Shown here one piece after another: positions 1 to 64,000 of a stretch of DNA of 64,000 bases (position 1 is its first letter; each line of letters begins with the position of its first letter). The notes under the pieces were generated by a model. The model searched no databases. It had not been told where the DNA came from and saw only the letters and a list, made by a program, of their open reading frames with translations. The stretch lies in IMG/VR virus record IMGVR_UViG_3300019926_000016; one strand, given 5' to 3'. A program made the translations under genes and the position numbers. The stretch is from a virus.

Positions 1-194
1 GAATCACCGGAAACCTCGAAGGTGTCCTATCGGAAGGAGCGGTAAAAACTCTTGCAGAGTGTGAGGAAGGTGAAGGCTCGGCGTTCTTCCGAGTCGATGT
101 TGACAGTGACCGATTCAACCCGAAAGAGATGGCTCTTTCGGTAGAACTGGGTTTTCAAGTCTACGAAATTGACGTTGAAGTGAGTGAAATCTAA
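1..194 (+). CDS. 3' end of a hypothetical protein (partial, begins before the window)
   Basis: Open frame from nt 3 (ITGNLEGVLSEG...EIDVEVSEI) to TAA 192-194; acidic composition; next ATG at 197. Confidence 0.6.
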   Translation, partial: ITGNLEGVLSEGAVKTLAECEEGEGSAFFRVDVDSDRFNPKEMALSVELGFQVYEIDVEVSEI

Positions 195-196
195 CA

Positions 197-526
197 ATGA
201 GTGATAAAATCCGAAGTATCAGCGTGAGTCTTGAAGACGGTGAACGGCAGAGTGCAGGAAAAGTAACCAAGAAGTTCTTCAATTCAGTGGACGATGCTTT
301 CAGGAAACACGTAGTAGAAGTGACTCAAGTGACCGGCGAAAACCCGGAAGCGGCCCCGGCTCATCTGTCTTTCAAAACAGATGCCGACCCTGAAGCGATG
401 ACCATAGAGGTTGAATGGATGGCCGCAACCCATTTCAACCACGTTTCTGCAACAGTCGTTCCGACTGACGAAGAGATGCAAGAAGCTATGGAAACCATCG
501 AAGAAGACATCGAAGAAAGCATCTAA
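197..526 (+). CDS. hypothetical acidic protein
   Basis: 109-aa ORF, D/E-rich, directly after the upstream stop. Confidence 0.7.
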   Translation: MSDKIRSISVSLEDGERQSAGKVTKKFFNSVDDAFRKHVVEVTQVTGENPEAAPAHLSFKTDADPEAMTIEVEWMAATHFNHVSATVVPTDEEMQEAMETIEEDIEESI

Positions 527-558
527 GGCTCAACAGGTGGGTTTCGATTCTTCGGAAA

Positions 559-592
559 CCATCGAAGGTGAATTTATAACAACCTTCGGTGG
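559..592 (+). promoter_or_regulatory. TATA box (TTTATAA 573-579) inside an 11-bp inverted repeat
   Basis: CCATCGAAGGT (559-569) / ACCTTCGGTGG (582-592) flank TTTATAA, about 90 nt upstream of ATG 669. Confidence 0.55.
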
Positions 593-668
593 CCGGACCC
601 GATTCTCCCTTCGGGAAACAACAGGGAGCGTGAGGTTACTCTACGAAGTGAGTAACATATTTCGACCA

Positions 669-1772
669 ATGAGTTTCGACTTCGCAGTGAACGACAGCAG
701 TACCGAGACGGTCAACAACGACAGCGACGACGTTTCCGAAGAGATTTCAACGGAGTTCGAGAACAACGAGGTGGCTGACCTGTACCTCAGTATCGGTGAC
801 TGGAAGGGAACGGTCGGTAAAATCCTCAAAGCTCTGGAAATGGAACAGCTAAAGATTTACAGCGACGACACTCTCGAAGATGTCGGTCGTCTTCTCGGTG
901 AGTACACCGAAGCCCATCCGATGCAGAAGTTGCATATGGTGGCTTCGTTGGCAAAGGCCACCGCCGGAAAGATGCAACGAGAAAACGACCACGGCATCGG
1001 TCTTCAGAAGGGCAAAGCTCCCGAAGAACACTTCGAGGAGAGTGTCAGCTACGCTCTGTTCTTCTCCGACCTTCCAGCTATCGAATGGGAGAGTCTTGAC
1101 GGTGGAGAGCGTGAAAACCTCGAAGAGATGGGCATCGACCCGTCGTCTCTCGGCTTCGACACGACCTTCGGTGGTCCGAAGCTGTTGGTGGTCGGCGGTG
1201 AACGGCTCCCCATCGTTGTCGAAGAGGGCAACGAAGTGATGGAAGCGGTGAACATCCTTCAGGGTCTTCCGGGGGAACCTTCGGCCTACACTGAAGACGG
1301 CTTCCGAGAGTCGTCTGACGGTTCGGTGTTCGGTGAAAGTGAGGATTCAACCGAGACTGAAAGCACCGAGAACGGTGGCGAAGTGAACCTCGCGGCGAAC
1401 CCCGAACGAGTCAAAGAGGTGAACGTCGGTGACATCAAAGCTGAAGTGACCGGCATCGACTCGCTTCGGACTATCCAAACGATGCTTCGAGTCGAAAGTG
1501 ACTCGGAGAGTCCTCGGTCGTCGGCCATCAAGCGACTCAAAGAGCGTCGGAACGCCCTTCAGAACGGCAGTCAGAATGAAGGGTCCGACGCTGAAGGCGA
1601 CGAAGAGGCAGATGACGACAAAGTGGCTGAAGCCGTCGATAGTGTCGAAGAGGACACCGAAGAGCAGGAACGAGAGCTTGACGAAGGCGACAAAGCTCTG
1701 ATGGCGGCAATGCTGAACAACGGTGATGTTGAGAGTCGAGAAGAAGCGAAGGAGGAAGTGCTGAAGCTGTAG
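669..1772 (+). CDS. hypothetical acidic protein with a small helical C-terminal domain
   Basis: Start moved from 411 to ATG 669 (MSFDFAV) because the upstream part overlaps the previous gene and promoter; the VNVGDIKAEV...RSSAIKRLKERR segment resembles the C-terminus of ORF 30588..30896. Confidence 0.75.
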   Translation: MSFDFAVNDSSTETVNNDSDDVSEEISTEFENNEVADLYLSIGDWKGTVGKILKALEMEQLKIYSDDTLEDVGRLLGEYTEAHPMQKLHMVASLAKATAGKMQRENDHGIGLQKGKAPEEHFEESVSYALFFSDLPAIEWESLDGGERENLEEMGIDPSSLGFDTTFGGPKLLVVGGERLPIVVEEGNEVMEAVNILQGLPGEPSAYTEDGFRESSDGSVFGESEDSTETESTENGGEVNLAANPERVKEVNVGDIKAEVTGIDSLRTIQTMLRVESDSESPRSSAIKRLKERRNALQNGSQNEGSDAEGDEEADDDKVAEAVDSVEEDTEEQERELDEGDKALMAAMLNNGDVESREEAKEEVLKL

Positions 1773-1914
1773 GCTGAAAGACTCGGAACGACGAAGTGAA
1801 GTCTTAGCCCAATTGAAGGCTTTGGCCTTCCACGGTTCACGACCGAATTGGGAACTTTAGGGCAAAGCGTCAGGGACGCTCTGCCTTCGGCCTGATTCCC
1901 TGAGAGTGATTGCA

Positions 1915-2121
1915 ATGACTGGCTTCGATACCAGCGACGGCTACCGAATCGAACCGCTTGATGACCGAGACAGCGACGACCCTGACTTCACCATCGACCC
2001 GATGCTTTCGTGTTCTAACACGGACTTCGGCGGTGAAGACCCTGCTTCGGACCCGGAACCCCGTGGGGAAGTCGCTCCGGCTTGGAACAGTGAAGACCGT
2101 CTCGGTGAGGTTGAAGGATGA
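1915..2121 (+). CDS. hypothetical protein
   Basis: D/E/P-rich ORF from ATG 1915; ATGA overlap with the next ORF. Confidence 0.5.
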   Translation: MTGFDTSDGYRIEPLDDRDSDDPDFTIDPMLSCSNTDFGGEDPASDPEPRGEVAPAWNSEDRLGEVEG

Positions 2122-2267
2122 CGATAGACCCCGACCCGTTGGCAGAACGAAGTTCTGACGGTCTGACTCGGGATGACCTAAAGATGGACAAGTACGACGA
2201 CAGCAAGCAGAGTCTCGAAGAGAACGCTGACATCGACCCGAAACTGAAGGAGAAGTTCGACCTGTGA
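2118..2267 (+). CDS. small hypothetical protein (49 aa, not in the ORF track)
   Basis: MTIDPDPLAERSSDGL...KEKFDL; 4-nt overlaps at both ends. Confidence 0.5.
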   Translation: MTIDPDPLAERSSDGLTRDDLKMDKYDDSKQSLEENADIDPKLKEKFDL

Positions 2268-2467
2268 ACGACAAAAACGAAGCAACGTGGCAGTATGAAG
2301 TCGATTCGGTGCAACGACAGGGAACGACTGGAGCGACAAAGGCTCGGCGTCACGGTGAAGTCAGTTGTCCAGAACCGACTGACGGCAACGAACCGAACAA
2401 TCATCACGGTGATAAGGAAAACGAACAACCGGCTCACGACAAAGACGGGATTCCAACAGGAATCTGA

Positions 2468-3025
2468 GTGACGATGGGCTTCGATTTCGCAACGTCTGAC
2501 AATAGCGGAAAAGACGACAGTGAACCGGACTTCGGTGATGAAATGGGACACCGAAAGTTCCGTGAAGCCTGTGAAGAGTATGCTGAATGGGCTGTCGAAG
2601 AGTACGATGAACTGTCTGAGGTAGACCTGAAGCCGGTCAGAGTCGAAGTAAGTGACGACCTGAAACGAACGGCAGGCAAAGCAGGGAAACGGAGCGACGA
2701 CTACTTCATCCGGTTCGCTACTGGAGCCTACGAAGAGTGGGGTTGGAGCGACCAGATGAAGTCAACTATCCGCCACGAACTGATACACATTCACCAGTAT
2801 CAGGAAACGGGAAGCGGCGACCACGGAATCGGATTCAGACGAATCGCTAACAAGATAGGCTGTGAAGTCCATTGTCAGAAGTTCACTGACTACAACTTCC
2901 AGTTCTACTGTACCGAATGTGGCGAAGAGTCGGGTGGTCGGTATCGGGAGTGCAAAGCAACAAGAAATCCCGAAAAGTATCGGTCAAAGTGCTGTAAAGC
3001 ACCACTACGAGTTGAAGAACAATGA
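2468..3025 (+). CDS. SprT-like zinc metalloprotease
   Basis: HELIH (HExxH), downstream DHGIGF, C-terminal CTECG...CCK zinc ribbon. Confidence 0.85.
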   Translation: MTMGFDFATSDNSGKDDSEPDFGDEMGHRKFREACEEYAEWAVEEYDELSEVDLKPVRVEVSDDLKRTAGKAGKRSDDYFIRFATGAYEEWGWSDQMKSTIRHELIHIHQYQETGSGDHGIGFRRIANKIGCEVHCQKFTDYNFQFYCTECGEESGGRYRECKATRNPEKYRSKCCKAPLRVEEQ

Positions 3026-3157
3026 CAACACTCAATCCGAAAGAAGACGGCGAGGAAGCGTTAGATGAATTGATTTTCGAACGAGACAAAAAGAAGTCGA
3101 AGTACGACGAGCAGTTAGCGGAAGACGAAGACGACGGCAACAACTGAGGCAAATCCT

Positions 3158-3448
3158 ATGATAGATGCAGAACCCTTCGATAGCGACAGCGATAGCGATA
3201 GTATTGGAACGTATAAATCACTTTCTCTCGGCCTTATCGGTGCGATGAAGGATGGAATGGTCGATTCCTTCTCGTACCGTGGTCTTCGAGTGAACCGAAG
3301 CGGTGATTCGATGTGGGTCACTGAAGATAACGAAGCCGCGATGAATGACGAACCACTCGGCGGTCATCTGTATCTCCCTTCGGCTACTGTTCGGACTGCT
3401 TTCGAGTGGTTAGAAACAAAAGCCGACTACTACGAGGTGGCTGAATGA
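3158..3448 (+). CDS. hypothetical protein
   Basis: 96-aa acidic ORF, ATGA-coupled to the next ORF. Confidence 0.65.
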   Translation: MIDAEPFDSDSDSDSIGTYKSLSLGLIGAMKDGMVDSFSYRGLRVNRSGDSMWVTEDNEAAMNDEPLGGHLYLPSATVRTAFEWLETKADYYEVAE

Positions 3449-3708
3449 AACTCACTATCGGAGAGAAGTGGCATCGTGAAGAGACGGAATACATCGAAGA
3501 GATGACCATCGAAGGGTTGGCATCAATCGAGGACCAACTACCGAACGGCGAAGTCGTTCTTCCGAAAAACGGCGATAGCAAAGTGAAAGTTCGTATCATC
3601 AACAGTGTGACGGCGAATTTCTTCACGACCGAAGTAAAACTTCGGGCTATCGTTAATAATTGGGAACGAGGTGAAGCCCCAATAGAGATGCCGGGAATGT
3701 TGGTGTAG
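3445..3708 (+). CDS. hypothetical protein
   Basis: 87-aa ORF coupled to the previous ORF. Confidence 0.65.
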   Translation: MKLTIGEKWHREETEYIEEMTIEGLASIEDQLPNGEVVLPKNGDSKVKVRIINSVTANFFTTEVKLRAIVNNWERGEAPIEMPGMLV

Positions 3709-3709
3709 G

Positions 3710-3720
3710 AAAGACTTAAG
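3710..3720 (+). promoter_or_regulatory. repeated AAAGACTTAA motif (probable BRE-TATA)
   Basis: Same or near-identical 10-mer at 6041, 10259, 11295, 19619 and 36465; always intergenic, usually just after a stop codon. Confidence 0.6.
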
Positions 3721-3740
3721 ACAAACCGCTTCAATTCTTT

Positions 3741-3810
3741 GGGCGAAAGAAGGGAACAACCCTTCTCGGTTGAGAGGTAGCCGCCTCGACCCTGACGATG
3801 CCCAAGGCTT
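3741..3810 (+). ncRNA. type II hammerhead ribozyme HH1
   Basis: GGGC-GAAA-GAAGGG/CCCTTC-TC-GGTTGAG/CTCGACC-CTGACGA-T-GCCC; loop AGCC pairs with 3' GGCT; predicted cut after C3767. Confidence 0.9.
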
Positions 3811-3834
3811 CACGGGATGCAACCTTCCAAAACT

Positions 3835-3975
3835 ATGACGGAACACACCTGCCGCCGACCCGATTGCGAGGAAACGTTCACCAACCAGTTCGACTACGAC
3901 ATTCACCTTCTGAACAGTCACGAAATGCCGAGTGATGAAATCGACAATTTCCCTCGGCCTCCTGAAAGCCGGTAA
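3835..3975 (+). CDS. small C2H2 zinc-finger protein (46 aa, not in the ORF track)
   Basis: MTEHTCRRPDCEETFTNQFDYDIHLLNSH...; C-x4-C-x12-H-x4-H; lies between HH1 and HH2. Confidence 0.75.
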   Translation: MTEHTCRRPDCEETFTNQFDYDIHLLNSHEMPSDEIDNFPRPPESR

Positions 3976-4000
3976 CTCCGAGTTACCGTAGCCTTCTAAC

Positions 4001-4067
4001 GGGCGAAAGGGGAGAAATCCCCTCGGTTTCGAGATAGCCGCCGAAACCCTGACGATGCCCACGGCTT
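4001..4067 (+). ncRNA. type II hammerhead ribozyme HH2
   Basis: GGGC-GAAA-GGGGA/TCCCC-TC-GGTTTCG/CGAAACC-CTGACGA-T-GCCC-A-CGGCT; predicted cut after C4024. Confidence 0.9.
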
Positions 4068-4101
4068 CGCAGAACGGGACCAACCTTCCGAGGTAAGACC
4101 A

Positions 4102-4647
4102 ATGGCAGAAACTACGAGCGATAACGGCGATGCAACGACAGACTTCGACCCGTTCGACGGGTTTAACGTAGTAGATGAACTTCCGCTTCAGCAGTTCGTG
4201 GACTTCGGCTTCGATTCGTTCGGAGAGTACATCCACATCGTTCCCGACCCGGAACGGCGACAACTTCGGGTCTACCGTTCGGTGTCGGATGCAACCGAAG
4301 AAAACGAGCGGATTTCAACGGTGATAGATGACGTGAAAATCACCTATCACTACGACAACTACCGCAACGATAGGCCGGAAGTCAACCACTTCTACCTGAC
4401 TGGAACGGAAGCGATGACGTTCCTTTCATTTCTGGACCTTCTCGGTTCGGGTCGTGAAGGACGGCTCACCTTCGAGTGGTGGGAAGAGTCAGGGATGCCG
4501 ATGATGGAAGACGAAAAGACGGACATCGAGATTCTGACTTTCACGTTCGACAAGCCGAACGGCGTGAACCGAACAGTATCGATAGACAATCCGTGGCAAT
4601 CTCCGAAGGCTCACCGGATGGCGAATCTGGATGGTGAAGTGCTATGA
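4102..4647 (+). CDS. hypothetical protein
   Basis: 181-aa acidic ORF, ATG 77 nt after the HH2 cut site. Confidence 0.75.
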   Translation: MAETTSDNGDATTDFDPFDGFNVVDELPLQQFVDFGFDSFGEYIHIVPDPERRQLRVYRSVSDATEENERISTVIDDVKITYHYDNYRNDRPEVNHFYLTGTEAMTFLSFLDLLGSGREGRLTFEWWEESGMPMMEDEKTDIEILTFTFDKPNGVNRTVSIDNPWQSPKAHRMANLDGEVL

Positions 4648-4877
4648 CAGAGATTCCCGAGGAAATCCGGTCGTTCGAGGAATTGCAGTCGGTCGATAGC
4701 ATTGCTGAAGTGCAAGACAGTTACGCCGATTACGTCATCATTCTCGATTCGTCTCGAACGAACGAGGTTCGGGTTCACTACCTCGAAAACTTCCGTAACA
4801 AATGGGAATGGGTCGATTCGGCAACTAACGACCGTCACGACAACGGTTACTTGCAGATTCAACGGAGAGACAACTAA
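4644..4877 (+). CDS. hypothetical protein
   Basis: 77 aa, coupled at both ends. Confidence 0.65.
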   Translation: MTEIPEEIRSFEELQSVDSIAEVQDSYADYVIILDSSRTNEVRVHYLENFRNKWEWVDSATNDRHDNGYLQIQRRDN

Positions 4878-5302
4878 TGTCAGTCATCAAAGAGCGGCTT
4901 GACGAAACGGACGCATCGCTTCACGAAATCGAAGAGTGTCTGGATGAAATCGAACGGCTTCAGTGTCGGTATCCAGATGCCTTCGGTATCGCGGCAGTCT
5001 TCGACAACGACGAACTTCGGGAACAGATAAGTGAAGAGCGATTCACTGGAAGTTACCCCGGAGCGTGGCATATCTACGATGGAAACACGAGACACGACTA
5101 TTACTGGCATCGTCATCAACCGGGACACGACGACTGGATGTCAATTTGGGCAGACGAGAAAAGATGGGGTGAATGGTGGATTGAAATCTACCCATATATT
5201 GATAGTGAGAGTCCAACACTCAGGACTTCACACGACACCAAAACAGAAGCGGCGATTCGGGTGGCTAAACTGATGCAGAAATACAGTGAGGATGAACAAT
5301 GA
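4877..5302 (+). CDS. hypothetical protein (Trp-rich)
   Basis: 141 aa, TAATG overlap. Confidence 0.7.
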   Translation: MSVIKERLDETDASLHEIEECLDEIERLQCRYPDAFGIAAVFDNDELREQISEERFTGSYPGAWHIYDGNTRHDYYWHRHQPGHDDWMSIWADEKRWGEWWIEIYPYIDSESPTLRTSHDTKTEAAIRVAKLMQKYSEDEQ

Positions 5303-5467
5303 CCGGACCATACGATTTCATCGACCCCGACCGACCCGAGAGGAAACGCGCCGTTCAACGAACTAACGAAGCCACTGAAACCGAGAAGGGTGGGATGAAC
5401 ACCGACAGGATGCGGTTCCGATAGGCCGAACTGTCGATGAAGAAAACGAAGGACTGTTGAACCGACT

Positions 5468-6037
5468 TTGGAGTGCGATTGGAGGATTCTTCAAATGAAC
5501 CAAGCAACAGCAAACGTTCAGACGACGGGTAGCATCGTGACTGACAATGGACGAAGTTTCCCCGATGATGTCTACGAAGAGACTTCACGGGCCACCGGCA
5601 ATCAGCAATGGGTCGCTGACCACTGGGCTGATGGGAAACTTCCGACTCATTCCACCAGTGGTGATGCAGTGGTTCTCTACACCGGGACTGGAAACTTCAA
5701 AGGATTCCAGTATCCTGACGGGCGAGGCAAACTGAAGCACTACAATCACATTCAAGCAATCAGAACCCGTTCAGGGCTGATTATCGGTGATAGCAGTTGC
5801 TATGCAAGAGGGATGGCACACTGTAACTATCCAACAGATGAAGACTACCGTATCAACCTGACCGAACTGAAGAAACGACTTCGAGGCGAACCAGAAGAAA
5901 TCTACGACATAACGGCAATCAGCGGCCTCGATGACGACACAATAACATTCGAGAGTGGTCGTGTCTATTCGGTTGAAGACGACGAATGGTCGGACCCTGA
6001 TGCCGACACGTCAGAACCGAACGCTCTTGGATTGTAG
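5468..6037 (+). CDS. hypothetical protein
   Basis: 189-aa ORF; true start may be the downstream ATG (MNQATAN). Confidence 0.7.
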   Translation: MECDWRILQMNQATANVQTTGSIVTDNGRSFPDDVYEETSRATGNQQWVADHWADGKLPTHSTSGDAVVLYTGTGNFKGFQYPDGRGKLKHYNHIQAIRTRSGLIIGDSSCYARGMAHCNYPTDEDYRINLTELKKRLRGEPEEIYDITAISGLDDDTITFESGRVYSVEDDEWSDPDADTSEPNALGL

Positions 6038-6076
6038 ACCAAAGACTTAACCCGAAAGGTTCCAAGTCTTTCAACA

Positions 6077-6144
6077 GGGCGAAACGGGGACCGGCCCCGT
6101 CGAGAAGGAGGTAGCCGCCCTTCTCCTGATGATGCCCACGGCTT
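6077..6144 (+). ncRNA. type II hammerhead ribozyme HH3
   Basis: GGGC-GAAA-CGGGG/CCCCG-TC-GAGAAGG/CCTTCTC-CTGATGA-T-GCCC-A-CGGCT; GUC triplet, predicted cut after C6101. Confidence 0.92.
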
Positions 6145-6166
6145 CACGGGACGCAACCTTCCGAGA

Positions 6167-6349
6167 ATGACCGAATCCGAACCAATCGCTTACGTCTATC
6201 AGGTTGTTCCAGACAATCCTGATTGGGCAAAGCAAAGACCGGCTTTTGAGCCTCATTAGAGTGTCACGTTTGAACACCCCGATGAACGGTTCGATGGTAT
6301 AGATGGCGTGAAGGCAATCGACACAACTCCCCTCTACGACAATGAGTGA
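6167..6349 (+). pseudogene. 60-codon ORF interrupted by an in-frame TAG (6257-6259)
   Basis: MTESEPIAYVYQ...FEPH*SVTFEHPDERFDG...YDNE*; the second half has no start codon and ends overlapping ATG 6342. Confidence 0.45.
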
Positions 6350-9110
6350 CAACGCACTTCAGACGACGGACGAAGCGAACGATGAACAACCTGTGGTCAA
6401 AGGGACGGGCGGCGGCGAAGTCAAGAAAATCGACACAGTGGACGAAGACCACCCGCTTGTCGAAGAGACGGGCGATTCGGCACTGAAGACCGAGACTGAA
6501 AGCGGTGCAGGTGAGTTTCTGTCTGACTTCATCTACGAACACGACTCGGCTTGGGTTCGGGAATGGCTCCAGAACCACGAAACGGCTTGTGTTCGAGCGG
6601 CGAAGTACCTCATCAAAGCGAGTGACGAATACAACGACGGCTGGTTGACTCATTCGATGTGGGTCGAAGAGGAAACCGGCGAGACGGTCATCGACTACGA
6701 TGAACCGCAAGCGATTCTCGCTGAGTACGATGGTGAGGCGAAGACGCTTCGTGAGATAGAAGTGAATCGTCCCATCGGTGAAGTCCTCGAAGCGGCGCGG
6801 AATCTCGGCTACGACCCAACAATCGTTTGGGACGTGTATCTCGATGAACGGAAGATAGTGACCGAAGACAACGGCATTGGGATGACTCCGTATGAGTTTG
6901 ACCAAGCCTTCAACACTATCTTCTCTTCTGGTGCGGCCCTCGATAGTGAAACCGGCGGGATGTTCGGTGTCGGTTCGGAGTCCGTGGCACTGGTTCACGG
7001 GAAGAACGGCGGGGCTGAAATCGTAACATCAAGTCGTCGGACAACGAGTGACGGTAATGGGTACGAAGGCTTCAAGGCCTACTCCTATCTCGGTGGAGCG
7101 AACGCACTTCCCGGCGACGTTCCCGAGTCGTTCCGTGGAACGAAGTTCAACATCCCGGTTCAGAAAGACTTCAACCTACACAAACTTCAGGAGTGGGTCG
7201 AAGAGTATTCCGAGAAACTTCGTGTTCCGCTTCTGTACCGGGAACACGACGCTGGAAACACGCCGGTCGAAGAAGAGTACGAAGCCACAGTCTTCACTGA
7301 AGACTACGGTGAACCGCCGGTTGTCATCGAACGACCCGGTGAATTCAGTGTCGTTGCTGGACCTGATGTGTATAATGACAGTTTCCGTTCCGATGATAAT
7401 GACACGTTCCTCGTCTCGATGCCGATTGACCGGAACACTCGCGCTTCAATCTACACGTTTTGGGACGTTGTGATTCAGATTCACGACGAACAGGGCCTTA
7501 TCGTCGCCGGTCCTCACCGTGGAGAGTACCGCGAAGACGTTGGGGACATTCAGGATAACGATGTGGTGCTACCGGAACCGACCGGGGACCGTGACCGTCT
7601 TCAGCGGGATTCGGAATCGAAGGACTTCTTCTACTACGTTCAGGACGAAGTTAAGTCCCGAGAGTTGGAGAAGGTCAGCGATGTTGCGGAGCGGATGAAA
7701 GAGGCAGACCATCCCGGTGATGTAATCCGTGACAACAAGAACGACTGGACGTTGTTCAAGAAGATGGTCAAGTATCACGGTCATCACCGCATCTTCGAGA
7801 GTCGGGCTAAACTGAAGTCATTCGTCAACGACCGCGACGAGTTTCCCGACTTCGACAAGCAGAAAATCCACGAGATTTACTCCCTCTTCGAGAAAGTGAG
7901 CCACTGCTACAAAGGAGCCGGACGTTCCTCGAAGAAGAGCAGTCGGTCGGAGAAGATGTTGGGTGAAATCCTCGCCAAAAAGAACCCCGATACCGTCTAT
8001 ATGGCGGCTTCGACTGGTGGGAATTTCACGCAACGGTTCAAAGTCATCGAGAACACTTACGACAGTCCTGAAGTCATCGTCATTGGTAGTGCCGCAAAGT
8101 ACGACAAGTATCAGAAGCAATACGGGTTCCGTATTCTGAAGAACGTCCCGTTGACTGACGGCGACGAAGACGACCACGACTACGATGTTCCCGATGATAT
8201 TCACGACCGGAACGTGAAGACATCGACGGACAACACCGGGAAGGCCGAGGAAGTCAAAGAGCGCGTTCTAAAGATTCGGAACGACGGAACTAACTCTTCC
8301 ATCGACTTCCGGCCAACGATAGAAGATGCTCAGGAACGACTCGAAAATGGGGGGACATTCGGAAACCACAAAGAGAAATTGATTGTGTTTCCCCGGAGTG
8401 CAGATGAAAACATCAGTGACCACTATGACTTGGCCGACTATGTTGCCATAGTTTCGGTCAGTTCCAAAGAGTACGACGAGTTATCGGGCTACGATAACGT
8501 CTTCACCTTCGAGGAATACAAAGAGTGGTCCCGGTCGGCTCTCATTGCCACCGAAGACGGTGCAATGACACCGGAAGAGTTGGTCGAAGATGACCGAATG
8601 GTGGTGATGGCATATCGTGACAAGCACGGAAATCGAGATGTTCTGAAGTTGCTCTCCGACGACTATGAGGAACTTCGGAACCGCTACCTCGATGACATTC
8701 GTGACCAGTACGGCTACTATTACGACGACGATTACGATGTTGGTCGTGGTAAATTGCCGCCGGAGAGTGAACGACCTGATACGCTCTTTGCGGTGACTGA
8801 TTCGGTCGTTCTCAATCGGGCTGAATGGGCATTTGACCATATGGCTTTCACGCCTAAGTCGATGGTCTGTCTGAAACTCAACCGGCGTCGATACGGGTAT
8901 AATAACCCGGCTGAGTGGAAGACGCTCAACAAAACGACGAAGAAGTACCGACTGATGGTAGACACGCCGAAGTGGGACAACAGTAGCGACATCTACGAAA
9001 TATTCCCTTCGGACCACAGTAGTCGAAAAGCACAGATGTACCTCGGTTTCCACGACCGAGGCGTTGACCCGACTGATTTCGAGCCTGAAGAACTTCGTGA
9101 CCTCATCTGA
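6342..9110 (+). CDS. large GHKL (Hsp90/MORC/rIIA-like) ATPase
   Basis: Bergerat-fold motifs REWLQN, EDNGIGMT, GGMFGVGSES and RGTKFNI, followed by about 600 aa of unrecognised sequence. Confidence 0.8.
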   Translation: MSDNALQTTDEANDEQPVVKGTGGGEVKKIDTVDEDHPLVEETGDSALKTETESGAGEFLSDFIYEHDSAWVREWLQNHETACVRAAKYLIKASDEYNDGWLTHSMWVEEETGETVIDYDEPQAILAEYDGEAKTLREIEVNRPIGEVLEAARNLGYDPTIVWDVYLDERKIVTEDNGIGMTPYEFDQAFNTIFSSGAALDSETGGMFGVGSESVALVHGKNGGAEIVTSSRRTTSDGNGYEGFKAYSYLGGANALPGDVPESFRGTKFNIPVQKDFNLHKLQEWVEEYSEKLRVPLLYREHDAGNTPVEEEYEATVFTEDYGEPPVVIERPGEFSVVAGPDVYNDSFRSDDNDTFLVSMPIDRNTRASIYTFWDVVIQIHDEQGLIVAGPHRGEYREDVGDIQDNDVVLPEPTGDRDRLQRDSESKDFFYYVQDEVKSRELEKVSDVAERMKEADHPGDVIRDNKNDWTLFKKMVKYHGHHRIFESRAKLKSFVNDRDEFPDFDKQKIHEIYSLFEKVSHCYKGAGRSSKKSSRSEKMLGEILAKKNPDTVYMAASTGGNFTQRFKVIENTYDSPEVIVIGSAAKYDKYQKQYGFRILKNVPLTDGDEDDHDYDVPDDIHDRNVKTSTDNTGKAEEVKERVLKIRNDGTNSSIDFRPTIEDAQERLENGGTFGNHKEKLIVFPRSADENISDHYDLADYVAIVSVSSKEYDELSGYDNVFTFEEYKEWSRSALIATEDGAMTPEELVEDDRMVVMAYRDKHGNRDVLKLLSDDYEELRNRYLDDIRDQYGYYYDDDYDVGRGKLPPESERPDTLFAVTDSVVLNRAEWAFDHMAFTPKSMVCLKLNRRRYGYNNPAEWKTLNKTTKKYRLMVDTPKWDNSSDIYEIFPSDHSSRKAQMYLGFHDRGVDPTDFEPEELRDLI

Positions 9111-9306
9111 ACCAGTCACTCCGGCTTACAACAGCAAGCCGGACCCTGACGAACCGTGGCGGTTCGTTTGCCCTCATTGTGAGGGACAGGTTCAACGAGG
9201 AAAGAACAACCTCAAATGGAGGTGTTACGATTGCCGTGAATCGTTCGAGAAAGACAATCTGAAAGACCTGAAACGCGATGAAGATAGACCCACCGCAAAC
9301 CGTTGA
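9064..9306 (+). CDS. zinc-ribbon protein (start uncertain)
   Basis: CPHC...CYDC motifs; only a TTG start in frame. Confidence 0.5.
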   Translation: MTRLISSLKNFVTSSEPVTPAYNSKPDPDEPWRFVCPHCEGQVQRGKNNLKWRCYDCRESFEKDNLKDLKRDEDRPTANR

Positions 9307-9378
9307 CCGGACTCGACCGTTCGAGAAGATAGACAGCGACGAATACCACTCGCTGTTCGACTACGAGGAAGACTGACA

Positions 9379-10080
9379 ATGGAAGTCCTTGACGACAACG
9401 AGGTTAACTACCTCGTTCTGACGGACGATGGAAGTACAGTGACGAAGACCAAATCATCGAACCTGAACCAACTGCTCTTCGACCACAACCTCTACGGGTT
9501 GCTCGAAGAAGGCAGTGAAATATGGACGTGCAGTAACCCGGAAACAGCAGAACCGACAGTAACAATCATTCCCGACGATGATGCCGAGTGTTACACTGTT
9601 CGGGTTGGCAATACGATAGACCTGACTCTCGGAGCGCATCACAAGACCGATTTGGTTGATGCACTTGCTGAAGTGTATCAGGACCACGACGGCGACAGCG
9701 TGGTTCCTCTTCTGGACCTTATCGAGTCTATCCGTGAAGATATGGTCCGGGTTGAAGCCCTGAAGCCGTTCCTCGGGATTCTATCCGAGAAGGTCGAAGA
9801 AAGAGATGACGGCTGGTTCATCAACGGCCACCTGCTTCTGACCTACGAAGGTGACTTCCATCATCCTGCTACTGAGAGTCGGGAACGGTCGGGGCAATCA
9901 GTTATCGGTGTCGGGTCAAACGTCGGAGCGTACAGTCTCAATATCGACCCGCCGACGAGTGAGATTCGGCGTGAGGTAGAGTATGACGGCGAAACCTTCC
10001 GATTGACTGACTCGGAAGTGGACTTCATAGCCCGAACGTTGTGGGCTATCGAGAACACGCCCGACAGGAGGGATGACTAA
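9379..10080 (+). CDS. hypothetical protein
   Basis: 233-aa acidic ORF. Confidence 0.75.
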   Translation: MEVLDDNEVNYLVLTDDGSTVTKTKSSNLNQLLFDHNLYGLLEEGSEIWTCSNPETAEPTVTIIPDDDAECYTVRVGNTIDLTLGAHHKTDLVDALAEVYQDHDGDSVVPLLDLIESIREDMVRVEALKPFLGILSEKVEERDDGWFINGHLLLTYEGDFHHPATESRERSGQSVIGVGSNVGAYSLNIDPPTSEIRREVEYDGETFRLTDSEVDFIARTLWAIENTPDRRDD

Positions 10081-10256
10081 TGGCGTATTTCTGCACCAGA
10101 TGTGAGGCAGAAGAACATCCGAATATGCCCAAAGAGCGTGTTCGGAACGAATTTGAGCAAGATAGGAACCTGTCGGTGACAACCTATTGTGCCACTTGCT
10201 CATCCAATACGGTCCACATCTCGGACAGCGCGAAACGGCTATCGGAAATGACGTAA
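10080..10256 (+). CDS. small CxxC zinc-finger protein (58 aa, not in the ORF track)
   Basis: MAYFCTRCE...YCATCSS...; TAATG overlap. Confidence 0.65.
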   Translation: MAYFCTRCEAEEHPNMPKERVRNEFEQDRNLSVTTYCATCSSNTVHISDSAKRLSEMT

Positions 10257-10289
10257 CATAAGACTTAACCCTTCGGGGCTTGAGTCTTA

Positions 10290-10329
10290 GGATGAAAGGG
10301 CGGCGGGCAGTTCGATTCTGCCTCATCCC
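10290..10329 (+). ncRNA. mini-tRNA-like element (acceptor stem plus T-arm only)
   Basis: GGATGA/TCATCC stacked on GGCAG-TTCGATT-CTGCC; 10-nt linker in place of the D and anticodon arms; AAGACTTAA about 30 nt upstream. Confidence 0.6.
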
Positions 10330-10361
10330 GTTGCGCCAATCCCCGGCGTTCGGTTCAAATA

Positions 10362-11291
10362 GTGGGACACAACCGGAAAAAGATGACCTACTACGTAGTA
10401 GTTGACGACGAAACAAGCGAAAAGGTAGACGGGACCGAACGGTATGACCAAGAGTTCCGTGCAACGATAGATGCGTTCAAGTGGGAAGCCAAAAACCGTG
10501 GTTCCTTCTCAGTTGAAGAGCGCGAAGAGACAACCGAAGACGACTCCGAACATACAATGAGTGACTACGACTTCATCGGCAACGACGACGCACAGGACGA
10601 CAACCAGCAGACCACCGACGACTTCGACACCATCGGCAATATGTGGACCCTCGGGGACCACAGCACGGCGTCGGAGGGAGAACGGAACTACCTCACAGAG
10701 TCCATCCAGAACACGATGGAGGCTCTGGACGAAGACGTTGACGACGAACTAATGGGCGTTCTCCGAGACGCACAGGGCCTCGTCAGTGAGACGAGCATCA
10801 GTCGGTTCGAGTGTCCGGTGGAAGACTGTGGCCTCGGTCACAGCCACCCTGACCACAAGCACGACATTCGGTCGGGCTTCAACGTCGAAGAGGACTTCGT
10901 GGAGCAGATGAAGTTCTGTCCGTACTGTCACTGTGGCGTCAACGAACTGGCGATGCTGGTTCGGTTCTTCCCCTACATCAACCGTCCGGTGTTCACCGAC
11001 CAGCACGACTTTGAGGGCGTTCTGGAAGTCAACCCGGACGTTCTGGAAGCAGTCTATCGGACCTACAACGACGATGGGGTGAGCCTCAGTGTCGCCGCTG
11101 GTCGGGTCGCTTCTCGGCGCGGTCTGGACGAAGCAGAAGCAATCCCGCTCGGTGTTCGTGAAGACATTCAGGCGTTCTTCAATCGTCGTGACGCGATTCA
11201 GAACGCGGCTAACTCTGCTCCTATCGCTCAGGAGACTCGGGGTGTCATCGAGGCCGACCGAGAGGCACTTCAGGAGATGGTTTCCGAGTAG
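10362..11291 (+). CDS. hypothetical protein with Cys/His metal-binding motifs
   Basis: CPVEDCGLGHSHPDH and CPYCHC; start may be a downstream ATG. Confidence 0.75.
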   Translation: MGHNRKKMTYYVVVDDETSEKVDGTERYDQEFRATIDAFKWEAKNRGSFSVEEREETTEDDSEHTMSDYDFIGNDDAQDDNQQTTDDFDTIGNMWTLGDHSTASEGERNYLTESIQNTMEALDEDVDDELMGVLRDAQGLVSETSISRFECPVEDCGLGHSHPDHKHDIRSGFNVEEDFVEQMKFCPYCHCGVNELAMLVRFFPYINRPVFTDQHDFEGVLEVNPDVLEAVYRTYNDDGVSLSVAAGRVASRRGLDEAEAIPLGVREDIQAFFNRRDAIQNAANSAPIAQETRGVIEADREALQEMVSE

Positions 11292-11331
11292 GTCAAAGAC
11301 TCAACTCTGGAAGGTTGGTCTTAGAAGCACT

Positions 11332-11405
11332 GGGCGAAACGTCGGGTTGGTCCCCCGGCGTTGGGAACGAGATGGTCGCCGTTCCCCTGATGATGCCCAC
11401 GACCA
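11332..11405 (+). ncRNA. type II hammerhead ribozyme HH4
   Basis: GGGC-GAAA-CGTCGGG/CCCGGCG-TT-GGGAACG/CGTTCCC-CTGATGA-T-GCCC; pseudoknot changed to TGGTCG/CGACCA (compensatory); predicted cut after T11362. Confidence 0.92.
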
Positions 11406-11434
11406 GACTGGTTGGGAACCGATGTAAACTATCA

Positions 11435-11572
11435 ATGAAATCGACAACCGAAGCATCTGAAAAGGTTGGAACGTCGCACGGAGAGCGAATCCGTGACAAC
11501 TACGACACGAAAAATCTTTCCGCGATAATGGATAGATTTTACAGCGCAGTTTCGTGGAGGGATGACGAATGA
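11435..11572 (+). CDS. small hypothetical protein (45 aa)
   Basis: MKSTTEASEK...WRDDE; ATG 72 nt after the HH4 cut site; ATGA-coupled to the next ORF. Confidence 0.5.
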   Translation: MKSTTEASEKVGTSHGERIRDNYDTKNLSAIMDRFYSAVSWRDDE

Positions 11573-11826
11573 CTGTCGTTAGTCATCTCGATATATTCTA
11601 CGACACTCGGTTTTCTCTTGCAGTCACAAATTCAGGCCCGTCGAACAACCCCAACACTGGTCTGACAGAGGTTCCGAAAGCCGCAATTATTCACTTCGAG
11701 GACGGTCCCGAGAGGTACGTTGACTCTATGGACTTCGATGCCCCGAACGGGAAAGGCTACGAAACGGCTCAATTCCTGATTGGACGGGCAATGATGGACC
11801 CCGATGCGGTGGTGGAACCAACTTGA
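11569..11826 (+). CDS. hypothetical protein
   Basis: 85 aa, coupled. Confidence 0.6.
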   Translation: MTVVSHLDIFYDTRFSLAVTNSGPSNNPNTGLTEVPKAAIIHFEDGPERYVDSMDFDAPNGKGYETAQFLIGRAMMDPDAVVEPT

Positions 11827-12047
11827 ATCAACAAGACCGCGAGTTACTTCGTTCGGTGTACGACCAGCAATGGGCCAGCACCAGAGAAATCGAGCGGTCT
11901 ACTCGATTCAGTTACGATTCAGTGACGGTCCATCTTCGACAACTCTTCGAGACAGGTCATTTGGACCGATGTAAAGTCGGTAGTCACTACGAATACCGGA
12001 TTGCGCTTCCGGTCCTTCCAGCGGTAATCAGCGACATTGCAGGATGA
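11823..12047 (+). CDS. winged-helix DNA-binding protein
   Basis: STREIERSTRFSYDSVTVHLRQLFETGHLDRCKVGSHYEY pattern. Confidence 0.7.
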   Translation: MNQQDRELLRSVYDQQWASTREIERSTRFSYDSVTVHLRQLFETGHLDRCKVGSHYEYRIALPVLPAVISDIAG

Positions 12048-12559
12048 CAGACATAGCAACAGGTGATTTCGTAGCAGAACACCTGAACGACGGTAAGGTT
12101 CGAGACGAACAGATTCAGCCAAACGGTGTAGACCTGACCATAGAAGAGATGTATCGAACTTCCGGTCAGGCTCACTTCTTCGATGATGGATACGAAAAAC
12201 CGGAGAGAACACCGATAACGCCGCGAAAGGCAATCCACGAGGACGAGACAAAAGTATTCTCAATTGTTTCGGGGCAGTATCCTGTGGTCTATGCCGAGAA
12301 GGTGGAGATACCGGACGGGTATGTGGGACGAGTTTACCCCCGTTCCCGGTTGATGCGTTCGGGTCTTCATCTCACATCGGCACTGTGGGACCAAGGCTAC
12401 GAAGGAATCGGTGAAGGTCTGCTTCAGGTTCCGTCGTCAGTAGAGAGAGTTACGATTCCGACCGATATGGCCGTCGCTCAGATGGTCTTCATATCGGCAG
12501 AAGAGGCTGAAGACTACGAAGGAAATCACAATAAAGAACGGCTAACGGTGACTGATTAA
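12044..12559 (+). CDS. dut: trimeric dUTPase / dCTP deaminase family protein
   Basis: QIQPNGVDL, PRSRLMRSG, WDQGYEG. Confidence 0.8.
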   Translation: MTDIATGDFVAEHLNDGKVRDEQIQPNGVDLTIEEMYRTSGQAHFFDDGYEKPERTPITPRKAIHEDETKVFSIVSGQYPVVYAEKVEIPDGYVGRVYPRSRLMRSGLHLTSALWDQGYEGIGEGLLQVPSSVERVTIPTDMAVAQMVFISAEEAEDYEGNHNKERLTVTD

Positions 12560-12560
12560 A

Positions 12561-12899
12561 ATGAGTGACAACAGCGACAAAGATTCACAAGCATTGGGCG
12601 AAATGAGCAACGACGAGTTGGCTAATCTCGTTCGGAACACGGCGGCTTTCCGAGCGGCGGCGGCCTGTGCCGCGTTCTCAGACGAAGCACAAGAACTTCG
12701 AGAGAACGACTCACTGGCCTTCGACCGACTGGTGAAAGAAACACACGCCAAGCAGGGAACTGGCGTCTCTTCGAAAGACACCACTCGGGGAATTATTCAC
12801 AAATTCATCGACGTGGTAGAAGAACACGCAGAACTTGCCGAAGAGCCTGCTGATGCCGCCGAGAACGCGGCGACGGAGGTGGTTACTGAGGATGACTGA
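12561..12899 (+). CDS. hypothetical protein
   Basis: 112-aa ORF. Confidence 0.65.
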   Translation: MSDNSDKDSQALGEMSNDELANLVRNTAAFRAAAACAAFSDEAQELRENDSLAFDRLVKETHAKQGTGVSSKDTTRGIIHKFIDVVEEHAELAEEPADAAENAATEVVTEDD

Positions 12900-13215
12900 C
12901 CTCCGGCTTCGGATGAGTGGTGAGATGGGAGAATCGCTACGGTTCATAGAAACAGAAACAGAAGACGGTCAAACCATCGAAGTCGGGGAATGGACTGAAG
13001 AAGACGGTGACTGGTTCCTCGAACTTGACTTCCTCGACCTTCTCGAAATTGCAGTTGAAGAAACAGAGAAGGTCTACATTGTCAAAGAAGAGGCCACGTG
13101 GTCATATGAAGTCTTCTTCGACAAAGAGAAAGCCCGAGAAGAAAACAGTAAGGGTCACTGGAAAGAACGCGCTCTCCACGTCGCAGACTTCATTCCGGCG
13201 ATAGAAGATGGATAA
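12892..13215 (+). CDS. hypothetical protein
   Basis: Start at ATG 12892 (MTDLRL), acidic. Confidence 0.65.
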   Translation: MTDLRLRMSGEMGESLRFIETETEDGQTIEVGEWTEEDGDWFLELDFLDLLEIAVEETEKVYIVKEEATWSYEVFFDKEKAREENSKGHWKERALHVADFIPAIEDG

Positions 13216-13223
13216 AGACTGAC

Positions 13224-13290
13224 GGGCGAAACGGGATTCTTCCCGTTGTCGGTGAGGTAGCCGCCACCGGCCTGACGATGCCCACGGCTT
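13224..13290 (+). ncRNA. type II hammerhead ribozyme HH5
   Basis: GGGC-GAAA-CGGGA/TCCCG-TT-GTCGGTG/CACCGGC-CTGACGA-T-GCCC-A-CGGCT; predicted cut after T13247. Confidence 0.9.
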
Positions 13291-13340
13291 GATGGGACCA
13301 ACCAAAACACCCAACGGACTCCAGAGGAAATCAGTGCATA

Positions 13341-13622
13341 ATGTACGAATCAGGCTTTCAGACCGAAGTATCGGCGGCTATCATCCAACACGAAGAGGAA
13401 GAAGTCAAAGTCTCAATCAGTGATAGTGAGAACATCATCTTCGTAGAAATCGGAAGAAAAGACGCCGCATACACGGCAGACGAAGCGAGAGAGTTAGCAC
13501 AGAATATCGAACACAACGCGAGGCAACGGTGGGACGAGATTCCTTCCGACCTTATCGAGTACATCAATGAACTTGCTGACGTTCTTGATGGAAAAAAGGA
13601 TTCAACAGAAGTCGAACGATGA
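13341..13622 (+). CDS. hypothetical protein
   Basis: 93 aa, first gene after HH5. Confidence 0.7.
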   Translation: MYESGFQTEVSAAIIQHEEEEVKVSISDSENIIFVEIGRKDAAYTADEARELAQNIEHNARQRWDEIPSDLIEYINELADVLDGKKDSTEVER

Positions 13623-14029
13623 CACAGTTACCCACACCGGACCCGGAAGTTGCACAGGTTTACAAGGAAGACCGAAGCGGAGAACTGTATCAAATCATCT
13701 ACGTGGATGCTCAGATAGTTCTCCTTCGAGGTGAACGCGCTCGACGTGACGGTGAAAACATCCACCGTCTCGAAATGCGAAGCCAATTCAACGAACAGGT
13801 TAAGTCAAATCGACTCGAACTTCAACCTGATTCCGACATTGACTTGTTGTCCCTGACAGGGAAAGCGTGGTCTGAAGTCGATTACATCGGAGAAAAGACG
13901 GCTGAAAACCTCCACGATGAAGGCTTCAGCACTATCGTTGATGTTCGACAGGCAAAAGACGAGGAACTGCTTTCCGTTGACGGACTCGGGAAGTCGGGGC
14001 TAAAGAATCTCCGTTCTTTTGCCCAGTAA
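13619..14029 (+). CDS. helix-hairpin-helix domain protein
   Basis: VDYIGEKTAENL...LLSVDGLGKSG tandem HhH. Confidence 0.8.
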   Translation: MTQLPTPDPEVAQVYKEDRSGELYQIIYVDAQIVLLRGERARRDGENIHRLEMRSQFNEQVKSNRLELQPDSDIDLLSLTGKAWSEVDYIGEKTAENLHDEGFSTIVDVRQAKDEELLSVDGLGKSGLKNLRSFAQ

Positions 14030-14055
14030 AGACTCGATTCAGGAAAGATAAATCA

Positions 14056-14160
14056 ATGAACCAGTGCGATAGTTGCGGTTTCACTGACGTTCGACGGAGT
14101 GGTACAGCGTGTCCGAAATGCGAAGATGGCATCATTCGGAGGAACAATGGTCGGAGGTAA
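14056..14160 (+). CDS. CxxC-CPxC micro zinc-finger protein (34 aa)
   Basis: MNQCDSCGF...TACPKCEDG. Confidence 0.55.
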   Translation: MNQCDSCGFTDVRRSGTACPKCEDGIIRRNNGRR

Positions 14161-14587
14161 CTACCCGCCGGGGACGAGTCGTCGTGACTTGATTCGTGGT
14201 GGCATCATCGAACCGCACCGTCACGAGTGCGAGTTTCTTATGGATGATGACCGAGCAAACCCCATCATCGAGGATGGTGCGGCAATCTTCCACACAGAGT
14301 GTCGGTATGTAGAAGGAGAATACGGTCAGGGGTACTCTTGTGATGAAACTCGCAGTTATCGGTTCGAGTATTCGACTCTCGAAACGAGTGAAGGTGAAGA
14401 GATAGAACTTCATCCTATCACAGAGTGGGAAAAGAACGACGACGATATTGCTGAGAAGGTCGCCAGCATCGAAGAAGCCTATCACAACTTCTCCGACGAA
14501 AGAACAGAAATAGACGTAGACCCCGACCCTGAAGCCGGGGTTGTCGCTATCGAATATAACGGCTATACCTTGAGGTACGAACCTTGA
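14147..14587 (+). CDS. hypothetical protein
   Basis: Probable start ATG 14147 (MVGGNYPPG). Confidence 0.65.
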   Translation: MVGGNYPPGTSRRDLIRGGIIEPHRHECEFLMDDDRANPIIEDGAAIFHTECRYVEGEYGQGYSCDETRSYRFEYSTLETSEGEEIELHPITEWEKNDDDIAEKVASIEEAYHNFSDERTEIDVDPDPEAGVVAIEYNGYTLRYEP

Positions 14588-16374
14588 TTGCAAATCAGAA
14601 ACAGACAGTGACGAATCTCGAAGAGTACGACGAAACACCAGCAGGCTTCAAAGAGTATCTTCACGACCTCGGTGAAGAGATGTTCCCGTTCCCCGGCTTC
14701 CGTGAGTATCAGGACGAGATACTGTACGAGACGCTGGATGCGTTCTTCATCGACGGTTACTGGAACGTAGTTATCGAGGGTCCGACCGGCATCGGAAAGT
14801 CGCCGTTCAACGTAGCTGTCGGTCGGGTTATCTCGATTCTCGCTTCCAGAAAACGGAAGATTCAGGACTACTTTGGTATCAGTCTCCGTGGCTTGGATAA
14901 AGGCAAGTCATTCTACACAACCCCACAGAAGTCTCTTCGGAATCAGTTGGCCGACGACGATGACCTTCGAGATTACATCACGATGTTGAAGTCACGTCGT
15001 GATTACATCTGCGGAGAAACGGGAACCAACTGTGCGGAATGTATGGTCAGAGCATCACAAGACGAGTCTTGCCGAACGGTCGCTGACTGCACCTACTGGG
15101 GACAAAAAGAAGCGGCAATGAGAAGCGACATAGCGGCAATTACGTTCGCTATGCTCATTGTGGACAACTACGTTCCCGTAGAAACTGAAGACGGTGAACA
15201 GATTTCCTTCGATGACCGCGACCTCGTTGTGGTTGACGAAGGACACAACAACGAACGCCAATCATCCAGTCTCTTTGCCGGGTTCACGCTTTCTCCGTGG
15301 AGTCTTCCCGAAGAAGTCTACGACGATGCCGGAGAACAGGTTGATTGGGAAGACGACCGCTTCGAGGATGTTGAAGACATTCTCCACGAGATTCTTCAAC
15401 GAGCAGAAAATTTCGTGGATATGTACGAAAACATCGAACAAAAACAGTCCCAAGTCGAGAAGTGCGAAGATGCAATCCGCAAGATACGGTACTGTATCAG
15501 GACGGAAGAAGAAGGACGCGGTTGGGTCGTCAACATTGACGAGGTAACGATTCCCGGTACTCGCGGTCAAACGACGAAGAGCATCCAAGTGAAGCCGGTT
15601 CGAGTCGATGATTTCTTGCGGGATTTCGTCTGGTCCCGTGGTCAGCGAAGACTCATAACGTCAGCGACGATTCCTTACCGGGCTGATGTTGACAAATGGG
15701 GCGACCGAATCGGCCTCGATGATGAAGTAAAGTTCATCTCGAAGCGAACGCCGTTCCCCGAAGAACATCGGCTGATTCATCTGAACACGATGGTCGGAGA
15801 AATGGACAGTAACCACGAAGACGATAATTGGGCCGATGCAATGGCTCAAATACGGGAGATTCAGTCTCACCACGAAGGAGAAAACGGGCTGATTCACTCT
15901 GTATCGTATCCTCGGGCCGAGCGTGTTGCTGATAGTCTCGGTCGGAGCAACGTCATCTTTGATGAGAAAGAAAAGGACACGGACGCACTCATCACGAAGT
16001 GGCAGAACAGTGATAAGGACATAATGGTGTCTCCGACGATGACTGAAGGCGTTGACCTACACGGCGACCGTTGCCGTTGGCAGGTTCTTCTGAAGGCTCC
16101 GTTCGCATATATGGGAGACAGCAGAGTGTCCTACCTCACGTTAGAAAAACACGAGTGGGACTGGTACTACGAAGAGGCCGCAATCGACATCATCCAGTCG
16201 GTCGGTCGGGCTGTTCGTGGTCCTGAACCGGAAGAAGCGGCATCGTTCTACATCATAGACGAGAAGTTCGAGGACGTGATGTACCGAACGAATCCACCTG
16301 AATACTTCGTAGAGGCTGTCAGGGATGACCCTCCCGAACATTGGGAAAACCCTGAAGCCGCTCCGTGGAGATAA
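14584..16374 (+). CDS. SF2 DinG/XPD(Rad3)-family helicase with Fe-S cysteines
   Basis: EGPTGIGKS, four-Cys cluster, VVVDEGH, TEGVDL, QSVGRAVR. Confidence 0.9.
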   Translation: MIANQKQTVTNLEEYDETPAGFKEYLHDLGEEMFPFPGFREYQDEILYETLDAFFIDGYWNVVIEGPTGIGKSPFNVAVGRVISILASRKRKIQDYFGISLRGLDKGKSFYTTPQKSLRNQLADDDDLRDYITMLKSRRDYICGETGTNCAECMVRASQDESCRTVADCTYWGQKEAAMRSDIAAITFAMLIVDNYVPVETEDGEQISFDDRDLVVVDEGHNNERQSSSLFAGFTLSPWSLPEEVYDDAGEQVDWEDDRFEDVEDILHEILQRAENFVDMYENIEQKQSQVEKCEDAIRKIRYCIRTEEEGRGWVVNIDEVTIPGTRGQTTKSIQVKPVRVDDFLRDFVWSRGQRRLITSATIPYRADVDKWGDRIGLDDEVKFISKRTPFPEEHRLIHLNTMVGEMDSNHEDDNWADAMAQIREIQSHHEGENGLIHSVSYPRAERVADSLGRSNVIFDEKEKDTDALITKWQNSDKDIMVSPTMTEGVDLHGDRCRWQVLLKAPFAYMGDSRVSYLTLEKHEWDWYYEEAAIDIIQSVGRAVRGPEPEEAASFYIIDEKFEDVMYRTNPPEYFVEAVRDDPPEHWENPEAAPWR

Positions 16375-16381
16375 ATTAACA

Positions 16382-16636
16382 ATGACAGACCTACAATCCA
16401 TCAAAGCACAAGCGAGTCGAATCGGCGCGATAATCCATTGCCCGGAGTGCAGTCACGAAGAAGACTTCTCGGCGTTCCTCGAACGGGACACCCGCATTGA
16501 CGAAGAAGAAAAAGAAGTAGATTTCGGTTGTCCCGAGTGTGGCAACGATACTGTTAGCCTCGGGAAGCGGCGGAGGGGGAGCCTGAACATCGTCGTCAAT
16601 GGCCTCGAAGAGATGGAACAACTGGCAGATGAGTAA
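16382..16636 (+). CDS. zinc-ribbon protein
   Basis: CPEC...CPECG. Confidence 0.65.
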   Translation: MTDLQSIKAQASRIGAIIHCPECSHEEDFSAFLERDTRIDEEEKEVDFGCPECGNDTVSLGKRRRGSLNIVVNGLEEMEQLADE

Positions 16637-16829
16637 AATGGGAAAGAATCTACCACCCGGCGTCTCGATTAGCGACTCAGATGCACCGTGGAATCAAAGA
16701 CACCCGGAACCGGGTGACATCAACGTAGAATGTAAGTCCTGTGACTTCAGAGGGAAACTGTTAGACACACCACGAGATGAAACGCTTACCTGTCCAGATT
16801 GCGGTGAAGGGGTGATAAGGTCAGGTTAG
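16629..16829 (+). CDS. zinc-ribbon protein
   Basis: NLPPGV...CKSC...CPDCG. Confidence 0.65.
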   Translation: MSKMGKNLPPGVSISDSDAPWNQRHPEPGDINVECKSCDFRGKLLDTPRDETLTCPDCGEGVIRSG

Positions 16830-16870
16830 TAATTAGTTTTATATCATCTGAGAGTTAATTTGTAACGACT

Positions 16871-17116
16871 ATGGAAAGAGCATCATTGCTAATCATAGTT
16901 GGCGTTCTTCTCTTGGGCATCGGAATTTCGATGTCTCCGACGAACACTACTACCAGTACGAGTTGTAGTGACTACGATATTGGAGCAGACGAGGTAAGTT
17001 GTGAAGGAACGAGCGTCACAAAAGAAACGTCACGGAATCAACTGAAGTACCCGACAATGGCAGTCGGATTCGTAGTTGGGATTGTCGGGTTCTCGATTGC
17101 GGGAATGAAAGATTAA
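16871..17116 (+). CDS. small membrane protein (2 predicted TM segments)
   Basis: Hydrophobic N- and C-terminal stretches around a Ser/Thr-rich loop with 2 Cys. Confidence 0.65.
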   Translation: MERASLLIIVGVLLLGIGISMSPTNTTTSTSCSDYDIGADEVSCEGTSVTKETSRNQLKYPTMAVGFVVGIVGFSIAGMKD

Positions 17117-18117
17117 TCTATGTCGAACATTTCCCGCCGCAGTTCTCGCTTCTCACTCTCGCTCCGAGCGTCGTAGTGCTTTTCGAGAACGTCGGTAGAC
17201 ACGTCCATTCGGTCGCTCACCAGTTCTTTCGAGTGACCCTCGTTGAGTGCTTCTGTGATGGCACTCCGACGAAGTGGATGCGGTGAGACGGACCCCGGAC
17301 ACTGCGCGGCTTTCGAATACGCCGTCGCTTCACAGTCCTCGATGCTCCGGTCGTAAGGACAGTCGTTCGAGTATTCACAGGGTCGGGTCATCAGTCGAAC
17401 CTGCTTGCGAAGCGTCGTTCGATGCGCTCTGCCTTCTTTAGTCGTGAACAGTGGTCGGCGTCCTTCCTCGTCGGTGACTTCGTGACGGCGACCGTCGATG
17501 TAATCGTCAACGATAACGCAGACCCATTCGTGAAGATTCAACTGCCGTTCGGCAGGGTCTTTGTTCTTCAGTGGCGTTCCCGAGTCGGGACGATGGACCG
17601 CTTCGACGTACATATCCTCACTGTGGTAGTCCCGAAGGTCGAGAGCGCGAGCAGTTCCAATACGCATCCCTGTCGTCCACAGGAGAGCAAACAGGACGTG
17701 CCGCATCGAAGCGTAGTCGTAGGTCCGTAGCTGGTTCAGCAGGTCGTCAGCGTGGTCAGCATCCAGCGTGTCGTCTTTGCTTTCGTTCTCTACCTCGGGC
17801 ATCATTATGTCCTGCGCCACGTCTTCGAGTAAGTCGCGGCTCTCACACCACTTGATGAAGACCCGAAGGGTAGTCATCTGGTTGTAGAGGGAGATGTTGC
17901 TAATGTCGTCTTCGTCACGGCGGTAGAGTTGAAATTCGGATAGCTCCCAGTTGCCTATTTCTCCGACCTTCTCGGGTCTTTCAGGGTCGTCGTGACACCA
18001 ATCGACAAACTGGGTGAGTTGAGACGAGTGATTGTAGAGCGTGGAGTCGGACACGTCGGCTTTCCGTTCTTTAAGATACCGTTCTACGGCGTCGGAAATC
18101 GTAAGATTCCGGTTCAT
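17113..18117 (-). CDS. int: tyrosine recombinase/integrase (SNJ2-like haloarchaeal type)
   Basis: Catalytic R (TGMRIG), K (PLKNK), HPLRR and Y (EKHY); N-terminal core-binding domain. Confidence 0.9.
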   Translation of the reverse strand: MNRNLTISDAVERYLKERKADVSDSTLYNHSSQLTQFVDWCHDDPERPEKVGEIGNWELSEFQLYRRDEDDISNISLYNQMTTLRVFIKWCESRDLLEDVAQDIMMPEVENESKDDTLDADHADDLLNQLRTYDYASMRHVLFALLWTTGMRIGTARALDLRDYHSEDMYVEAVHRPDSGTPLKNKDPAERQLNLHEWVCVIVDDYIDGRRHEVTDEEGRRPLFTTKEGRAHRTTLRKQVRLMTRPCEYSNDCPYDRSIEDCEATAYSKAAQCPGSVSPHPLRRSAITEALNEGHSKELVSDRMDVSTDVLEKHYDARSESEKRELRREMFDID

Positions 18118-18179
18118 TGGTTGCCTGAATCGCGGAATCGGTCTATTCTCAGCGTGACAACCTTGCGGAGCGGAGATTG

Positions 18180-18205
18180 AGGCGGTTCAAATCCGCCCGA
18201 ACCCA
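18180..18205 (+). mobile_element. putative attP core: 3' end of a tRNA gene
   Basis: GGCGG-TTCAAAT-CCGCC-CGAACCC-A (T-arm plus acceptor 3' strand) with no matching 5' half; about 60 nt upstream of the int start. Confidence 0.7.
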
Positions 18206-18422
18206 CCTCGCTCCCTCCGGTCACTCACGTAGACAGCACCGCCGCCGTCTTGCGATTTAGGGGGTAAGCCGTCACGCATTTCAACCGGGGACCTCCCCCG
18301 GCCTCCTTTCGTCCCGCGATTCTCCAACAAGTAGTTATTCGAAGGTAAAAAAGGCATCGTGCGTCCCGGTCACTGCAAAAGTCACCTCACTTTCGATAAA
18401 CCGTATGACGCGATACAGAATT

Positions 18423-18908
18423 TCAGCCCGAGAATAGTTCACCTCTCAAGTGCGACGAAAGGTAATCGAACGCTTTCTGTTCTGCTCTTTGCCGAGAACC
18501 AGCGAAGATAAATTCGACGTTGTAGTGTCTCTCCCACGTATCTACGGTCCCGAAGACTTGTGATTGAGTCACGTCGTAATAGTTCAAGAAGTAATCATCG
18601 TGATACCGAGACGGATTCCGTGGTTCCTCGATGATGACCTTTAACGGCGTCTCCCACGACTTCGCCCGCTTGATTTCGTTCTTGAACCGTTCCCGGTTGT
18701 GAGTGATGCTGGAAATGAAATCAGAACCAGACTTCCGCTCGATAGCATACTCGGGATAATACGTGTCGTTCTCTTCTTCGTGAGAACAGAACTGAGCAAG
18801 CGTATAATCCCCAGTATTTAGCGTCTCGTCAACGACCGTCGCATCGAATCCATCGAAGTTCCATCCCTTCTGCTCTCTCGTGTCCCGTAGAATTTCGAGA
18901 GTCGGCAT
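18423..18908 (-). CDS. ERCC4/XPF-family nuclease
   Basis: DTREQ, GDY, IERKSGSDF. Confidence 0.85.
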   Translation of the reverse strand: MPTLEILRDTREQKGWNFDGFDATVVDETLNTGDYTLAQFCSHEEENDTYYPEYAIERKSGSDFISSITHNRERFKNEIKRAKSWETPLKVIIEEPRNPSRYHDDYFLNYYDVTQSQVFGTVDTWERHYNVEFIFAGSRQRAEQKAFDYLSSHLRGELFSG

Positions 18909-19393
18909 CAGAGATTAATCCTCCCACGGATTTTTTCGATGATGGACACAAGTTGGTCATCTTCGTAACCGATTTCAGAACCAACTCTATCGAACACAGC
19001 ATCATCAGGAGTGTTCTGGTTCGGATAATACCGACTTCCATCGGGAACATCATCATTGACGACTAACACACAGACAGCGAAGATGATAGCGTCAACATTC
19101 CATCCGATACTGCGAACATCGAGCGTGTCGAAGAGTTTCCGTCCTCGCTTCTTTTGATAGTCGTTGAGTCGAAGCGTAGACGAAAGGGAATCGAAGCGAT
19201 GAAGATTGTCTTGACGACGAACAACTTCTTTGTTTTCCCGTTTCGGGCCGTTCCACGTTCCGGTGTTGTAAGCCCTGAATCGTTTGAACTTGTATTGTTT
19301 GTGTGCCGGTGCTTCATCTGGTTGAATTGTCGTTGCGTTATTCGTGTCACTCGTTATGACATCGGGTGGTTTCTTTTCCTCTGGATATTCCAT
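18908..19393 (-). CDS. hypothetical protein, possibly a cyclin/TFB-repeat-like helical fold
   Basis: FDSLSSTLRLNDYQKKRGRKLF...IIFAVCVLV pattern; fold is a weak inference. Confidence 0.55.
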   Translation of the reverse strand: MEYPEEKKPPDVITSDTNNATTIQPDEAPAHKQYKFKRFRAYNTGTWNGPKRENKEVVRRQDNLHRFDSLSSTLRLNDYQKKRGRKLFDTLDVRSIGWNVDAIIFAVCVLVVNDDVPDGSRYYPNQNTPDDAVFDRVGSEIGYEDDQLVSIIEKIRGRINL

Positions 19394-19515
19394 TTAGAAA
19401 TTACAGACAGAGATAGTCAACATATTGCTGTAACCAGTGTAGAAGTCTCTCTACCTACTATAATAACTATACTACACTACTGTCGGCCTACTGGTCCCAG
19501 TATAATATTGAAAGT

Positions 19516-19558
19516 ATAGTAGGGAAAGAACCGAGAAGGGCGGAAGTAAACCCGACTA
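19516..19558 (+). repeat. 43-bp direct repeat, copy 1
   Basis: ATAGTAGGGAAAGAACCGAGAAGGGCGGAAGTAAACCCGACTA, identical to 44775..44817. Confidence 0.9.
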
Positions 19559-19684
19559 TACTTTACCTCTATACTGGTAACACTGTTGTACTCTGTCCTC
19601 ATTAAACAATTAGTCTGAAAAGACTTAAAGATTACGACTTGACTCTTACAGAAGGGTTAAGTCAATGGAGAATAGAAAACAACT

Positions 19685-20224
19685 ATGGATACAAAAGAGA
19701 TAACTCAATCAACGACAGAACAGGATAGTGTGAACGATGAACAGATAGCGCATCTCGCTGGCTTCTTCGATGCGGCTGGAAACATCTCTCTCAGAGTGAC
19801 AAAGGACGAAGACTACCGACTCGGATTTACGCTCCGTCCGATTGTCAGGGTCTTGCGACCAAATGAAGAAGACCCGATACTCGGGAAACTAATGGAATAT
19901 GCCGATGACGAAGCCGTGAAATACAGTCTCACTGAGATTTCTCACGGCGGCGGTGGTTCAAGCACCGGATTTGTGATTACTGATACTGACAGCATCGAAC
20001 GGTTCCTCGAACCGATGTTCGAGTATATGGTCACTCAGTATATTCGAGCGAATATAATGCTCAACGAAATTCTACCGGAATTAGAAGACGGTCAACACCG
20101 AGAGAAAGAAGGATTCGTGAGGCTCGTCAGTATCGCTGACGACATCCGTAGAGAATCTGCTTCGAGCAAGAAGGTCAAATACACGGAAGAATACTTCCGT
20201 GAGATGTGGTCAATCCCCGAGTAA
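19685..20224 (+). CDS. single-motif LAGLIDADG-family protein, probably catalytically inactive
   Basis: LAGFFDAAGNISL...YRLGFTLRP aligns with I-CreI-type motif; the catalytic acidic position is Ala. Confidence 0.75.
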   Translation: MDTKEITQSTTEQDSVNDEQIAHLAGFFDAAGNISLRVTKDEDYRLGFTLRPIVRVLRPNEEDPILGKLMEYADDEAVKYSLTEISHGGGGSSTGFVITDTDSIERFLEPMFEYMVTQYIRANIMLNEILPELEDGQHREKEGFVRLVSIADDIRRESASSKKVKYTEEYFREMWSIPE

Positions 20225-20833
20225 CATCTTCTCGGCTCTGTCGGCTTCGTCATCGAGTCCTTGTTCTCGAAGACCCTCGATGTACTTCCGCACCTTCTCG
20301 GTGTCCAACGACCCGACTTTACTCTGCTGAGTGGCGGCTTGGCGGCGTTCCGTCGATGGCATCTGTGTCGGTTCTTCGACCACCTCGATAACGTTCTCGT
20401 TCTCGTCAACGTGAACAATGGCGAAGTCTTCGGGTTCGTGTTGTTCTGGTGCGTCTTCGGGATGATTCTTCCGGCCTGCTACTTGGCCGAGATGAATCAT
20501 TACTCCGTGTTTCCCTCTGAATGGCCGCTCACAGTATGGACATAGCCGTGCCACCTGTTCGGAATTTCGTTCAGATGGGTACTTCATCTCAACTTCTCTG
20601 GTTCCAATCTCTTCCGCGTCTTCGAGGCTAATCCCTTCGGGGATTTCTCCCTGCGTTCCGTGACCGTCACCGGAACTTCTGGAGACGTGAAGATGAAGAC
20701 CCCGAGAAAGGACTTCTTTCTCACATCCCTCTACGGGACAACGTACTGTTGTCTCGTCGTTTTTGTGCTTAACCGTCTTGCCGTTGCCATCAGATGCCAT
20801 TGAGGTGTACTCGTATTCAAAGAAAGAGTCCAA
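20210..20833 (-). CDS. tandem C2H2-type zinc-finger protein
   Basis: CPVEGC...LHLHVSRSSGDGH and CPYC...MIHLGQVAGRKNH; probable start ATG 20800. Confidence 0.75.
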   Translation of the reverse strand: MDSFFEYEYTSMASDGNGKTVKHKNDETTVRCPVEGCEKEVLSRGLHLHVSRSSGDGHGTQGEIPEGISLEDAEEIGTREVEMKYPSERNSEQVARLCPYCERPFRGKHGVMIHLGQVAGRKNHPEDAPEQHEPEDFAIVHVDENENVIEVVEEPTQMPSTERRQAATQQSKVGSLDTEKVRKYIEGLREQGLDDEADRAEKMLLGD

Positions 20834-21185
20834 TCACTTAAGTCCTAACAATCGTTTAACACAAACGGTAGTTTGAACGACAGGAAAAGACGGTTCCGAA
20901 GACTTGATTCCGAAGGAGTTAAGTCAATGGACCCCGTTTAGTGTAGTAGGGAGGTCGGAAAGACAGGCTACCGCCGCTTCTCGACCACCTATTCCGGGGT
21001 CGGAACCCTCGCGGGTCACTCATCCCGATACAGTCCATTTCGAAGTCGGGGCTTTCCTCCCCGCCACTCTCAAAACTTAAGAGAGTGAAGACTGTACGGG
21101 AGACTGAGGGCTATTCGCCCTCGGAAGGTTGTGTCCCGCCACTTCGGTTGGGATTCACGCGGGGTCTGGTCGCCCCGCTCTTCGT

Positions 21186-21260
21186 GCTTGCGAAGCTGAC
21201 TGGTTCAGCACAGCCCATTTGTAAGGCTGAGTTGGGTGCGTTCGAATCCACCCGCAAGCT
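21186..21260 (+). tRNA. tRNA-Thr(UGU)-like, atypical
   Basis: Acceptor GCTTGCG/CGCAAGC, D-stem GCTG/CAGC, anticodon stem CAGCC/GGCTG with a 9-nt loop CATTTGTAA, bulged T-stem. Confidence 0.7.
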
Positions 21261-21420
21261 TTGCCGTGTTGGACTCTCCGTGGTCTGACTCGGTTTTGAG
21301 AACATCACGGAGAGGTGACGCCCGACGCCTTCACCTATTCTGGACCAGTGGGAGAAAAACCACAACGGTATCGGGAAGGAGAGCCGTTGCCCGCGATACT
21401 CCACACTAAAGAAAGGGCGA

Positions 21421-21494
21421 CGGAACCAACTTCCACGCGGCAGGAAACGTGGCTGTAGACCACGCCGTTCTCGGTTCGAGGCCGAGGGTTCCGA
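21421..21494 (+). tRNA. tRNA-Tyr(GUA)
   Basis: Acceptor CGGAACC/GGTTCCG (C1-G72, A73), CGTGG-CTGTAGA-CCACG, CTCGG-TTCGAGG-CCGAG; lacks U8. Confidence 0.8.
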
Positions 21495-21619
21495 CTCGAT
21501 GGTTTGCTCGACCTGAGCCACAATAGAGAATGGTAAAATCTGGATAGTGGCGTATCCTATGCCGACGCCAGTGACATACCGGGATACCGGGAAGAAACGT
21601 TTGGCGTCTCATAAATACC

Positions 21620-21692
21620 ACGGGAGTAGGTTAGTTCGGCCAAACTTCCTGCATTGGCGCAGGAGCCTCGGGTTCAAATCCCGGCTTCCGTA
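21620..21692 (+). tRNA. tRNA-Pro(UGG)-like, atypical
   Basis: Acceptor ACGGGAG/CTTCCGT, T-loop TTCAAAT, anticodon stem CCTGC/GCAGG with a 6-nt loop ATTGGC. Confidence 0.65.
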
Positions 21693-21693
21693 T

Positions 21694-21774
21694 TGGAGAT
21701 AGCCGAGGCGCACGGCTTGGCGAAAGTATTGCACCACTGAGTGCGCTAACGGGGTTCGAGGCCCCAGTCTCCAC
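21694..21774 (+). ncRNA. degenerate tRNA-like element without a recognisable anticodon arm
   Basis: TGGAGAT/GTCTCCA, GCCG/CGGC D-like arm, GGGG-TTCGAGG-CCCC T-arm. Confidence 0.5.
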
Positions 21775-22211
21775 TCACCCCATCAGGAGTGACATTCCGA
21801 GATGGGGGCGTTCTGCGGCGTCTCGACTGCCACTGTGGAGCCTATGCCACCTCCACCGCTGGCCGGTCAGACAAAATATCCCGAACGACAGAGCGGGATT
21901 TATGAATAAAGTATGTTGAATTGTTAAATACGTTCTCTGTCAGGAGGTGCTACGATAAGTTCAATGACAAATCATAGAACTGGGTCATAAACGGAACCGT
22001 GCAGGGTGAACCGACGCCGAGCGGCGTGTCTCAAGCTGACCACACGAATAAGTGGCGATAAGAATTGCGACACCCACCTATGCAGAATATTATCTCTAAG
22101 ACTCTTCTTGCCGTCGTTTCTTCTTCTGTATGGGCTTCACAACCCACGACGGCCTTGACGCCGACTCCTAATCAGACGGGGTAAGCACCGGGCGTCTAAA
22201 CAAATTCGGAC

Positions 22212-22285
22212 AGTCCCGTAGGGTAGCAGGCCAATCCTGTTGGTCTTTGGAACCAACGACCTCGATTCAAATTCGAGCGGGACTA
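22212..22285 (+). tRNA. tRNA-Gln(UUG)
   Basis: Canonical cloverleaf AGTCCCG/CGGGACT (A1-U72), TTGGT-CTTTGGA-ACCAA, CTCGA-TTCAAAT-TCGAG. Confidence 0.9.
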
Positions 22286-22350
22286 TTGGCCGACTCAATT
22301 GGCGTTGAGAGTCGGAAACCTCACCCAACATTACGCCACTTAAGTTACCA

Positions 22351-22878
22351 ATGACAGCAATAATCGCACTGGTCAGTGGAATCGTGAACAAATTCTCGGC
22401 GGGTAGCAATGAAGTTCAGAACGGAGCCGCCGCAGTTCGGCAAGCAATCGGAGAAGTCGAAGGTCTTCAAGAGGCTGATTTCACCGCCGTTCTCGGTGAA
22501 CCAGAGATTGTGGATAACGGGAACGTGTTCTTCACGGACCCGAAGGTAGCAGTCCCGGTCAAAGAGTCGCCGTATGACAGTTTCGACCGTCTGATGTTCG
22601 ACCTGCCTCGTGGCAGAACCGACGAAGAGTCTACGTTTTTCGAACTTCTCGATTTCTTCGGACTGGACTTCGAGACGATGGAGCAGTTGGAAGATGGAAT
22701 GATTCCAGTCTTCTACGCTAAAGGATGCTTCAATATCGACTGGGATAACCTCGATAATGGCGAAGAAGAAAACCCGGATACGGAAAACGATTCTGACACT
22801 GGAACCGATGAAGAGTCAGATAGTGCCGTCAACGTCGAAGAAACGACCATTAACTCGGGTGAAGACGAAGATGCCTAA
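22351..22878 (+). CDS. hypothetical protein
   Basis: 175-aa ORF with an acidic tail. Confidence 0.75.
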   Translation: MTAIIALVSGIVNKFSAGSNEVQNGAAAVRQAIGEVEGLQEADFTAVLGEPEIVDNGNVFFTDPKVAVPVKESPYDSFDRLMFDLPRGRTDEESTFFELLDFFGLDFETMEQLEDGMIPVFYAKGCFNIDWDNLDNGEEENPDTENDSDTGTDEESDSAVNVEETTINSGEDEDA

Positions 22879-23002
22879 CTGCCTCTGCGAACCCTGCGGC
22901 GACCACTGTTCCTGTCGGTGCCACGAGCGAAACCGGGAGACAACTTCCTCCGCCCTTCTCGAATCTGACCCTACGATTTCGAGAGAGCGGCCATTAGGAT
23001 GA
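22871..23002 (+). CDS. small Cys-rich, metallothionein-like protein (43 aa)
   Basis: MPNCLCEPCGDHCSCRCH. Confidence 0.45.
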   Translation: MPNCLCEPCGDHCSCRCHERNRETTSSALLESDPTISRERPLG

Positions 23003-23154
23003 CCTGCTACGCCGCTCGGGGGTCGTGGCCTGCGGTCAAACTTCCGGGTTTCCCTCGATTCCGACTCCCCGTGCGAGCGGGCGAGTCTGCGTAAACTTCC
23101 CTGCGGTGCTGGTTGAGAGATTGGTGTACGGCGGTTCGATTCCGTCGCTCTCAC
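22982..23154 (+). ncRNA. about 170-nt RNA with a tRNA-like domain
   Basis: GAGAGC/GCTCTC acceptor-like helix, GGCGG-TTCGATT-CCGTC T-arm, TACGCC/GGTGTA helix enclosing about 100 nt. Confidence 0.5.
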
Positions 23155-23285
23155 TTGAGGCCAAAGACTCGAAGCGCGAGAGTGGAGTCATACCAAAAGA
23201 CTCAAGCCGATGGGCCTCAACACTTTGAGTGAAGCACGTTGACGCTCGAAGTGGCGGTTCCGACAACGTGACACAACCTAAAACA

Positions 23286-24407
23286 ATGTCCCGATACGAC
23301 AACAGCGGCAACGGCGGTAGTAGCGGCGATTACGAAAACGATACCACGGTCAAACTCCAGAAGTACGCAACTCTGCGTATGGAGCCTGAAGCCGTGAAGA
23401 CTTCGAGCCACGAACAGTACGGTTCTTCTTTCATCGTCAACTTCGATGCGATGGAAGTCGTGGACGGCATCGTGTTCCAGCGAGAAGACAAGCCGCAGAC
23501 GGTAAAGGTCTTCTCTACGGACAAGTTCTTCAACCTCAACCCCGAGGATGGGCTTGTCTACGAGAACTTCAATGAAGAAGACGGCTACTCCGGTCAGATG
23601 TCTGCACAGGACATTCTCGACCACCCGCGAGTGGCTGGTTTCTCCGAGACGTTCGCTGGCGTGGATTACTTCTACAAGCCTCTCGGGGTCGTCATCGAAG
23701 AGGCCGGTGAAATCGCCACGAATGACGAACTTGAGGTTGAAGTTACCGACGACGGTACTATCGACCTTGAAGATTCCTCGATGCTCTTGTCGAACAAGTC
23801 GTGGACTCGGACGTTCGCCAAGAAACTCACCGAGGAAGGCGACGGCATCATCAACGACAACGGGAAAGACGGCGACGAGCGCGACGAAAATCCCAAGTAC
23901 GACGCTCACGAGTGGTTGGCGACAGACGAACCGACTCTTCGGAGTCAGTTGGAAGGCCGGTCGCTGGAACTGTGGGTCACTGAAGAAGAGATGGAAACCG
24001 AAGACGGAACGCAGACCTACGGAACGCCGAACCTGCTCGATGTGAAGACCGGGAACTTCGTCACTATCGACAACGGAATCTCTGACGGTGACAGTGATTC
24101 TGACGCCGACGCTGATGGCGAAAAGGCCGCCGCGACTGATGGCGGTACGAAGGCCGATTCCGGTACGGTCGAGTCGGATACTGACAGTCCCGAAACGACT
24201 GATTCGCCTGATTCGGCTGACGATTCATCTGGTCTTCCTGATGGCGTGCCGGACAGTCTGGAGAAACTAATCGACTACCTTGCCCGGAACGACAACGGTG
24301 ACGTGACGGCAGAGGATGTTCGTGACTTCTCCGAAGACGAAGTGGAGAACCCGGACGAAATCGACTGGGAGGCCGCCGCAGAAGAGGCCAACCAGCGGGC
24401 TGAGTAG
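23286..24407 (+). CDS. acidic hypothetical protein heading the replication operon
   Basis: Start at ATG 23286; acidic, low-complexity C-terminal part; an SSB/recombination role is a positional guess only. Confidence 0.8.
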   Translation: MSRYDNSGNGGSSGDYENDTTVKLQKYATLRMEPEAVKTSSHEQYGSSFIVNFDAMEVVDGIVFQREDKPQTVKVFSTDKFFNLNPEDGLVYENFNEEDGYSGQMSAQDILDHPRVAGFSETFAGVDYFYKPLGVVIEEAGEIATNDELEVEVTDDGTIDLEDSSMLLSNKSWTRTFAKKLTEEGDGIINDNGKDGDERDENPKYDAHEWLATDEPTLRSQLEGRSLELWVTEEEMETEDGTQTYGTPNLLDVKTGNFVTIDNGISDGDSDSDADADGEKAAATDGGTKADSGTVESDTDSPETTDSPDSADDSSGLPDGVPDSLEKLIDYLARNDNGDVTAEDVRDFSEDEVENPDEIDWEAAAEEANQRAE

Positions 24408-24644
24408 ATGACAGACCGTTCAGAGACGGTAGAAACCGTCACGGTGTCGGCTTCGAGGAAGGTTCAGTTGGACTCTTACGAGCCGATTGAAGCCTACGTT
24501 GCTGAGGAACACAGTGTTCCCGACGACGTGGACTACGAAGAGTGGTTGGACGAGCGACAGGACGATGTGATGGCCGCCGCTGAAGAAGCGGCGATGCGGC
24601 GTCACGAAGAGTGGGTAAGGGAGGAAGCCTTCGGAGATGACTAA
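24408..24644 (+). CDS. hypothetical protein
   Basis: 78 aa, abuts the previous stop. Confidence 0.7.
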   Translation: MTDRSETVETVTVSASRKVQLDSYEPIEAYVAEEHSVPDDVDYEEWLDERQDDVMAAAEEAAMRRHEEWVREEAFGDD

Positions 24645-25194
24645 CGAACCCGGCTACCGAGACGCTGATACTCTCTCCCGACTCTACCACGACGAGGGTC
24701 TGAAACAGCGAGAGATAGCCGAGCGTTTCGGGGTCGGGCAAGGTGTTATCTCCGATTGGATGTCTCGTCTTGACATTCAATCCCGAAACCAGTGGGAAAT
24801 CGAAGATGAAGACGCACTTCGAGAACTGTACCACGATGAGAATAAGTCGCTTGAAGAAGTTGGTGAAGAACTTGATGCAAGTGCAAAAGCAGTGCAACGG
24901 GCTATGGAGCGGTTCGAGATACCGCGACGTGACCCAAGACACACAAGAGATGCACCGACTCTCTATGTGAATGATGGGTACAAAACTTGGCACATTAATG
25001 ACTGGAACGACCAGTATAATGTCCGAGTCCATCGGCTTGTGGCTGTTGCAGAACACGGCTATGAGGCCGTGAAAAGTAACGTAGTACACCACAAGAACCG
25101 ACACAAATGCGACAACCGGACTGAAAATCTGGAGTTGATGACACAGGCTGAACACAATAGAGAACACTCCGAAGAAGCGTTCGGTGACGACTGA
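24637..25194 (+). CDS. HNH endonuclease with tandem N-terminal HTH repeats
   Basis: RVHRLVAVAEHG...VHHKNRHKCDNRTENLELMTQAEH; two LYHDE...E(I/V)xE HTH units. Confidence 0.88.
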   Translation: MTNEPGYRDADTLSRLYHDEGLKQREIAERFGVGQGVISDWMSRLDIQSRNQWEIEDEDALRELYHDENKSLEEVGEELDASAKAVQRAMERFEIPRRDPRHTRDAPTLYVNDGYKTWHINDWNDQYNVRVHRLVAVAEHGYEAVKSNVVHHKNRHKCDNRTENLELMTQAEHNREHSEEAFGDD

Positions 25195-25236
25195 CGTAGC
25201 GAAATAGCATAGCGCGGCAACCACGACCTTCTGCCT

Positions 25237-25299
25237 CTTCACGGGCCGGTTCAAAGATAGAGATACCCCCGTTCTCTATCTTGCCGAACGCCCGTGAAG
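25237..25299 (+). other. long intergenic hairpin
   Basis: CTTCACGGGC/GCCCGTGAAG closing AGATAGAGA/TCTCTATCT. Confidence 0.6.
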
Positions 25300-25316
25300 T
25301 GGCGAGACACAACCCA

Positions 25317-26783
25317 ATGAGTATCCAAGAGTACGACAATCCGACGCTGTACGAAGTATCGCAGTTGCGCGAAGATTGGGGTCTTGCTGGTGAAGAAGAC
25401 ACGCACCTTGTGGTGTTCCTGTCATTCTTCGGCGGCGGCTTCGTCGTGATGACCGGACTCTCTTCAGGCGGGAAAGACGCAGTTGTGAACGCGGCTGAAT
25501 ACTGCGTTCCCGATAACTGGGTCTATCAGATTCCCACCTCAATGAGCAAGACGGTTCTCTACGAAGACGCAAACGCAATCAACGCCTGCCCCGTCCATCG
25601 CCACAAAGACATTAGCAACATCGCCGGAAAGGATTGGCTGGAAGACATTTGGAAGCGGCACGGTGACGGGAATCCCATCAGTCACTCTTACACTGAGGTA
25701 ATGGGAGAAGAACGAACCACCGTCACGCAGACGTTGATGCCGCCAAACTGTATGATTCTGTTCCTTGCTTCAGACAATGAGCAGGTGGACATCAACGATT
25801 ACGCTGAAGTTCGGAACCGTGCCCTCGTTCTCGGGATTGACGATTCACAGGGACTCACCGAACGTGTGAACGAACGGCAGGCAAAACAGGAGGCCGGAAT
25901 CATCGAGTACAACATCGGTGAAGAACGGACGAAAGAAATCCGTGAGTACGTTTCTACGATTCCGATGCACTCCTACGGCGACGATGACCCCGGTGGATTC
26001 CTGAACCCGGTAATGCCTGCACTGGATAACCAGAACCCACTTCCACAACACTTCACGGAAGCACGCCGCGATTTCCCTCGGTTGTCTGACTTTATGAAGA
26101 GTGTTACGCTCTTCCACTACGACGACCGTATCGAGGTTCCGCAGAAGATGTGGAATGGAGAAAACCGAATCGACAACGACGTGACGCTTCTCGTCACCCC
26201 GGCTGACGCTTGGCTTGGGATGCGGGTCTTCGGTGAAAAGATGGTCCTGTCGGCTCTGAACCTTCAGGATAAGGACTTTCACCTTCTCGATTTGCTCCGT
26301 GACAATTACGGGCAACAGTTCGATGTTGGGTCGCTTCAGTCGATGATGCGACAGCGAGGGTGGAATATCACCAACAGCGACGTTCGTTCGTCGTTGAAGA
26401 ATATGAAGACCAAAGGGTACGTCCGACCCGATAAGTCCGTTACGCCGCACGAATGGACTGCCTCGGAGTTTGCCAAGCAGGTTCGTCGTGACGTGAATCT
26501 GGATTGGCCGACCATCATCGAGGATACCCGTAAACTGGTTCACGAACACTATCCGAAACCTGTGGCAATGGACTACGAACAGCAATTCCTCGAAGGCGAC
26601 GGACTGCTCGTTACCCATCCGTTCGAGGGTTACACAGTGAACCTCACGGAAGAAGAAGCAAACGAGTTAGAGCAAAAAGTCGAAGAACAAGAAGAAAAGG
26701 AGAAAGACGCCTTCGAGGGCGGAATGTACGACGATGACGACGATGACAATGACCAAAGCGGTTCACAGGGTACTCTGGTATGA
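25317..26783 (+). CDS. P-loop NTPase, putative replicative helicase
   Basis: Walker A TGLSSGGKD, conserved RAL arginine, C-terminal wHTH-like segment, adjacent to the primase; start ATG 25317. Confidence 0.65.
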   Translation: MSIQEYDNPTLYEVSQLREDWGLAGEEDTHLVVFLSFFGGGFVVMTGLSSGGKDAVVNAAEYCVPDNWVYQIPTSMSKTVLYEDANAINACPVHRHKDISNIAGKDWLEDIWKRHGDGNPISHSYTEVMGEERTTVTQTLMPPNCMILFLASDNEQVDINDYAEVRNRALVLGIDDSQGLTERVNERQAKQEAGIIEYNIGEERTKEIREYVSTIPMHSYGDDDPGGFLNPVMPALDNQNPLPQHFTEARRDFPRLSDFMKSVTLFHYDDRIEVPQKMWNGENRIDNDVTLLVTPADAWLGMRVFGEKMVLSALNLQDKDFHLLDLLRDNYGQQFDVGSLQSMMRQRGWNITNSDVRSSLKNMKTKGYVRPDKSVTPHEWTASEFAKQVRRDVNLDWPTIIEDTRKLVHEHYPKPVAMDYEQQFLEGDGLLVTHPFEGYTVNLTEEEANELEQKVEEQEEKEKDAFEGGMYDDDDDDNDQSGSQGTLV

Positions 26784-26938
26784 CTGACCATCCCTACGCA
26801 GTCGGCAACACTCTGACTCCGGGCCAAGTAGCGGAAGATGACCCAATGAGTGAGAAAGAGCGTTGTCCAAACTGCGATGAACTGGTTGAATTGACTCCCG
26901 AAAACACCTGTACGAAGTGCGGTAAAGAGGTACGTTGA
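26780..26938 (+). CDS. small CPxC-CxxCG zinc-finger protein (52 aa)
   Basis: CPNCD...CTKCG; coupled at both ends. Confidence 0.6.
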   Translation: MTDHPYAVGNTLTPGQVAEDDPMSEKERCPNCDELVELTPENTCTKCGKEVR

Positions 26939-28161
26939 TGGACTTTCAGAAATCTCTCTGGAAGGCAAGTACCGTCTTTGCTCCTGACTTTCCGCGTCAG
27001 GTTTCATCAGGAACGACAATTCAGGAGCGCGTAGACCGACAGGTAGATTTCTGCGAATCTCTGGAACAGGCAAGAGAAAACGGGATGCCGGGGTACTACT
27101 CGGTCTATTCGTTCCCTCGGGGACACTCGAAGGACGGAAAAATCCCGAAGGTCGATTGTGTCTTCATCGACCTTGATATTCCGGGCGACGACTACGACCC
27201 GGAACAAGAAAAGACCGGCTTCGATGCGTGGGAACGTGAAATGAGTGCGTTGCTTGCAAGAGCGCGTATGATTGCTTCCGCCATTATCGAGTCGGATTCT
27301 GCGAACCAAGACAACTTCAGAGTGGTCCTATCGGGTCATAAGGGACTTCACATCTATCTCGATTTCCCGACTATCTCTACGAACAACGGCGACTTCCATC
27401 AATTCAAGAACGGTCTGAAGAGTTACGGCGACAACATTATGTCGTGGCTCGATTCAATCGCCGGAGGCGTCAACATCGACTCGTGGGTTGACGTAGACGC
27501 TTCGGACCTCGGGCGGTTGGCACGTCACCCCAACACCGTGCATCACGGTGCAGAATACGATGACACGGAACGGTGGTGCGTTCCGATAACGATGGAAGAG
27601 TTGTCTGAACTTCGGGTTGAAGATTACTTGGACTACACAGAGTCGCCGCGTTGGATAAGTGGATACAGTAGGAATCCATCCGAGAACGCCGGAGAAAAGG
27701 TCGTACAGGCAATCAGAACAGCATCGTCTACCGGAAGCGATTACTCTAACAACGGTTCTTCTGACACGAGTTACCACGATTCTGAGGCCGTAAGCAATTA
27801 CGGCGATAGAGTAAACGAAGAAATCACTCTCGAAGACGTGGCATTTCTCACTTCAAACAAGCCGTGCATCGAGGCGTTCCGAAACCGGGATGACGCCTTT
27901 AACCACGGCAACGCCTCACACCTGATGGAGTTGAACATCATCGGTCGATTCGTGGAGATGGGCGTCCCGCGAGACGTTATCCACAATTTCTTCTCCACCC
28001 TTCCCGGTTACAGACAAGACTACACTGACAAACAGATTGACGAAGCAATTGGCAGGGAGTACAGGGAGTTTAATTGTAACAAGATAGCAGAACGTGCCGG
28101 GATGTTCTGTCTCGGTGACGGTTGTTCTGTCTATCAGCGGAACGACGACATCCAGAAATAG
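26938..28161 (+). CDS. archaeo-eukaryotic primase with fused PriL-like Cys-rich C-terminal domain
   Basis: FIDLD, SGHKGLHIY, RLARHPNT; C-terminal KPCI...FNCNKI...FCLGDGC. Confidence 0.85.
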   Translation: MDFQKSLWKASTVFAPDFPRQVSSGTTIQERVDRQVDFCESLEQARENGMPGYYSVYSFPRGHSKDGKIPKVDCVFIDLDIPGDDYDPEQEKTGFDAWEREMSALLARARMIASAIIESDSANQDNFRVVLSGHKGLHIYLDFPTISTNNGDFHQFKNGLKSYGDNIMSWLDSIAGGVNIDSWVDVDASDLGRLARHPNTVHHGAEYDDTERWCVPITMEELSELRVEDYLDYTESPRWISGYSRNPSENAGEKVVQAIRTASSTGSDYSNNGSSDTSYHDSEAVSNYGDRVNEEITLEDVAFLTSNKPCIEAFRNRDDAFNHGNASHLMELNIIGRFVEMGVPRDVIHNFFSTLPGYRQDYTDKQIDEAIGREYREFNCNKIAERAGMFCLGDGCSVYQRNDDIQK

Positions 28162-28195
28162 CGGCTATCCCTCACAATAGGGACCAAACTATAAC

Positions 28196-29413
28196 TTGAA
28201 CGATAACGCAAAAATCGGTTCGGAGCAACGACAAAAACTGTTCGGACTTCTTGTTCAAGAGGGAAGTGCGAATTACGACGAAATAATGGACCATCTTGGT
28301 GTGGGCCGTTCGACAGCCCGTGACCACATCAGTAATCTCCAGAACGAAGATGGAATCCCTCTCGGAACGCGCCGAGAAGGTGGGCAAAAGGTGTTCTACT
28401 ATCGTCCCGATGCAAAAGAACACCCAGTAAACCCGAGTGAACCAACAGGGGAACTTCGTTCGAAGGCTTCAATCACGAAAGACGCCAAAGAAAAGATTCA
28501 CGAACTGATTCAGTATCTCGATAATGACCTGAATGGCCGTTCTCCTGCCATTCCCGAGTCGGGACTTTCGGTTCGTGAAAGCCACGAAGATATGGTCGTC
28601 CACCGTTCCGACGACCATATTGGAGCGTCCTACACCGACGAATTTGGAAACAGTACCTTCGATGCTGAAATTGGCATCGAGCGCGTCAGGACTGTTTCTG
28701 ATAAAGTCTTCAATCTGAAAGCTCGGCAAGAGGCCGCAGGTGTTGACTTCGACACGCTCCACATCGTGATGGGCGGCGACCACCTTCACGGAATCGGGAT
28801 TCACTCTGACCAGCCGTGGGAAACCGAACTTTCCCTTCCTGAACAGTTGAGCGTTGCGTCTGACCTGTATATGGAATTTATCGACCGGGCTACGGAAGAG
28901 TTTGAATCCGTTCAGGTCGTCTGTCAGAAAGGCAATCACGGAGAACTTCGCGGTGACGGAATGGGACCAGATGACAACGTTGACACTGCGTTGTTTATGG
29001 CTCTCGACCGCCGCGTTCGTGACCGGGACTACGACAACGTGAAATTCGTTCGCTCCGAAGCAGGAAACTTCACTAACTTCCCGCTCCGTGGAGAGACGCT
29101 GAGTGACTGTCAGCACCGCGCACATCTCCGTCACGGTCAACACAGTCTGATTCACATAGGAACGTCGGCGGGCAAGAAGAGATGGCTTCAGTGGCTCCAT
29201 CAGCACGACTTCGACATTGCCTATCGAGGGCACTACCACGAGTTTCGTATCGAGAATATCGTCTCGAACCCCGTGGTTATGTCCGGCGCAATCGTCCCGC
29301 CGAGTGACTTCGAAGAGTCACTTGCGGAATGGTCGGAACCTGCCGCAACAGTCCACGGCGTAAGCGATGAACGTCCGATGACTTGGTTCTACCCGATTGA
29401 CTTTACAGAGTAG
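28196..29413 (+). CDS. HTH-fused calcineurin-like metallophosphoesterase
   Basis: N-terminal wHTH; SDDH, GGDHLHG, GNHG, RHG and GHYH motifs. Confidence 0.85.
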   Translation: MNDNAKIGSEQRQKLFGLLVQEGSANYDEIMDHLGVGRSTARDHISNLQNEDGIPLGTRREGGQKVFYYRPDAKEHPVNPSEPTGELRSKASITKDAKEKIHELIQYLDNDLNGRSPAIPESGLSVRESHEDMVVHRSDDHIGASYTDEFGNSTFDAEIGIERVRTVSDKVFNLKARQEAAGVDFDTLHIVMGGDHLHGIGIHSDQPWETELSLPEQLSVASDLYMEFIDRATEEFESVQVVCQKGNHGELRGDGMGPDDNVDTALFMALDRRVRDRDYDNVKFVRSEAGNFTNFPLRGETLSDCQHRAHLRHGQHSLIHIGTSAGKKRWLQWLHQHDFDIAYRGHYHEFRIENIVSNPVVMSGAIVPPSDFEESLAEWSEPAATVHGVSDERPMTWFYPIDFTE

Positions 29414-29512
29414 GAAACTCGGAAGGAGGGGCGTTTCCGGGTTTCCGGTAAGACTCAAAGTGAACAGACTTAATACATAGGCGGTCGTGAGAAGTAGTAG
29501 ACGCACCTCAAA

Positions 29513-29872
29513 TTGTCAATGCCCGAAACACATTCGCGTGAGGGGAAACGTGTTGAAAGAACAGTAGCGACCGACGACCCACATTCCAACTACTCAAGAG
29601 TAAATCCAATCACAGGCGAAAGAATTAAACCGGGTATTCCTGTCTTAACGAGTAGCCCAATTGGAAGCATAGTAGAAAAGGATGTTAAGCATTATCTGAA
29701 TCTCTGTCCAGAGTGTAATGTCAGTGCAAGGTACACACATAAATCGGAACCAGTGTGTCCCAACTGCGGAATCATTTGCTCTGGTCGAGATTCGGAAACC
29801 AAGCAACGGGTCGTTCGAGACGCAAAAGCGGCAGGTCGTGTGGACGGCGAGAGGGAGATGAAATCTGTATGA
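29513..29872 (+). CDS. zinc-ribbon protein (TFIIB-type ribbon)
   Basis: CPEC...PVCPNCGII. Confidence 0.65.
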   Translation: MSMPETHSREGKRVERTVATDDPHSNYSRVNPITGERIKPGIPVLTSSPIGSIVEKDVKHYLNLCPECNVSARYTHKSEPVCPNCGIICSGRDSETKQRVVRDAKAAGRVDGEREMKSV

Positions 29873-30588
29873 ACGCAGAACAAATTGACTGGTCGGAACA
29901 GGAAACACAAGCACGAACAAGAGTTGACACCGAAGGTAACTTCATCGAAGTCAACGAAAAGGCCGTTGAATTATTCGGCTATTCGGAAAAAGAACTTCTT
30001 GAGATGGATTGTTCTGAAGTTTTGGCAAATCCGTCTTGGGAAAATGGAATCGAGTTTAAGAGACTCCTATCTGGTTCTGAGAACTATACGCAGATGAAAA
30101 TTCTCCGTAAGGATGGAACAATCGCTCTTGTAGCCTTCAAAACTTTCCCTTCTCTGACTGAAGATGGACGGGTTCTCGAATCAAAGGCCAAAATTATCGA
30201 AGAATTGTCTTCTGACCCGATTCAGGAACCGGATGATTCCAATCCAGAGGAAATCCAATTCGAAGGTATCTCAGATGAAGAATTGTCTGAGATAGTCGAA
30301 AACATTCGCGTTGATGCTCCAGAAGGTGAAATCCCACTCAACGCGATAATGATGGACATTGCAGTAGGCCACAACGAACTGGAACAGTACAAAACTGGCG
30401 CGTTATCGACTTACGAAGCAGTTGATTCGCGTTTGAAAGAAGAGCAAGAACGAAATCCAGACTCGAAAGAGTGCCAAGTCTTGCAAGAAGTCAAAAAGTC
30501 TGCCTTCGGACTCTACCTTCGAGTCCAAAGAGGCGACGAAGAATTGCACGGTAACAGAGACGGACGATACTCAGGATACTTCAACTGA
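29869..30588 (+). CDS. PAS-domain protein
   Basis: VDTEGNFIEVNEKAVELFGYSEKELLEM...ILRKDGT; start ATG 29869; unrecognised helical C-terminal half. Confidence 0.8.
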   Translation: MNAEQIDWSEQETQARTRVDTEGNFIEVNEKAVELFGYSEKELLEMDCSEVLANPSWENGIEFKRLLSGSENYTQMKILRKDGTIALVAFKTFPSLTEDGRVLESKAKIIEELSSDPIQEPDDSNPEEIQFEGISDEELSEIVENIRVDAPEGEIPLNAIMMDIAVGHNELEQYKTGALSTYEAVDSRLKEEQERNPDSKECQVLQEVKKSAFGLYLRVQRGDEELHGNRDGRYSGYFN

Positions 30589-30896
30589 TGCTACAGGAAG
30601 AAACACTCCGCGAAGTAGAACGACGGAAATACGAAGAACCGGAAGGTGAACTAATCGAGGTACTGGGAACCGGAACGAATACCGTGACTGTTCTCACGAG
30701 AGTTGAATCCGAGAACGCGAGGATAGAAACCCCGCCGATTGACCCGGACCAACTGACAGTCAGTGAGATACAGGATGCGTTAGGAAACGAAGGCTATGAT
30801 TGGAATCAGCCTGTCCTTCTTGGCCTTCTCGAAGCGGAAAAAGAGGGCAAGAACCGAACGACAGCAATCAACGCAATCGAAGAACGACTACAATGA
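30588..30896 (+). CDS. hypothetical protein
   Basis: LTVSEIQDAL...EKEGKNRTTAINAIEERL small helical domain. Confidence 0.7.
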   Translation: MLQEETLREVERRKYEEPEGELIEVLGTGTNTVTVLTRVESENARIETPPIDPDQLTVSEIQDALGNEGYDWNQPVLLGLLEAEKEGKNRTTAINAIEERLQ

Positions 30897-31372
30897 ACTG
30901 GAACTATTGGCTCCCGTGGCGTGAATATCCACAGGACGATGGCAAAGACTCGAACTACGAAGATGAAGTCATAGACCGATGTGACCACGAATGGGGTGGC
31001 TGGTGCGAATCAGAAAACGGGAAACGTCATCCTGTCCTCGCTCCACAGAATAGATTCTATCCGTCTCCGAGAATTGAAGACGGTTATCTGGTATTCACTG
31101 TCGTCGCAGAGAAAATGAAATACTGTAAATTCTGCGGCGAAGCTATGGGTCCTCGTCTCGTGGATGACGGAGAAGCCGCAATTGCGTTAGACTTCGTGAT
31201 AGATTCTGACCGTTCAATATCGGATGCTCTATCGTGTTCCGATAAAGGTGATAGTGGCCGCATCCTTGTCAACGAAAGTGAGCAAGAAGATGATGGCGCA
31301 CCGCTCGTCCCTGTCACTGAAGAACCACAGGCAGAAGACAAGCCCACCGAAGCAGGTGGGCCGACTGACTGA
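30893..31372 (+). CDS. hypothetical protein
   Basis: Start ATG 30893 (MNWNYW); CDH...CKFC. Confidence 0.65.
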   Translation: MNWNYWLPWREYPQDDGKDSNYEDEVIDRCDHEWGGWCESENGKRHPVLAPQNRFYPSPRIEDGYLVFTVVAEKMKYCKFCGEAMGPRLVDDGEAAIALDFVIDSDRSISDALSCSDKGDSGRILVNESEQEDDGAPLVPVTEEPQAEDKPTEAGGPTD

Positions 31373-31719
31373 TGGCCGCTGGTAAACTCGTGGGTGTTGA
31401 CTTCGATAAGACGCTCACAGACCCGGACCAAGACGAATGGAGCGGAGCGTTCGAGCAAGACCCAAACGACGAAATGGTGGAGGCGACCAGAAATATGTAC
31501 TTTGGTGGAAACAAAGTCATAATCTGGACCGCTCGGCAGTGGTCCGAAGCACCACAAATTGTCGGTTGGCTTCGCGTTCACGAAGTCCCATTCCACGGTC
31601 TTCAATGTGCAAAGGGAGGTGCTGACAAGTACATTGACGACAAGACCGTGACGCCTGAAGAGTTTCTTGGAGAAGAGACAGTGATGCGTGTCAATTCTCC
31701 CGAAACGACAACTGACTAA
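31372..31719 (+). CDS. HAD-superfamily phosphatase (minimal, PNKP-phosphatase-like)
   Basis: VDFDKTL, WTAR, K...YIDDK. Confidence 0.85.
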   Translation: MAAGKLVGVDFDKTLTDPDQDEWSGAFEQDPNDEMVEATRNMYFGGNKVIIWTARQWSEAPQIVGWLRVHEVPFHGLQCAKGGADKYIDDKTVTPEEFLGEETVMRVNSPETTTD

Positions 31720-31907
31720 TGGCGTTCACGTTGAACGTAGAGCATACGATTGTCGGTGGAAAGGCCGTTCTTGAGAAGTTCGAGAACGTGGCTTCGTTCG
31801 ATAATCCACCGATGACTGACACGCTTCACATCAAATACGCAGACGACCGCGAGGACGATAAACTGAACTACGGAACCGTAGTTCGAGCGAAAGATAACGA
31901 TGACTGA
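31719..31907 (+). CDS. hypothetical protein
   Basis: 62 aa, coupled. Confidence 0.55.
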   Translation: MAFTLNVEHTIVGGKAVLEKFENVASFDNPPMTDTLHIKYADDREDDKLNYGTVVRAKDNDD

Positions 31908-32163
31908 AAACGAAACAGAAGACCTGACCGAAGGAGACGAACCGCAACGTCGTGACCCGAATATGTTCGAGATAACCGCAGTCCGGCAGTTCGAAATCGG
32001 GCTAACGTCACAACAGGAACAACAGATGCTCGACCGTACCGATGAAGATACGGTTGAAGAAGCAATTGAGAGGATGTTCCTTCAAAGAGAAATACAGAAC
32101 ATCGAACCAGACCAGCGACTAATCTACGCTGATGCAAAAGCCAATGAATCATCCGACAACTGA
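31900..32163 (+). CDS. hypothetical protein
   Basis: 87 aa, coupled. Confidence 0.6.
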   Translation: MTENETEDLTEGDEPQRRDPNMFEITAVRQFEIGLTSQQEQQMLDRTDEDTVEEAIERMFLQREIQNIEPDQRLIYADAKANESSDN

Positions 32164-32545
32164 AACCGAAAAGAGGCGAAAGGCACGCAGTGCAGTAAGC
32201 ATAATGGAAGATTCCAAGAGTCTCTACGAACGCAAGAACGACGATTACGGCGACTCTTGGAAGTTGGCAGGAAAGACGCTCTCGATGTGGCTCCGACATC
32301 AGGGAGTCGAAGAGTTGCGTGTCCCGGTCAACGAATACACGATGAACAGTATCGGCCTGTTCACTCGCCGTCTCGACAAGATGATTCGAGAGTTTAACGG
32401 ATGGTTCGCTCTCGAAGAAGGCGACGAGTTTCAGGTCAACGAAAGTATTGCAGAAACTCACCAAGACGACGTTCCTTACGCGGCAATGCACACTCAACTC
32501 GCTGAAGAGTACGCATACGCCGACGTAGAAGACGTACTTCCCTGA
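32144..32545 (+). CDS. DUF1599-like (nucleotide-modification-associated, MazG-like fold) protein
   Basis: YERKNDDYGDSW...RRLDKMIR...ESIAETHQDDVPYAAM. Confidence 0.65.
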   Translation: MNHPTTETEKRRKARSAVSIMEDSKSLYERKNDDYGDSWKLAGKTLSMWLRHQGVEELRVPVNEYTMNSIGLFTRRLDKMIREFNGWFALEEGDEFQVNESIAETHQDDVPYAAMHTQLAEEYAYADVEDVLP

Positions 32546-32547
32546 CA

Positions 32548-32760
32548 ATGACAGAAATAGACCAAACCGCACTACAACGGACGCTCGATGAAGAACAAGC
32601 AGAAGAAATGCTCGATGATTTGGAGAACATCGAGAACACAGTACCGGAGGGTGCTGACCTCGATGACATCCAAGGCTGGAAGTTGACCTTCACGTTCCAA
32701 CGTGAGGATATTCCAGTCCTCAAAGACGAAGTGAGAGAGATAGTCGATGACGGAGAATGA
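32548..32760 (+). CDS. hypothetical protein
   Basis: 70 aa, acidic. Confidence 0.6.
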   Translation: MTEIDQTALQRTLDEEQAEEMLDDLENIENTVPEGADLDDIQGWKLTFTFQREDIPVLKDEVREIVDDGE

Positions 32761-32911
32761 TTCTCTCGATGAAGATGACATAGACACGTTGGCCGAGAAG
32801 ATACAGCAAGCAATCAAACGCACAGAAAACTTCCTTTCGACCCTTCCCGAGTTTGAACCTCGGAGCAATCGGTCACAGAAGTTCCGTCGAGTCCGAAACA
32901 AAAGGAAATGA
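32747..32911 (+). CDS. small hypothetical protein (54 aa)
   Basis: MTENDSLDED...RNKRK fills the gap and overlaps both neighbours. Confidence 0.5.
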   Translation: MTENDSLDEDDIDTLAEKIQQAIKRTENFLSTLPEFEPRSNRSQKFRRVRNKRK

Positions 32912-33093
32912 GCAAGACAGAACACAAACAGTGGGCCTTCATCTTCCACCATCTCGGCAAAGAAAGTCTTCGGAAGATGCTCTTCAAAGCCGCGATGCAG
33001 AAAGATGAAGAAGGTCGTGTTGTCCTCGAATTTGAAGGCGACGAAGCGATGGACATCACTGACCACGTAGCAGAATTGGAATCAGACTTATGA
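32908..33093 (+). CDS. hypothetical protein
   Basis: 61 aa, ATGA-coupled. Confidence 0.6.
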   Translation: MSKTEHKQWAFIFHHLGKESLRKMLFKAAMQKDEEGRVVLEFEGDEAMDITDHVAELESDL

Positions 33094-33437
33094 CAAAAGA
33101 AATCACAATCGAGTACAAAGGCGGCAGTCGGCGTATCGAACTTCAGTATCCGGGTGACAAGACGAAAATGCACCAGATAGCGACTGGACCCGATGACTTC
33201 CGATTCAACAAGACGTGTCTTGATTGGCTTCAGGAAACTGTTGAACTTGGGACCGATATGAGTCAAGAAACGATTCGCGGAATGACGATGGCTCAAGGAA
33301 TCGGCGTAGTTGGCGAAGTCCTCGGGTACTGGTCTGAGAAATCAAACCAAGATTCAGACTCGGGAAGGGTCGAAGAGAAAGTGAACGGTATCGAAATAGA
33401 TGAACAGGGCGCAGTTGACTTGGAGGATATGCGGTGA
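33090..33437 (+). CDS. hypothetical protein
   Basis: 115 aa, coupled. Confidence 0.65.
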   Translation: MTKEITIEYKGGSRRIELQYPGDKTKMHQIATGPDDFRFNKTCLDWLQETVELGTDMSQETIRGMTMAQGIGVVGEVLGYWSEKSNQDSDSGRVEEKVNGIEIDEQGAVDLEDMR

Positions 33438-34429
33438 CTCACACTGACACCTCAATTGCTGGAATCGAACCGGGAACGTCGTTGTCGGTGTCAGATGAAC
33501 GCCGCGAGAAAGGACTTGCATATTGTTCCAAGTCCAGAATCAAGACGTACAAACAATGCCCGGCGAAATTCTACTGGAAATACTGGTGTGAACATCGGCC
33601 ACCGGGAACGATGGCGACAACTCGTGGCTCACAGATTCACGAAGCGTTCGAGATATTCCACGAAAACCTTCAGGCGTATCTCGAAGAACACGGAGAGAAA
33701 CCTGACCGTTTCACTCCGCTAATGCCTGACGACTTCGGGCTAACATCGCAGTGGCTTGACTACATCGGTTCCTTTTGGGAGTTTGAGATGCGTCGGTACA
33801 ACGAGTCGTTCCGTTCGATTGCCTTCGCCGCTTCTCGAATCCCAAGCGGAATGATAGACGTAGATGAACAGTCACTCGATGCGTGGAATCCGCTTGAAGT
33901 AGAGGCAGAGTTTTGGATGGGAGAACCGCCAAGCGACTACGATGGCGACCCTGACTACATAGACTCTAACGGCCCGCCCGTTGGTGACATCCCGTGGATG
34001 GGAAAAGCTGACGTGGTTCTCAACTCGGCTTCGGTCCCCGGCGTGACTGGCTCCGGTGTGACCATCCTCGACTACAAAACCGGGAACTGTCCGAAAGTAA
34101 AGTACGAGGGCGCGCCCTTCTTCGATGAATTGATGGAAAACGTGTTCCTCGAAACCGAGTATTACGGCTGGATGGCCGAACACGTCTACGATGTTGACGC
34201 CGTGGCTATCTACTACCCGAAAGATGACGAGCTAATCGTCGGGGAGTACGGCGTTCAAGAAAGACGTTGGAAAATCAAAGAAGCCGCGCTCGGGATGCAG
34301 GAACGACCGGGAGAACTGAACGAAGATGGAGTGCCTGAAAACTTCGACTTCGAACCACAGAATCTCTGTCACTGGGGCGATGGGTGTTGCTGGTTCTATA
34401 ATGTCTGCCCAAGTACAGAAGGACAATGA
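33434..34429 (+). CDS. Cas4/RecB-like PD-(D/E)xK exonuclease with split Fe-S cysteines
   Basis: SKSRIKTYKQCP, GKADVV, ILDYKTG, CHW...CWFYNVCP. Confidence 0.85.
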   Translation: MTHTDTSIAGIEPGTSLSVSDERREKGLAYCSKSRIKTYKQCPAKFYWKYWCEHRPPGTMATTRGSQIHEAFEIFHENLQAYLEEHGEKPDRFTPLMPDDFGLTSQWLDYIGSFWEFEMRRYNESFRSIAFAASRIPSGMIDVDEQSLDAWNPLEVEAEFWMGEPPSDYDGDPDYIDSNGPPVGDIPWMGKADVVLNSASVPGVTGSGVTILDYKTGNCPKVKYEGAPFFDELMENVFLETEYYGWMAEHVYDVDAVAIYYPKDDELIVGEYGVQERRWKIKEAALGMQERPGELNEDGVPENFDFEPQNLCHWGDGCCWFYNVCPSTEGQ

Positions 34430-35112
34430 AAGAAGAAGCAAAACACGAAGATAAAGAGTGGCTTCAAGAACAGTACGAAAATGGAAAAACTACGCGAGAG
34501 ATAGCCGAAGAAACCGAAGTCGGCAAGAGTGCAATTGCTCGCCGATGTCGTGGTTTCACTCGAAAGTGGAAGCAAGTTAGTTGGCTTGAGGAAGAGTACG
34601 TCGTAAAGAATCAAACACAAGAAGAGGTAGCCGAAGGACTACCTGTTGGACAAGCCTGCATCAGTAAGTGGTTGAAAAAGCGCGGAGTTGAGAAACCGTG
34701 GCACAACAAGGCGGTTCTCGAAGAACTCTATGTAGAAAAAGAAATGTCTTCGTTAGACATAGCAAAAATGTTCGATGTTGTTCACGCGACAATCCTTCAC
34801 AACTTGAAAGAGAACAACATCGAGGTAAGAGAACCACTTTGGGTTGTTCGCGCAGTTGACGAACCGGGTGCAGGAGAAGGTGAATCGCTCTATTACGGTC
34901 CAAACTGGCCGGAACAAAGAAAGGCGGCTCTGGAGAAGTATGATTACACTTGTCAGTATGACGGGTGTAATGAAACTAACCGAGGCAGACCGTTAGATGT
35001 TCATCACATCAAGCCTCTTCGGACGTTTGATTCGTTTGAAGAGGCTCACCAAGTAGATAATCTGGTTCCGTACTGTAAAGAACACCACGGAAAAGTTGAA
35101 ACTCACAAATGA
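34426..35112 (+). CDS. HNH endonuclease with tandem HTH repeats
   Basis: Three WL(Q/E)E.Y...EIA/EVA units; CQYDGC...DVHHIKP...NLVPYCKEHH. Confidence 0.88.
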   Translation: MKEEAKHEDKEWLQEQYENGKTTREIAEETEVGKSAIARRCRGFTRKWKQVSWLEEEYVVKNQTQEEVAEGLPVGQACISKWLKKRGVEKPWHNKAVLEELYVEKEMSSLDIAKMFDVVHATILHNLKENNIEVREPLWVVRAVDEPGAGEGESLYYGPNWPEQRKAALEKYDYTCQYDGCNETNRGRPLDVHHIKPLRTFDSFEEAHQVDNLVPYCKEHHGKVETHK

Positions 35113-35300
35113 GTAACGGCTTCAGACGACTGACCGAGAACGACGTTTGCCCGGTTTGCGAGAACGCAGTACAGATTGTGGTTGAAAAGACCGGACGAGG
35201 AACAGACGTGAGGCATAATGGACTGTACGATGTTCACGAAGACCCCGACACTCCAGAAGGAGTAGCGCGGTACTACCTGCACTTCAACCAGTGGCCTTAA
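35109..35300 (+). CDS. small zinc-binding protein
   Basis: CPVC...H...H. Confidence 0.55.
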   Translation: MSNGFRRLTENDVCPVCENAVQIVVEKTGRGTDVRHNGLYDVHEDPDTPEGVARYYLHFNQWP

Positions 35301-35304
35301 TCGA

Positions 35305-35526
35305 TTGATGGAAAAAGAAAATACACACATCCCCGACCACGTTGATTGGAAAAAATTCGACTTGACTGTAAGTATCGAATATCAAGATGGAACTACCGAG
35401 ACTGCCACTGATAAGGCAGAAGGTGAAAGAAAATCAGATGCTGAAATGTTTGTAGAGTATCGGCTTGGACTCTATGATTGCATCAAAGAAATAGAAATAG
35501 AATCCGTAAAAGAGATTGATGACTGA
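35305..35526 (+). CDS. hypothetical protein
   Basis: 73 aa. Confidence 0.55.
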   Translation: MMEKENTHIPDHVDWKKFDLTVSIEYQDGTTETATDKAEGERKSDAEMFVEYRLGLYDCIKEIEIESVKEIDD

Positions 35527-35656
35527 AGGAAACACAGAGCTTGTCCTGCACGATGAATCACTCGACCACGTAGTTGCTGTCCTACGTGGTGAAGAACCGC
35601 TTGACCAAGGCGGAAAGTCCGAAACGATTGCAAACACCATCGACTCACAACGATAG

Positions 35657-36466
35657 ATGCCAATGCCTGAAACTGAAACACTCGAACTACGAACCGATAC
35701 GGTAGAACAACTGATTGACCTTCTCGAAGCATCCAGTGCTGGTGAAGCGGGCCAAATTATGCCCCGCGACCGCCGCCGGGCTGTGGCAGGCCGTCTCAAG
35801 CGACAGATTTCTCGACCGGATGCGATTGCACTTTGCGGCCTTCCCGGTGCTGGCAAGTCCTACGCCGCTGATAAACTCAGTACGGTGTACGACGCTCCGG
35901 TTGTCTCGATGGGTGATGCAATCCGTCAGAGTTTCAAAGAAGAGTACGGAACCGTTGACGACTCTGAACAGCTTGGAGAATACGCCGCACGATGGCGGGG
36001 CGAGAACCCGGAGGGGATACCTGAAAAAGTCACTGACATCGTTGACCAGCGGTATTCCGCAGGGACCGAAACTCCGTTGTTCATCATCGACGGCGTTCGC
36101 TCTGTCACGGACTATGAAGTGTTGAACGGCTACTTCGACAACTTCCACCTTCTCGAAGTGAAAACGAATTTCTACGCCCGTCTTTCACGGATTGCTGACC
36201 GTGGGAGAGAAGGAGAAGAATCGTTCCAAGCCGTAGACTTGGCAGAACGTGACACTCGGGAACTGCTCGACCTCGGCTTCAAGGAACTTCGAGAAGGCGA
36301 TTACATCGACTTAGAAGTAAAAAACGGAACCGGGCCGGATAAGTTGGCAATTCGTCTCTCGTCAGTGGTGGAGAACAACCTTTCCTACGACATCGAGAAC
36401 GGCGAACCGCTCGGAACCACATACAAACTGGAAGAGATGCGGCAACGAGTATCGACTGGGAAGTAA
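35657..36466 (+). CDS. P-loop nucleoside-monophosphate kinase (dephospho-CoA-kinase-like fold)
   Basis: GLPGAGKS, SMGDAIR, IIDGVRS, RLSRIADRGR. Confidence 0.8.
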   Translation: MPMPETETLELRTDTVEQLIDLLEASSAGEAGQIMPRDRRRAVAGRLKRQISRPDAIALCGLPGAGKSYAADKLSTVYDAPVVSMGDAIRQSFKEEYGTVDDSEQLGEYAARWRGENPEGIPEKVTDIVDQRYSAGTETPLFIIDGVRSVTDYEVLNGYFDNFHLLEVKTNFYARLSRIADRGREGEESFQAVDLAERDTRELLDLGFKELREGDYIDLEVKNGTGPDKLAIRLSSVVENNLSYDIENGEPLGTTYKLEEMRQRVSTGK

Positions 36467-36572
36467 AGACTTAACTCCCCACGGTTCAATTGTTTAGTAC
36501 GGAGACTCATTCTCCGGTGTCTCGAAACCGCCCTCGACCTTCCGGGTCGGGCGGCGGGACACAACCTGACCA

Positions 36573-36761
36573 ATGGAAACCATTCAACACACAAACGAAG
36601 TAGACTTCGAGAGCGCAGAAGTAGAGACGCTACTGACGCTTCTGCGAAAAGTCGAAGAAGCAGATAGTCCACAAGAGGCAATCTGGTTCGGAGAAGACGA
36701 CTTGCGGAAAGTTGAGTCGATTCGAAAACACATCGAGAGGACCACAGGACGTAGCCAATAA
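36573..36761 (+). CDS. hypothetical protein
   Basis: 62 aa, follows AAAGACTTAA at 36465 and a GC-rich structured leader. Confidence 0.6.
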   Translation: METIQHTNEVDFESAEVETLLTLLRKVEEADSPQEAIWFGEDDLRKVESIRKHIERTTGRSQ

Positions 36762-37147
36762 TGTACCCTGAGATTTCACCATCGCTCAAACTGAGAGAGA
36801 CTATCAGCCACCCGATTCGCAGTGAGGAAGTTATCGGGTTCCTCGGTCGGAACACGAAACTCGGCGGCACGGCAATCGTAATGAAAGAAGCCGCCGTTTC
36901 GGAGAGTATCGACGGACGCCGAGTTTTCGTCCCTGATGACTCGGCAGAAAAATTCGCTAAATCCAACTCGGAGTTAGTGGTTTTGTTGGAAAACGAAGTA
37001 TTTGCGATGATGGGAACTGACTTCGAGGAAAAATGTCTGATAAAGAAACGGAAATACGAAAGTGAAACCATTCACGTTCCAGAAGTCTCGCTGAATAGCA
37101 TTTGCTTCCGCAGGTTCTCGCGTTCAGAAGTGGATGTGAGCAACTGA
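36761..37147 (+). CDS. hypothetical protein
   Basis: 128 aa, coupled. Confidence 0.55.
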   Translation: MYPEISPSLKLRETISHPIRSEEVIGFLGRNTKLGGTAIVMKEAAVSESIDGRRVFVPDDSAEKFAKSNSELVVLLENEVFAMMGTDFEEKCLIKKRKYESETIHVPEVSLNSICFRRFSRSEVDVSN

Positions 37148-37599
37148 TGGGAGACGATAATCTGCTTCTCTACGAAGCCGAAGACCGGCTCAAGAGTTGC
37201 GGCTTCGAGCGAATCGACACGGTATGGGATAGCATAGATAACAACGGAGTCACCCACCTCATACTTGCGTTCAAAGGAGAGTCGTTCTCTCTGAGAGCCA
37301 AGCAGTACCGATACGAAGGTAACGCCTCGTTCGGACTCGAACAGGTAGAACAGGCCGATGAAGACGGCCACGTTCTACTCTCATACGTTGATGACATCGA
37401 CATCTTCGCCGTCTTCGACCCTGCGGCAGTGCTGAAAGACGGCGATTGTTACAACCAGCCAAGCAAGCAGTCGGTCAGTCGGACTTGGATAGAGGTTCCA
37501 GCAGAGTACGGCGTTGAGATTACTGAATACCTCAACGACGAAGCAGAACCACGCGGAGTTTCCGGTGAAAATTCCGCACTAACGGAGTTCGCAGTATGA
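37147..37599 (+). CDS. hypothetical protein, possibly a restriction-endonuclease-like fold
   Basis: Start ATG 37147; fold is a weak inference. Confidence 0.6.
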   Translation: MGDDNLLLYEAEDRLKSCGFERIDTVWDSIDNNGVTHLILAFKGESFSLRAKQYRYEGNASFGLEQVEQADEDGHVLLSYVDDIDIFAVFDPAAVLKDGDCYNQPSKQSVSRTWIEVPAEYGVEITEYLNDEAEPRGVSGENSALTEFAV

Positions 37600-38075
37600 T
37601 TCTGTCAGACTCAAGCATCACTGAACAACTCGGGAACGGGGGGCAAATAGACTGTCAACCTTTTCCCGGCGATGAACAAATCCAACCAGCCTCGCTTGAC
37701 GTTCGGCTTGGTCGGGAGATGTACCACTTCGACTTCGACCGTTCAATAGAACGAGAAGAACATAAACTGATTCCCGGTAAGCGTTACCTCGGTCACACCA
37801 AGGAAACTATCGGCCTTCCGAACGACATCGCCGCACAACTGGCGGGTCGGTCATCCATTGGTAGGCAAGGCGTCATCGTCCACAAGACAGCGGGTTGGAT
37901 AGACCCCGGCTTCGAGGGTGACATCACGCTTGAATTGATGAATTTCGGGTCGGAACCAGTTGACCTGCAAGCAGGAGAACGTATCGCCCAACTCGTATTC
38001 TTCAAACTCGATTATCCGTCCGAAGGATACGATGGTAGTTACCAGAACCAGAGCGGCCCGACTCAAACTCAATAA
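37596..38075 (+). CDS. dcd: dCTP deaminase
   Basis: QIQPASLDVRLG, GRSSIGR, TAGWIDPGFEGDITLEL. Confidence 0.9.
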   Translation: MILSDSSITEQLGNGGQIDCQPFPGDEQIQPASLDVRLGREMYHFDFDRSIEREEHKLIPGKRYLGHTKETIGLPNDIAAQLAGRSSIGRQGVIVHKTAGWIDPGFEGDITLELMNFGSEPVDLQAGERIAQLVFFKLDYPSEGYDGSYQNQSGPTQTQ

Positions 38076-38266
38076 TGCAACAACATCAAGAACAACCGTT
38101 GACGTTCGACGCACGAATCGACTGTCCCGACTGCGGTGAGTCGGCTGAACTACGCGCTTCTCGAAAGAAAGGAAAAGCAGTGCTTGAATGTCCCGGCTGT
38201 GGCATCGTTGAAAGTGGCGTCATCCCCTACGGTGAAGGACTTGTTGTGGGTGAACAAAATGACTGA
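38075..38266 (+). CDS. zinc-ribbon protein
   Basis: CPDCG...CPGCG. Confidence 0.65.
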   Translation: MQQHQEQPLTFDARIDCPDCGESAELRASRKKGKAVLECPGCGIVESGVIPYGEGLVVGEQND

Positions 38267-38909
38267 GATGAAAGTCGAACTTCGAGACGAGTACAGTACA
38301 CCAAACCCGGACCAACTCGCGGCAATGGCGGCCCGTGGAGATTATATGAACGATAGTCTCGTCGGGACCGACTACGATGAAGCGATGGGCGACCGTGACC
38401 TTCAGGACTTCCTCAACGAAAAGGTCTACAAAGGACACTTCGGGGTCTTCGAGCATCCACAGGCATCGTTCTTCGTGGAAGGACTGAGCCGGAGTGCGAT
38501 GGCTCAAGTCACGCGACACCGACATATGAGCTTCGACGTGCAGAGTCAACGGTACGTGGACTTCAGTGAGAAAGACCCCGTTGTACCGCCGTCATTCGAC
38601 TGGTATTGGGAAAAAACACTAAAACAATTCTGGAGAGTCGGGTTATCTTGGTATCAGCAAGCAGTTGATGACGGAATACCAAAAGAAGACGCCCGGTTCT
38701 TCCTCCCTCTCGCCGCGCCGGTCAATATGACCCTCACGGCGAATCCTCGGTCACTGTTCCACTTCCTCGACCTGCGTGATAACGCGAAAGCGCAGTGGGA
38801 AGCACAAGAGTTTGCACAAGAAATCGGTGACGTTGCATCAGATTGGGCACCGAAATCGTTCCGTGCCTACGACGAGAAGACGAACAACAATTCGCTGAGG
38901 GCACCGTGA
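38259..38909 (+). CDS. thyX: FAD-dependent thymidylate synthase
   Basis: GHFGVFEH, RSAMAQVTRHRHMSFDVQSQRY, EDARFFLP, RDNAKAQWE; start ATG 38259. Confidence 0.93.
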   Translation: MTEMKVELRDEYSTPNPDQLAAMAARGDYMNDSLVGTDYDEAMGDRDLQDFLNEKVYKGHFGVFEHPQASFFVEGLSRSAMAQVTRHRHMSFDVQSQRYVDFSEKDPVVPPSFDWYWEKTLKQFWRVGLSWYQQAVDDGIPKEDARFFLPLAAPVNMTLTANPRSLFHFLDLRDNAKAQWEAQEFAQEIGDVASDWAPKSFRAYDEKTNNNSLRAP

Positions 38910-38988
38910 AAGAAGTAATATTCGGATTAGCATTAATGGCTACCGGATACTGGATATTGTTCTGGTTATTCCTCGGAAAAGATAAAAA

Positions 38989-39261
38989 ATGACTGAACAA
39001 GAAGTATGGAATCTCGTCATCGAGTACAGCGGCGCGGCAGACCGAGAACTTCACCGTTCACTTCACGTAAGTCCTCAGTCTGCCCGTAACAAGGCTGAAA
39101 AAGTTCTGACCTACGACGTTCCCGAGATGGAAGAGTGGTACGTCCGACCCAACTCGGACGAGATGAAAACGGAGTACGTCGGCTACGTTCTCGACCGCGA
39201 CGAAATCGACTCTTGGCCGATTCGGATAGAGGCCACCAGAGAGGAAATCCGCGATGACTGA
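38989..39261 (+). CDS. hypothetical protein
   Basis: 90 aa, overlaps the polB start. Confidence 0.6.
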   Translation: MTEQEVWNLVIEYSGAADRELHRSLHVSPQSARNKAEKVLTYDVPEMEEWYVRPNSDEMKTEYVGYVLDRDEIDSWPIRIEATREEIRDD

Positions 39262-41350
39262 ACACGAAGAAATCTACATTACCACGACAGAGACACTGTA
39301 CCCCGGAGACACCGACTTCGATAACCTCGTCGTCAGGCTCTACGGGCGAACCAGAGACGGAGACAGTAAGACCGTCACGGTGGAAGGCTACAAGCCGCAC
39401 TTCTTTACCACGGAGTCGGCGGCAGAGTCGGTCAATGTGGCTGACTTTGACGACCTTATCGAGTACGAACCTGTGGATTCGAAGCCGCTCTCGGAACGCT
39501 TCGATGACGACGCTACGAACCTCGTGAAAGTCATCGTGAAGTATCCCCACGCCGTCCCGATTCTGAAAGATGAATTTGAGACGACGTGGGCCGCAGACAC
39601 CATCTTCACCGAACGGTTTCGGATTGACAAAGACATCAGGACCGGAGTGAGAGTCCCAACCGAGAAGGGTGGAGATGACCATCACGTTGTTGACCACAAT
39701 GACGTGGAACCAGTCGAGATGAAAGACGTAGAACCCCGTGTTCTGACTCTTGACATCGAGACTGACGACCGTGGTGCAGGCTTCCCCGACCCCGGCGAAG
39801 CGCGGATTCTGAGTATCGCAGTTCACGACTCTTACGAAGACGAGTATCGAGTCTTCTTGGACTTGGACGGCGAGAACTTCGAGGATTTCTTCGGCCTCGA
39901 TATGGTCGAGCGAGCAAAGTTCTCCGAAGACGAACTGAGTCTTGCTGACATCGGTATAGATGAACCGGATTCGCTGAAGTTCGAGAAATCCGAGAAGCGG
40001 ATGTTGATAGCCTTCGGGTCGTGGGTGCAAGAGAAAGACCCGGACATCATCACCGGCTGGAACAGCGGAGATTCGGCAAACGACGGCTTCGACCTTCCCC
40101 ACATCATCGAGCGGATGAAGTCTCTCGATGCTTCGCCAAGTCGTCTGTCTCGTGAAGGGCAAGTCGAAGTGGACGACTATGGTGATGACTTTACGCCAAA
40201 GGTCACAGGACGCGCTCTCTACGACCTGATGGACGGATGGGGAGACACGAAGTTCACTGAACCTCGTTCCTACAAACTCGATGACGTAGCCGCTGATGCT
40301 CTCGATGACGCGAAGATAGAACACGAGCAACAGGGCTACTTCGAGATGTACCGCAATGACCCAGTGAAGTTCATCAACTACAACGTCAAAGACACTCGGC
40401 TTACTGTCGAAATTAACGACGAAGAAAACGTCCTCGGCTTCAAGAAACGGCTGAAGGATATGGTCGGCGTTGACTGGCGACGGACTCACCAGAACAACGA
40501 GTTTATCGAAATGTCTGTTCGCCGGAAGTGTAGTGAACACAATCTGGTGATGATTACGGCCTACGATAACGAGTACGTCGGCGGCGACACAGATGAAGTA
40601 AATTACGAAGGCGCATACGTCTTTACTCCATTTGAAGGTCTTCGTAAGAACGTAGTCGGGATTGACTTGGAATCTCTCTATCCTCGAACACAGCAAATGT
40701 TGAACGTGTCTCCTGATGCTCGAATTGAGAAGTCCAAGGCTCTCGTAGAAGGCATACCGTTCGTAGAAGCTGAGAACGGGCAGACGTTCCGTGACGACGT
40801 TGATGGCATTATGCGGGAACTGATTACCGATTATATGCAACTGAAAGCTAAGTTCAAAGAAGAGAGGAACGAAGCAGACCCCGGAACGGAAGAACGCGAA
40901 AAGTTGGCTGAAGTCTATAATGTCACAAAAACAATAGTTAACTCATTCTACGGGTACGGGGGATGGAATCGTTCCCCGCTCTATAATCCACACGATGCCG
41001 CCGCTGTGACACTTACTGGACAAGCAGTTATCAAGGCTACTGCCGAATATGTAAACTGCGAAACGCCCGGTGAAGTGGTTTATGGCGACACCGACTCGGT
41101 TTACTGTCAATGGCCTAACAAATGGGGACAAGTCAAAACGCTGGAATACGTAGATGAAGTCTGCGGCCATCTCAACGACAAACTTTACCCCGACCTCTGC
41201 GAAGAATACAGAATAAACCCACAAGACAACCGCTGGAATATGGAACTGGAAAAATTATGCACAATGTTTATGAGTGGCAGTAAGAAACGATATAGCGCGT
41301 GTGTGCGGTGGTCTGAGGGGATGTCGTTCAATGAGGTGATAGTCCAATGA
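39254..41350 (+). CDS. polB: family B DNA polymerase, N-terminal part (exonuclease, palm, fingers)
   Basis: LDIETD, GWNS..FDLPHI, DLESLYP, KTIVNSFYG, YGDTDS, KKRY; ends before the thumb. Confidence 0.95.
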   Translation: MTEHEEIYITTTETLYPGDTDFDNLVVRLYGRTRDGDSKTVTVEGYKPHFFTTESAAESVNVADFDDLIEYEPVDSKPLSERFDDDATNLVKVIVKYPHAVPILKDEFETTWAADTIFTERFRIDKDIRTGVRVPTEKGGDDHHVVDHNDVEPVEMKDVEPRVLTLDIETDDRGAGFPDPGEARILSIAVHDSYEDEYRVFLDLDGENFEDFFGLDMVERAKFSEDELSLADIGIDEPDSLKFEKSEKRMLIAFGSWVQEKDPDIITGWNSGDSANDGFDLPHIIERMKSLDASPSRLSREGQVEVDDYGDDFTPKVTGRALYDLMDGWGDTKFTEPRSYKLDDVAADALDDAKIEHEQQGYFEMYRNDPVKFINYNVKDTRLTVEINDEENVLGFKKRLKDMVGVDWRRTHQNNEFIEMSVRRKCSEHNLVMITAYDNEYVGGDTDEVNYEGAYVFTPFEGLRKNVVGIDLESLYPRTQQMLNVSPDARIEKSKALVEGIPFVEAENGQTFRDDVDGIMRELITDYMQLKAKFKEERNEADPGTEEREKLAEVYNVTKTIVNSFYGYGGWNRSPLYNPHDAAAVTLTGQAVIKATAEYVNCETPGEVVYGDTDSVYCQWPNKWGQVKTLEYVDEVCGHLNDKLYPDLCEEYRINPQDNRWNMELEKLCTMFMSGSKKRYSACVRWSEGMSFNEVIVQ

Positions 41351-41916
41351 GCAAACCCTACCACGACCGCGACACTCTCGAAAAGGATATTCAGAAATTG
41401 GGAACCCAAACCGCAGTAGCAGAAAAATATGGAGTTTCCCAAGCAACAATTGGACACTTCGTTAGAAAATACAAAATTGACCAAGAGGAATGGTCCTATG
41501 ACAGATGGAGTAACGAAGAAACGCCGTGGAGAAACAAAGAAACCCTTCAAAAAACCTGTGAAGAATGTAATAGTATATCAGAGGTAAGTCGCTTGTTGGG
41601 TTGCGAGCGAAAAACAATCACCCGTTGGATGAACCGCCACGAGATAGATATTGAATTTTGGGAGGGTGACGGATATAGTTCTCCGTATCCGGGTGACTGG
41701 AGAAATATAGCAGAAAGGACAAGAGAACGTGATGGAGAGTGTGTTCGTTGTGGGGTAAATCCAGATAGAACACTTTCTGTTCACCACATTATTCCTGTTA
41801 AGGAATTTGACGACCCCAAAGATGCTCATTATCTGGAAAATTTAATGACCGTCTGTCGAAGTTGTCACAGAAAGATTGAAAATCTTCCCGAAGCAGAACA
41901 ACGAGAGATGATATAA
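41347..41916 (+). CDS. HNH endonuclease with HTH repeats, inserted within polB
   Basis: CVRCG...SVHHIIP...ENLMTVCRSCH; lower GC than the flanks. Confidence 0.9.
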   Translation: MSKPYHDRDTLEKDIQKLGTQTAVAEKYGVSQATIGHFVRKYKIDQEEWSYDRWSNEETPWRNKETLQKTCEECNSISEVSRLLGCERKTITRWMNRHEIDIEFWEGDGYSSPYPGDWRNIAERTRERDGECVRCGVNPDRTLSVHHIIPVKEFDDPKDAHYLENLMTVCRSCHRKIENLPEAEQREMI

Positions 41917-42545
41917 TGGCTGACACAATGACCATCGAAGAAGCAGAGAACAAAGACGTAACCATCGGGAAGTTTAGTGTTACGGGTTACGACTGCGTGA
42001 AGTCGAACTTCTCGATGCTGACGAAGGAAACACAAGAAACCGTTCTGGAGCAAATCGTTCGCGGCGAAGACAAGTCGGCTGTCGTTGAGACGGTTCACGA
42101 AGCCGCTACTTCAATCGACGCTACGGACCCGGACTGGGAACACATCGGCGTTCCACAGGGTCTTGGCAAAAAGATAAACCCGAACAAGGCAGACGAAGAC
42201 GCCTACTATACGTGGTCCTCCACAGGCAATCATCCCCGTGGAGAAGCACCACGAGCGGCGTGGTTTGCTAATCACCTTCTCGATGTTGACCTTGCGAAAG
42301 GAGACAAGCCGAAGCGCGTGAAGGTCAAGCCCGGTCTGACCGTCGATGGCGAAGATGTAGATGTGATTGCGTTCGACTCTGAAGAAGACTTGTCTGACGT
42401 TGACGTGAAGGTTGATGCTTCAGAGATGCAACGCAAGTGTCTCGAAAATCCGCTTGACGACGTTCTCGATGCGTTCGGGGTCGAGACGGAAACCGCATTG
42501 CAGGGAAAAGCGCAGAGTCAGAGCGGTCTGGAGGCTTTCTGTTGA
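41916..42545 (+). CDS. polB: family B DNA polymerase, C-terminal (thumb) part
   Basis: FSVTGYDCVKSN continues the PolB ITG..xRS motif; GDKPKRVKV; C-terminal QSGLEAF PIP-like box. Confidence 0.85.
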   Translation: MADTMTIEEAENKDVTIGKFSVTGYDCVKSNFSMLTKETQETVLEQIVRGEDKSAVVETVHEAATSIDATDPDWEHIGVPQGLGKKINPNKADEDAYYTWSSTGNHPRGEAPRAAWFANHLLDVDLAKGDKPKRVKVKPGLTVDGEDVDVIAFDSEEDLSDVDVKVDASEMQRKCLENPLDDVLDAFGVETETALQGKAQSQSGLEAFC

Positions 42546-42748
42546 TGGAAAAACACGACGTTTCCCCGGAATAGTCACGGAAAAGAGCAACACAGACCCA
42601 GTGACGAGGATGACAGAATTAGCTCGCGTTCACAAACGCCAAATCGAACGGGCCTAAAAAATGGGTCTGCTTCACGGAATCAACGCACAGTCGATAGCGC
42701 AGGTGAAAAATAACGTGATAGAATTTGAAGACTATGGTTGGGATGTAG

Positions 42749-44218
42749 ATGGCTGAATATTGTGTTTTCTGCGGCATTGAGTTTTCTCTTCAAGAAATCT
42801 GGTATCCGTACAAACACCTCAAAAATTGCGACGAACATTCAACAATGCAAACTAACACACATATCAGCGGCTCAAGTACCAATGCAAAAGTAATGCTCCC
42901 CGAATCGGAGCTTGAAGAAGGAGTCGTAGACCAGATTCAGGAAATGATAGACCACGAATCGTTCCAAAACGATGTGGCTATTATGCCGGATACGCACGTC
43001 GGAAGCGGCGCAGTTATCGGCTTTACGATGCCTCTCGGGGAACGTGTAGTTCCGAACACAATCGGAGTAGACATTGGTTGTGGGATGTACGCCGTGAACT
43101 TCGGGAACGTGGAATACGACCGGAAGACCCTGCAACTGTGGGACGAAGAAATCCGCGAGAAAGTTCCGATGGGGTTCGAGGTTCGACAAGATAGAGCCTA
43201 CCACCTCCTGAACGACTTCCCGTGGAAGAAAGCACGAGAAAAGCTTGCACAATTCGAAGAACAGTACGGCGGTCTTCGTAGTGATGTGTGGCGGTTCGAA
43301 CCAGAACTTGCGATGGATTACTTCGAAGACCTGTGCAACCGCATCGGCTACGACCAGACTCGTGCCATCAACTCGGTCGGGTCACTCGGTGGCGGTAATC
43401 ACTTCATCGAACTTGGTCACAGCGACAAGACCGGATTGTGGGCCATCATCCACAGTGGAAGCCGTGGCCTCGGGCTAAATATTGCTCAGTACCATCAGGA
43501 ACGCGCAGTTGAACTTCGAAGTGCCGAAAAGTTCGAGAAGAACGTTCTGCCTGAATATTATCGGGAGTACGCCACCGATGAATTGAAACCGAAAGCAGAC
43601 AAAATCCGTGAAGACTTCGAGGGAACCGAAATCGGACAAGTGTTCGACAAAATCAGCCAAGCTCGTCAGGAAGCAACTGAAGCGTTCAATGATGACCTTG
43701 CATACCTCGAAGGAGCAGAGGCGCACCAATACTTCGTGGATATGATTTTCGCTCAGATGTACGCTTCCCAGTCGCGGAAGCTGATAATGTCGAAGGTCGC
43801 TGAAGTCGTCGGAGCAATCCCAAAGTGTCCTATCGAGAGCGTTCACAACTTCATCGACTTCGAGGATATGACCATCCGAAAAGGTGCGACTCGTGCTTCT
43901 GAAGGCGAAATTGCCGTTGTTCCCTTCAATATGAGGGACGGGACGCTTCTCGTGGAGGGGAAAGGAAACGACCGATGGAATAACTCGGCTCCGCACGGAG
44001 CGGGTCGGGTAATGTCTCGGACTCAAGCGTTCGATGAACTGGACCTGAGAGACTTCAAGAAAACTATGGACGGTGTAGAGTCTTCGTCAGTGACCGAAGA
44101 GACGTTGGACGAAGCACCAATGGCGTACAAGTCTTCCGGCCTTATCGAGTCGGCCATTGAACCGACCGCTGAGATAGTGGACCAAATTCGACCAGTCTTG
44201 AATCTGAAGGCAGAGTGA
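42749..44218 (+). CDS. rtcB: RtcB RNA 2',3'-cyclic phosphate/3'-phosphate to 5'-OH ligase
   Basis: MPDTHVG, GVDIGCG, GSLGGGNHFIE, IHSGSRG, HNF, RKGA, SAPHGAGR, DEAPMAYK; second possible start ATG 42845. Confidence 0.97.
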   Translation: MAEYCVFCGIEFSLQEIWYPYKHLKNCDEHSTMQTNTHISGSSTNAKVMLPESELEEGVVDQIQEMIDHESFQNDVAIMPDTHVGSGAVIGFTMPLGERVVPNTIGVDIGCGMYAVNFGNVEYDRKTLQLWDEEIREKVPMGFEVRQDRAYHLLNDFPWKKAREKLAQFEEQYGGLRSDVWRFEPELAMDYFEDLCNRIGYDQTRAINSVGSLGGGNHFIELGHSDKTGLWAIIHSGSRGLGLNIAQYHQERAVELRSAEKFEKNVLPEYYREYATDELKPKADKIREDFEGTEIGQVFDKISQARQEATEAFNDDLAYLEGAEAHQYFVDMIFAQMYASQSRKLIMSKVAEVVGAIPKCPIESVHNFIDFEDMTIRKGATRASEGEIAVVPFNMRDGTLLVEGKGNDRWNNSAPHGAGRVMSRTQAFDELDLRDFKKTMDGVESSSVTEETLDEAPMAYKSSGLIESAIEPTAEIVDQIRPVLNLKAE

Positions 44219-44322
44219 AGACTGAATCTTGTCCTCACTGCAATGGTCCACTCTACAAACGCCATTGCAAGGTCTGCTGTGAACAGTGTGGTGTAATCAA
44301 AGACTGCTCAGACCCGTTTTGA
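44215..44322 (+). CDS. haloarchaeal micro zinc-finger protein (HVO_2523-like, 35 aa)
   Basis: CPHCNGPLYKRHCKVCCEQCGVIKDCSDPF; GTGA overlap with the rtcB stop. Confidence 0.65.
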   Translation: MKTESCPHCNGPLYKRHCKVCCEQCGVIKDCSDPF

Positions 44323-44498
44323 GCCAAAGAAAACTTGTTACAATTACTGAATTTCTGCGTAGAATCGACAGCCCTGCTTGCACTACGAATGACAGCAGGC
44401 GACGAACAGATGGCCGAGGCATCACGAGAACTGCCCGATAAATACCTCTCGAAAATCGCGCAACGACACCCGAATCAGACTCGCGGGATTATCGCTGG

Positions 44499-44753
44499 TT
44501 GGCAAGAAAAACAATGACAAACCGTGATAATTCTGTGAGAGGCCGTGAGGCTTACGAGAAGGCGTTCGAGGTTGGGGCAGTGGGATGTATCCTATTATTG
44601 ATTGCGACGGTACTGGGCCACACGCTAACCGGCCTCTTGGCGTTAGCAGTATGGACGGTCGTTACGCTCTTCGCTTTGCCGTGGTTCTATATCCTATATC
44701 GTAACAAAATTCCTCACTTTCCCAGTTGGTTCCTTCGAGGACCACATCAATAG
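44499..44753 (+). CDS. small membrane protein
   Basis: Two hydrophobic stretches. Confidence 0.6.
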   Translation: MARKTMTNRDNSVRGREAYEKAFEVGAVGCILLLIATVLGHTLTGLLALAVWTVVTLFALPWFYILYRNKIPHFPSWFLRGPHQ

Positions 44754-44774
44754 GGACAGTACAATACTGAAAGA

Positions 44775-44817
44775 ATAGTAGGGAAAGAACCGAGAAGGGC
44801 GGAAGTAAACCCGACTA
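44775..44817 (+). repeat. 43-bp direct repeat, copy 2
   Basis: Identical to 19516..19558; followed by pyrimidine-rich and TACTA tracts. Confidence 0.9.
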
Positions 44818-44882
44818 ACCTTTACCTTTATCTTTTACCCTCTTTTACTACTATATACTATACTACTATAAAGACAAAAAGA

Positions 44883-44929
44883 CCCCCTGATAGAGAAAGA
44901 GACTGAATATCTCCTTCTCTGTCAGGGGG
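44883..44929. terminator. strong hairpin between the convergent early/replication and late arms
   Basis: CCCCCTGA-TAGAGAA...TTCTCTG-TCAGGGGG. Confidence 0.6.
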
Positions 44930-45182
44930 ATTTTCGTCGTGTATAATAAAGACTTGAAGTGTACTTTAAAGTGTTCGAAGAATGAAGACTGCGTATGGAG
45001 TTAAGCCCACGGCAGGTTTCCTTCGTGAAGTCAGAAATGGAACGGATTCAAAACGATGAATCCCGCCAACCAACTGAAAAAGTAGAGGCTGGCCGAATCC
45101 AAAAAGAAGCAGAAGACCGACTCACCGAGTAACCATTGCTATCAAGCCAAACTCCCCGCCCCGAACCCACCCGGTGAGGTGG

Positions 45183-45437
45183 CTACAAATCTTCTAAATC
45201 GTCGCTCAGGTCTTCACGTTTTTCTTCATCTGCCGTGATATAATTTAGCCCCGAGACTGCACTGATACCGAGGATATAGACTACAACCCATCCAATTGTT
45301 TCCAAGCCGGACGGGACAAACGATGCAAAAAGATGGTCCAAAATATTTTCCATCGTGAAGACCAGCAAGACTGCGCTCAATACTTCAGCCGGAACGAAGA
45401 AATCAACGACTCCGGCCAGCGAGCGTAACTTCTGCAC
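45183..45437 (-). CDS. small membrane protein, holin candidate
   Basis: 2-3 hydrophobic segments, charged C-terminus, last gene of the late operon. Confidence 0.55.
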   Translation of the reverse strand: MQKLRSLAGVVDFFVPAEVLSAVLLVFTMENILDHLFASFVPSGLETIGWVVVYILGISAVSGLNYITADEEKREDLSDDLEDL

Positions 45438-45449
45438 CTTCCCGAGTCC

Positions 45450-45656
45450 TTACTTGTTCTCTTTCAAGTCGGAGATTTCAACCATCAGTTCACCATCTTT
45501 CGTCTCTCCGAGAGTGAGTGAATAACCCATCTCCGCGAGGGCTTCACGATGGTTGCTGATAGTATCTAATTCATCTCGCAACTGACCGAGACGTTGGAGC
45601 AAGTTCGATGCGTCACTGTCATTGCCGATTGAGATGTCGGCACGAATTTCTGTCAT
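45450..45656 (-). CDS. hypothetical protein
   Basis: Probable start MTEIRAD. Confidence 0.55.
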   Translation of the reverse strand: MTEIRADISIGNDSDASNLLQRLGQLRDELDTISNHREALAEMGYSLTLGETKDGELMVEISDLKENK

Positions 45657-45663
45657 TGGTAAA

Positions 45664-45768
45664 TTATCCACAAGCCGACCAACCGCACTCAGGACACCAC
45701 GCACAACCGCTTTGTGGTGCTATATCTTCGTTACCGCAGTCAAGACATTTTTCAGGTATTCCGGCCAC
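45664..45768 (-). CDS. stand-alone micro zinc ribbon (34 aa) resembling the class II RNR C-terminal ribbon
   Basis: CLDCG...SGCAWCPECGWSACG; GTG start; not in the ORF track. Confidence 0.5.
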   Translation of the reverse strand: MAGIPEKCLDCGNEDIAPQSGCAWCPECGWSACG

Positions 45769-45770
45769 GT

Positions 45771-45929
45771 CTACTTCCCGTCTCCCTTGACAGGACTGGT
45801 AACTGCGTCAAGAATCATCTTGATTCGACCGCGCCGAAGTGCAAGTGCGACGAAAAAGCCGTGTGACCAGATTAAGATGTCCTTCGGATTCGATGCTATG
45901 AAGTCTGTTACGTGTTCTATTCCAAACAT
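45771..45929 (-). CDS. small hydrophobic protein (52 aa)
   Basis: MFGIEHVTDF...IWSHGFFVALALRRGR; TAATG overlap with the upstream ORF. Confidence 0.55.
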   Translation of the reverse strand: MFGIEHVTDFIASNPKDILIWSHGFFVALALRRGRIKMILDAVTSPVKGDGK

Positions 45930-46132
45930 TACTTGAGTCGTGAGAGTACAATATCGCCAGCGAGATACCCCATCCGCCAGTAGTGTTTCTCTTGTTCGTA
46001 GTCCGATTCGTATTCTTCAGTGTCTTTGCCGACGTAACCGCAATACAGCCCGTCTTCGACCGCGTGGATTTCTCGATACGTGAGATTACCGAGAACTGGG
46101 AGAGAAACTGCGGTGTCTGATTCAGAAACCAT
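45929..46132 (-). CDS. hypothetical protein
   Basis: 67 aa, coupled. Confidence 0.65.
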   Translation of the reverse strand: MVSESDTAVSLPVLGNLTYREIHAVEDGLYCGYVGKDTEEYESDYEQEKHYWRMGYLAGDIVLSRLK

Positions 46133-47109
46133 TATTCCAGTCCATAGACGGTAGCTTCAGCAGTTGCGTTTTCATAAGTAGTAAGCTGAAGACTGTTGAT
46201 AGTATTGTTCTTGTCGTATTTGAAATTTTGAAGTGTTGATTCAAGGTCTCCAGATGTTCCAGTCACACTTCCGTATATTTTATTCGATGCTTCGTAAATG
46301 TATAGACCTCCAATAAATATAGTATTATTTACTGAACCAGTGTCTCCCCCTACTCTACAGGTAACACCACCAATTTTTGAACCATCATTTTGATAACCCT
46401 GCCATACGTAATCTTCTGTGTTGTTATTAAAGTTTATTCGCAAGTAGTCACTGGTATCTACAAGGCTTGTCGATTCAACAGAAATGAAATAACTACTGTA
46501 TTCTGAAAGATTAAAGTTAAAAGAAATCGGAGTAGATGAATTATTATCTTCTTGTGTAGTTATTTTTGTTCCGTGTGGAGTTTCAGCAGAATTGTTATCA
46601 ACATATGTTTGAGTGTAATATCGACCATCGTGGTCGTGCGAGGTAAAATCAGATTCGAGTGAAGACACATCAACTCCGTCAACGGTTCCGGTAAGAGTAA
46701 TGTTACCAGAAACAGAGACAGTCCCATCGAGATTCAGGTCGCCTGTCGAATCGTTAATCTCGTAACCTCCCATATCCAGAACGCCTTGCATCTGGTCGCC
46801 GTCACGACGAAGGTGGGTGTACCACGAAGATGTTGAAGTATCCCAAACTTCCAGACGGTCTGTATCGGTGTTCTGGTAGAGGTGGGCCTCTTCCGGCGTT
46901 CCCGGTTCTCCGCCTGTTCCACCAACATCGCTTTCGATACGACTGTTGGTTAGCGGAACGAGATGGTCTTTCACGTCTTCGATGAGATTGTCAATTATGA
47001 AGTTATCCCAATCGTCAACAGGCTGTTCTCCTTCAACGTAGCTGTATCCGTCAGGATACTCTGTACCAGTCGCACCCCAATTTTTGAGGTTAGTATTGTA
47101 GCTTGCCAT
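46132..47109 (-). CDS. tail fibre / receptor-binding protein candidate
   Basis: Follows the baseplate genes; GTVDGVDVS...HDHDGRYYT fibre-like motif; AT-rich C-terminal part. Confidence 0.7.
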   Translation of the reverse strand: MASYNTNLKNWGATGTEYPDGYSYVEGEQPVDDWDNFIIDNLIEDVKDHLVPLTNSRIESDVGGTGGEPGTPEEAHLYQNTDTDRLEVWDTSTSSWYTHLRRDGDQMQGVLDMGGYEINDSTGDLNLDGTVSVSGNITLTGTVDGVDVSSLESDFTSHDHDGRYYTQTYVDNNSAETPHGTKITTQEDNNSSTPISFNFNLSEYSSYFISVESTSLVDTSDYLRINFNNNTEDYVWQGYQNDGSKIGGVTCRVGGDTGSVNNTIFIGGLYIYEASNKIYGSVTGTSGDLESTLQNFKYDKNNTINSLQLTTYENATAEATVYGLE

Positions 47110-47133
47110 AGTAAATCGGTGAGTCGTCTATCG

Positions 47134-47778
47134 TCAGTTAATCAATCCAGCATACGTACCGCCGTTGTCCTTCGGTTCTCCGTTAGAATCTAACCCGTCG
47201 TAACCTTTCTCCGCCTCGTGGTTCCCCGCGTTATACTTCGTCGGTGTAATATACGTGAACGTCCCACGACGGACTGCACTTAGGTTGAAACCAGCCGCAA
47301 TCATTTCTCCGGTAATCGTGACAAACTCGGAGCTTGAGATAGCGAGACTATCGAGCGAATTTCCGGGGACGGTCAACTCGATAACCCCGTGAGCAGTCTT
47401 TTCGTATCCAATTTTCTCAGGTTCAACATCCAAGATTGTTGCCGTGTTTTCTATCAACTCTCTCGTGGTCCCTTCGTTCGTCATCTGCTGAAACTCCGAA
47501 ATTAGACGAGAGCGATACTTTTCTTTTCCTTCACCTTGTTTTGGTTTCAAATCGACCAGTTCTGCAAACCGTTCGAGTTGGTCAACAGTTTCGGCTTCTT
47601 GGACAGTAGTAGCAATATCAAGAGAGTCGATGTCTTCATCGAGGCGGTCTATTGCGTGACCAACAGTATCGAGAAGTTTGAAATTGCCTGAATCTCTATT
47701 CGTAGGCATCCAACCGGGAATCCGGCGAAGAATATATTCACCGGATTCAGAGGTTTCTGCCGCTGTAATTTGAGCCAT
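47134..47778 (-). CDS. baseplate wedge protein (gpI-like)
   Basis: LERFAELV...EKYRSRL pattern; position after baseplate J. Confidence 0.75.
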   Translation of the reverse strand: MAQITAAETSESGEYILRRIPGWMPTNRDSGNFKLLDTVGHAIDRLDEDIDSLDIATTVQEAETVDQLERFAELVDLKPKQGEGKEKYRSRLISEFQQMTNEGTTRELIENTATILDVEPEKIGYEKTAHGVIELTVPGNSLDSLAISSSEFVTITGEMIAAGFNLSAVRRGTFTYITPTKYNAGNHEAEKGYDGLDSNGEPKDNGGTYAGLIN

Positions 47779-47785
47779 TATGAAT

Positions 47786-49519
47786 TTACTTGTCTATCGT
47801 TGTAAAGGACAACGACCCGTCAGTAGCGTCAGCAGAGGCGACTTCGTTATCAGCAATTGCGATATTCGTTGAACCGCTCGGTGGGTCGCTGGTTCCGACT
47901 TCGAGATTCGAGATGTCGTAGACACCTTCTATTTCCCGAATAGCAAATTCAACTTCTCCGTAGATAACGTCATCACCAGCACCAAGACCGAACGAATCGT
48001 TGCCGGAACTGAAACTGCCACCTATGTAATCAACAATCGAGTCTTTGACTTCTTCTTTCCCTTGGAAATTATCCGTTACAGTCAGGTCTGCACTGACGTA
48101 TATCTGGATGCTATTCGGTCGGGAAAATTCAATAGTTTCAGTTTGTCCGTTCGGCAATTCTGCCGCCGCCGAATCTTTTGTGCCGTTGATTCCGCCCCAA
48201 GAAGTGTCTCCGGCGGCCATCGTATAGAGAATTTCTTCAGCAATAGCCTCAGTTTCTCCGTCTTCAACTATAAGTTCGAAGCCTTCGTATGAGCCATCAC
48301 TGTCGTTCTCAATTCGGAAGATATTGACGGAAGATGTTCCGTCGAGGGACTTCATCGCGTTAATCAGTGCAGGAGCAGAAGCACGAGAACCATCAGCAAG
48401 TTCGTCTTTGGCACGTTGCCGAAGTTCATCATCTTCCTCTTCTTCAGTTCCGCCGTCAGTCTTGTGTTTATTAGTTACGTATTCAACGCCTGTCGGCGGG
48501 TCAGGCATTACTGTGATGGTGTTCGGGGCGGTATTCGCGTTTGGTCCCGATTCAACTGCGTTCACAGCAACCGTAACAGCAGTGCTGGTCACGAAGTCGA
48601 AATACTTCTTGGAGTTTGCGTCACCGCTTTTGAACCCGATTCCGCCGTCAGTGTGTGTCGCGTCATAACCATCAATCGCAGAGAACTGGTTTTCGGAACT
48701 ATCATCGAAGACCAGAGAGAAGTCACCGCCACGGTCCCACTTGATTTTTGTTTCAATACGCTCTGACTCGGGAACGCCGGGGGAAGTATCCTCAACGACC
48801 GTGTTTTTTGTCCCGTCCTCGATTACTTCGAGTGCAACGCGGTCAGTGTCAGCGTCAACGACAATCTGATAGTAGTTGTCTGCGTCTATATACGCAAATT
48901 CAGTGATAGAAACTCCATTCGCACCGACCTGCGTATAGAACCTGAAATCAGTTCCGTGTCGTAGGTCAACGCCGCCGTCGTGAATTTCGACTCCATCTAT
49001 GGCAGGCAACTCAAGGCTCTGAGAGCCTTCGAGAACGGTCGAAGACTGAACAGATGCGTCGGACGTGTCCCCCAAGTATTCGGCCACGTCGCCGTCCTCG
49101 AACCGCTCGTAATCTTTAATCTGAACAGTCCCGGTCGTCTCGAAGCGAATCGGACTCCCTGAATCGGTCTGTACGGTCGTCCCTTTTGGAACAGTGTACG
49201 TTGACGTTGCAGGAGTATCCCGGCTGAAGGTAACGTATCCGCTTGCTTTGTCGGCCTTATCGCGTTGAACCCCGATAAGGGCACAGAGAAGGTCAAGTGC
49301 CTCTTTTTCAGCGTAATCTATCTGAGTAGAATTGAGGACCAGCCCGATGTCAGTCTGTGCTTCTGCAAGACGCTTTGCTATCGGACGGTAGAATGACCGA
49401 ATGACGTTGAGAGAAGTGTCATTTAGGTCATCGTCCCAATAGTCTTTTGCGTCGGCTATCATCGCATCGAGAATAGCCTCCGTTGTCTGTTCTTCGAATC
49501 TGCCGTTTACAAGAGTCAT
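47786..49519 (-). CDS. baseplate J-like protein with an internal insertion
   Basis: LDLLCALIGVQR...ASGYVTFSR...GTTVQT, DGGTEEEEDDELRQR, GDDVIYGEV. Confidence 0.88.
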   Translation of the reverse strand: MTLVNGRFEEQTTEAILDAMIADAKDYWDDDLNDTSLNVIRSFYRPIAKRLAEAQTDIGLVLNSTQIDYAEKEALDLLCALIGVQRDKADKASGYVTFSRDTPATSTYTVPKGTTVQTDSGSPIRFETTGTVQIKDYERFEDGDVAEYLGDTSDASVQSSTVLEGSQSLELPAIDGVEIHDGGVDLRHGTDFRFYTQVGANGVSITEFAYIDADNYYQIVVDADTDRVALEVIEDGTKNTVVEDTSPGVPESERIETKIKWDRGGDFSLVFDDSSENQFSAIDGYDATHTDGGIGFKSGDANSKKYFDFVTSTAVTVAVNAVESGPNANTAPNTITVMPDPPTGVEYVTNKHKTDGGTEEEEDDELRQRAKDELADGSRASAPALINAMKSLDGTSSVNIFRIENDSDGSYEGFELIVEDGETEAIAEEILYTMAAGDTSWGGINGTKDSAAAELPNGQTETIEFSRPNSIQIYVSADLTVTDNFQGKEEVKDSIVDYIGGSFSSGNDSFGLGAGDDVIYGEVEFAIREIEGVYDISNLEVGTSDPPSGSTNIAIADNEVASADATDGSLSFTTIDK

Positions 49520-49527
49520 TAACTAAT

Positions 49528-49863
49528 TTATTGAGCCGTCACGTCTTCTGAGAAATCCTCAACTCCTTCATCAGAATAGATGATTCTGACTTCATAGGTA
49601 TCTGCTTCTCCAAGTTTTTCGTTTATGTCTATTGCTTCCAGAGCATCGAGGTTATTGTGTTCCCGTGCAACACGGGTAACTTGTAGTTCAATTTTCTCTT
49701 CGATAGTATTGCTCTGGTATAGACCGGGAAGGGTGTTATACATAAAGTCCGTCAACATCATCACGACGGACTGCTCAAACGCCTCTCGGTCACTGACTGT
49801 TGCTAAATCGTTTCGGTCATCGAGATGTACCGAGAAGTTTGAATTAAGTTTTAGGTCTTCCAT
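49528..49863 (-). CDS. baseplate wedge gp25-like protein
   Basis: LATVSDREAFEQSV pattern, size and position. Confidence 0.7.
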   Translation of the reverse strand: MEDLKLNSNFSVHLDDRNDLATVSDREAFEQSVVMMLTDFMYNTLPGLYQSNTIEEKIELQVTRVAREHNNLDALEAIDINEKLGEADTYEVRIIYSDEGVEDFSEDVTAQ

Positions 49864-50223
49864 TTATTGTTTAGTGCCGTTTATGAACACATCTCCAGAA
49901 GCGTTTAAGTGGAGATTGTAGTCTCCGTCTTGTGTTTCTTCGAACGAAATGCGTGTTTCGTTATCCAATTGAATCGTCAATTCCCCTTCTTCCATTTCGT
50001 CGGGGTAAGCGTCTTCTTTACTGATGACGTTAGTAATGAAACGAGTCCCGTCTTCCAACTGTTCCATCGCTACCTTCATTCCTTGTTTGGGCATCTCGAT
50101 AATGCCCGGATGGGATTTCAGGACGGGAACGTTTCGATACTCTGTATCAATCCGAATTGCACGGACGTTGCAGTAAGCAACTCCGTCCTTGTAGGTTACA
50201 GATGTTACAGTTCCGTGTTCCAT
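49864..50223 (-). CDS. baseplate spike/gpV-like protein
   Basis: OB-fold-like N-terminus (MPKQGMKVAM), DEMEEGEL..Q, C-terminal beta-strand repeats. Confidence 0.7.
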   Translation of the reverse strand: MEHGTVTSVTYKDGVAYCNVRAIRIDTEYRNVPVLKSHPGIIEMPKQGMKVAMEQLEDGTRFITNVISKEDAYPDEMEEGELTIQLDNETRISFEETQDGDYNLHLNASGDVFINGTKQ

Positions 50224-50225
50224 AA

Positions 50226-51665
50226 TTATAGAAGGTCCATCAAATCAGGCTTGAAGACTTCTTCTTCGTTGAGATACTGTTCCGATTTCGGGTCGAAATA
50301 CCGAACGAAAGATTCCACTGGAGCGTCAGGTAGCATCGCAATGTCTACGTTGACCATCCAATTTCCAGAGTCCGTGACTCTGTGTTCAACGCTGTTGACG
50401 ATGTAGATTTCGTTGTTTACGTAGTCGTTGCAAATGTCGTCAGAATCAGGACCGTTCCCGATAGTCCCGCTCTGTGGATTCGGTGTCTCGAAGTTGCTGT
50501 CATCGGGAATCAGATGAAGCAAGTCACCGCACCGCAAATCACGAATTTCAGACACGGAATCCCCCGACAGTTCCGGGTCAAGAGTGATTGTTCCAGTATT
50601 TTGCCGCTTCATCCGTTCACGAAGTGCGGCTTCCGCAACTTCGTCTACACCGTCCCGTTTTGCTCCGGTATTCCTGACTGAAAATGTTTTACCGTAGTCA
50701 ATATCGGTTCGGGTAGCGAATCCAGTTGCTACAACAAGTCCCATTGCATCGGGTTGTTTCTTGAACCAGCCCTCGATGTTTGCCAAGTCACCGATTCCGG
50801 GGTCGTCGTCTAATGCTCCTTCGACAACAACGCTTTTGATAGGTTCTCTGCCGTGGCTAATTTGCGGGTCTTTGTATCTCCAAACACGACTATCATCAGG
50901 AGCGGCCATATGATACTGAGAATTGGTTTCGGGGTATCCAACGTAGAGATACCCACTATCACTGGTCCAAGTTCTCAGGTTGAATTTCTTGTTCAGTCTT
51001 GCAATTGCCTTCAACGGACTAATTTTGTTGAAGTCCACTGCAAAGTAGGAATTTATGAGATTCTGTGTCCTGTTTTGGTTTGCGTCTTGGAGGTTCCCGA
51101 GGTAGGTCCAACGATGTGCTTCACCTAAAATACCGTCTAACTCTCGGATTCTGAATCCTTCACCGTCTGCATTGTCATCGGTAGCGTAAAAATCCAGAGC
51201 CGCATTACCGATTATTTCTTGGGTTGCCCCCTCTGGAATCGTAAATACAATTCCGTTCATCAGGTCGTTTGTGACCTTCTCGAAGCAGTATTGATATGCT
51301 TCAGCCACACTGACTGATTCCCACTGCTTGTCTACGATTCCATCGTCCAAAGATTTCTGCAAATCCTCGAATGTGATGTGGGTGAAGTTATTCCCGTAAC
51401 TGACGTTATCCGGTCGGAATAGAAGACGTTGCACCCACTGCCCGTTAAGATGAACGTCAGCACGTTTCCAGTTGCGGAGTTGGCCGTTTTCATAGCGAGT
51501 ATGAGGTTTCATCATCTCGCCAACCTCCGAATCGAACTTCGCTCGACAGTAATCGAACTCCGAGCGGGACATTTTCATCGTCATCGAAATTGGACGAATC
51601 TCGAAAGGGTCGTCGCCGCCGTTTGCGTCTTCTATCTGAATCGTCCAATCGTGGTCACAAGTCAT
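50226..51665 (-). CDS. baseplate hub protein
   Basis: 479 aa; position between the tape-measure region and the spike. Confidence 0.65.
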   Translation of the reverse strand: MTCDHDWTIQIEDANGGDDPFEIRPISMTMKMSRSEFDYCRAKFDSEVGEMMKPHTRYENGQLRNWKRADVHLNGQWVQRLLFRPDNVSYGNNFTHITFEDLQKSLDDGIVDKQWESVSVAEAYQYCFEKVTNDLMNGIVFTIPEGATQEIIGNAALDFYATDDNADGEGFRIRELDGILGEAHRWTYLGNLQDANQNRTQNLINSYFAVDFNKISPLKAIARLNKKFNLRTWTSDSGYLYVGYPETNSQYHMAAPDDSRVWRYKDPQISHGREPIKSVVVEGALDDDPGIGDLANIEGWFKKQPDAMGLVVATGFATRTDIDYGKTFSVRNTGAKRDGVDEVAEAALRERMKRQNTGTITLDPELSGDSVSEIRDLRCGDLLHLIPDDSNFETPNPQSGTIGNGPDSDDICNDYVNNEIYIVNSVEHRVTDSGNWMVNVDIAMLPDAPVESFVRYFDPKSEQYLNEEEVFKPDLMDLL

Positions 51666-52180
51666 CTATATCCAACAGTGCCGCCCGGAGCGTTCGTAGT
51701 TAGAGCAGTCACGATAGCATTGTTCGATGAACCTTGCTCGTCACGGCCAGTCGAAACAAGGTCAAGAGTGTACTCGAACATCCTTTCTCTGGTTTGCGGG
51801 TCGTATCCCGATTCGTTACCCAGTTCACCAGATTTGATTATACATTCAACGCCGCCGTTTGGAATTAACGGAGATAGAACTTCTACCTTCCCTTCCAAAT
51901 CGAGAAGGGCGTTAAAGACATTTATCTCGCCTTGAAGCAGAAGACCGGAAACGTGTATGTCACGGTTCTTTATTGTCTTTATGGAAACAGATTCACCACC
52001 CCCGCAACTCCCGCCTCCATAGCGGTTGAGTTTCTTTTCTTTACCTTGAGTGAAGTCAGATGGATAAAATTCAGGAATAAAACTATAATGAAGACCCTGT
52101 GGATTTATCTCGAACCCGAGTTGCTGGTTCGGGTTATCGGGGATGTTAGTTTCTGAAGATTGGTTCGGTGAGTTAGGCAT
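51662..52180 (-). CDS. tail tube initiator-like protein
   Basis: Position directly after the tape measure gene. Confidence 0.55.
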   Translation of the reverse strand: MPNSPNQSSETNIPDNPNQQLGFEINPQGLHYSFIPEFYPSDFTQGKEKKLNRYGGGSCGGGESVSIKTIKNRDIHVSGLLLQGEINVFNALLDLEGKVEVLSPLIPNGGVECIIKSGELGNESGYDPQTRERMFEYTLDLVSTGRDEQGSSNNAIVTALTTNAPGGTVGYR

Positions 52181-54126
52181 TAGTTTTGTCCCTCGATGTC
52201 AGATTCGACAGATTCGGTCCTGACAGATGGTTCATCGGTTATCTGAGATGTGCTATTAACGTCCTTGACCACTCCCTCGATTTCTTTCCGTTGAGAGTAG
52301 TCCATATTTCCACTTGCGTTGATTTCGTAACTTCTGTTGTCGTTGATGACAGTACCTCCGCCTCCACCCATTCTGGTTCCACCGCCCACACCAGCACCAG
52401 AAGAAGGTCCATCAGGAGCCATTCCTTTGATTGCTTCGTAACTGACTGCGGCGGCTCCAACAGCAAGACCAGCAGTAGCAAGACCTGCAAGAACACCAAG
52501 AGCGGCATTGGCTTCCCACGCGGCGGCTACAAGACCGTAAAGCATCCCGGTGATTCGTGCAATACCACCGATGACAGTTGAGATAACTCCAGAACCACCA
52601 ACGGTAGAAAGTGCCGCCGCGACTCCGTAGAGTGCAGTCACAACCTTAGACGTGAGAAGGATGAAACCTCCCCAAACGCCCATCAGAGTCAAGATTGTAA
52701 CTATGAAGTCGTTGTTGAGGAATCCCGCAACTGCCGCGAGAATATTGAATAGAGGCTTGAAGTTAACAACAAGTCTCGAAATGAAAGTCGAAAGTTCGTA
52801 TGCCGCGACCGCGAGAGTCACGAATGTACTTCCGAGACGAACTAACAGGTCTTGGTTCGCTTCAGCCTCTTTAATTAGCCACTCGAAGAAGTCCAGAAGT
52901 CCAGAACCGATAAGGCCGCCGAAACGCTTCGAGAGTTGGCTTATCGCCTCTTCGTTCTCGATGATAATTTCTACTGCTTCTTCCATTCCACCGGCAAGCG
53001 CACCACCGAGATTGAAGAGCGTATCTTCGTAAACGGTCAGACCTTCCATCTCTTCAGCGACCGGCTGAAGTGCGCCGGGAATAGCATCAAACGCCCTATC
53101 AGAAATGGGCGCAAATTCTTGCATCGTCGGCTGGAAAGTCTCGAATAGTTCTCTCTTCAAGCCCTGCAATCTCTGTTGGGCGTTGCCGAACGATTCTGCC
53201 ATCGAGTCTCCGTGTCCAAGAAGACCCATTCCGACAATGCTCGCTCCTGCCGCGCCGACCGCACCGAGAGCGGCGGCCACACCAAGTGCTTGTGCGGCAA
53301 AAGTGACCATCATCGGGAGAATTGCGGCCAGCAGTTGCATATACTGACCCATACTCGGAGTCAGTTTCTTCATCTGCTTCCGCATCTTGCTGAAGCCGTT
53401 ATTCAGCGAATCAAGGTCGATAGACCGAACACGCCTTTGCCAGTCTTTTAGACCATCCCCAATATCAACGGAGAAACCTAAGTCAGCAAGTTCTCTTTTA
53501 GAAAGGAGACTTCTTCGTTTGTCTCCCATCGACAACGGTTCCATTCCGAACCGTCCTCGAACACCAGTTCGTTTTCGAGCATCGTAGTCAGGAACAAGTG
53601 GTGAATGTTCGCCAAGATTAGCGACACCGCCGCCGCTTCGCATCTTCAGCATTTCACCAATATCACTATCGCTTACGTGGACAGCATCAGGACCGTAAGT
53701 ACGTTCAAAAATACTTGCGGTGCTACCACCATCAGCAACACCAGAAGCCTCACGAGCAAGGTCAGTAGAAGCATCGGCGGCTTGAACCAACTCAGCCCAG
53801 TTCATATTAACAGGAGGACCACGACCGCCGCCGTTACCGGAACCAGTAGAACCATCAGGACCATCGACTACAAGACCGACTTCAGCCCCGTCAAGTTCTT
53901 TCGCCGCCTTCTCGATGTCGTTCGTGAGACTGTTCAGGTTAACGTCAACGTCTTTGAGTGATTCAGCGAGGGCATCAATCTCGTCAGTGATGTCACCAAT
54001 GTCGGCATCGAAGTCGATGTCGATGTCATCAGCGACCATCTCAAGCCCTTTCAGCGAAGCGGCAATCGCACCGATTTTACCAGTAGCGTCGTTCGCGTTC
54101 AGGTCAAGGTCAATATTAACAGCCAT
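52180..54126 (-). CDS. tape measure protein
   Basis: 648 aa, Ala/Gly/Leu-rich helical with hydrophobic C-terminal part; follows the chaperones. Confidence 0.85.
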   Translation of the reverse strand: MAVNIDLDLNANDATGKIGAIAASLKGLEMVADDIDIDFDADIGDITDEIDALAESLKDVDVNLNSLTNDIEKAAKELDGAEVGLVVDGPDGSTGSGNGGGRGPPVNMNWAELVQAADASTDLAREASGVADGGSTASIFERTYGPDAVHVSDSDIGEMLKMRSGGGVANLGEHSPLVPDYDARKRTGVRGRFGMEPLSMGDKRRSLLSKRELADLGFSVDIGDGLKDWQRRVRSIDLDSLNNGFSKMRKQMKKLTPSMGQYMQLLAAILPMMVTFAAQALGVAAALGAVGAAGASIVGMGLLGHGDSMAESFGNAQQRLQGLKRELFETFQPTMQEFAPISDRAFDAIPGALQPVAEEMEGLTVYEDTLFNLGGALAGGMEEAVEIIIENEEAISQLSKRFGGLIGSGLLDFFEWLIKEAEANQDLLVRLGSTFVTLAVAAYELSTFISRLVVNFKPLFNILAAVAGFLNNDFIVTILTLMGVWGGFILLTSKVVTALYGVAAALSTVGGSGVISTVIGGIARITGMLYGLVAAAWEANAALGVLAGLATAGLAVGAAAVSYEAIKGMAPDGPSSGAGVGGGTRMGGGGGTVINDNRSYEINASGNMDYSQRKEIEGVVKDVNSTSQITDEPSVRTESVESDIEGQN

Positions 54127-54443
54127 TAGTCAGATTCGTGAACTTCGTGGTCGGGATTCAATTCTTTGTTTATATACCGGACAGTCTCTTCTTGGCCCAT
54201 ATCAGAATTACCTGAAGGGCTACCGGAATCAGCGCGAGAGTTGCGAGTCGGGCCGTTGCCCTGTTGGGCTTGCTCTTGCTGTCTCTTTTTCTCTTCTGCC
54301 TCTACCCGTTCCGCTTCATCGAGGACTTGATTTTGGAACGGAGTTAGGTCGCCTATATGGTCAACACCGGGAAGGTCGGTGATGCCATTCGAGTGGTTCT
54401 CTACTCGATTTTTGAAATTACTCGCCGCCCCCGTCTCTGCGAA
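54126..54443 (-). CDS. tail assembly chaperone, frameshifted C-terminal extension (GT-like)
   Basis: Open in the +1 frame from the TTT-CGC site; ends TAATG-coupled to the tape measure gene. Confidence 0.65.
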   Translation of the reverse strand, partial: FAETGAASNFKNRVENHSNGITDLPGVDHIGDLTPFQNQVLDEAERVEAEEKKRQQEQAQQGNGPTRNSRADSGSPSGNSDMGQEETVRYINKELNPDHEVHESD

Positions 54444-54906
54444 AGGCTTCTGCCTTATCAGCGTTAGACGAGATTTCCAACACCCGCTCTGCAATGACGA
54501 GAGATTTTCCACCCTGAAGCATCTTGATTATCTCTTCAACCCCTTCTTCATCTTCACCTTCAGCAATACCCTGTGAAGTGTCGATGCCCATAGAGGCGGC
54601 CTTGTGCATTATCTCAACGAAGTCTTCATCGAATTGCGACGGGTCGATGCTGTCTCCGTCTTCGTCCTTTCCGTCTTCGAGGGCTTCCTGTGCTTCTTCG
54701 GGGTCAAGGTCGAGGCGGTTTTCGAGGAACGCCGCAATCGGAAGAAACTCTTCGTCCGTAAGGGGTCGGACGTACAGTTCGCCTTCCATATCGTAATACG
54801 TGAAGTCAATAGTTTCGCGGAATTGGTCGCCGCGAAGGGCCATCTCACGCAGACGGCTGATGTTAACGTCGTTACTCTGGTCTTCTGCTTCAGCGTTTTC
54901 GGACAT
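54418..54906 (-). CDS. tail assembly chaperone (G-like)
   Basis: Between tail tube and tape measure; ends ...AEAFRRDGGGE. Confidence 0.8.
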   Translation of the reverse strand: MSENAEAEDQSNDVNISRLREMALRGDQFRETIDFTYYDMEGELYVRPLTDEEFLPIAAFLENRLDLDPEEAQEALEDGKDEDGDSIDPSQFDEDFVEIMHKAASMGIDTSQGIAEGEDEEGVEEIIKMLQGGKSLVIAERVLEISSNADKAEAFRRDGGGE

Positions 54907-54977
54907 AAGTGAGTTTGAGTCGGTGATGAGTAGTCGCTAAGAAAACCACAAAACGTAGAAATCGAAAACCGGAGAAG

Positions 54978-55499
54978 TTACTGCTGGTCAGGCTGGTCAG
55001 AGCCTCTGTCCATCGCAACCCAGTCGAACGCAGTCTCGGTTGCAGATTCAGAACGGACTTCGTAACTTTCGGACGTAGCGAGAACGTGTTTGTAGCGTTC
55101 AGGCTCGTCGTTCAGTTCGTGGTTAATGTTGATGGTCATCGGCAACGGAACGCCGTGGTCATCGTAGATGAAGTCCGTAATCGGACCAGTTTCGCCTTCG
55201 CCGCTTGCGTCAGGAGCCTTCTTCGTGAAACGCGACCCCTTGAACATCATCGTACCCGAATACGAAATCGCCGTAATCGAGTATCCGCTTGCTTTCAGCG
55301 AAGATTCTCGAATCTCCGAGATTTCGACTTCTTTCGTGGTATCGAGTCGGGAAATCGGAATCTCGACGTAACCTGCTTCGTTGTCAGGTTCATCGAAACT
55401 CCCGCTCGAATAGTCGATTCCGCTTTCTGCACCCCGCGAAATTACAAGCGTAATGTTCGCGGCGGATTCTATACGGTCAACAGTGCCATTTCGTGCCAT
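54978..55499 (-). CDS. tail tube protein
   Basis: 173 aa, beta-rich, directly after the sheath. Confidence 0.75.
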   Translation of the reverse strand: MARNGTVDRIESAANITLVISRGAESGIDYSSGSFDEPDNEAGYVEIPISRLDTTKEVEISEIRESSLKASGYSITAISYSGTMMFKGSRFTKKAPDASGEGETGPITDFIYDDHGVPLPMTININHELNDEPERYKHVLATSESYEVRSESATETAFDWVAMDRGSDQPDQQ

Positions 55500-55527
55500 A
55501 ATGAATTAAAGTAAGGAGATTCGAGTC

Positions 55528-56838
55528 TTATCCGCCGTTCCCGATGGTAACGGTGTTCTCGATGAACCGAAGCGGTTCAACAAGGTCAACCTGCATCTCC
55601 AGTCCGGCAGTCACCGCGTCTTCCTTCAGAACGTTGACTTCGTAACTGATGACGACGTTCGACTCTTGAAGTTGGGTCAACTGTTCACTGACCATCCCTT
55701 CGAGCGTGTTGCGAACAGTCGCACTGTTCAACTTTCCAATGAAGGGCTTCTGATTGTCGCGGGTAGTCTCGATAATGTAGTCAGCGACGAGACGGTTGAA
55801 GCCGTACTTCAGGTTGCCTTCATCTGTGTTGGAGTCCGAGACGGTCGTGGGGTCATCCACGATACGAACACCGCGTGCCTCGTCAGCAAGCGGAACAACC
55901 TGATTGTCTATCAGACTGCCTCTCTGTGCGCGATTCATCGAGTCGGCTTGGAAACCAGCAATCCGCTTGTTCGTACTCAGACGCTTGTTGATAGGCGTCG
56001 TGTCAAGACCGAGTTGGGCCTTGAAACCAACATAGGCCGCCACAGCAGAAGTCTTGTCCTCGAACCGAGTCGGATAGACAACTTGAGTCCGGCTGTCGTC
56101 GTACTGTTGGGTGAAGTTGCTGGTATCGGAAACGTGGATGTCAGCCCCACCAACGGCAAGGGCAAGGTCGTAGTCTTCTTCCATATTCCCGACAGTAAGG
56201 TTCGCATCGTCCACAACATCTTGATTCTCCGAGAGCGGAGTCAAGAAGTCGATAACGTCAGGAACCTTGTCAACCATCACGTCAATCCCGCCGGAATAAT
56301 CGAAGTGGTCGTAACTGATGTCCAAAGAAGTGGACGGAACAGCGTTCACTTCAACCTTCCCACGAACGGGATTGACGTAACACTCGCCAGTTTTCGGAGA
56401 GTAGGTCGAAACGTCGTCGTAGACGATATTCGGAGTCTGGTCGGTCCCATCCAGAGAGACAGTTACATCATCCGCGTCTTCTCTTATCGGGGCGTTATCG
56501 AGTTCAACCGTAGTGCTGGAAGCACTCGAATGGTCTTCATCAGTAACCGAAGTCGCTTCGGCAACTGCGGCATAGACCGGGTACGCGTCTTCATTGAGAG
56601 CGTCAATAACGCCCTGCGTAAGAAGACTCGAATCTTTCGGGCCGAACCATTCGACCGCTTTGGAAGCGCGGGTTACTTGATAGACTTTGCTGGTGTCAGC
56701 CGGACTGGTCGCGTTAGCGAGGTCTGCCTGACCAACGATACCGAGATTACTGGGAGCCTCACCAGAAGTCGGCACTGCCGCCGAAGAGGTAAGGTCAGTA
56801 ATAATACCGGGTTCTTGATTGTCGCCGTAAGTAGTCAT
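55528..56838 (-). CDS. contractile tail sheath protein
   Basis: PGIITD..S, VEWFGP.S.L, C-terminal RLVADYI...FIGKLN...LVEPLRFI. Confidence 0.9.
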   Translation of the reverse strand: MTTYGDNQEPGIITDLTSSAAVPTSGEAPSNLGIVGQADLANATSPADTSKVYQVTRASKAVEWFGPKDSSLLTQGVIDALNEDAYPVYAAVAEATSVTDEDHSSASSTTVELDNAPIREDADDVTVSLDGTDQTPNIVYDDVSTYSPKTGECYVNPVRGKVEVNAVPSTSLDISYDHFDYSGGIDVMVDKVPDVIDFLTPLSENQDVVDDANLTVGNMEEDYDLALAVGGADIHVSDTSNFTQQYDDSRTQVVYPTRFEDKTSAVAAYVGFKAQLGLDTTPINKRLSTNKRIAGFQADSMNRAQRGSLIDNQVVPLADEARGVRIVDDPTTVSDSNTDEGNLKYGFNRLVADYIIETTRDNQKPFIGKLNSATVRNTLEGMVSEQLTQLQESNVVISYEVNVLKEDAVTAGLEMQVDLVEPLRFIENTVTIGNGG

Positions 56839-56853
56839 ATTGAATTACTGAGA

Positions 56854-57405
56854 TTACGGATTGAAACTGAAGTTCTTCTCGACAGTTTCGATTGTATCCG
56901 TCTGCGTGTCTGCATCGCCGTTGTCGTTGTCCGGTGGGGTGAGAACAACAGTGTGGTCGCCGTAGAACCGTGCGGATAGTTTCAGTTCATTTTCTTTCGG
57001 TTCTGTAAAAGTGTAAGACGGGCTTCCGCCCCCACCGATTCTACACTGTTTCAGTTCTTCGTGAAACGCTTGCGGGCGGTCACGAATCAACCGAAGAAGA
57101 TTCTTTACACGGTCTTTCAATCGAGTAACATCTACTTCGTCTTGATGACGAACTTCAAATTCGACTCGTGTGACGAAATCGAAATTCAGGTATCGCTCGT
57201 AGTTTACCGACACATCATCGTTGAAGTCACCCACAGCCTCACCAGCAAACGGTGAATTGTGGTAGTTGAAATCATTCGTATTCCAGTCATCTATGATTAC
57301 AGACGGAACGGGTCGTTCGTCTTCTAAACCAGAAGTACGAACCGCTTCGTCTATGTTGTCAGAGAGATGTGACTGGATACTGCTGATTAGTGTTTTTTCA
57401 TCCAT
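56854..57405 (-). CDS. tail terminator/completion protein
   Basis: Position before the sheath; size. Confidence 0.6.
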   Translation of the reverse strand: MDEKTLISSIQSHLSDNIDEAVRTSGLEDERPVPSVIIDDWNTNDFNYHNSPFAGEAVGDFNDDVSVNYERYLNFDFVTRVEFEVRHQDEVDVTRLKDRVKNLLRLIRDRPQAFHEELKQCRIGGGGSPSYTFTEPKENELKLSARFYGDHTVVLTPPDNDNGDADTQTDTIETVEKNFSFNP

Positions 57406-57413
57406 TGAAGAGA

Positions 57414-58016
57414 TTACTTCAGACCAGCGGCACGAAGTTCACGCCGCATATGTTTCTCGACTTTCTGTTTTACCAATCGAGGACCAACTTGTTCGAGATA
57501 CTGTTCAGTCGTCTCCATAAACCCAATGCCCGGATAGCCCTCATTTTCGAGTTTGCCTTTTACAGCAAACGCGGTCAGAACGAGAGCAGGACTATACCTA
57601 CCTGCAAGAGCCTCTAACTCAGGATTCCATTCGCCAACATCTGCTTCAGCGGCTTTTTCCTGAGTATCACCGTCAGGTACTAACTTCGCATCTACCCACG
57701 GGATAATATCTTGGACTTCAGGGTTCGAACCGGGCTTCAGTCCCCGCTCGACAATTCCTGCGTGTGGAGCATCGTTTTCTATTTTGCCCTTCCAGCGGTA
57801 GTACCTGTTAAATGAATTTTCACTGGTACTAAATCCTTGTTTGACCGTTCCTCGCCAAACACGTTCCGAGAGCATTACAACGTCTTTAGCCTTATTTTCA
57901 CCTTCATCCAGCATCCAATTACCCGCATCTTCAAGGCCGCTTTTCAGTCCACTACTAAGTGCAGGTGCAACACGGTCTTCGCCTTCGATGTCAATTTCTA
58001 ATTCAATGTCACCCAT
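57414..58016 (-). CDS. neck protein (HK97 gp10-like)
   Basis: NDAPHAGIVERG motif; position. Confidence 0.65.
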   Translation of the reverse strand: MGDIELEIDIEGEDRVAPALSSGLKSGLEDAGNWMLDEGENKAKDVVMLSERVWRGTVKQGFSTSENSFNRYYRWKGKIENDAPHAGIVERGLKPGSNPEVQDIIPWVDAKLVPDGDTQEKAAEADVGEWNPELEALAGRYSPALVLTAFAVKGKLENEGYPGIGFMETTEQYLEQVGPRLVKQKVEKHMRRELRAAGLK

Positions 58017-58018
58017 CG

Positions 58019-58387
58019 CTATTCACCGTTCTCGTCGTGGATAATTGGTTCAGCGAAAAATTCAACGTGAGTATCGTACCGAGTATGGGCTTTTACCTCA
58101 TACTCTTGGTCTGCATATAAGATGTGGTCTTCAGGTGAAGGTGGGTCAGGTTGGTCTTCAGTATTCGGAACAATAAATACCGGACGGTCCCGATTTCTGT
58201 CTCCAACGTTAGACTCTATCTGTGTATTTCTGTTCGGGTAGGTTTGAAACGCGATTACTTTTCGGTCCTCGGTGTACGTGTCGGTCGTATTGCCAAATTC
58301 GTTCTGTCCGGTTTCAGAACGAGATTTAACTATTGCCTCACGTCCCAATCGAAAAATCTGCGCTACGATTTGGCGTCGGTACGTCAT
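58019..58387 (-). CDS. head closure / head-tail adaptor
   Basis: QNEFGN...DHILYADQEYEV; position. Confidence 0.65.
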   Translation of the reverse strand: MTYRRQIVAQIFRLGREAIVKSRSETGQNEFGNTTDTYTEDRKVIAFQTYPNRNTQIESNVGDRNRDRPVFIVPNTEDQPDPPSPEDHILYADQEYEVKAHTRYDTHVEFFAEPIIHDENGE

Positions 58388-58851
58388 ACATCAGTATCCG
58401 TATCGGCTTCTGTCCCACCAGACTGCTGTTCAACGAATCCATCGGCCTCATATTGTCTTCCACTTCGAGAAGGGGCGGAGGCGCGAATGATGTTCGAAGA
58501 TTTAAGAGACTGAAGTGAAGCCATCGCGTTCCGATACCAAGTAGTAACTTCGTCGTTGTCTTTTGCAAGAAGCGATTTGGTATCAACAGCACCGACCTGA
58601 ATCTCTTGCGAATCAAGTTCCCCGACCTGTATTTTAGTGAATAGACAGGTAAACCAGAACAGGGCCTCTTGTGCTTCCGGCACTTCCGGGTCGAACCAGT
58701 TGTAATCTGGACCGATTGCCTTCTTTACACGGATATGACGTTTTGCGTTTCGGTAAGCAGTATCGAGGCCGTCGTGTGAAAGTGCAAGAGTGGAAGTGTA
58801 GCCGGTCATCTCTCGCACATCTTCTTTTAGTTCTGATTTTGTGGAAAGCAT
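58384..58851 (-). CDS. head-tail connector protein
   Basis: Position right after the MCP; size. Confidence 0.6.
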   Translation of the reverse strand: MLSTKSELKEDVREMTGYTSTLALSHDGLDTAYRNAKRHIRVKKAIGPDYNWFDPEVPEAQEALFWFTCLFTKIQVGELDSQEIQVGAVDTKSLLAKDNDEVTTWYRNAMASLQSLKSSNIIRASAPSRSGRQYEADGFVEQQSGGTEADTDTDV

Positions 58852-58880
58852 AATAACTTCAAGACGGCCTCAATGGGCCT

Positions 58881-59846
58881 TTACTTCAGTTCGGTCGCTT
58901 TGACTTCGACAGCCGCAAGCGGGTCAGCCATACGGCAACCGTAGTCAGCCTGCGCGTTCGCACCGAGAAGGTCGCCGGGCGACCGGACCATCGCACCGTT
59001 CGGTCGCGTGACCTGAACGGGACGGTCTTCGAGGAACTTGATAGGCGACTCGTTCTGCGCCTGCGTGACGTAGAACTTGTCACCAGTCATCCACGGCGAC
59101 TCGACCAGCCGAACGCCGTCGATAACGATGTCAAGGTCTTGAACGTCAGCAGACCGCATACCGTTCGCCATCGGGACGTGATACTGCGCGTCCCACGAAA
59201 TCTCGTCCTTCAGCGCACGCTTGAAGGAATTGGAGACGAGCGCAACGAACGGACCCTCCATCCCGTGATGGGTCAGTTCGCGCTTGGCCTCTTCGATGTG
59301 TTCGTGCGGCTCGTAGGCCGTGTCGTCAGTGCCGTCGTCATCGAAGAGACTGTCAGTGTCGTTGAAAACGTGGCTGTGGTTATTACTGAAACTGTACTCG
59401 CCGTAGTCCTTGATGTCGTACCAAGCACCAGAACCGTCGATAATGCCGTTCTGAAGCGTGGTGTAGATAAGTTGTTCCTCGGTGTTCTTCGCACCCGACA
59501 GAAGACGCCGGAGCTTGCGAAGAATCTCATCCGAAGGAGTGCGCCGGATGAACTTCTGCGACATTCCAAGAGATTTGCTGTACGTCGTGGAACGAATCGT
59601 CATCCACTTGCCGTCAGGGTCGTCAGCACGCATCGAACGCGGCTGTTCGCCTTCCGAAAGCTCGTCCCAGTACACATCGTCCTGTTCTGCTTCCTGATAG
59701 AAGGTCTGCTCCGAGACAGTCTCCGCGAACATCTCGCGGAAAGGCTTCTCGGCGTCGTTGTAGCGGTCGAAGAGCGTGTGCGCCTTCTCCAGAAGGTCGT
59801 CAATGTCCACACCGTCAGCAGTGTGAAGTTCGTGTCGAATTGCCAT
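58881..59846 (-). CDS. major capsid protein (HK97 fold)
   Basis: 321 aa with strong codon bias; C-terminal DYGCRMADPLAAVEV; position. Confidence 0.85.
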   Translation of the reverse strand: MAIRHELHTADGVDIDDLLEKAHTLFDRYNDAEKPFREMFAETVSEQTFYQEAEQDDVYWDELSEGEQPRSMRADDPDGKWMTIRSTTYSKSLGMSQKFIRRTPSDEILRKLRRLLSGAKNTEEQLIYTTLQNGIIDGSGAWYDIKDYGEYSFSNNHSHVFNDTDSLFDDDGTDDTAYEPHEHIEEAKRELTHHGMEGPFVALVSNSFKRALKDEISWDAQYHVPMANGMRSADVQDLDIVIDGVRLVESPWMTGDKFYVTQAQNESPIKFLEDRPVQVTRPNGAMVRSPGDLLGANAQADYGCRMADPLAAVEVKATELK

Positions 59847-59884
59847 TGTAGTATTTTAAAGAGTTATGTCGTCAGTTTAGAGTC

Positions 59885-60439
59885 TTAGGCCACCGTATGG
59901 TAGTCAGCATCGACTTCGAGGAAGATACGGTCCTTCGAGACATTCTGCGGGTTCACGCCGTCATCCATCGTGGTACACGCAACGCCAAGAACCTGCACCG
60001 CTTCACCGGAAGTGGAAGGCTCAGTCTGCGTGAAGCCACCGCCAACGTCGAGATACACCGGCTCACCGGGCGTGAAGTCAGTGTCATCATCGTCGTTGAC
60101 CATCTCGATACCGCTTCGAACGACCGTCGCTCGGTCGCCCGCAAGCGTTCGCTCTTCTCGATAGATGCCTTCCTCAACGTGGTCCCACGGATGTTGGGTA
60201 ACGTTCGAGAGGTCAGCAGGCATCACTTCACGCGGGAAGAGAACACCAACAGCCTGAACAGGCCCGTTGCCTGCATCGTTGGCGTCAGCGGCGGCGTCAG
60301 CACGGACAAGTTGAGGCGGGTCCACAGAGTTGTCGATGCCGACAGGAACGCCCTGATTTTCGCCAGTAACCTGAACGTTGTCGATGCCGGTACGGTTGAG
60401 AGGCTGTTCCTCACCAGTCGCAATGTTGAAATCAGTCAT
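59885..60439 (-). CDS. capsid decoration/cement protein
   Basis: FTPGEPVYLDVGGGFTQTEP...QVLGVA; directly upstream of the MCP. Confidence 0.7.
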   Translation of the reverse strand: MTDFNIATGEEQPLNRTGIDNVQVTGENQGVPVGIDNSVDPPQLVRADAAADANDAGNGPVQAVGVLFPREVMPADLSNVTQHPWDHVEEGIYREERTLAGDRATVVRSGIEMVNDDDDTDFTPGEPVYLDVGGGFTQTEPSTSGEAVQVLGVACTTMDDGVNPQNVSKDRIFLEVDADYHTVA

Positions 60440-60458
60440 TGGTTGTCTTTAGAAAGTT

Positions 60459-60905
60459 TCAGTCGAGGTTGACGCCCTGCATCTCCGAAATCTGGTCGTC
60501 AACGAAGTCGGCGTCATCCTCTTCGTCCACATTGGGAGACTTCTTACCGAAGTCCTCGAAGTCTTCGTCATCATCTTCGGACTCAGACTCTTCAGTCTCG
60601 TCCGAAACGAATTCCTGCCAATCACGGAGGTCGCTGAAATCAGCGTCTTCCAGCGTATCTTCCGTGACCGGAACATCCTCGAAGGCTTCCGCCTCGGTGA
60701 TGTCTTCGATAAGCGAGGCACGAGCGTCCTCGAAGTCTTCGATAGTCTCTTCATCAACGTCGTCCAGAGTTTCAGCCGCCTTCTCAAACTCAGCGACGTT
60801 GGATTCCTGTGCGTCTTCGAACTTCCCGACAATCTCGCGCAGTTCATCTGCGTCGAAATCAGCAAGCTCACCGTCGTAATTAACCCTATTGAAATTAAGG
60901 TCCAT
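60459..60905 (-). CDS. scaffolding protein candidate
   Basis: Extremely acidic and helical; between protease and decoration genes. Confidence 0.6.
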   Translation of the reverse strand: MDLNFNRVNYDGELADFDADELREIVGKFEDAQESNVAEFEKAAETLDDVDEETIEDFEDARASLIEDITEAEAFEDVPVTEDTLEDADFSDLRDWQEFVSDETEESESEDDDEDFEDFGKKSPNVDEEDDADFVDDQISEMQGVNLD

Positions 60906-60907
60906 AG

Positions 60908-61621
60908 TTAGAATTGAATTGTTTCCGTATCTACTGCAAAGTCTTCCGCCGCTGAGTTCTCGTCAGGACTATCCTCGTCGTCCCCTGAGTCATCAAACTC
61001 AACTGTGGCCTCTTCAACAGCTTCCGCAAACGCGGCATTGACACCACCCTCGTCGTAACCGCCGGGGAAATTCACAGTCGAAAACTCTCGGAACTTCCCA
61101 TCAACCATCTCCGGTTCTCCTTCATCATTCATCGCGGCTTCATAATTACTACCGAAGCCAAGAGAACCATCACGAATTTCCGGCGGTTCGTGGGTGTACC
61201 GTGCTATTGCTTCCTGATGATTCTGCGACCCCTCAATGTTCGGAGTCCGAGTCATCAAGAAGAACTTGTTCAGCCTCTCAGAGAACCACTTTTCTCGAAC
61301 TTCCCCAATCCGCGCCCAACTGTTTTTGTCTTCGTGGTCTTTCAGATGCGGGGGCGGAGAAGCGTATTCCTTTCTCGCCACCTTATCGAGGAAGTCCGTA
61401 GTAATCCGAATACCATTACGGTCTTCAGGAGGACCGGGTTCCATTGCGGCAAATATTACGTCAACGCTCTCAAGTTCTCCGTGTTCGTTTGTGTTTTCTC
61501 GAACACCAAACTCATTGAATCCGGTGCCGACCCGTTCTGCAAATTCCTGATGCGAAAAATCAATTTCATCATCAGGAGTAGAAGCACTGAAGAATAGGTC
61601 TTCTTCAATTTCGAATGTCAT
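60908..61621 (-). CDS. prohead maturation protease
   Basis: HLKDH...ARIGEV, DGSLGF, REFSTVNFPG. Confidence 0.75.
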   Translation of the reverse strand: MTFEIEEDLFFSASTPDDEIDFSHQEFAERVGTGFNEFGVRENTNEHGELESVDVIFAAMEPGPPEDRNGIRITTDFLDKVARKEYASPPPHLKDHEDKNSWARIGEVREKWFSERLNKFFLMTRTPNIEGSQNHQEAIARYTHEPPEIRDGSLGFGSNYEAAMNDEGEPEMVDGKFREFSTVNFPGGYDEGGVNAAFAEAVEEATVEFDDSGDDEDSPDENSAAEDFAVDTETIQF

Positions 61622-61627
61622 TGTGTA

Positions 61628-61897
61628 TTAAAATGGATTAAGACGGCTTAGTTTATCAGAAATCCAGAGAAGAACACTACCCAGTCCAACTGTTACGCCA
61701 TTGATGATAACAGTATTTCGTCTGACCTTGTTTTGAAGGTCATTGATGTCGCTTTGGTTTTGAGCTACGTCTTCGTTGATGTCTTCCAGAGATTTTTGAA
61801 TACTCCGCGTTCGTTCCGCGATTGCTCCTAACTGTGCGTTACTCCCTTGAACCTCGTTATGTATTTCATCAAGTTGGTCGTGTTCAGAATCGTCCAT
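61628..61897 (-). CDS. coiled-coil protein with C-terminal TM segment
   Basis: Heptad-rich N-terminus, hydrophobic C-terminus. Confidence 0.65.
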   Translation of the reverse strand: MDDSEHDQLDEIHNEVQGSNAQLGAIAERTRSIQKSLEDINEDVAQNQSDINDLQNKVRRNTVIINGVTVGLGSVLLWISDKLSRLNPF

Positions 61898-61903
61898 AAA
61901 TAA

Positions 61904-63448
61904 TTAGTCTTCATCCTCTGCGATTGACTTCTTATTTCGACCCGAAGAAGAATCTTCACCGGGGTCTTGTCGAGAAGTCACTTCGCCGCCTGCCGACTCA
62001 GAACCACCTTCTGTATCAGTCGGACTTCCGCCTTTCGGGTTCTGAATATCATCTCCTTTTTGTGCAAGCGCACTCAGGTTATCCAGATGATTTCCAGATT
62101 CCCAAAACGAAGGTACTTCATCAGGTTCAATACCAGCACGTTCTGCGAACGCTTCAGGCGTCAACAGTCCATTGTTGAAGAGATTGAGCAACTTGTCAAT
62201 CTCAAGCCTCTTTTCAGCAGAACTGTGTTCACCGAATTGAAACTCGGGAACGGTGGCATCAATCTCAGTGTCGAGTCCGGCACTACCAGTTAACAGACTC
62301 ATTAGAATCTGCGACTCGACAGCCGACTTGACTCGATTTTGAAGGCGGTTGACTCGTCGTTTGAATGAAGGCATCGTCGCGGTCGCCTCTCCCTGACCGC
62401 CAATGTCCATATTCATCAGGACACGCGGAACGCCAAGCCCAGTGATGACACGATTCTCGAAGTGCTTGAACGTATCTTCGAGGCGCATCGCACCAGCAGT
62501 CGAAGAAGTAGAAGTCGTACCAACAACTTCGGTATCAACGTCGTGCGGAGCGGCCAACATCGTATCAGGTTGGATGCTTTCTACGTTGTCCATCCACGCC
62601 TGAACTTGGTCTTCAGTCCAATTATGGTCTTCATCGCCAAGTTTCCAGAGAATCGGAGGATACGCTTTCGTAGCGATGAAACGAGCGTAGTCAATTTCCA
62701 TATCCCGAAGCATATCTGCTTGCTCCGCGATAGGTTCGATAAGCGAACGCCCAAAGTCGTCTTGCGGTGTCTTGAAAAAGTACAACTCCGCTATTTCGTG
62801 TGGTTCGTACTTTATACCAGTCGTACCCGTTTCACCGCTTCCAGAAGACGTGCCTTCGGGGGTCTGAAGGCGATAGAACTTCAGATTGCCGTATTTGTCT
62901 TCTTTTCGCTCCATCATCTTCGTCGGGAGCAGTTTGGGTTTGAACTGGCCGTCTTCAACGACCAATTCCATAAATGCGTGTCCGTCTATCGCCGCATATT
63001 GAACCCAATCAACGAAGACGCTCCAGAAATCAGATGCTTCGAGAAGACGACGGAGTTTCGAGACTGGGGCTTCATTGCCGTCTTGATTCTCCGAATCAGG
63101 CATCGCGGCTTGAGAACCAGAATCTTCTTCGGTCGGCATCGAGGCCTCGGATTCAGTATCCGGGTCCATCGGAGCCTGATAAGACCGACGTGAAAGATTG
63201 AAACCATCACCAACAACCCAGTCGATAATGGTCATTACCGCTTCTTTTACGTGTGGGTCCGTGTAGGCAATATCACGATGTTCATCAATCGTGTCTTCCG
63301 GTGCTGAAGTAGCCCGTTCTCCACCAACAGAAGTCCCACCACCAGTGTCGCTACGGATGACACCTTTTGGGGATTCAGTATAGAAATCTGCATTTTCTCC
63401 ATCGGAAACCTGCGGGTCTACGAAATTTTTGTCTTCTTCTGTTGTCAT
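61904..63448 (-). CDS. portal protein
   Basis: AAIDGHAFMELV, DDFGRSLIEPI, ITGLGVPRVLM; follows the terminase. Confidence 0.88.
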   Translation of the reverse strand: MTTEEDKNFVDPQVSDGENADFYTESPKGVIRSDTGGGTSVGGERATSAPEDTIDEHRDIAYTDPHVKEAVMTIIDWVVGDGFNLSRRSYQAPMDPDTESEASMPTEEDSGSQAAMPDSENQDGNEAPVSKLRRLLEASDFWSVFVDWVQYAAIDGHAFMELVVEDGQFKPKLLPTKMMERKEDKYGNLKFYRLQTPEGTSSGSGETGTTGIKYEPHEIAELYFFKTPQDDFGRSLIEPIAEQADMLRDMEIDYARFIATKAYPPILWKLGDEDHNWTEDQVQAWMDNVESIQPDTMLAAPHDVDTEVVGTTSTSSTAGAMRLEDTFKHFENRVITGLGVPRVLMNMDIGGQGEATATMPSFKRRVNRLQNRVKSAVESQILMSLLTGSAGLDTEIDATVPEFQFGEHSSAEKRLEIDKLLNLFNNGLLTPEAFAERAGIEPDEVPSFWESGNHLDNLSALAQKGDDIQNPKGGSPTDTEGGSESAGGEVTSRQDPGEDSSSGRNKKSIAEDED

Positions 63449-64000
63449 TATCGAGAGTGCCTACGTTTGTAACGTCGATTCGGAGTATTGTTGCGTTTTA
63501 TCGCTCCAAATCCAGTTTTCGTCGTTTTCTGCTCTTGAACGTCTCGTCTGTTCTCCCCACCAGAAATCATCTGCCGGAAACCATCATCACTGGTTCCTTC
63601 AGTCGTCTCAAAATCATCATCAGCGTGTCCAGAGACGTTTTTCCGCTGATGTGGTTCCGTATTCCGTTCAACGTCGAAATTCGGCGGATACGCACCAAGA
63701 ACCAACGCCATTGCAAGGTCGTCTTTGCCGTTCGGAGCGTGTTTCTTCCCCGAGAATTTGGCCTTAGACGTTTCGTGACGTTGTTCCTTAACAATCGCTT
63801 CGAGTTGTCCTTTGATTTTCTTATCAGGAACCAACGTCAGCAAATCATTGTGGAGAGCATAGTTGAAATCGCCCATCATCCGGGCAATCTCATCTTTGTC
63901 GCTGAAGTTGAATCCAATTGCTCGCTTCCCGAGTCGGGCTTCAACCTCTTTCTGAAATCCTTTCCCCGGCCCGGTCTTGTCAAGATACACCCTATCGACT
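63448..64000 (-). CDS. terL: terminase large subunit, C-terminal nuclease part (partial)
   Basis: LDKTGPG...GKDDLAMALVLG RNase H-like motifs; frame runs off the window. Confidence 0.85.
   Translation of the reverse strand, partial: VDRVYLDKTGPGKGFQKEVEARLGKRAIGFNFSDKDEIARMMGDFNYALHNDLLTLVPDKKIKGQLEAIVKEQRHETSKAKFSGKKHAPNGKDDLAMALVLGAYPPNFDVERNTEPHQRKNVSGHADDDFETTEGTSDDGFRQMISGGENRRDVQEQKTTKTGFGAIKRNNTPNRRYKRRHSR

Follow-up and report, generated by a model that had tools for sequence, protein, structure and literature searches.

We have analyzed a 64-kb stretch of DNA (the window) from a new HF1/HF2-like tailed virus of haloarchaea. The virus represents a new lineage of the Hafunaviridae, with 57-59% protein identity to HF1/HF2 and to HSTV-2. 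In a capsid comparison its closest isolates are the Mincapviruses HSTV-2, HRTV-7, HCTV-6 and HRTV-11, and a megablast search with the 11-kb ribozyme region gave zero matches among GenBank phages. The genes within the blocks of the left genome arm overlap or abut, and the sole sizeable non-coding gaps there, of about 125-140 nt, are occupied by five predicted hammerhead ribozymes (HH1 to HH5). All five are on the + strand, as are the surrounding genes, and the co-oriented copies lie between blocks of + strand ORFs, the arrangement described for clustered phage hammerheads. By synteny with HF2 the left arm is probably early, and the "early operon" named in a previous sequence-only reading of this DNA is putative.

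That reading had placed type II hammerheads at positions 3741, 4001, 6077, 11332 and 13224. A loose pattern (GCGAAA, 30-60 nt, CTGANGA) found exactly these five sites, on the + strand only, against 0.69 expected by chance; for a stricter hammerhead pattern the chance expectation is 0.00. A covariance model trained on HH3 and three copies from one related virus scored the four untrained window copies (HH1, HH2, HH4 and HH5) at 67-76 bits, and gave no match beyond the five copies in the 64 kb, both strands included. An independent parse reproduced the proposed layout in all five: GGGC, GAA, A15.1-stem III-U16.1, H17, stem I, loop I, CUGAYGA, U, GCCC, A and the tail. In every window copy stem I is 7 bp with a 10-nt loop and stem II is an invariant 4 bp, while stem III is variable. 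The parse likewise recovered the proposed cleavage triplets and predicted cut sites, one extra U between A9 and stem II (G10.1) in each copy, and the pairing of loop I with the 3' tail in a pseudoknot. The probable start codons are 67, 77, 65, 72 and 93 nt downstream of the cuts in HH1 to HH5, in agreement with the 65-93 nt first given. The minimum free energy (MFE) folds of all five copies are type II three-way junctions.

HH1 (3741..3810) would be cut at 3767/3768, after a CUC triplet. Its stem II is at 3741-3744/3800-3803, stem III at 3748-3766, stem I at 3768-3774/3785-3791 and loop I at 3775-3784; the core CUGACGA (3792-3798) is followed by the extra U (3799) and by a pseudoknot tail of 4 bp (3806-3809). 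HH2 (4001..4067; predicted cut 4024/4025, CUC) has a stem III with a GAAA tetraloop, stem I at 4025-4031/4042-4048, the core at 4049-4055, the extra U at 4056, the 3' strand of stem II at 4057-4060 and a 5-bp pseudoknot tail at 4062-4066. In HH3 (6077..6143; 6101/6102, GUC) stem I spans 6102-6108/6119-6125, the core 6126-6132, the extra U 6133 and the tail, again 5 bp, 6139-6143. The corresponding parts of HH4 (11332..11405; 11362/11363, GUU) are a 7-bp stem III, stem I at 11363-11369/11380-11386, the core at 11387-11393 and the extra U at 11394; its pseudoknot is 6 bp and changed on both sides, with UGGUCG in the loop and CGACCA in the tail (11400-11405). HH5 (13224..13289; 13247/13248, GUU) has stem I at 13248-13254/13265-13271, the core at 13272-13278, the extra U at 13279 and a 5-bp tail at 13285-13289. 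Our model scored HH1 and HH5 at 76.2 bits each, HH2 at 75.8 and HH4 at 67.7.

The expectation that Rfam Hammerhead_II (RF02276) would recognize these copies held only in part. No match was obtained in the whole window at the gathering score of 37 bits, a threshold that serves curation and is no biochemical criterion. In a permissive scan, which reported no ribozyme family besides Hammerhead_II, HH3, HH5 and HH4 came just below the threshold with 36.2, 31.9 and 28.6 bits, while HH1 and HH2 were missed, being unreported even in a 401-nt stretch at E<=10. Annotation at the gathering score would thus overlook all five copies. The core (CUGAYGA plus GAA) is exact in 5 of 5 window copies and in 11 of 11 when relatives are included. 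The A15.1-U16.1 pair is invariant (AU in all 11), H17 is C, C, C, U and U in HH1 to HH5, and the G10.1-C11.1 pair is present, as a G-U wobble in two relatives; every copy carries the U inserted after A9.

The 11 copies come from three viruses, the present one and two relatives from IMG/VR. Over these, 98.8% of cells are paired and twelve pairs have changed on both sides; none of 500 shuffles reached the observed percentage paired or the covariation score, and slid controls were 40-55% paired. The compensatory changes claimed for stems I and III are borne out, each stem being 100% paired, with both sides altered in 5 of its pairs. Stem II is also 100% paired and nearly invariant. For the pseudoknot, 94.5% of cells are paired and two of the five pairs covary (CG/UA/AU and AU/GC/GU). 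The complete core, the covariation, the near-threshold Rfam scores and the orthologous sites retained in the two related viruses support the assignment of all five copies to the pseudoknotted type II hammerheads, for which self-cleavage is predicted.

The number of copies is not constant among the three viruses: five in the window, four, and two plus one decayed, the relative with two intact hammerheads being G001. Between the window and the other relative, G002, the ribozyme regions are 76-84% identical, compared with about 66-70% for most neighbouring genes. G002 has one ribozyme at the place taken in the window by HH1, HH2 and a small gene between them, and a small gene that follows HH3 in the window and in G001 is absent from G002. 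Searches of the Mincapviruses HSTV-2, HRTV-7, HCTV-6 and HRTV-11 with our model gave only noise (E>0.1), and we therefore take these viruses to be without such ribozymes.

Pseudoknotted type II hammerheads, their clusters flanking phage genes and a single example in HF1/HF2 were described by Perreault et al. in 2011 (PMC3088659), so that the window array is a further example of a known ribozyme type. As in type II generally (PMC3088659; RF02276), stems I and III are capped and stem II is open, the core is the same, stem II is short and GC, and a pseudoknot of at least 4 bp joins loop I to the nucleotides just past stem II. The window copies depart from typical type II in the extra U after A9, the 4-bp stem II, the fixed 7-bp stem I with 10-nt loop, and scores slightly or well below the Rfam threshold. 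They resemble the prophage clusters (Perreault et al. 2011, Figure 3) in that several co-oriented hammerheads occupy phage intergenic gaps. The host domain here is Archaea rather than Bacteria, however, the five copies form one subclass, three of them follow a promoter-like motif at a fixed distance, and one gap holds a predicted tRNA-like minihelix. The HF1/HF2 hammerhead, HHphage (AF222060.2, 10292-10359), is of type II, from the same virus family and the same genome arm, and its loop I/tail pseudoknot (UGGU/ACCA) resembles that of HH4. It differs in being a single copy, 13 nt before a helicase gene, with an insertion (2a, 2b) beside C3 that the window copies do not have and no extra U after A9. 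Our model scores HHphage at only 17-23 bits and found no hammerhead upstream of the Rad3-like helicase gene of the window (14584). The low score and the different core and position indicate that the five copies are not orthologues of HHphage. A natural one-nucleotide insertion between A9 and G10.1 is also found in viroid and eukaryotic retroelement hammerheads (PMC3705267, PMC4209133), although these are type III or type I and the native viroid residue is A.

A motif, AAAGACT(T/C)AA, is found 25-32 nt upstream of HH1, HH3, HH4 and most orthologues. The element at 3710..3740 (+ strand) begins with AAAGACTTAA at 3710-3719, has a T-rich second arm and adjoins HH1, its TTAA starting 25 nt before the ribozyme. 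At 6041..6076 (+) the same AAAGACTTAA (6041-6050) is accompanied by an inverted partner, AAGTCTTT, and TTAA starts 30 nt before HH3; the resulting hairpin has a predicted fold of -9.5 kcal/mol (z -3.4). The element at 11295..11331 (+) has AAAGACTCAA (11295-11304) with the partner GGTCTT, and TCAA starts 31 nt before HH4. HH2 and HH5 have no motif at this spacing; a partial copy, AAAGACTGA, abuts HH5 at 13214..13222 (+) with a different spacing. The motif is also found 27 nt before a GTG start at 23229, and in a strong palindrome at 10259..10329 (+), where a predicted fold resembling a tRNA acceptor/T-arm minihelix (10290-10329) lies 25 nt after TTAA. This predicted minihelix fills the slot held elsewhere by hammerheads.

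The motif is similar both to the alpha motif in the class I promoter repeats of HF2 and to T-4384, a mapped promoter of the same virus (PMC8707807), and on this likeness we regard it as a putative promoter. It is not a strong TATA consensus. The spacing of 25-32 nt, and of 27 nt at 23229, fits a TATA box beginning at -26, as in the HF2 repeats. If transcription began about 26 nt past the motif, the RNA would start within a few bases of the first nucleotide of the ribozyme; with the spacing of HF2 T-4384 (33 nt) it would begin inside the 5' edge of the ribozyme and the RNA would be uncleavable.

It is plausible that the ribozymes divide a polycistronic early transcript into individual mRNAs, as the sequence-only reading proposed and as was suggested for the prophage clusters, where long transcripts would be cut to mRNAs of gene or operon length (PMC3088659). 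This account appears incomplete, since the motif before HH1, HH3 and HH4 points also to local starts. Its fixed distance upstream suggests that the ribozymes may also, or mainly, trim locally initiated RNAs, in addition to those that read through. The reading that we favour, with a probability of roughly 0.6, is that they are cis-acting, RNA-level insulators between the expression units of the left arm. Once transcribed, each ribozyme would adopt the fold of stems I-III, held in place by pseudoknot pairing of loop I with the 3' tail, and would cut itself after H17. Such cleavage in vivo would leave the upstream RNA with a 3' end consisting of the stem III hairpin and a 2',3'-cyclic phosphate, and the downstream mRNA with a 5'-OH, the stem I hairpin and a leader of 65-93 nt, features that might affect stability or translation. 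Each downstream block would then receive one defined 5' end, whether from read-through or from a local start at HH1, HH3 or HH4. Self-cleavage of hammerheads from phage clusters has been shown both in vitro and in E. coli, and one mapped transcript of HF2 has its 5' end no more than 3 nt from the hammerhead cut (PMC3088659). Hammerheads tolerate an additional nucleotide between A9 and G10.1, and with a U in this place trans-cleavage by a viroid hammerhead was 3-4 fold faster (PMC3705267). Saltern variants can require very high Mg2+, so activity of the window copies is not to be assumed. There is also an engineered counterpart. The RiboJ-type synthetic insulators of Lou et al. 2012 reportedly place a hammerhead between promoter and coding region to give a defined 5'-OH leader; as a bacterial system built from a satellite-RNA hammerhead, RiboJ shares only the design logic, an analogy and not homology.

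The ribozymes could instead be conditional control elements, with a cleavage rate that responds to intracellular Mg2+/K+ or to alternative pairings, so that processing would not be constitutive and the downstream genes would be regulated, in stability or translation, according to host state. Perreault et al. proposed such control for Mg2+-dependent saltern and halovirus hammerheads, and a GGGA(C) motif 1-8 nt past the pseudoknot tail in 10 of the 11 copies (copy G2c has GGGCC) could form an alternative fold by pairing with either the 3' strand of stem II or C2.1-C3-U4-G5. We consider this unlikely: the window cores, unlike HHphage and HHmeta, have no insertion at C3, their sole deviation is the U reported to speed cleavage, and the alternative pairing gains no support from covariation because both partners are invariant. 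The GGGAC motif was also considered as a hairpin in the cleaved product and was rejected, as MFE folds differ among copies and there is no covariation. The variable copy number and the different gene content directly after the ribozymes among relatives (at the HH1/HH2 and HH3 sites) would also be expected if the 70-nt repeats and the motif were DNA-level module boundaries, that is, homology patches for cassette exchange, with ribozyme activity secondary. This seems highly improbable. In almost every copy the sequences of stems I and III are different, but pairing is never lost and the core does not vary, a pattern of selection on RNA and not on DNA identity; moreover, the contiguous identity among copies is too small for efficient homologous exchange.

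The window encodes an RtcB ligase (42749-44218), whose substrates are 5'-OH and 2',3'-cyclic phosphate ends, and a viral or host RtcB might circularise or join RNAs released between ribozymes, such as the 257 nt between HH1 and HH2. Stem II is common to all copies, so the ends of an excised segment might rebuild a composite hammerhead, but type II hammerheads as a rule have a short and conserved stem II (Rfam consensus). RtcB is found in the window, G002 and the Haloferacalesviruses and is absent from three Mincapviruses without hammerheads, a correlation that covers too few independent lineages. It is also found in hundreds of unrelated phages and is missing from G001 with its two intact hammerheads, and for these reasons cutting and rejoining is given a low probability. 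A search by Perreault et al. for circular or spliced RNAs arising from clustered hammerheads was negative (PMC3088659). A broader version is likewise doubtful: a standard module of promoter motif plus processing element (a hammerhead, or the minihelix in one gap) would remove the first 5' end of every early mRNA, be it from a local start or from read-through, and give it a structured 5'-OH leader, and the pieces would pass to the viral RtcB to be circularised or rejoined. If true, an archaeal virus would possess a natural ribozyme-insulator system that is linked to RNA ligation.

What is new here is a five-copy array in an archaeal virus, with copy-number turnover among relatives and a fixed spacing to a promoter-like motif. 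Ribozyme-punctuated gene strings, seen before in bacterial prophages, thereby extend to an archaeal virus as well. The five natural variants, with the four, the two and the one decayed copy of the relatives, form a small, tractable system that could test the roles of hammerheads in haloarchaeal viral mRNAs, be it end definition, insulation against transcription from upstream, stability or RtcB ligation. The fixed spacing to the promoter-like motif, which is akin to mapped HF2 promoters, opens these roles to direct study with existing Haloferax and Halorubrum reporter systems. In the IMG/VR collection, which does not include the window itself, a strict loop-plus-core pattern had 0 matches, and the subclass is confined there to two contigs. 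Metagenomes scanned for the subclass had 33 matches to the pattern, of which just two scored with the model (42 and 27 bits), which indicates that the subclass is rare in that collection.

The window covers the greater part of a tailed haloarchaeal virus genome, with genes for the portal, major capsid protein, tail sheath, tape measure and baseplate on the minus strand between 47 and 63 kb. Other genes specify a DNA polymerase of family B and the RNA ligase RtcB. The Rad3-like helicase (14584-16374) shares 57-58% identity with its homologues in HF1, HF2 and further Haloferacalesviruses, and for the capsid protein the identity to HSTV-2 and other Mincapviruses is 58-59%. A megablast comparison to GenBank phages returned no match, and a scan of IMG/VR with a strict hammerhead pattern did not find the window there. 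The virus is read as a new lineage of the Hafunaviridae.

A loose hammerhead pattern matched the window at five sites, all on the plus strand (HH1 to HH5, starting at 3741, 4001, 6077, 11332 and 13224), where 0.69 would be expected by chance. Parsed one by one, all five copies have the same layout: GGGC, GAA, A15.1-stem III-U16.1, H17 and a 7-bp stem I closed by a 10-nt loop, followed by CUGAYGA, a single U, GCCC, A and a tail that can pair with loop I. By minimum free energy, each copy folds into the three-way junction of type II. A covariance model trained on HH3 and three copies from one related virus gave the four untrained window copies scores of 67-76 bits and found no sixth copy on either strand. 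The five type II hammerheads proposed in the sequence-only reading are confirmed, and its predicted cut sites (3767/3768, 4024/4025, 6101/6102, 11362/11363 and 13247/13248) and cleavage triplets were reproduced exactly. None of the five copies reached the gathering score of Rfam Hammerhead_II (RF02276); in a permissive scan HH3 (36.2 bits), HH5 (31.9) and HH4 (28.6) matched below the threshold of 37, with the extra U aligned as an insertion after CUGAUGA, while HH1 and HH2 went unreported even at E<=10 in a search of a 401-nt stretch. As a result, all five copies would be missed by routine annotation.

Members of this subclass turned up in an IMG/VR pattern scan in two ~71-kb contigs, G001 and G002, both from a single sample. 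With model filters off, four copies were found in G002, a complete genome with terminal repeats, and two intact copies plus a third, decayed one in G001. The decayed copy (L084:12657-12725, minus strand) is orthologous to the HH4 site; it has lost stem II and its core reads AUGAAGA, with stems I and III and the pseudoknot retained. BLAST of the left arms places the hammerheads at orthologous junctions across the window and its relatives, with 76-84% identity in the ribozyme regions versus ~66-70% in most adjacent genes. The junction that carries HH1, a small gene and HH2 in the window has a single ribozyme in G002. In an alignment of the 11 intact copies, which was fitted to the model and so favours structure (the per-copy parse is independent of it), 98.8% of cells are paired and 12 of 22 pairs have changed on both sides. 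None of 500 shuffles matched the observed percentage paired or the covariation score, and slid controls had only 40-55% of cells paired. Covariation in the pseudoknot is seen at two positions (CG/UA/AU and AU/GC/GU), and stem II hardly varies. A model search of four Mincapvirus isolates found no copy, the Haloferacalesviruses have the known, divergent HHphage hammerhead before the helicase, and a metagenome scan for the subclass produced essentially no additions.

The plus strand genes between ~400 and 16,400 overlap or abut inside blocks, and the hammerheads lie in gaps of ~125-140 nt that separate blocks. Cleavage at all five sites would release segments computed at 257, 2077, 5261 and 1885 nt. 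The motif AAAGACT(T/C)AA precedes HH1, HH3, HH4 and most orthologues; the distance from the start of its TTAA/TCAA to the ribozyme is 25-32 nt, and often an inverted partner comes after it. HH2 and HH5 do not have the motif at this spacing, and it is also found 27 nt before the GTG start of an ORF at 23229. It resembles both the alpha motif of the HF2 class I intergenic repeats, in which a TATA box begins at -26, and the 14-nt box of T-4384, a mapped HF2 promoter (PMC8707807). Transcription starting 26 nt after the motif would begin between 5 nt before the ribozymes and 2 nt within them; with the 33-nt spacing of T-4384 it would begin inside the 5' edge and yield an uncleavable RNA, and for this reason the case for a promoter before HH1, HH3 and HH4 is circumstantial. 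At 10259-10329 the motif AAGACTTAA is set in a strong palindrome and is followed by a tRNA-like acceptor/T-arm minihelix, its loop reading TTCGATT, which begins at 10290, 25 nt after the motif, and takes the slot used by hammerheads in other gaps. This stretch matches two places in G002 by BLAST.

On the 3' side, a GGGA(C) motif follows each of HH1 to HH5 (3811-3834, 4068-4100, 6144-6166, 11406-11420 and 13290-13300, respectively) as well as the L083 and L084 copies. In 10 of 11 copies it is kept, at a distance of 1-8 nt from the pseudoknot tail, the exception being one copy with GGGCC; after HH1, HH2, HH3 and two G002 copies, CAACCUUCC(G/A)A stands between it and the start codon. After cleavage GGGA(C) could pair with the 3' strand of stem II or with C2.1-C3-U4-G5, pairings that display no covariation because both partners are invariant. 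Directly after HH3 is a 30-codon ORF (6167-6259). At the nucleotide level it has a close match in G001, again behind the orthologous ribozyme; the ORF is absent from G002, where a 922-aa GHKL-ATPase-like gene directly follows the ribozyme. The 257 nt that separate the cut sites of HH1 and HH2 contain a single small ORF and, immediately ahead of HH2, a GGTAACTC/GAGTTACC hairpin (region 3835-3975).

We interpret the hammerheads as ribozymes whose self-cleavage sets the RNA ends where one unit borders on the next. After the cut, the upstream RNA would terminate in stem III with a cyclic phosphate and the downstream mRNA would start with a 5'-OH, stem I and the conserved leader. With a promoter in front, locally started and read-through RNAs would acquire the same end, an insulator-like role. 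Alternatively, and less probably, the hammerheads might serve as salt- or Mg-tuned control elements, or their positions between gene blocks might reflect cassette boundaries at the DNA level. As a further alternative, the cut RNAs might be rejoined by RtcB, which is present in the window, G002 (77% identity) and the Haloferacalesviruses and absent from three hammerhead-free Mincapviruses; it is absent as well from the hammerhead-bearing G001, and is common in unrelated phages. The sequence-only interpretation is partly supported: the type II hammerheads hold, and their cutting of a polycistronic early transcript into separate mRNAs is plausible. What the analysis establishes is the structure, covariation and position of the copies; cleavage, the transcripts and promoter activity are what we infer.

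Natural type II hammerheads with the same pseudoknot were described by Perreault et al. (2011), who already proposed the cutting of long phage transcripts into gene-length mRNAs; their prophage clusters flank genes or short gene blocks and cleave in vitro and in E. coli (PMC3088659). Natural hammerheads with one additional nucleotide between A9 and G10.1 are already known (PMC3705267, PMC4209133), and a U at this place raised the cleavage rate of a viroid hammerhead (PMC3705267). What is new here, a useful twist, is the array in an archaeal virus, the turnover of copies among relatives and the linkage to a promoter-like motif. The variant hammerhead of HF1/HF2 precedes the helicase gene by 13 nt, has a mapped 5' end <=3 nt from the cut (PMC3088659), and is annotated in the HF2 record. 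A second HHphage-like match in Halorubrum virus VOLN27B (65062-65129, L035:1501-1568, minus strand, 19.2 bits) adjoins the helicase gene on its downstream side, and therefore two ribozymes may flank the helicase there; no such second match was seen in the first 23 kb of HF2. Type II hammerheads also form arrays, three to four in number, in IMG/VR contigs of other phages (L003:11123-11936 and L009:7661-8261). The extra U is present in these arrays too. Their 3' tail has a sequence complementary to the core, which changes together with position 7 (CUGAU-AUCAG; CUGAC-GUCAG); it may form a core-sequestering helix.

Follow-up and report, generated by a model that had tools for sequence, protein, structure and literature searches.

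Haloarchaea possess t-elements, tRNA-like folds that are not tRNAs; RNase P and tRNase Z cut there and so fix the termini of adjacent RNAs. Those of Haloferax are nearer to the size of a full tRNA, and full-size t-elements are already used in haloarchaeal genetics for making crRNAs. In Haloferax volcanii they include a tRNA-like structure upstream of the 5S rRNA (Hölzle 2008, 2012, as summarised in PMC4326828 and PMC4946936). These elements are cellular and few, whereas the mini-tRNA described here is viral, ~42 nt long with stems of 5 + 6 bp, present in 2–5 copies per genome and alternating with hammerheads, and its cleavage is predicted.

Related folds occur in other settings. mascRNA (MALAT1/MEN-beta) and the MHV68 TMER units are tRNA-like folds in longer transcripts that are cut by host RNase P and/or tRNase Z. 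There, too, the cuts form the ends of a neighbouring functional RNA, but the folds are eukaryotic or herpesviral, full cloverleaf-like and found once per transcript. Plant mitochondria also use tRNA punctuation, and we know of no plant mitochondrial t-element that interchanges with a ribozyme. In these organelles, tRNA or tRNA-like folds with a GGTTCRANYCC T-arm lie between cistrons, cuts by RNase P and RNase Z create mRNA 5' and 3' ends, and excised elements gain non-encoded C/A (PMC1920247, PMC3790967); they differ from the mini-tRNA in being organellar, cloverleaf-like and ~70 nt long. The coaxial acceptor/T stack capped by a T-loop is also the design of synthetic minihelices (McClain, Guerrier-Takada and Altman 1987, as cited in PMC11143913 and PMC3714273). 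Whereas such a minihelix is a continuous 12-bp laboratory hairpin, the mini-tRNA is natural, has 11 bp and carries in its 5' strand a linker of 9–11 nt with a GG that probably restores the elbow.

A tRNA-like element between two early genes

The window, that is, the whole 64,000-nucleotide stretch of DNA analysed here, belongs to a tailed haloarchaeal virus of the Hafunaviridae type and encodes an HSP90-like ATPase, Dcd, a helicase, PolB, RtcB, an integrase and a tRNA cluster. It has no close sequenced isolate, and a megablast search of phage records with 25 kb of it returned no match; the nearest named relatives, HSTV-2 and HRTV-7, share ~72% nucleotide identity with it over 200 nt. The tRNA cluster (21186–22285, + strand) comprises four tRNA or tRNA-like genes, with the anticodon of one uncalled; Rfam finds 21186–21260, which ARAGORN misses, and ARAGORN finds 21421–21495, which Rfam misses.

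The mini-tRNA is housed in a 126-nt gap (10257–10382) between a 58-aa CxxC-type ORF (10080–10256) and a 302-aa ORF (10383–11291) that is a homologue of HSTV-2 gene 90. The best relatives of the 302-aa protein, at most 66% identical, are found in hypersaline metagenome contigs, and identity to the proteins of HSTV-2, HRTV-7, HCTV-6 and others is ~40%. With its conserved flanks, the element occupies 10289–10331 on the + strand, as delimited by its sequence, the covariance model R2, covariation in alignment A6 and column conservation. From 5' to 3' it consists of A(−1) at 10289, an outer ("acceptor") stem of 5 bp (GGAUG/CAUCC, 10290–10294 with 10324–10328), a linker at 10295–10304 in the family register, with the family-invariant GG inside the GGG at 10298–10300, an inner ("T") stem of 6 bp (GGGCAG/CUGCCU, 10305–10310 with 10318–10323) and the T-loop UUCGAUU (TTCGATT in the DNA, 10311–10317). 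The 3' flank, C-G-U (10329–10331, with U(+3) at 10331), does not encode CCA.

The first-pass annotation of this locus had described a 40-nt mini-tRNA with acceptor and T-arm only. Its letters are correct (GGATGA at 10290–10295, GGCAG/TTCGATT/CTGCC at 10306–10322 and TCATCC at 10323–10328), and a D arm and an anticodon arm are indeed absent, with just 10 nt between the two helices. Other details need revision. The helices are contiguous on the 3' strand, but on the 5' side a 10-nt linker (10296–10305, AAGGGCGGCG) intervenes. Five pairs of the proposed 6-bp outer helix stand, but the sixth, A10295–T10323, is specific to the window, the family pairing T10323 with G10305 instead. The base at the 3' junction pairs with the last linker base (G-C in 20 copies, C-G in 7, A-U in 1), which gives stems of 5 and 6 bp; a mismatch between A10295 and the base at that junction was ruled out by RNAalifold and the pair counts. 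Family covariation thus yields 5 + 6 = 11 stacked pairs, as against 7 + 5 = 12 in a tRNA. The conserved element is slightly larger than those 40 nt, with A(−1) (10289) in 27/30 copies and U(+3) (10331) in 26/30. The thermodynamic fold of the lone 40-mer, which has another inner pairing and is not significant (z −1.0), was dropped for the fold supported by covariation.

ARAGORN called no tRNA gene at the mini-tRNA site, and the sole Rfam match in the intergenic region at E ≤ 10 is a 17-nt tmRNA T-arm fragment with 8.4 bits. At gathering thresholds Rfam gave no match in the whole window, though a permissive E-value run gives tRNAs above threshold. No Rfam ribozyme family matches the mini-tRNA region, and 10257–10382 contains neither the hammerhead core (CUGANGA/GAAA) nor an Rfam hammerhead match. 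Compared with a canonical tRNA (RF00005), the element lacks the cloverleaf and the 7 + 5 stack and has the T-loop, the G53–C61 equivalent and the GG; as a non-tRNA fold that retains the acceptor/T-arm domain, it answers to the structural part of the definition of a t-element. Viral 3' tRNA-like structures of the TYMV/BMV type are genome-terminal, with a pseudoknotted acceptor arm and an aminoacylatable CCA end, whereas this element is internal, belongs to a dsDNA virus and has a plain acceptor helix.

Two further hairpins frame the mini-tRNA. Hairpin 1 (10259–10289, + strand; stem (U)AAGACUU/GAGUCUU(A); MFE −15.8 kcal/mol, z −3.9) contains AAGACTTAAC and directly abuts the 5' side of the element, and in 12 relatives it is also predicted by RNAalifold, the changes including C-G to G-U and double substitutions in the inner stem. 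Hairpin 3 (10333–10349, + strand; GCGCC/GGCGU with a 7-nt loop) begins 2 nt past the conserved U(+3) and is predicted by RNAalifold in 12/12 close relatives; distant copies have a hairpin of other sequence in its place (CCCGC/GCGGG, GACG/CGTC, GTCGA/TCGAC or GGTCC/GGACC). A motif scan located GGGACACAACC at 10364–10374 (+ strand), 8 nt upstream of the ATG at 10383, and among relatives this motif is near-invariant, 0–10 nt ahead of the start codon. A/T-rich boxes between hairpin 3 and GGGACACAACC were considered as TATA boxes of a leaderless mRNA and rejected, lying just 12–18 nt before the conserved ATG in most relatives.

Motifs of these kinds recur in the window. GGGACRCAACC and near variants stand 0–10 nt before start codons at 3814, 6148, 10364, 23268, 25304 and 36556 (+ strand) and at 21137 (− strand), downstream of hammerheads and mini-tRNAs alike; the HF2 version is GGGTGACACCG. 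GGGACRCAACC presumably has no complementarity to the anti-Shine-Dalgarno sequence. On the upstream side, AAGACTTAAC resembles the alpha motif CTAAAGACTTAGAA of the HF2 class I IR, which is promoter-associated (PMC8707807), and motifs of the AAGACTTAAC type are probably promoter elements. A further region, 36465–36556 (+ strand), has AAAGACTTAAC and then GGTTCAATTGTTTAGTA, resembling the HF2 class I intergenic-repeat promoter, followed by a ~60-nt GC-rich stretch and GGGACACAACC-ATG, with no Rfam match; the two-part motif AAAGACTTAAC/GGTTCAATTGTTTAGTA also occurs in loci L020 and L023.

A conserved, strand-specific RNA family

The mini-tRNA is a real, conserved, strand-specific RNA family. The covariance model R2, trained solely on 35 matches from relatives with no window sequence and searched with filters off, recovered 10287–10331 with 55.2 bits (E 2.8e-12). 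A second copy in the window, at 23114–23155 (+ strand), scored 33.2 bits (E 2.7e-6); the remaining matches in the window reached at most 13 bits, and its real tRNAs at most 9 bits. The second copy, also found by a structural scan (23115–23152), has the outer stem GAGAG/CUCUC, the linker AUUGGUGUA, the inner stem CGGCGG/CCGUCG and the loop TTCGATT, and its AAAGACTC-type motifs lie downstream of the element, not upstream. The structural scanner gave two matches on the + strand of the window and none on the − strand, as compared with a mean of 0.097 matches on both strands in dinucleotide shuffles of the window, 2 of 300 of which reached two.

Related loci were obtained with an alignment query; a single-protein query yielded none. 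Some JGI contigs have a region 100% identical to the window and are uninformative for covariation. In eight relatives, the regions upstream of the orthologous gene are alignable and show this three-part module too, both stems having undergone compensatory changes. The first-pass annotation had offered a lack of conservation in relatives as a way to refute its proposal; this challenge clearly fails, since each relative that was examined keeps the element, with such changes. Across the 30 distinct copies of alignment A6, 98.7% of cells are paired, double-sided changes occur in 10 of the 11 pairs and the outer stem is 100% paired. The alignment reaches a covariation score of 0.896, whereas shuffles give 0.20 and slid partners 0.17–0.27, and RNAalifold, applied to whole modules with no input structure, returns hairpin 1, the mini-tRNA and hairpin 3.

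Conservation of the letters is concentrated in a few unpaired or loop-closing positions. The T-loop is UUCGAYU in 29/30 copies, the G-C pair that closes it is present in 30/30, like G53–C61 of tRNA, and the linker GG has its first G in 30/30 and its second in 25/30, while the stems drift freely. Every match is intergenic and lies on the gene (sense) strand, and nine cells of the alignment are G-U pairs, which on the other strand would be C-A mismatches; the mini-tRNA therefore acts as a sense-strand RNA. The loose pattern GGCGGCGNNNNGTTCGAYTC matches hundreds of unrelated, mostly bacterial, loci. In a specificity control on 760 kb of unrelated viral loci drawn from that pattern, the covariance model accepted just 3 of 80, one of which shares a hypersaline metagenome with several relatives.

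Among Hafunaviridae, each complete relative has 2–5 copies (G001–G005, HSTV-2, HRTV-7, HCTV-6 and HF2), and the model search found no member in HGTV-1, which is of another family. The HF2 members (AF222060.2, locus L282) are at 2903–2947 and 4373–4416. HSTV-2 has a member at 56116–56160 (NC_020159) and HRTV-7 one at 56667–56711. In HSTV-2 (L001), the orthologous position (2467–2509) has a 5-bp outer stem, a 14-nt 5' linker, a 6-bp inner stem and the loop TTCACGA; this element was missed by the covariance model and may be a degenerate or diverged member. The sites are unannotated in the feature tables of HSTV-2, HRTV-7, HCTV-6 and HF2, and we found no published description or Rfam family of the mini-tRNA.

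Interchange with type II hammerheads

The early block of the window has five type II hammerheads on the + strand (3741–3803, 4001–4060, 6077–6137, 11332–11398 and 13224–13283), and these occupy the corresponding slot of neighbouring intergenic regions, as the first-pass annotation had pointed out. Just one of the five, with 31.9 bits, comes close to the Rfam gathering score of 37, and the others were found by the shared core GGGCGAAA ... CTGAYGATGCCC. The hammerheads at 3741, 6077 and 11332 are preceded by an AAAGACT(T/C)AA-type motif and followed by GGGACRCAACC-ATG, like the mini-tRNA. In the motif scan, AAGACTTAAC was also found upstream of hammerheads, at 3710, 6041 and 11295, and GGGACACAACC also lies downstream of hammerheads in the neighbouring intergenic regions.

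The two elements replace one another between orthologous genes. After the 302-aa gene, a hammerhead is present in the window and in L007, L009, L012, L013, L014, L016, L017, L020 and L028, and a mini-tRNA in HSTV-2, L023 and the L026/L030/L031/L037 group, and the genes that flank the swapped region on either side are orthologous. This swap supports an equivalence of the mini-tRNA with the hammerheads. The idea that it is an alternative to ribozyme leaders is in part supported, and "leader" is better replaced by intergenic punctuation. The numbers of hammerheads and mini-tRNAs vary widely, from 5 and 2 in the window to 0 and 4 in G005; HSTV-2, G004 and G005 have no detectable type II hammerhead, yet mini-tRNAs are present in all three.

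The described halovirus type II hammerheads (HHphage of HF1/HF2; PMC3088659; RF02276) have the same slot, strand and motifs as the mini-tRNA (AAAGACTTAA-type upstream and GGGACRCAACC-ATG downstream), and their cleavage site in HF1/HF2 coincides with a mapped 5' end (PMC3088659). Both elements would leave hairpin-capped RNA ends, the hairpins being stems III and I for the hammerhead and hairpins 1 and 3 for the mini-tRNA. They would differ in chemistry. Whereas hammerhead ends are 5'-OH and 2',3'-cyclic phosphate, a cut at the mini-tRNA would depend on host enzymes and leave 5'-P and 3'-OH ends. The window also encodes an RtcB RNA ligase (42749–44218, + strand; PF01139, E 4e-61), which could seal the ends that hammerheads leave (5'-OH, 2',3'-cyclic phosphate), but not the products of RNase P and tRNase Z.

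Candidate processing and competing explanations

We consider it somewhat more probable than an even chance that the mini-tRNA is a t-element of minimal size at which host RNase P and tRNase Z cut, punctuating viral transcripts. Processing by host enzymes is proposed because the element corresponds to that half of a tRNA which is read by RNase P, tRNase Z and the CCA-adding enzyme, and because haloarchaeal t-elements are processed in vivo. [quoted passage not shown] Haloferax t-elements are cut in vivo by RNase P and tRNase Z (PMC4326828, PMC4946936), and t-elements define mRNA ends in plant mitochondria (PMC1920247). In HF2, long transcripts were seen by RT-PCR as against Northern species of 1–2.5 kb, which the authors ascribe to processing (PMC8707807).

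Under the proposed mechanism, a family member of ~42 nt, with a 5-bp acceptor-like stem on a 6-bp T-stem, a canonical T-loop and a 9–11-nt linker, would fold in read-through transcripts into the tRNA half recognised by RNase P, tRNase Z and the CCA-adding enzyme. The linker GG would mimic G18–G19 of the D-loop and close the tRNA "elbow" with the T-loop (U55, C56). RNase P is predicted to cut at the 5' edge, at or 1 nt before the helix, so that the upstream mRNA would end in hairpin 1. tRNase Z is predicted to cut 2 nt past the helix, before the conserved U, and the downstream mRNA would then start with hairpin 3, followed by GGGACACAACC and the ATG. The mini-tRNA, by way of host enzymes, would in this manner do the same as hammerhead self-cleavage, both splitting polycistronic or read-through early transcripts and capping the mRNA ends with hairpins. 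The edges of the element fit the predicted cut sites: A(−1) is present in 27/30 copies, U(+3) in 26/30, and each edge is abutted by a hairpin. RNase Z of B. subtilis is reported to be activated by a downstream U, according to the title of a work cited in PMC3714273.

The element had also been called promoter-proximal. This is plausible in the window, where AAGACTTAAC resembles the HF2 alpha motif, but other members are located after stop codons or upstream of a promoter-like motif (L013b, L016b, L020b, L023a and the window copy at 23115). Copies L013b, L016b, L023a and L020b begin 0–7 nt past a stop codon, have the following ATG ~27 nt away and lack a promoter-like motif, and are therefore probably internal to a transcript.

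Two findings bear on the t-element reading from the other side. The 11-bp stack counts against it, since tRNA enzymes measure 12 bp, and a twelfth layer would have to be formed by A(−1) and N(+1) in a non-Watson-Crick manner. With such stacking, N(+2) would be the discriminator, the trailer would start with U and RNase P would leave A as the 5' nucleotide. The reading further requires that haloarchaeal RNase P and tRNase Z take a substrate with neither a D nor an anticodon arm. The second finding concerns the HF2 5' end T-4384, obtained by primer extension (PMC8707807) and the sole published 5' end near a family member in HF2. It maps to the first G of the linker GG, 8 nt inside the HF2 copy at 4376–4414, and so neither to the 5' edge nor to the predicted tRNase Z site near 4416. 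If T-4384 is a true start, the 5' acceptor strand would be missing from RNAs made at the adjacent promoter, and the element could be formed in read-through RNAs alone. Promoter geometry as in HF2, applied to the window (TTAA at 10265–10268), likewise predicts a start near 10293–10298, inside the element, and the cloned HF2 promoter fragments IRA and IRCc overlap both HF2 copies. The long F2 transcript of HF2 has its 5' limit in an intergenic region (PMC8707807, Fig. S2 legend), and this is the region that carries the first HF2 copy (2903–2947). In that case the perfect covariation of the outer stem would imply that the functional form arises in read-through RNAs, and such a form fits the long RT-PCR and short Northern species of HF2 as well as the copies placed after stop codons or upstream of a promoter-like motif.

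These same two findings also speak for an uncleaved structural or regulatory RNA, in which the T-loop-capped helix binds a protein or blocks exonucleases and tunes mRNA stability or downstream translation. We regard this as unlikely, yet as an explanation to be taken seriously. Structure and loop are conserved, and cleavage is a prediction; T-4384 within the HF2 copy means that at least some RNAs start there and would open with the T-arm hairpin alone (PMC8707807); the stack has 11 bp rather than 12; and the element is always near the conserved GGGACACAACC-ATG region. The possible binders, a tRNA-modifying enzyme, EF-1alpha or a viral CxxC zinc-finger protein, are put forward with the same reserve. 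A purely structural role would leave three things unexplained, namely the 100% pairing of the outer stem if its 5' strand is often untranscribed, the swap with a self-cleaving ribozyme at an orthologous region, and the hairpins at both edges.

Excision by RNase P and tRNase Z is compatible with a different purpose, in which the released RNA is itself the product: a CCA-tailed tRNA mimic of ~45 nt, in several variants, serving as a decoy or sponge, a primer or a cofactor. The invariance of the T-loop and the elbow GG on drifting stems, as if generic tRNA shape alone mattered, would suit a decoy, as would the presence of several copies per genome and of deviant tRNA genes and RtcB in the same viruses, which suggests an interest in host tRNA biology. 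A decoy, though, has no need for slots shared with hammerheads or for end-capping hairpins, and we judge this role distinctly improbable. The CCA-adding enzyme, modification enzymes and tRNA-directed defence nucleases, proposed as its targets, are equally doubtful, and the lack of an anticodon arm rules out anticodon nucleases.

A relic or site at the level of DNA, such as a tRNA gene cut short, a core resembling attP or a hotspot of recombination that arose from the 3' halves of tRNAs, is very improbable. Partial tRNAs serve as attP in viruses of the HF1/HF2 group (PMC7230728, PMC8707807), and a T-arm with a 3' acceptor strand is the content of such sites. The window integrase, however, has its own: the tyrosine integrase gene (PF00589, 17113–18117, − strand) adjoins a partial tRNA (18181–18210, + strand; T-arm GGCGG/TTCAAAT/CCGCC plus CGAACCCACC), which is probably the attP of the virus, in an arrangement as in HF1/HF2 (PMC8707807). 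The mini-tRNA is 7 kb away from it, between unrelated early genes and not adjacent to the integrase, and identity to the 3' part of a host tRNA was not found. An exact search with its T-arm/3'-strand 23-mer returned nothing from 185,579 species genomes, among which the host may be absent, from JGI metagenome contigs or from IMG/VR. Moreover, covariation ties the 3' strand to the 5' strand, for which an attP has no use, and the copies are strand-specific with G-U pairs.

A new small self-cleaving or otherwise catalytic RNA in place of the hammerhead is scarcely credible, for although the two interchange in position and the linker and loop have conserved unpaired nucleotides, these are exactly those of the tRNA T-loop and the D-loop GG, no Rfam ribozyme matches, and an active site would find little to build on in a plain helix of 11 bp with a single bulge.

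The mini-tRNA takes the t-element idea into viruses in a new, minimal form and is interchangeable with hammerheads. Were cleavage to occur as proposed, it would represent tRNA punctuation in an archaeal virus, by what is to our knowledge the smallest tRNA-like signal in nature, used interchangeably with a self-cleaving ribozyme. It would also give archaeal RNase P and tRNase Z a naturally occurring minimal substrate (11 bp plus the GG linker) and possibly haloarchaeal genetics a compact processing cassette driven by host enzymes. A more speculative and rather unlikely extension is that hafunaviruses run two interchangeable systems of mRNA punctuation with different end chemistries, RtcB-joinable hammerhead ends as against irreversible mini-tRNA cuts that would release a CCA-taggable 42-nt tRNA mimic of the smallest natural class known, so that the choice of element would set the fate of the mRNA. 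Hammerhead products could then be religated or circularised by the viral RtcB, and RNase P/tRNase Z products could not.

The family accounts for conserved non-coding blocks in the early regions of HSTV-2, HRTV-7, HCTV-6 and HF2. Its interchange with hammerheads provides a comparative handle on the role of intergenic hammerheads in phages and archaeal viruses, and the answer that it suggests is the definition of mRNA ends.

Follow-up and report, generated by a model that had tools for sequence, protein, structure and literature searches.

Loss of catalytic residues in a LAGLIDADG-like core protein of haloarchaeal Hafunaviridae, a candidate DNA-binding regulator

The DNA analyzed here, a window of 64,000 nucleotides, is essentially the whole genome of a Hafunaviridae-type haloarchaeal myovirus, and it encodes a LAGLIDADG-like protein with the predicted fold of the homing endonuclease I-CreI and a degenerate active site. 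We hold with high confidence that this protein is not a canonical LAGLIDADG nuclease and that its gene is a domesticated core gene of the virus. It is likely that the protein binds DNA as a homodimer through the canonical saddle of this fold, and we would put at slightly less than even odds a role in regulating transcription from the viral promoter repeats. Our overall reading, to which we assign a probability of about 0.5, is that the protein is an inactive I-CreI-type dimer that binds specific DNA and serves as a transcription regulator of the virus; here we infer the dimerization, the binding, the role and the targets.

The left arm of the genome carries small early genes, a Rad3-like helicase, the cassette to which the LAGLIDADG-like gene belongs, tRNAs, a PAS-domain protein, a PD-(D/E)XK nuclease, ThyX, PolB and RtcB (Table 1). 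The right arm, on the minus strand, carries the genes for baseplate J, sheath, capsid and portal. A megablast search of positions 15000-27000 against phage records returned no DNA-level match, and the best protein relatives of the LAGLIDADG-like protein are metagenomic (44-53% identity).

Table 1. Features of the window around the LAGLIDADG-like gene, with fusion proteins of haloarchaeal relatives in the last line
Feature	Position	Strand	Evidence or remark
Tyrosine integrase	17113..18117	-	Pfam, PHROG
ERCC4-type nuclease, intact GDY...ERKSGSD motif	18423..18908	-	Pfam ERCC4 E 3e-14, sequence
Divergent neighbor phrog_12649	18908..19393	-	PHROG, AF2, VIA-align, Foldseek, co-occurrence
AT-rich divergent control region, cyclin-box gene to LAGLIDADG-like gene	19394..19684	.	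GC, palindrome, HF2 map
Imperfect 31-nt palindrome	19448-19478 / 19499-19529
75-nt direct repeat, copy 1 (43 nt exact)	19498..19572	+	candidate protein-binding or promoter element
AAGACTTAA, alpha-like motif	19620..19628	+	5 copies in left arm; HF2 alpha motif CTAAAGACTTAGAA
GTTAAGTCAATGGA, beta/TATA-like promoter box	19656..19669	+	exact repeat at 20918-20931; resembles HF2 class I beta TCTTTAAGTC
LAGLIDADG-like gene, 179-aa single-domain I-CreI-like protein, degenerate active site	19685..20224	+	ORF, Pfam, PHROG, AF2, Foldseek
Codons of motif LAGFFDAAG (L24 to G32)	19754..19780	+	sequence, alignments, family tally
Zinc-finger (CxxC/C2H2-like) protein	20210..20833	-	phrog_14797 E 6e-65; DUF7410 and zf-C2H2 hints
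IR2 homologue: beta box GTTAAGTC and gamma-like CGTTTAGTGTAGTAGGGAGG	20918..20955	+	conserved in HCTV-6; comparable to HF2 IR2
75-nt repeat, copy 2	44757..44831	+	other strand-switch region, junction of early/middle and late arms
HNH_2 fusion proteins	P0073; P0160; L042:7930-9480; L043:7770-9263

Fold and active site of the LAGLIDADG-like protein

The protein passes the Pfam cut-off for LAGLIDADG_1 (PF00961) by a narrow margin (24.6 bits against 23.1) and matches PHROG 12980 with an E-value of 3e-44, and a 67-sequence profile of its family matches I-CreI and I-MsoI chains with E-values of 5e-23 to 1e-11. An AlphaFold2 model computed from the 67-sequence family alignment has a pLDDT of 91 and a pTM of 0.83, with helices at residues 11-31, 64-75 and 101-114 and strands at 32-40, 48-58, 81-86 and 92-98. 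The closest structures found by Foldseek are those of the homodimeric enzymes I-CreI, I-CvuI and I-MsoI and the archaeal I-Vdi141I (TM about 0.83 on the target, rmsd 2.5-3 Å across about 158 residues), the match to I-CreI having an E-value of 1e-9 and a TM of 0.83. Because of the Pfam, PHROG 12980, profile and Foldseek scores, membership of the LAGLIDADG superfamily is beyond chance, the protein having both the I-CreI-like fold and the profile match. An original prediction, made from the DNA sequence, had described a free-standing LAGLIDADG protein with a replaced catalytic residue, possibly domesticated as a regulator, and had named structure prediction as a check; the confident model with its I-CreI-class fold agrees with it.

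The protein resembles I-CreI, I-CvuI, I-MsoI and I-Vdi141I in fold, size, the LAGLIDADG interface helix, the structural aspartate (D18 of I-CreI, here Asp29, codon 19769-19771) and the C-terminal Lys-Tyr loop, at about 20% identity. It differs from these enzymes at the residues of catalysis. In the profile alignment the family text 'LAGvfDaagsi' stands against 'LAGFVDGDGSI' of I-CreI, and the equivalents of D20, Q47 and K98 are Ala31, Arg58 and Gln118, respectively; a phmmer pairwise alignment also places Ala31 opposite the catalytic glutamate of I-OnuI-type chains. Two alignments thus bear out the original observation that the motif has alanine at the site of I-CreI D20 (motif position 8, codon GCT at 19775-19777). 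The acidic residue that active homing endonucleases have at this position is absent, and their basic or polar residues at the K98 and Q47 sites are not kept either.

An exhaustive phmmer search (E <= 0.001) yielded 282 cluster representatives. All relatives closer than about E 1e-20 lack Asp or Glu at motif position 8, where they have A, S, G, I, V, K, R or T, and the same holds for both halves of tandem two-domain relatives; the acidic residue is kept in a more distant clade of proteins of 200-260 residues. Overall, position 8 is non-acidic in 126 of the 172 full-length domains, which answers in the negative the question, raised originally, of whether homologues mostly keep D/E at this site. 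The other catalytic positions vary with it: lysine occupies the K98 site in 43 of 46 D/E-bearing domains and in 23 of the 126 non-acidic ones, and the Q47 site is mainly Gln in the former group (46) and mainly Arg in the latter (126). Both groups share the structural aspartate equivalent to D18, the C-terminal Lys-Tyr loop and a Phe/Trp core, and A25, G26 and D29, which belong to the LAGLIDADG interface, hardly vary. With the trait columns left out of tree building, the presence or absence of the acidic residue requires 4 changes, as against 40.6 with shuffled labels. On this sequence comparison, the dead active site is an old, inherited state and not a one-off decay.

In the group of orthologues of the HF2 gene, the catalytic position is non-acidic in every representative read except HRTV-27, in which the motif is VAGVFDAEH, with Glu at position 8 followed by His at the usual Gly, and with Gln at the K98 site. 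We found no paper that remarks on the loss of the active site in this family. GenBank and RefSeq records name its members 'endonuclease domain protein', 'LAGLIDADG endonuclease' or 'HNH endonuclease', a 2025 preprint files the gene under 'DNA cleavage', and PADLOC returns only generic 'HEase' models for the protein. The label 'HNH endonuclease' of PHROG 12980 is a mislabelling, and the endonuclease and 'DNA cleavage' annotations are probably wrong about activity.

The surface that faces DNA in I-CreI appears largely preserved. The protein as a whole is acidic (pI 4.6, 36 D/E and 20 K/R). At the outward beta1-beta2 positions 33, 35, 37, 39, 55 and 58, only 0-6% of the residues in the clade are acidic, and basic residues make up 60-74% at positions 40, 55 and 58 and 88% at Lys165 in the C-terminal loop; the beta1-beta2 face of the dead clade is at least as basic as that of the D/E-bearing clade. 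Counting against our main reading, basic residues are missing at the equivalents of I-CreI R68 and R70 on beta3, and 72% of close relatives have an acidic residue at position 84, so that the saddle is not fully I-CreI-like. DNA binding has probably been retained in the dead clade.

Domain fusions among haloarchaeal relatives are also informative. In four haloarchaeal proteins, two non-acidic LAGLIDADG domains are followed by a C-terminal HNH_2 nuclease domain. The fusion of two dead domains to a nuclease argues that the dead domain serves to read DNA; in these proteins, the reading of DNA evidently falls to the dead module and the cutting to the HNH domain. Another tandem form shares an operon with a PbeC/DndD-like ATPase and a DNA methylase. 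In a further protein, P0078, two dead domains may be followed by TFB-like repeats, which are seen at sub-threshold scores (Pfam E 0.003, atlas scores 0.82-0.85); its C-terminal region had no TFB match in a PDB sequence search and no profile similarity to the family of the divergent viral neighbor described below (hhalign probability 0.3).

WhiA had been proposed as a precedent for such reuse of the fold. WhiA/DUF199 proteins have a LAGLIDADG fold that has lost its acidic and basic catalytic residues and is vertically inherited as a non-nuclease (PMC3384342), and in both the loss and the vertical inheritance the viral protein is alike. As an example of a dead LAGLIDADG regulator the precedent stands, but the parallel is looser than first suggested. 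WhiA is a two-domain monomer in which an added C-terminal HTH binds DNA and the beta-sheet surface is no longer uniformly basic (PMC3384342), whereas the viral protein is a single domain of 179 residues, presumably a homodimer, with a basic saddle and no HTH, and its family is viral and archaeal; WhiA is not among its Pfam matches. Homing-endonuclease folds have also been reused for nucleic-acid binding or regulation in the bI3-like nuclease-dead maturases, which differ in being intron-encoded and in binding RNA through another surface, and in the I-TevI self-repressor, which is a GIY-YIG enzyme and still catalytically active.

Gene neighborhood, distribution and selection

The LAGLIDADG-like gene was originally described as free-standing, with no intron or intein context, and as divergent from the arm that carries the ERCC4 and integrase genes. 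Both descriptions are accurate: the ORF lies between intact protein genes that are syntenic in relatives, no intron or intein was seen at the locus, and the genes for the hypothetical neighbor, the ERCC4 nuclease and the integrase are all on the minus strand. Nor was the gene seen to lie, as LAGLIDADG maturase genes do, inside a group I intron whose splicing is assisted by its product. The window contains the whole Hafunaviridae core cassette (ERCC4, phrog_12649, phrog_12980 and phrog_14797), in which the ERCC4 gene and a gene for a hypothetical protein are followed by the LAGLIDADG-like gene in reverse orientation and a converging zinc-finger gene. This order is kept in 11 of 12 related loci and is also found in HF2, HRTV-8, HCTV-8, HRTV-26 and Serpecor1. 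In HRTV-25 and HRTV-27, which belong to the most divergent genera, the LAGLIDADG gene is divergent from the hypothetical and ERCC4 genes with one small extra gene between. In the window the 3' ends of the converging zinc-finger and LAGLIDADG-like genes share 15 nt, and a convergent overlap recurs in HCTV-6, HSTV-4 and HF2. The integrase adjoins the cassette in the window and in HCTV-6, and sits elsewhere in HF2-type viruses. The ERCC4 nuclease, of 161 residues, is without an HhH2 DNA-binding domain.

A tblastn search (at least 80% of the query covered) found the LAGLIDADG-like protein in 53 phage records, in a single copy each, and all 53 are tailed viruses of Halorubrum, Haloarcula or Haloferax. 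Mobile elements of this kind occupy intron or intein sites or are present sporadically; here all 53 matching records have the gene in one and the same slot, and it is a fixed core gene of the Hafunaviridae and not a mobile homing endonuclease. In this it differs from the genes of the I-CreI-type enzymes, the window gene being a syntenic core viral gene that is neither intron-encoded nor sporadic. Family members were found in 35 of 401 sampled Halobacteria genomes. Seven of the 20 chromosomal haloarchaeal copies inspected sit in Hafunaviridae-like proviruses, accompanied by the hypothetical protein in all 7, by ERCC4 in 6 and by the zinc-finger gene in 3.

Compared with HrrHF2_220 of HF2 and the other Hafunaviridae orthologues, the window protein is alike in cassette and orientation, and at 28-38% identity these are true orthologues; it differs in belonging to a separate, uncultured lineage, in an 18-residue N-terminal extension, and in having a sense-oriented promoter box directly upstream of its gene.

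The most persistent partner of the LAGLIDADG-like gene is its divergent neighbor, phrog_12649, which was found in the same 53 records with the same breakdown by organism and host. Its AlphaFold2 model (pLDDT 73) aligned in VIA-align, in all of the best 38 rows, with cyclin C, TFIIB/TFB, Brf, Orc6 and Rb at Z-scores of 8-10.5, and TFIIB/TFB complexes led the Foldseek list with weak E-values; by sequence, the family profile had no match in the PDB. On the strength of the model, the neighbor is probably a TFB-like protein with a single cyclin box, bearing in mind that such Z-scores need caution in all-helical proteins.

Selection maintains the gene, which is not in decay: within an allele dN/dS is 0.04-0.09 (annotated coding sequences), as low as in neighboring genes. 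Its syntenic core position, this purifying selection and the concurrent changes at the K98 and Q47 sites strengthen the original suggestion of domestication. Within Haloferacalesvirus there are two alleles of the LAGLIDADG-like protein, which are 58-61% identical. When HSTV-4 is compared with HRTV-8, the ERCC4 and cyclin-box proteins are 99% identical and the zinc-finger protein 94%, whereas the LAGLIDADG-like protein is only 61% identical, and the divergent block consists of the ORF and about 70 bp upstream. HRTV-8 and Serpecor1 are nearer to HF2 within the ORF than in the flanks. Between the two alleles, as judged by eye, the inward beta1-beta2 positions are conserved, and of the 10 outward ones 7 differ. 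This is the pattern that a change of DNA specificity would be expected to leave, as seen in a single exchange event in which it is inseparable from linkage.

The upstream control region and promoter repeats

The original prediction gave the gene an AT-rich upstream region of its own, and the base composition fits: GC content falls to 36-42% between 19300 and 19800, while the window averages about 51%. This control region corresponds to the 'complex bidirectional promoter' and IR1c region of HF2. In HF2, class I intergenic repeats with alpha, beta/TATA and gamma/TSS motifs carry promoters, and the 'complex bidirectional promoter' (nt 17022-17068) contains 12-bp repeats at 14-15 bp spacing (PMC8707807). 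Russ, Pfeiffer and Dyall-Smith proposed that sequence-specific viral factors act on HF2 promoter elements, and they found that the promoter repeats work in Haloferax without any viral factor (PMC8707807). A viral regulator is thus not needed for basal promoter activity, since the HF2 repeats are active in Haloferax alone.

On the HF2 map, the bidirectional promoter, a 9-bp inverted repeat and IR1c all fall within the 292 bp upstream of HrrHF2_220, and IR2 comes after the converging zinc-finger gene. The first two class I repeats thus lie on either side of the gene pair, which stands at the border between an early region free of repeats and a middle region under repeat control. In the window, the TTAAGT of the beta/TATA-like box before the LAGLIDADG-like gene begins 28 nt upstream of the ATG. 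The TATA of the HF2 class I beta motif starts at -26 (PMC8707807), and by analogy with this HF2 spacing the mRNA of the gene is predicted to be near-leaderless. All five copies of the alpha-like motif are on the plus strand of the left arm (0.41 expected; none of 100 shuffles reached 5). The IR2 homologue is predicted to be a rightward promoter for the tRNA and middle-gene block.

No candidate operator or target site for the LAGLIDADG-like protein was identified in this analysis. A typical LAGLIDADG site is 22 bp. The class I alpha/beta inverted repeat, with 8-bp arms and a 15-bp spacer, spans about 31 bp and is thus wider; it is the same with both alleles, and it was not supported as the target. 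In HF2-type viruses, a GC-rich hairpin before the ATG was considered as an allele-specific operator and rejected, as it follows the phylogeny of the flanks and not the allele; its changes fit G-U pairing and so suggest an RNA structure. By eye, the short pseudo-palindromes of the 35-60 bp that swap together with the allele are marginal at best. The pattern TTAAGTC-N12-TTTAGT showed no enrichment in the window. The 43-nt exact repeat was also inspected by eye as a possible mini-tRNA and discarded, acceptor-stem pairing being absent on either strand.

Possible functions and their alternatives

In the mechanism that we propose, the LAGLIDADG-like protein would form a homodimer whose beta-sheet saddle binds a particular DNA sequence of about 20 bp and leaves it uncut. 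This dimer would act as a virus-encoded transcription regulator on its own control region, with both copies of the 75-nt repeat and the IR2 homologue as further candidate targets. It may be a sequence-specific factor of the type postulated by Russ et al. (PMC8707807), and the zinc-finger and cyclin-box neighbors are equally good candidates for such a factor. A regulatory role appears the most likely because the gene occupies the principal divergent control region of the early/middle arm, flanked by the first two class I repeats and divergent from a TFB-like gene. The earlier suggestion of a repressor or origin-binding protein is consistent with the basic saddle, the position at promoter repeats in HF2 and the TFB-like neighbor. 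A more specific form of the regulatory reading, which we regard as unlikely as it stands, is that the dead LAGLIDADG dimer and the TFB-like cyclin-box protein together constitute a virus-encoded promoter-recognition system for the early-to-middle switch. The LAGLIDADG module would read a virus-specific site in promoters that bear the repeats, and host transcription would be redirected through contacts of the truncated TFB-like protein with TBP and RNA polymerase.

In 11 of 12 viral loci, and in most of the proviruses, the ERCC4 gene is linked to the LAGLIDADG-like gene. This linkage raises the alternative of a two-part nuclease or recombination machine in which the dead dimer does the targeting by recognizing a site and recruits ERCC4 to work, for example, on genome ends or on intermediates of replication and recombination. 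ERCC4 has kept its motif intact, the Rad3-like helicase is next to the cassette in the DNA-metabolism arm, and cellular relatives join the dead module directly to an HNH nuclease. However, the two genes belong to divergent transcription units, no homologue of ERCC4 turned up beside the gene pair in provirus L037, and the exchange of the allele between HSTV-4 and HRTV-8, while the ERCC4 and cyclin-box proteins stayed 99% identical, is awkward for a tight complex; we think this function improbable. An accessory role in origin binding or replication initiation, on the AT-rich repeats of the strand-switch regions (19498, 44757), is still less probable. The region upstream of the gene is the most AT-rich of the left arm, the 75-nt repeat recurs nowhere but at the other strand-switch region, the corresponding region of HF2 contains iteron-like 12-bp repeats at intervals of 14-15 bp, and among 20 large window proteins scanned there was no Pfam match to Orc/Cdc6 or MCM. 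The HF2 repeats have nevertheless been shown to carry promoters, with TATA boxes and mapped start sites (PMC8707807), and the turn of GC skew in the window follows the direction of transcription.

Three further alternatives are to be weighed against a DNA-binding regulator. If the protein were a protein-protein scaffold without nucleic-acid binding, as in WhiA, the cyclin-box or zinc-finger neighbor would be the one to bind DNA. WhiA demonstrates that a dead LAGLIDADG domain can pass DNA binding to another domain (PMC3384342), the beta3 positions are not basic, and P0078 offers a possible fusion of two dead domains to TFB-like repeats. That fusion is below the significance threshold, and the beta1-beta2 face and the C-terminal Lys-Tyr loop are basic, conserved and at least equal to those of the D/E-bearing clade, so a scaffold is very unlikely. 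We give marginally less credence to an endonuclease with a non-canonical active site, acting in homing, host-DNA degradation or counter-defense. Three catalytic positions have been lost together in 126 domains. D29, the only nearly invariant acidic residue of the clade, is equally conserved in the D/E-bearing enzymes and fits a structural role. The gene slot is fixed in every virus and is not sporadic, relatives had to have an HNH domain added, and, by their PDB titles, the I-CreI mutants D20N and Q47E were crystallized bound to DNA. The case for such an enzyme consists of the GenBank/RefSeq annotations and the 'DNA cleavage' listing of the 2025 preprint, the Glu at position 8 in HRTV-27, and the gene-sized allelic exchange among close relatives, which resembles the turnover of homing endonucleases. 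The least probable function is that of a maturase-like RNA-binding protein aiding the heavy RNA processing of this genome (tRNAs, RtcB). Nuclease-inactive LAGLIDADG maturases do exist, and the gene adjoins the tRNA cluster in a genome that encodes RtcB; there is, however, no group I intron nearby, the family also occurs in proviruses and cells that lack such RNA elements, and the surface that has been preserved is the DNA saddle.

The reading of the protein as an inactive DNA-binding dimer corrects a widespread endonuclease annotation of a core gene in the largest family of archaeal tailed viruses. Only a few LAGLIDADG proteins count as domesticated, and this one joins them as a virus-encoded, presumably homodimeric case with no HTH; in haloarchaea, the same dead module is recombined with HNH nucleases. 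Tight DNA binding in high salt, if it takes place without cleavage, would also make the protein a natural halophilic "dead meganuclease" scaffold. The analysis also flags the neighbor as a possible viral TFB-like protein. Should the two proteins act as a promoter-recognition pair, they would be an archaeal counterpart of MotA/AsiA of phage T4, and the exchangeable alleles would be a specificity or immunity determinant like the lambdoid immunity regions. The gene between the first two repeats provides a concrete candidate for a factor that acts there.

Catalytic position and exchange of the LAGLIDADG-like gene

The orthologues of the window's LAGLIDADG-like gene are labelled 'HNH endonuclease' in RefSeq (NC_021335, NC_020159, NC_062763 and others), as is PHROG 12980 itself, and the fold behind these labels is LAGLIDADG rather than HNH. 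Glu occupies the catalytic position in the orthologue of HRTV-27 (Minorvirus; motif VAGVFDAEH), in contrast to all other Hafunaviridae checked. Despite this Glu, both the Gly that follows it and the equivalent of I-CreI K98 are replaced in the HRTV-27 protein. Members of the D/E-bearing sister clade (P0061, P0068-P0072, P0080 and others; 200-260 aa) have an unusual architecture, in which an extra short N-terminal LAGLIDADG helix of the GFFDGEG type precedes a single complete domain that carries a D/E motif itself. Among HSTV-4, HRTV-8 and HF2, viruses of a single genus, the gene has been subject to gene-sized allelic exchange: the alleles are 58-61% identical, versus 84-99% for the flanking genes, and the exchanged block comprises the ORF and ~70 bp upstream.

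Leader, repeats and neighbouring genes

A GC-rich hairpin lies directly 5' of the start codon in HF2-type viruses, with equivalents of the HF2 structure in HSTV-4 (L002), HRTV-8 (L048) and locus L051. Its arms show compensatory changes (CCGGCCC/GGGCCGG versus CCACCC/GGGTGG), the HRTV-8 variant is G-U-compatible, and the hairpin is probably an RNA structure of the 5' leader. The window, unlike these viruses, has no GC-rich hairpin before the start codon. In every virus examined, the 3' ends of the LAGLIDADG-like and converging zinc-finger genes overlap, by 15 nt in the window and by 4 nt in HCTV-6, HSTV-4 and HF2, so that the two transcripts must be mutually antisense.

The two copies of a 75-nt direct repeat, 92% identical with 43 nt exact, are positioned at the window's two strand-switch regions. 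Downstream of the second copy are AT blocks split by C (CTTTACC, TTTATC, TTTTACCC), which resemble the class II late-promoter repeats of HF2. The motif AAGACTTAA occurs five times in the window (3711, 6042, 10260, 19620 and 36466; 0.41 expected) and resembles the alpha motif of HF2; all five copies lie in the left arm and on its + strand. Since the HF2 alpha motif was dispensable for basal promoter activity, AAGACTTAA is, by analogy, a candidate regulatory site.

The divergent phrog_12649 protein, annotated as 'hypothetical' across all records, is predicted to adopt a single cyclin-box fold, with Z 8-10.5 to its nearest matches, TFIIB/TFB, Brf and cyclin C. The ~50 N-terminal residues are disordered and contain a conserved SDTxNAT motif. 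The protein may be a truncated, virus-encoded TFB.

Locations of the features discussed
Feature	Location	Strand	Remarks
phrog_12649 gene	window 18908-19393	-	
75-nt repeat, first copy	window 19498-19572		
75-nt repeat, second copy	window 44757-44831		
3' overlap	window 20210-20224		
HF2 leader hairpin	L013:1752-1778		
HRTV-27 orthologue	L053:1605-2117	-	
D/E-bearing sister-clade member	L040:8151-8777	+	
Double non-acidic LAGLIDADG + HNH_2	L042:7930-9480	-	haloarchaeal
Double non-acidic LAGLIDADG + HNH_2	L043:7770-9263	+	haloarchaeal
Operon with tandem dead LAGLIDADG	L044:4984-12621		
Operon with tandem dead LAGLIDADG	L045:8443-14041		
Dead-LAGLIDADG paralogue 1	L029:8106-8588	+	convergent with paralogue 2
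Dead-LAGLIDADG paralogue 2	L029:9213-9686	-	convergent with paralogue 1

Non-acidic LAGLIDADG domains in haloarchaea

Two non-acidic LAGLIDADG domains are joined to a C-terminal HNH_2 nuclease domain in haloarchaeal proteins of ~490-520 aa (the L042 and L043 proteins, P0073 and P0160), an architecture for which we found no description in the literature. A haloarchaeal chromosome (L029) carries a pair of dead-LAGLIDADG paralogues that adjoins genes for a 627-aa protein without assigned function and for a tyrosine integrase, which shares 54% identity with the window's integrase; in the genome search, the wider match region of paralogue 2 contained one TAA stop. Tandem dead-LAGLIDADG proteins (329 and 365 aa) are encoded in the L044 and L045 operons, together with a PbeC/DndD-like ATPase (PADLOC E 8e-231 in L044) and small proteins without assigned function. 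The L044 operon additionally encodes a HATPase-DNA methylase fusion. Both operons look like a variant defence island.
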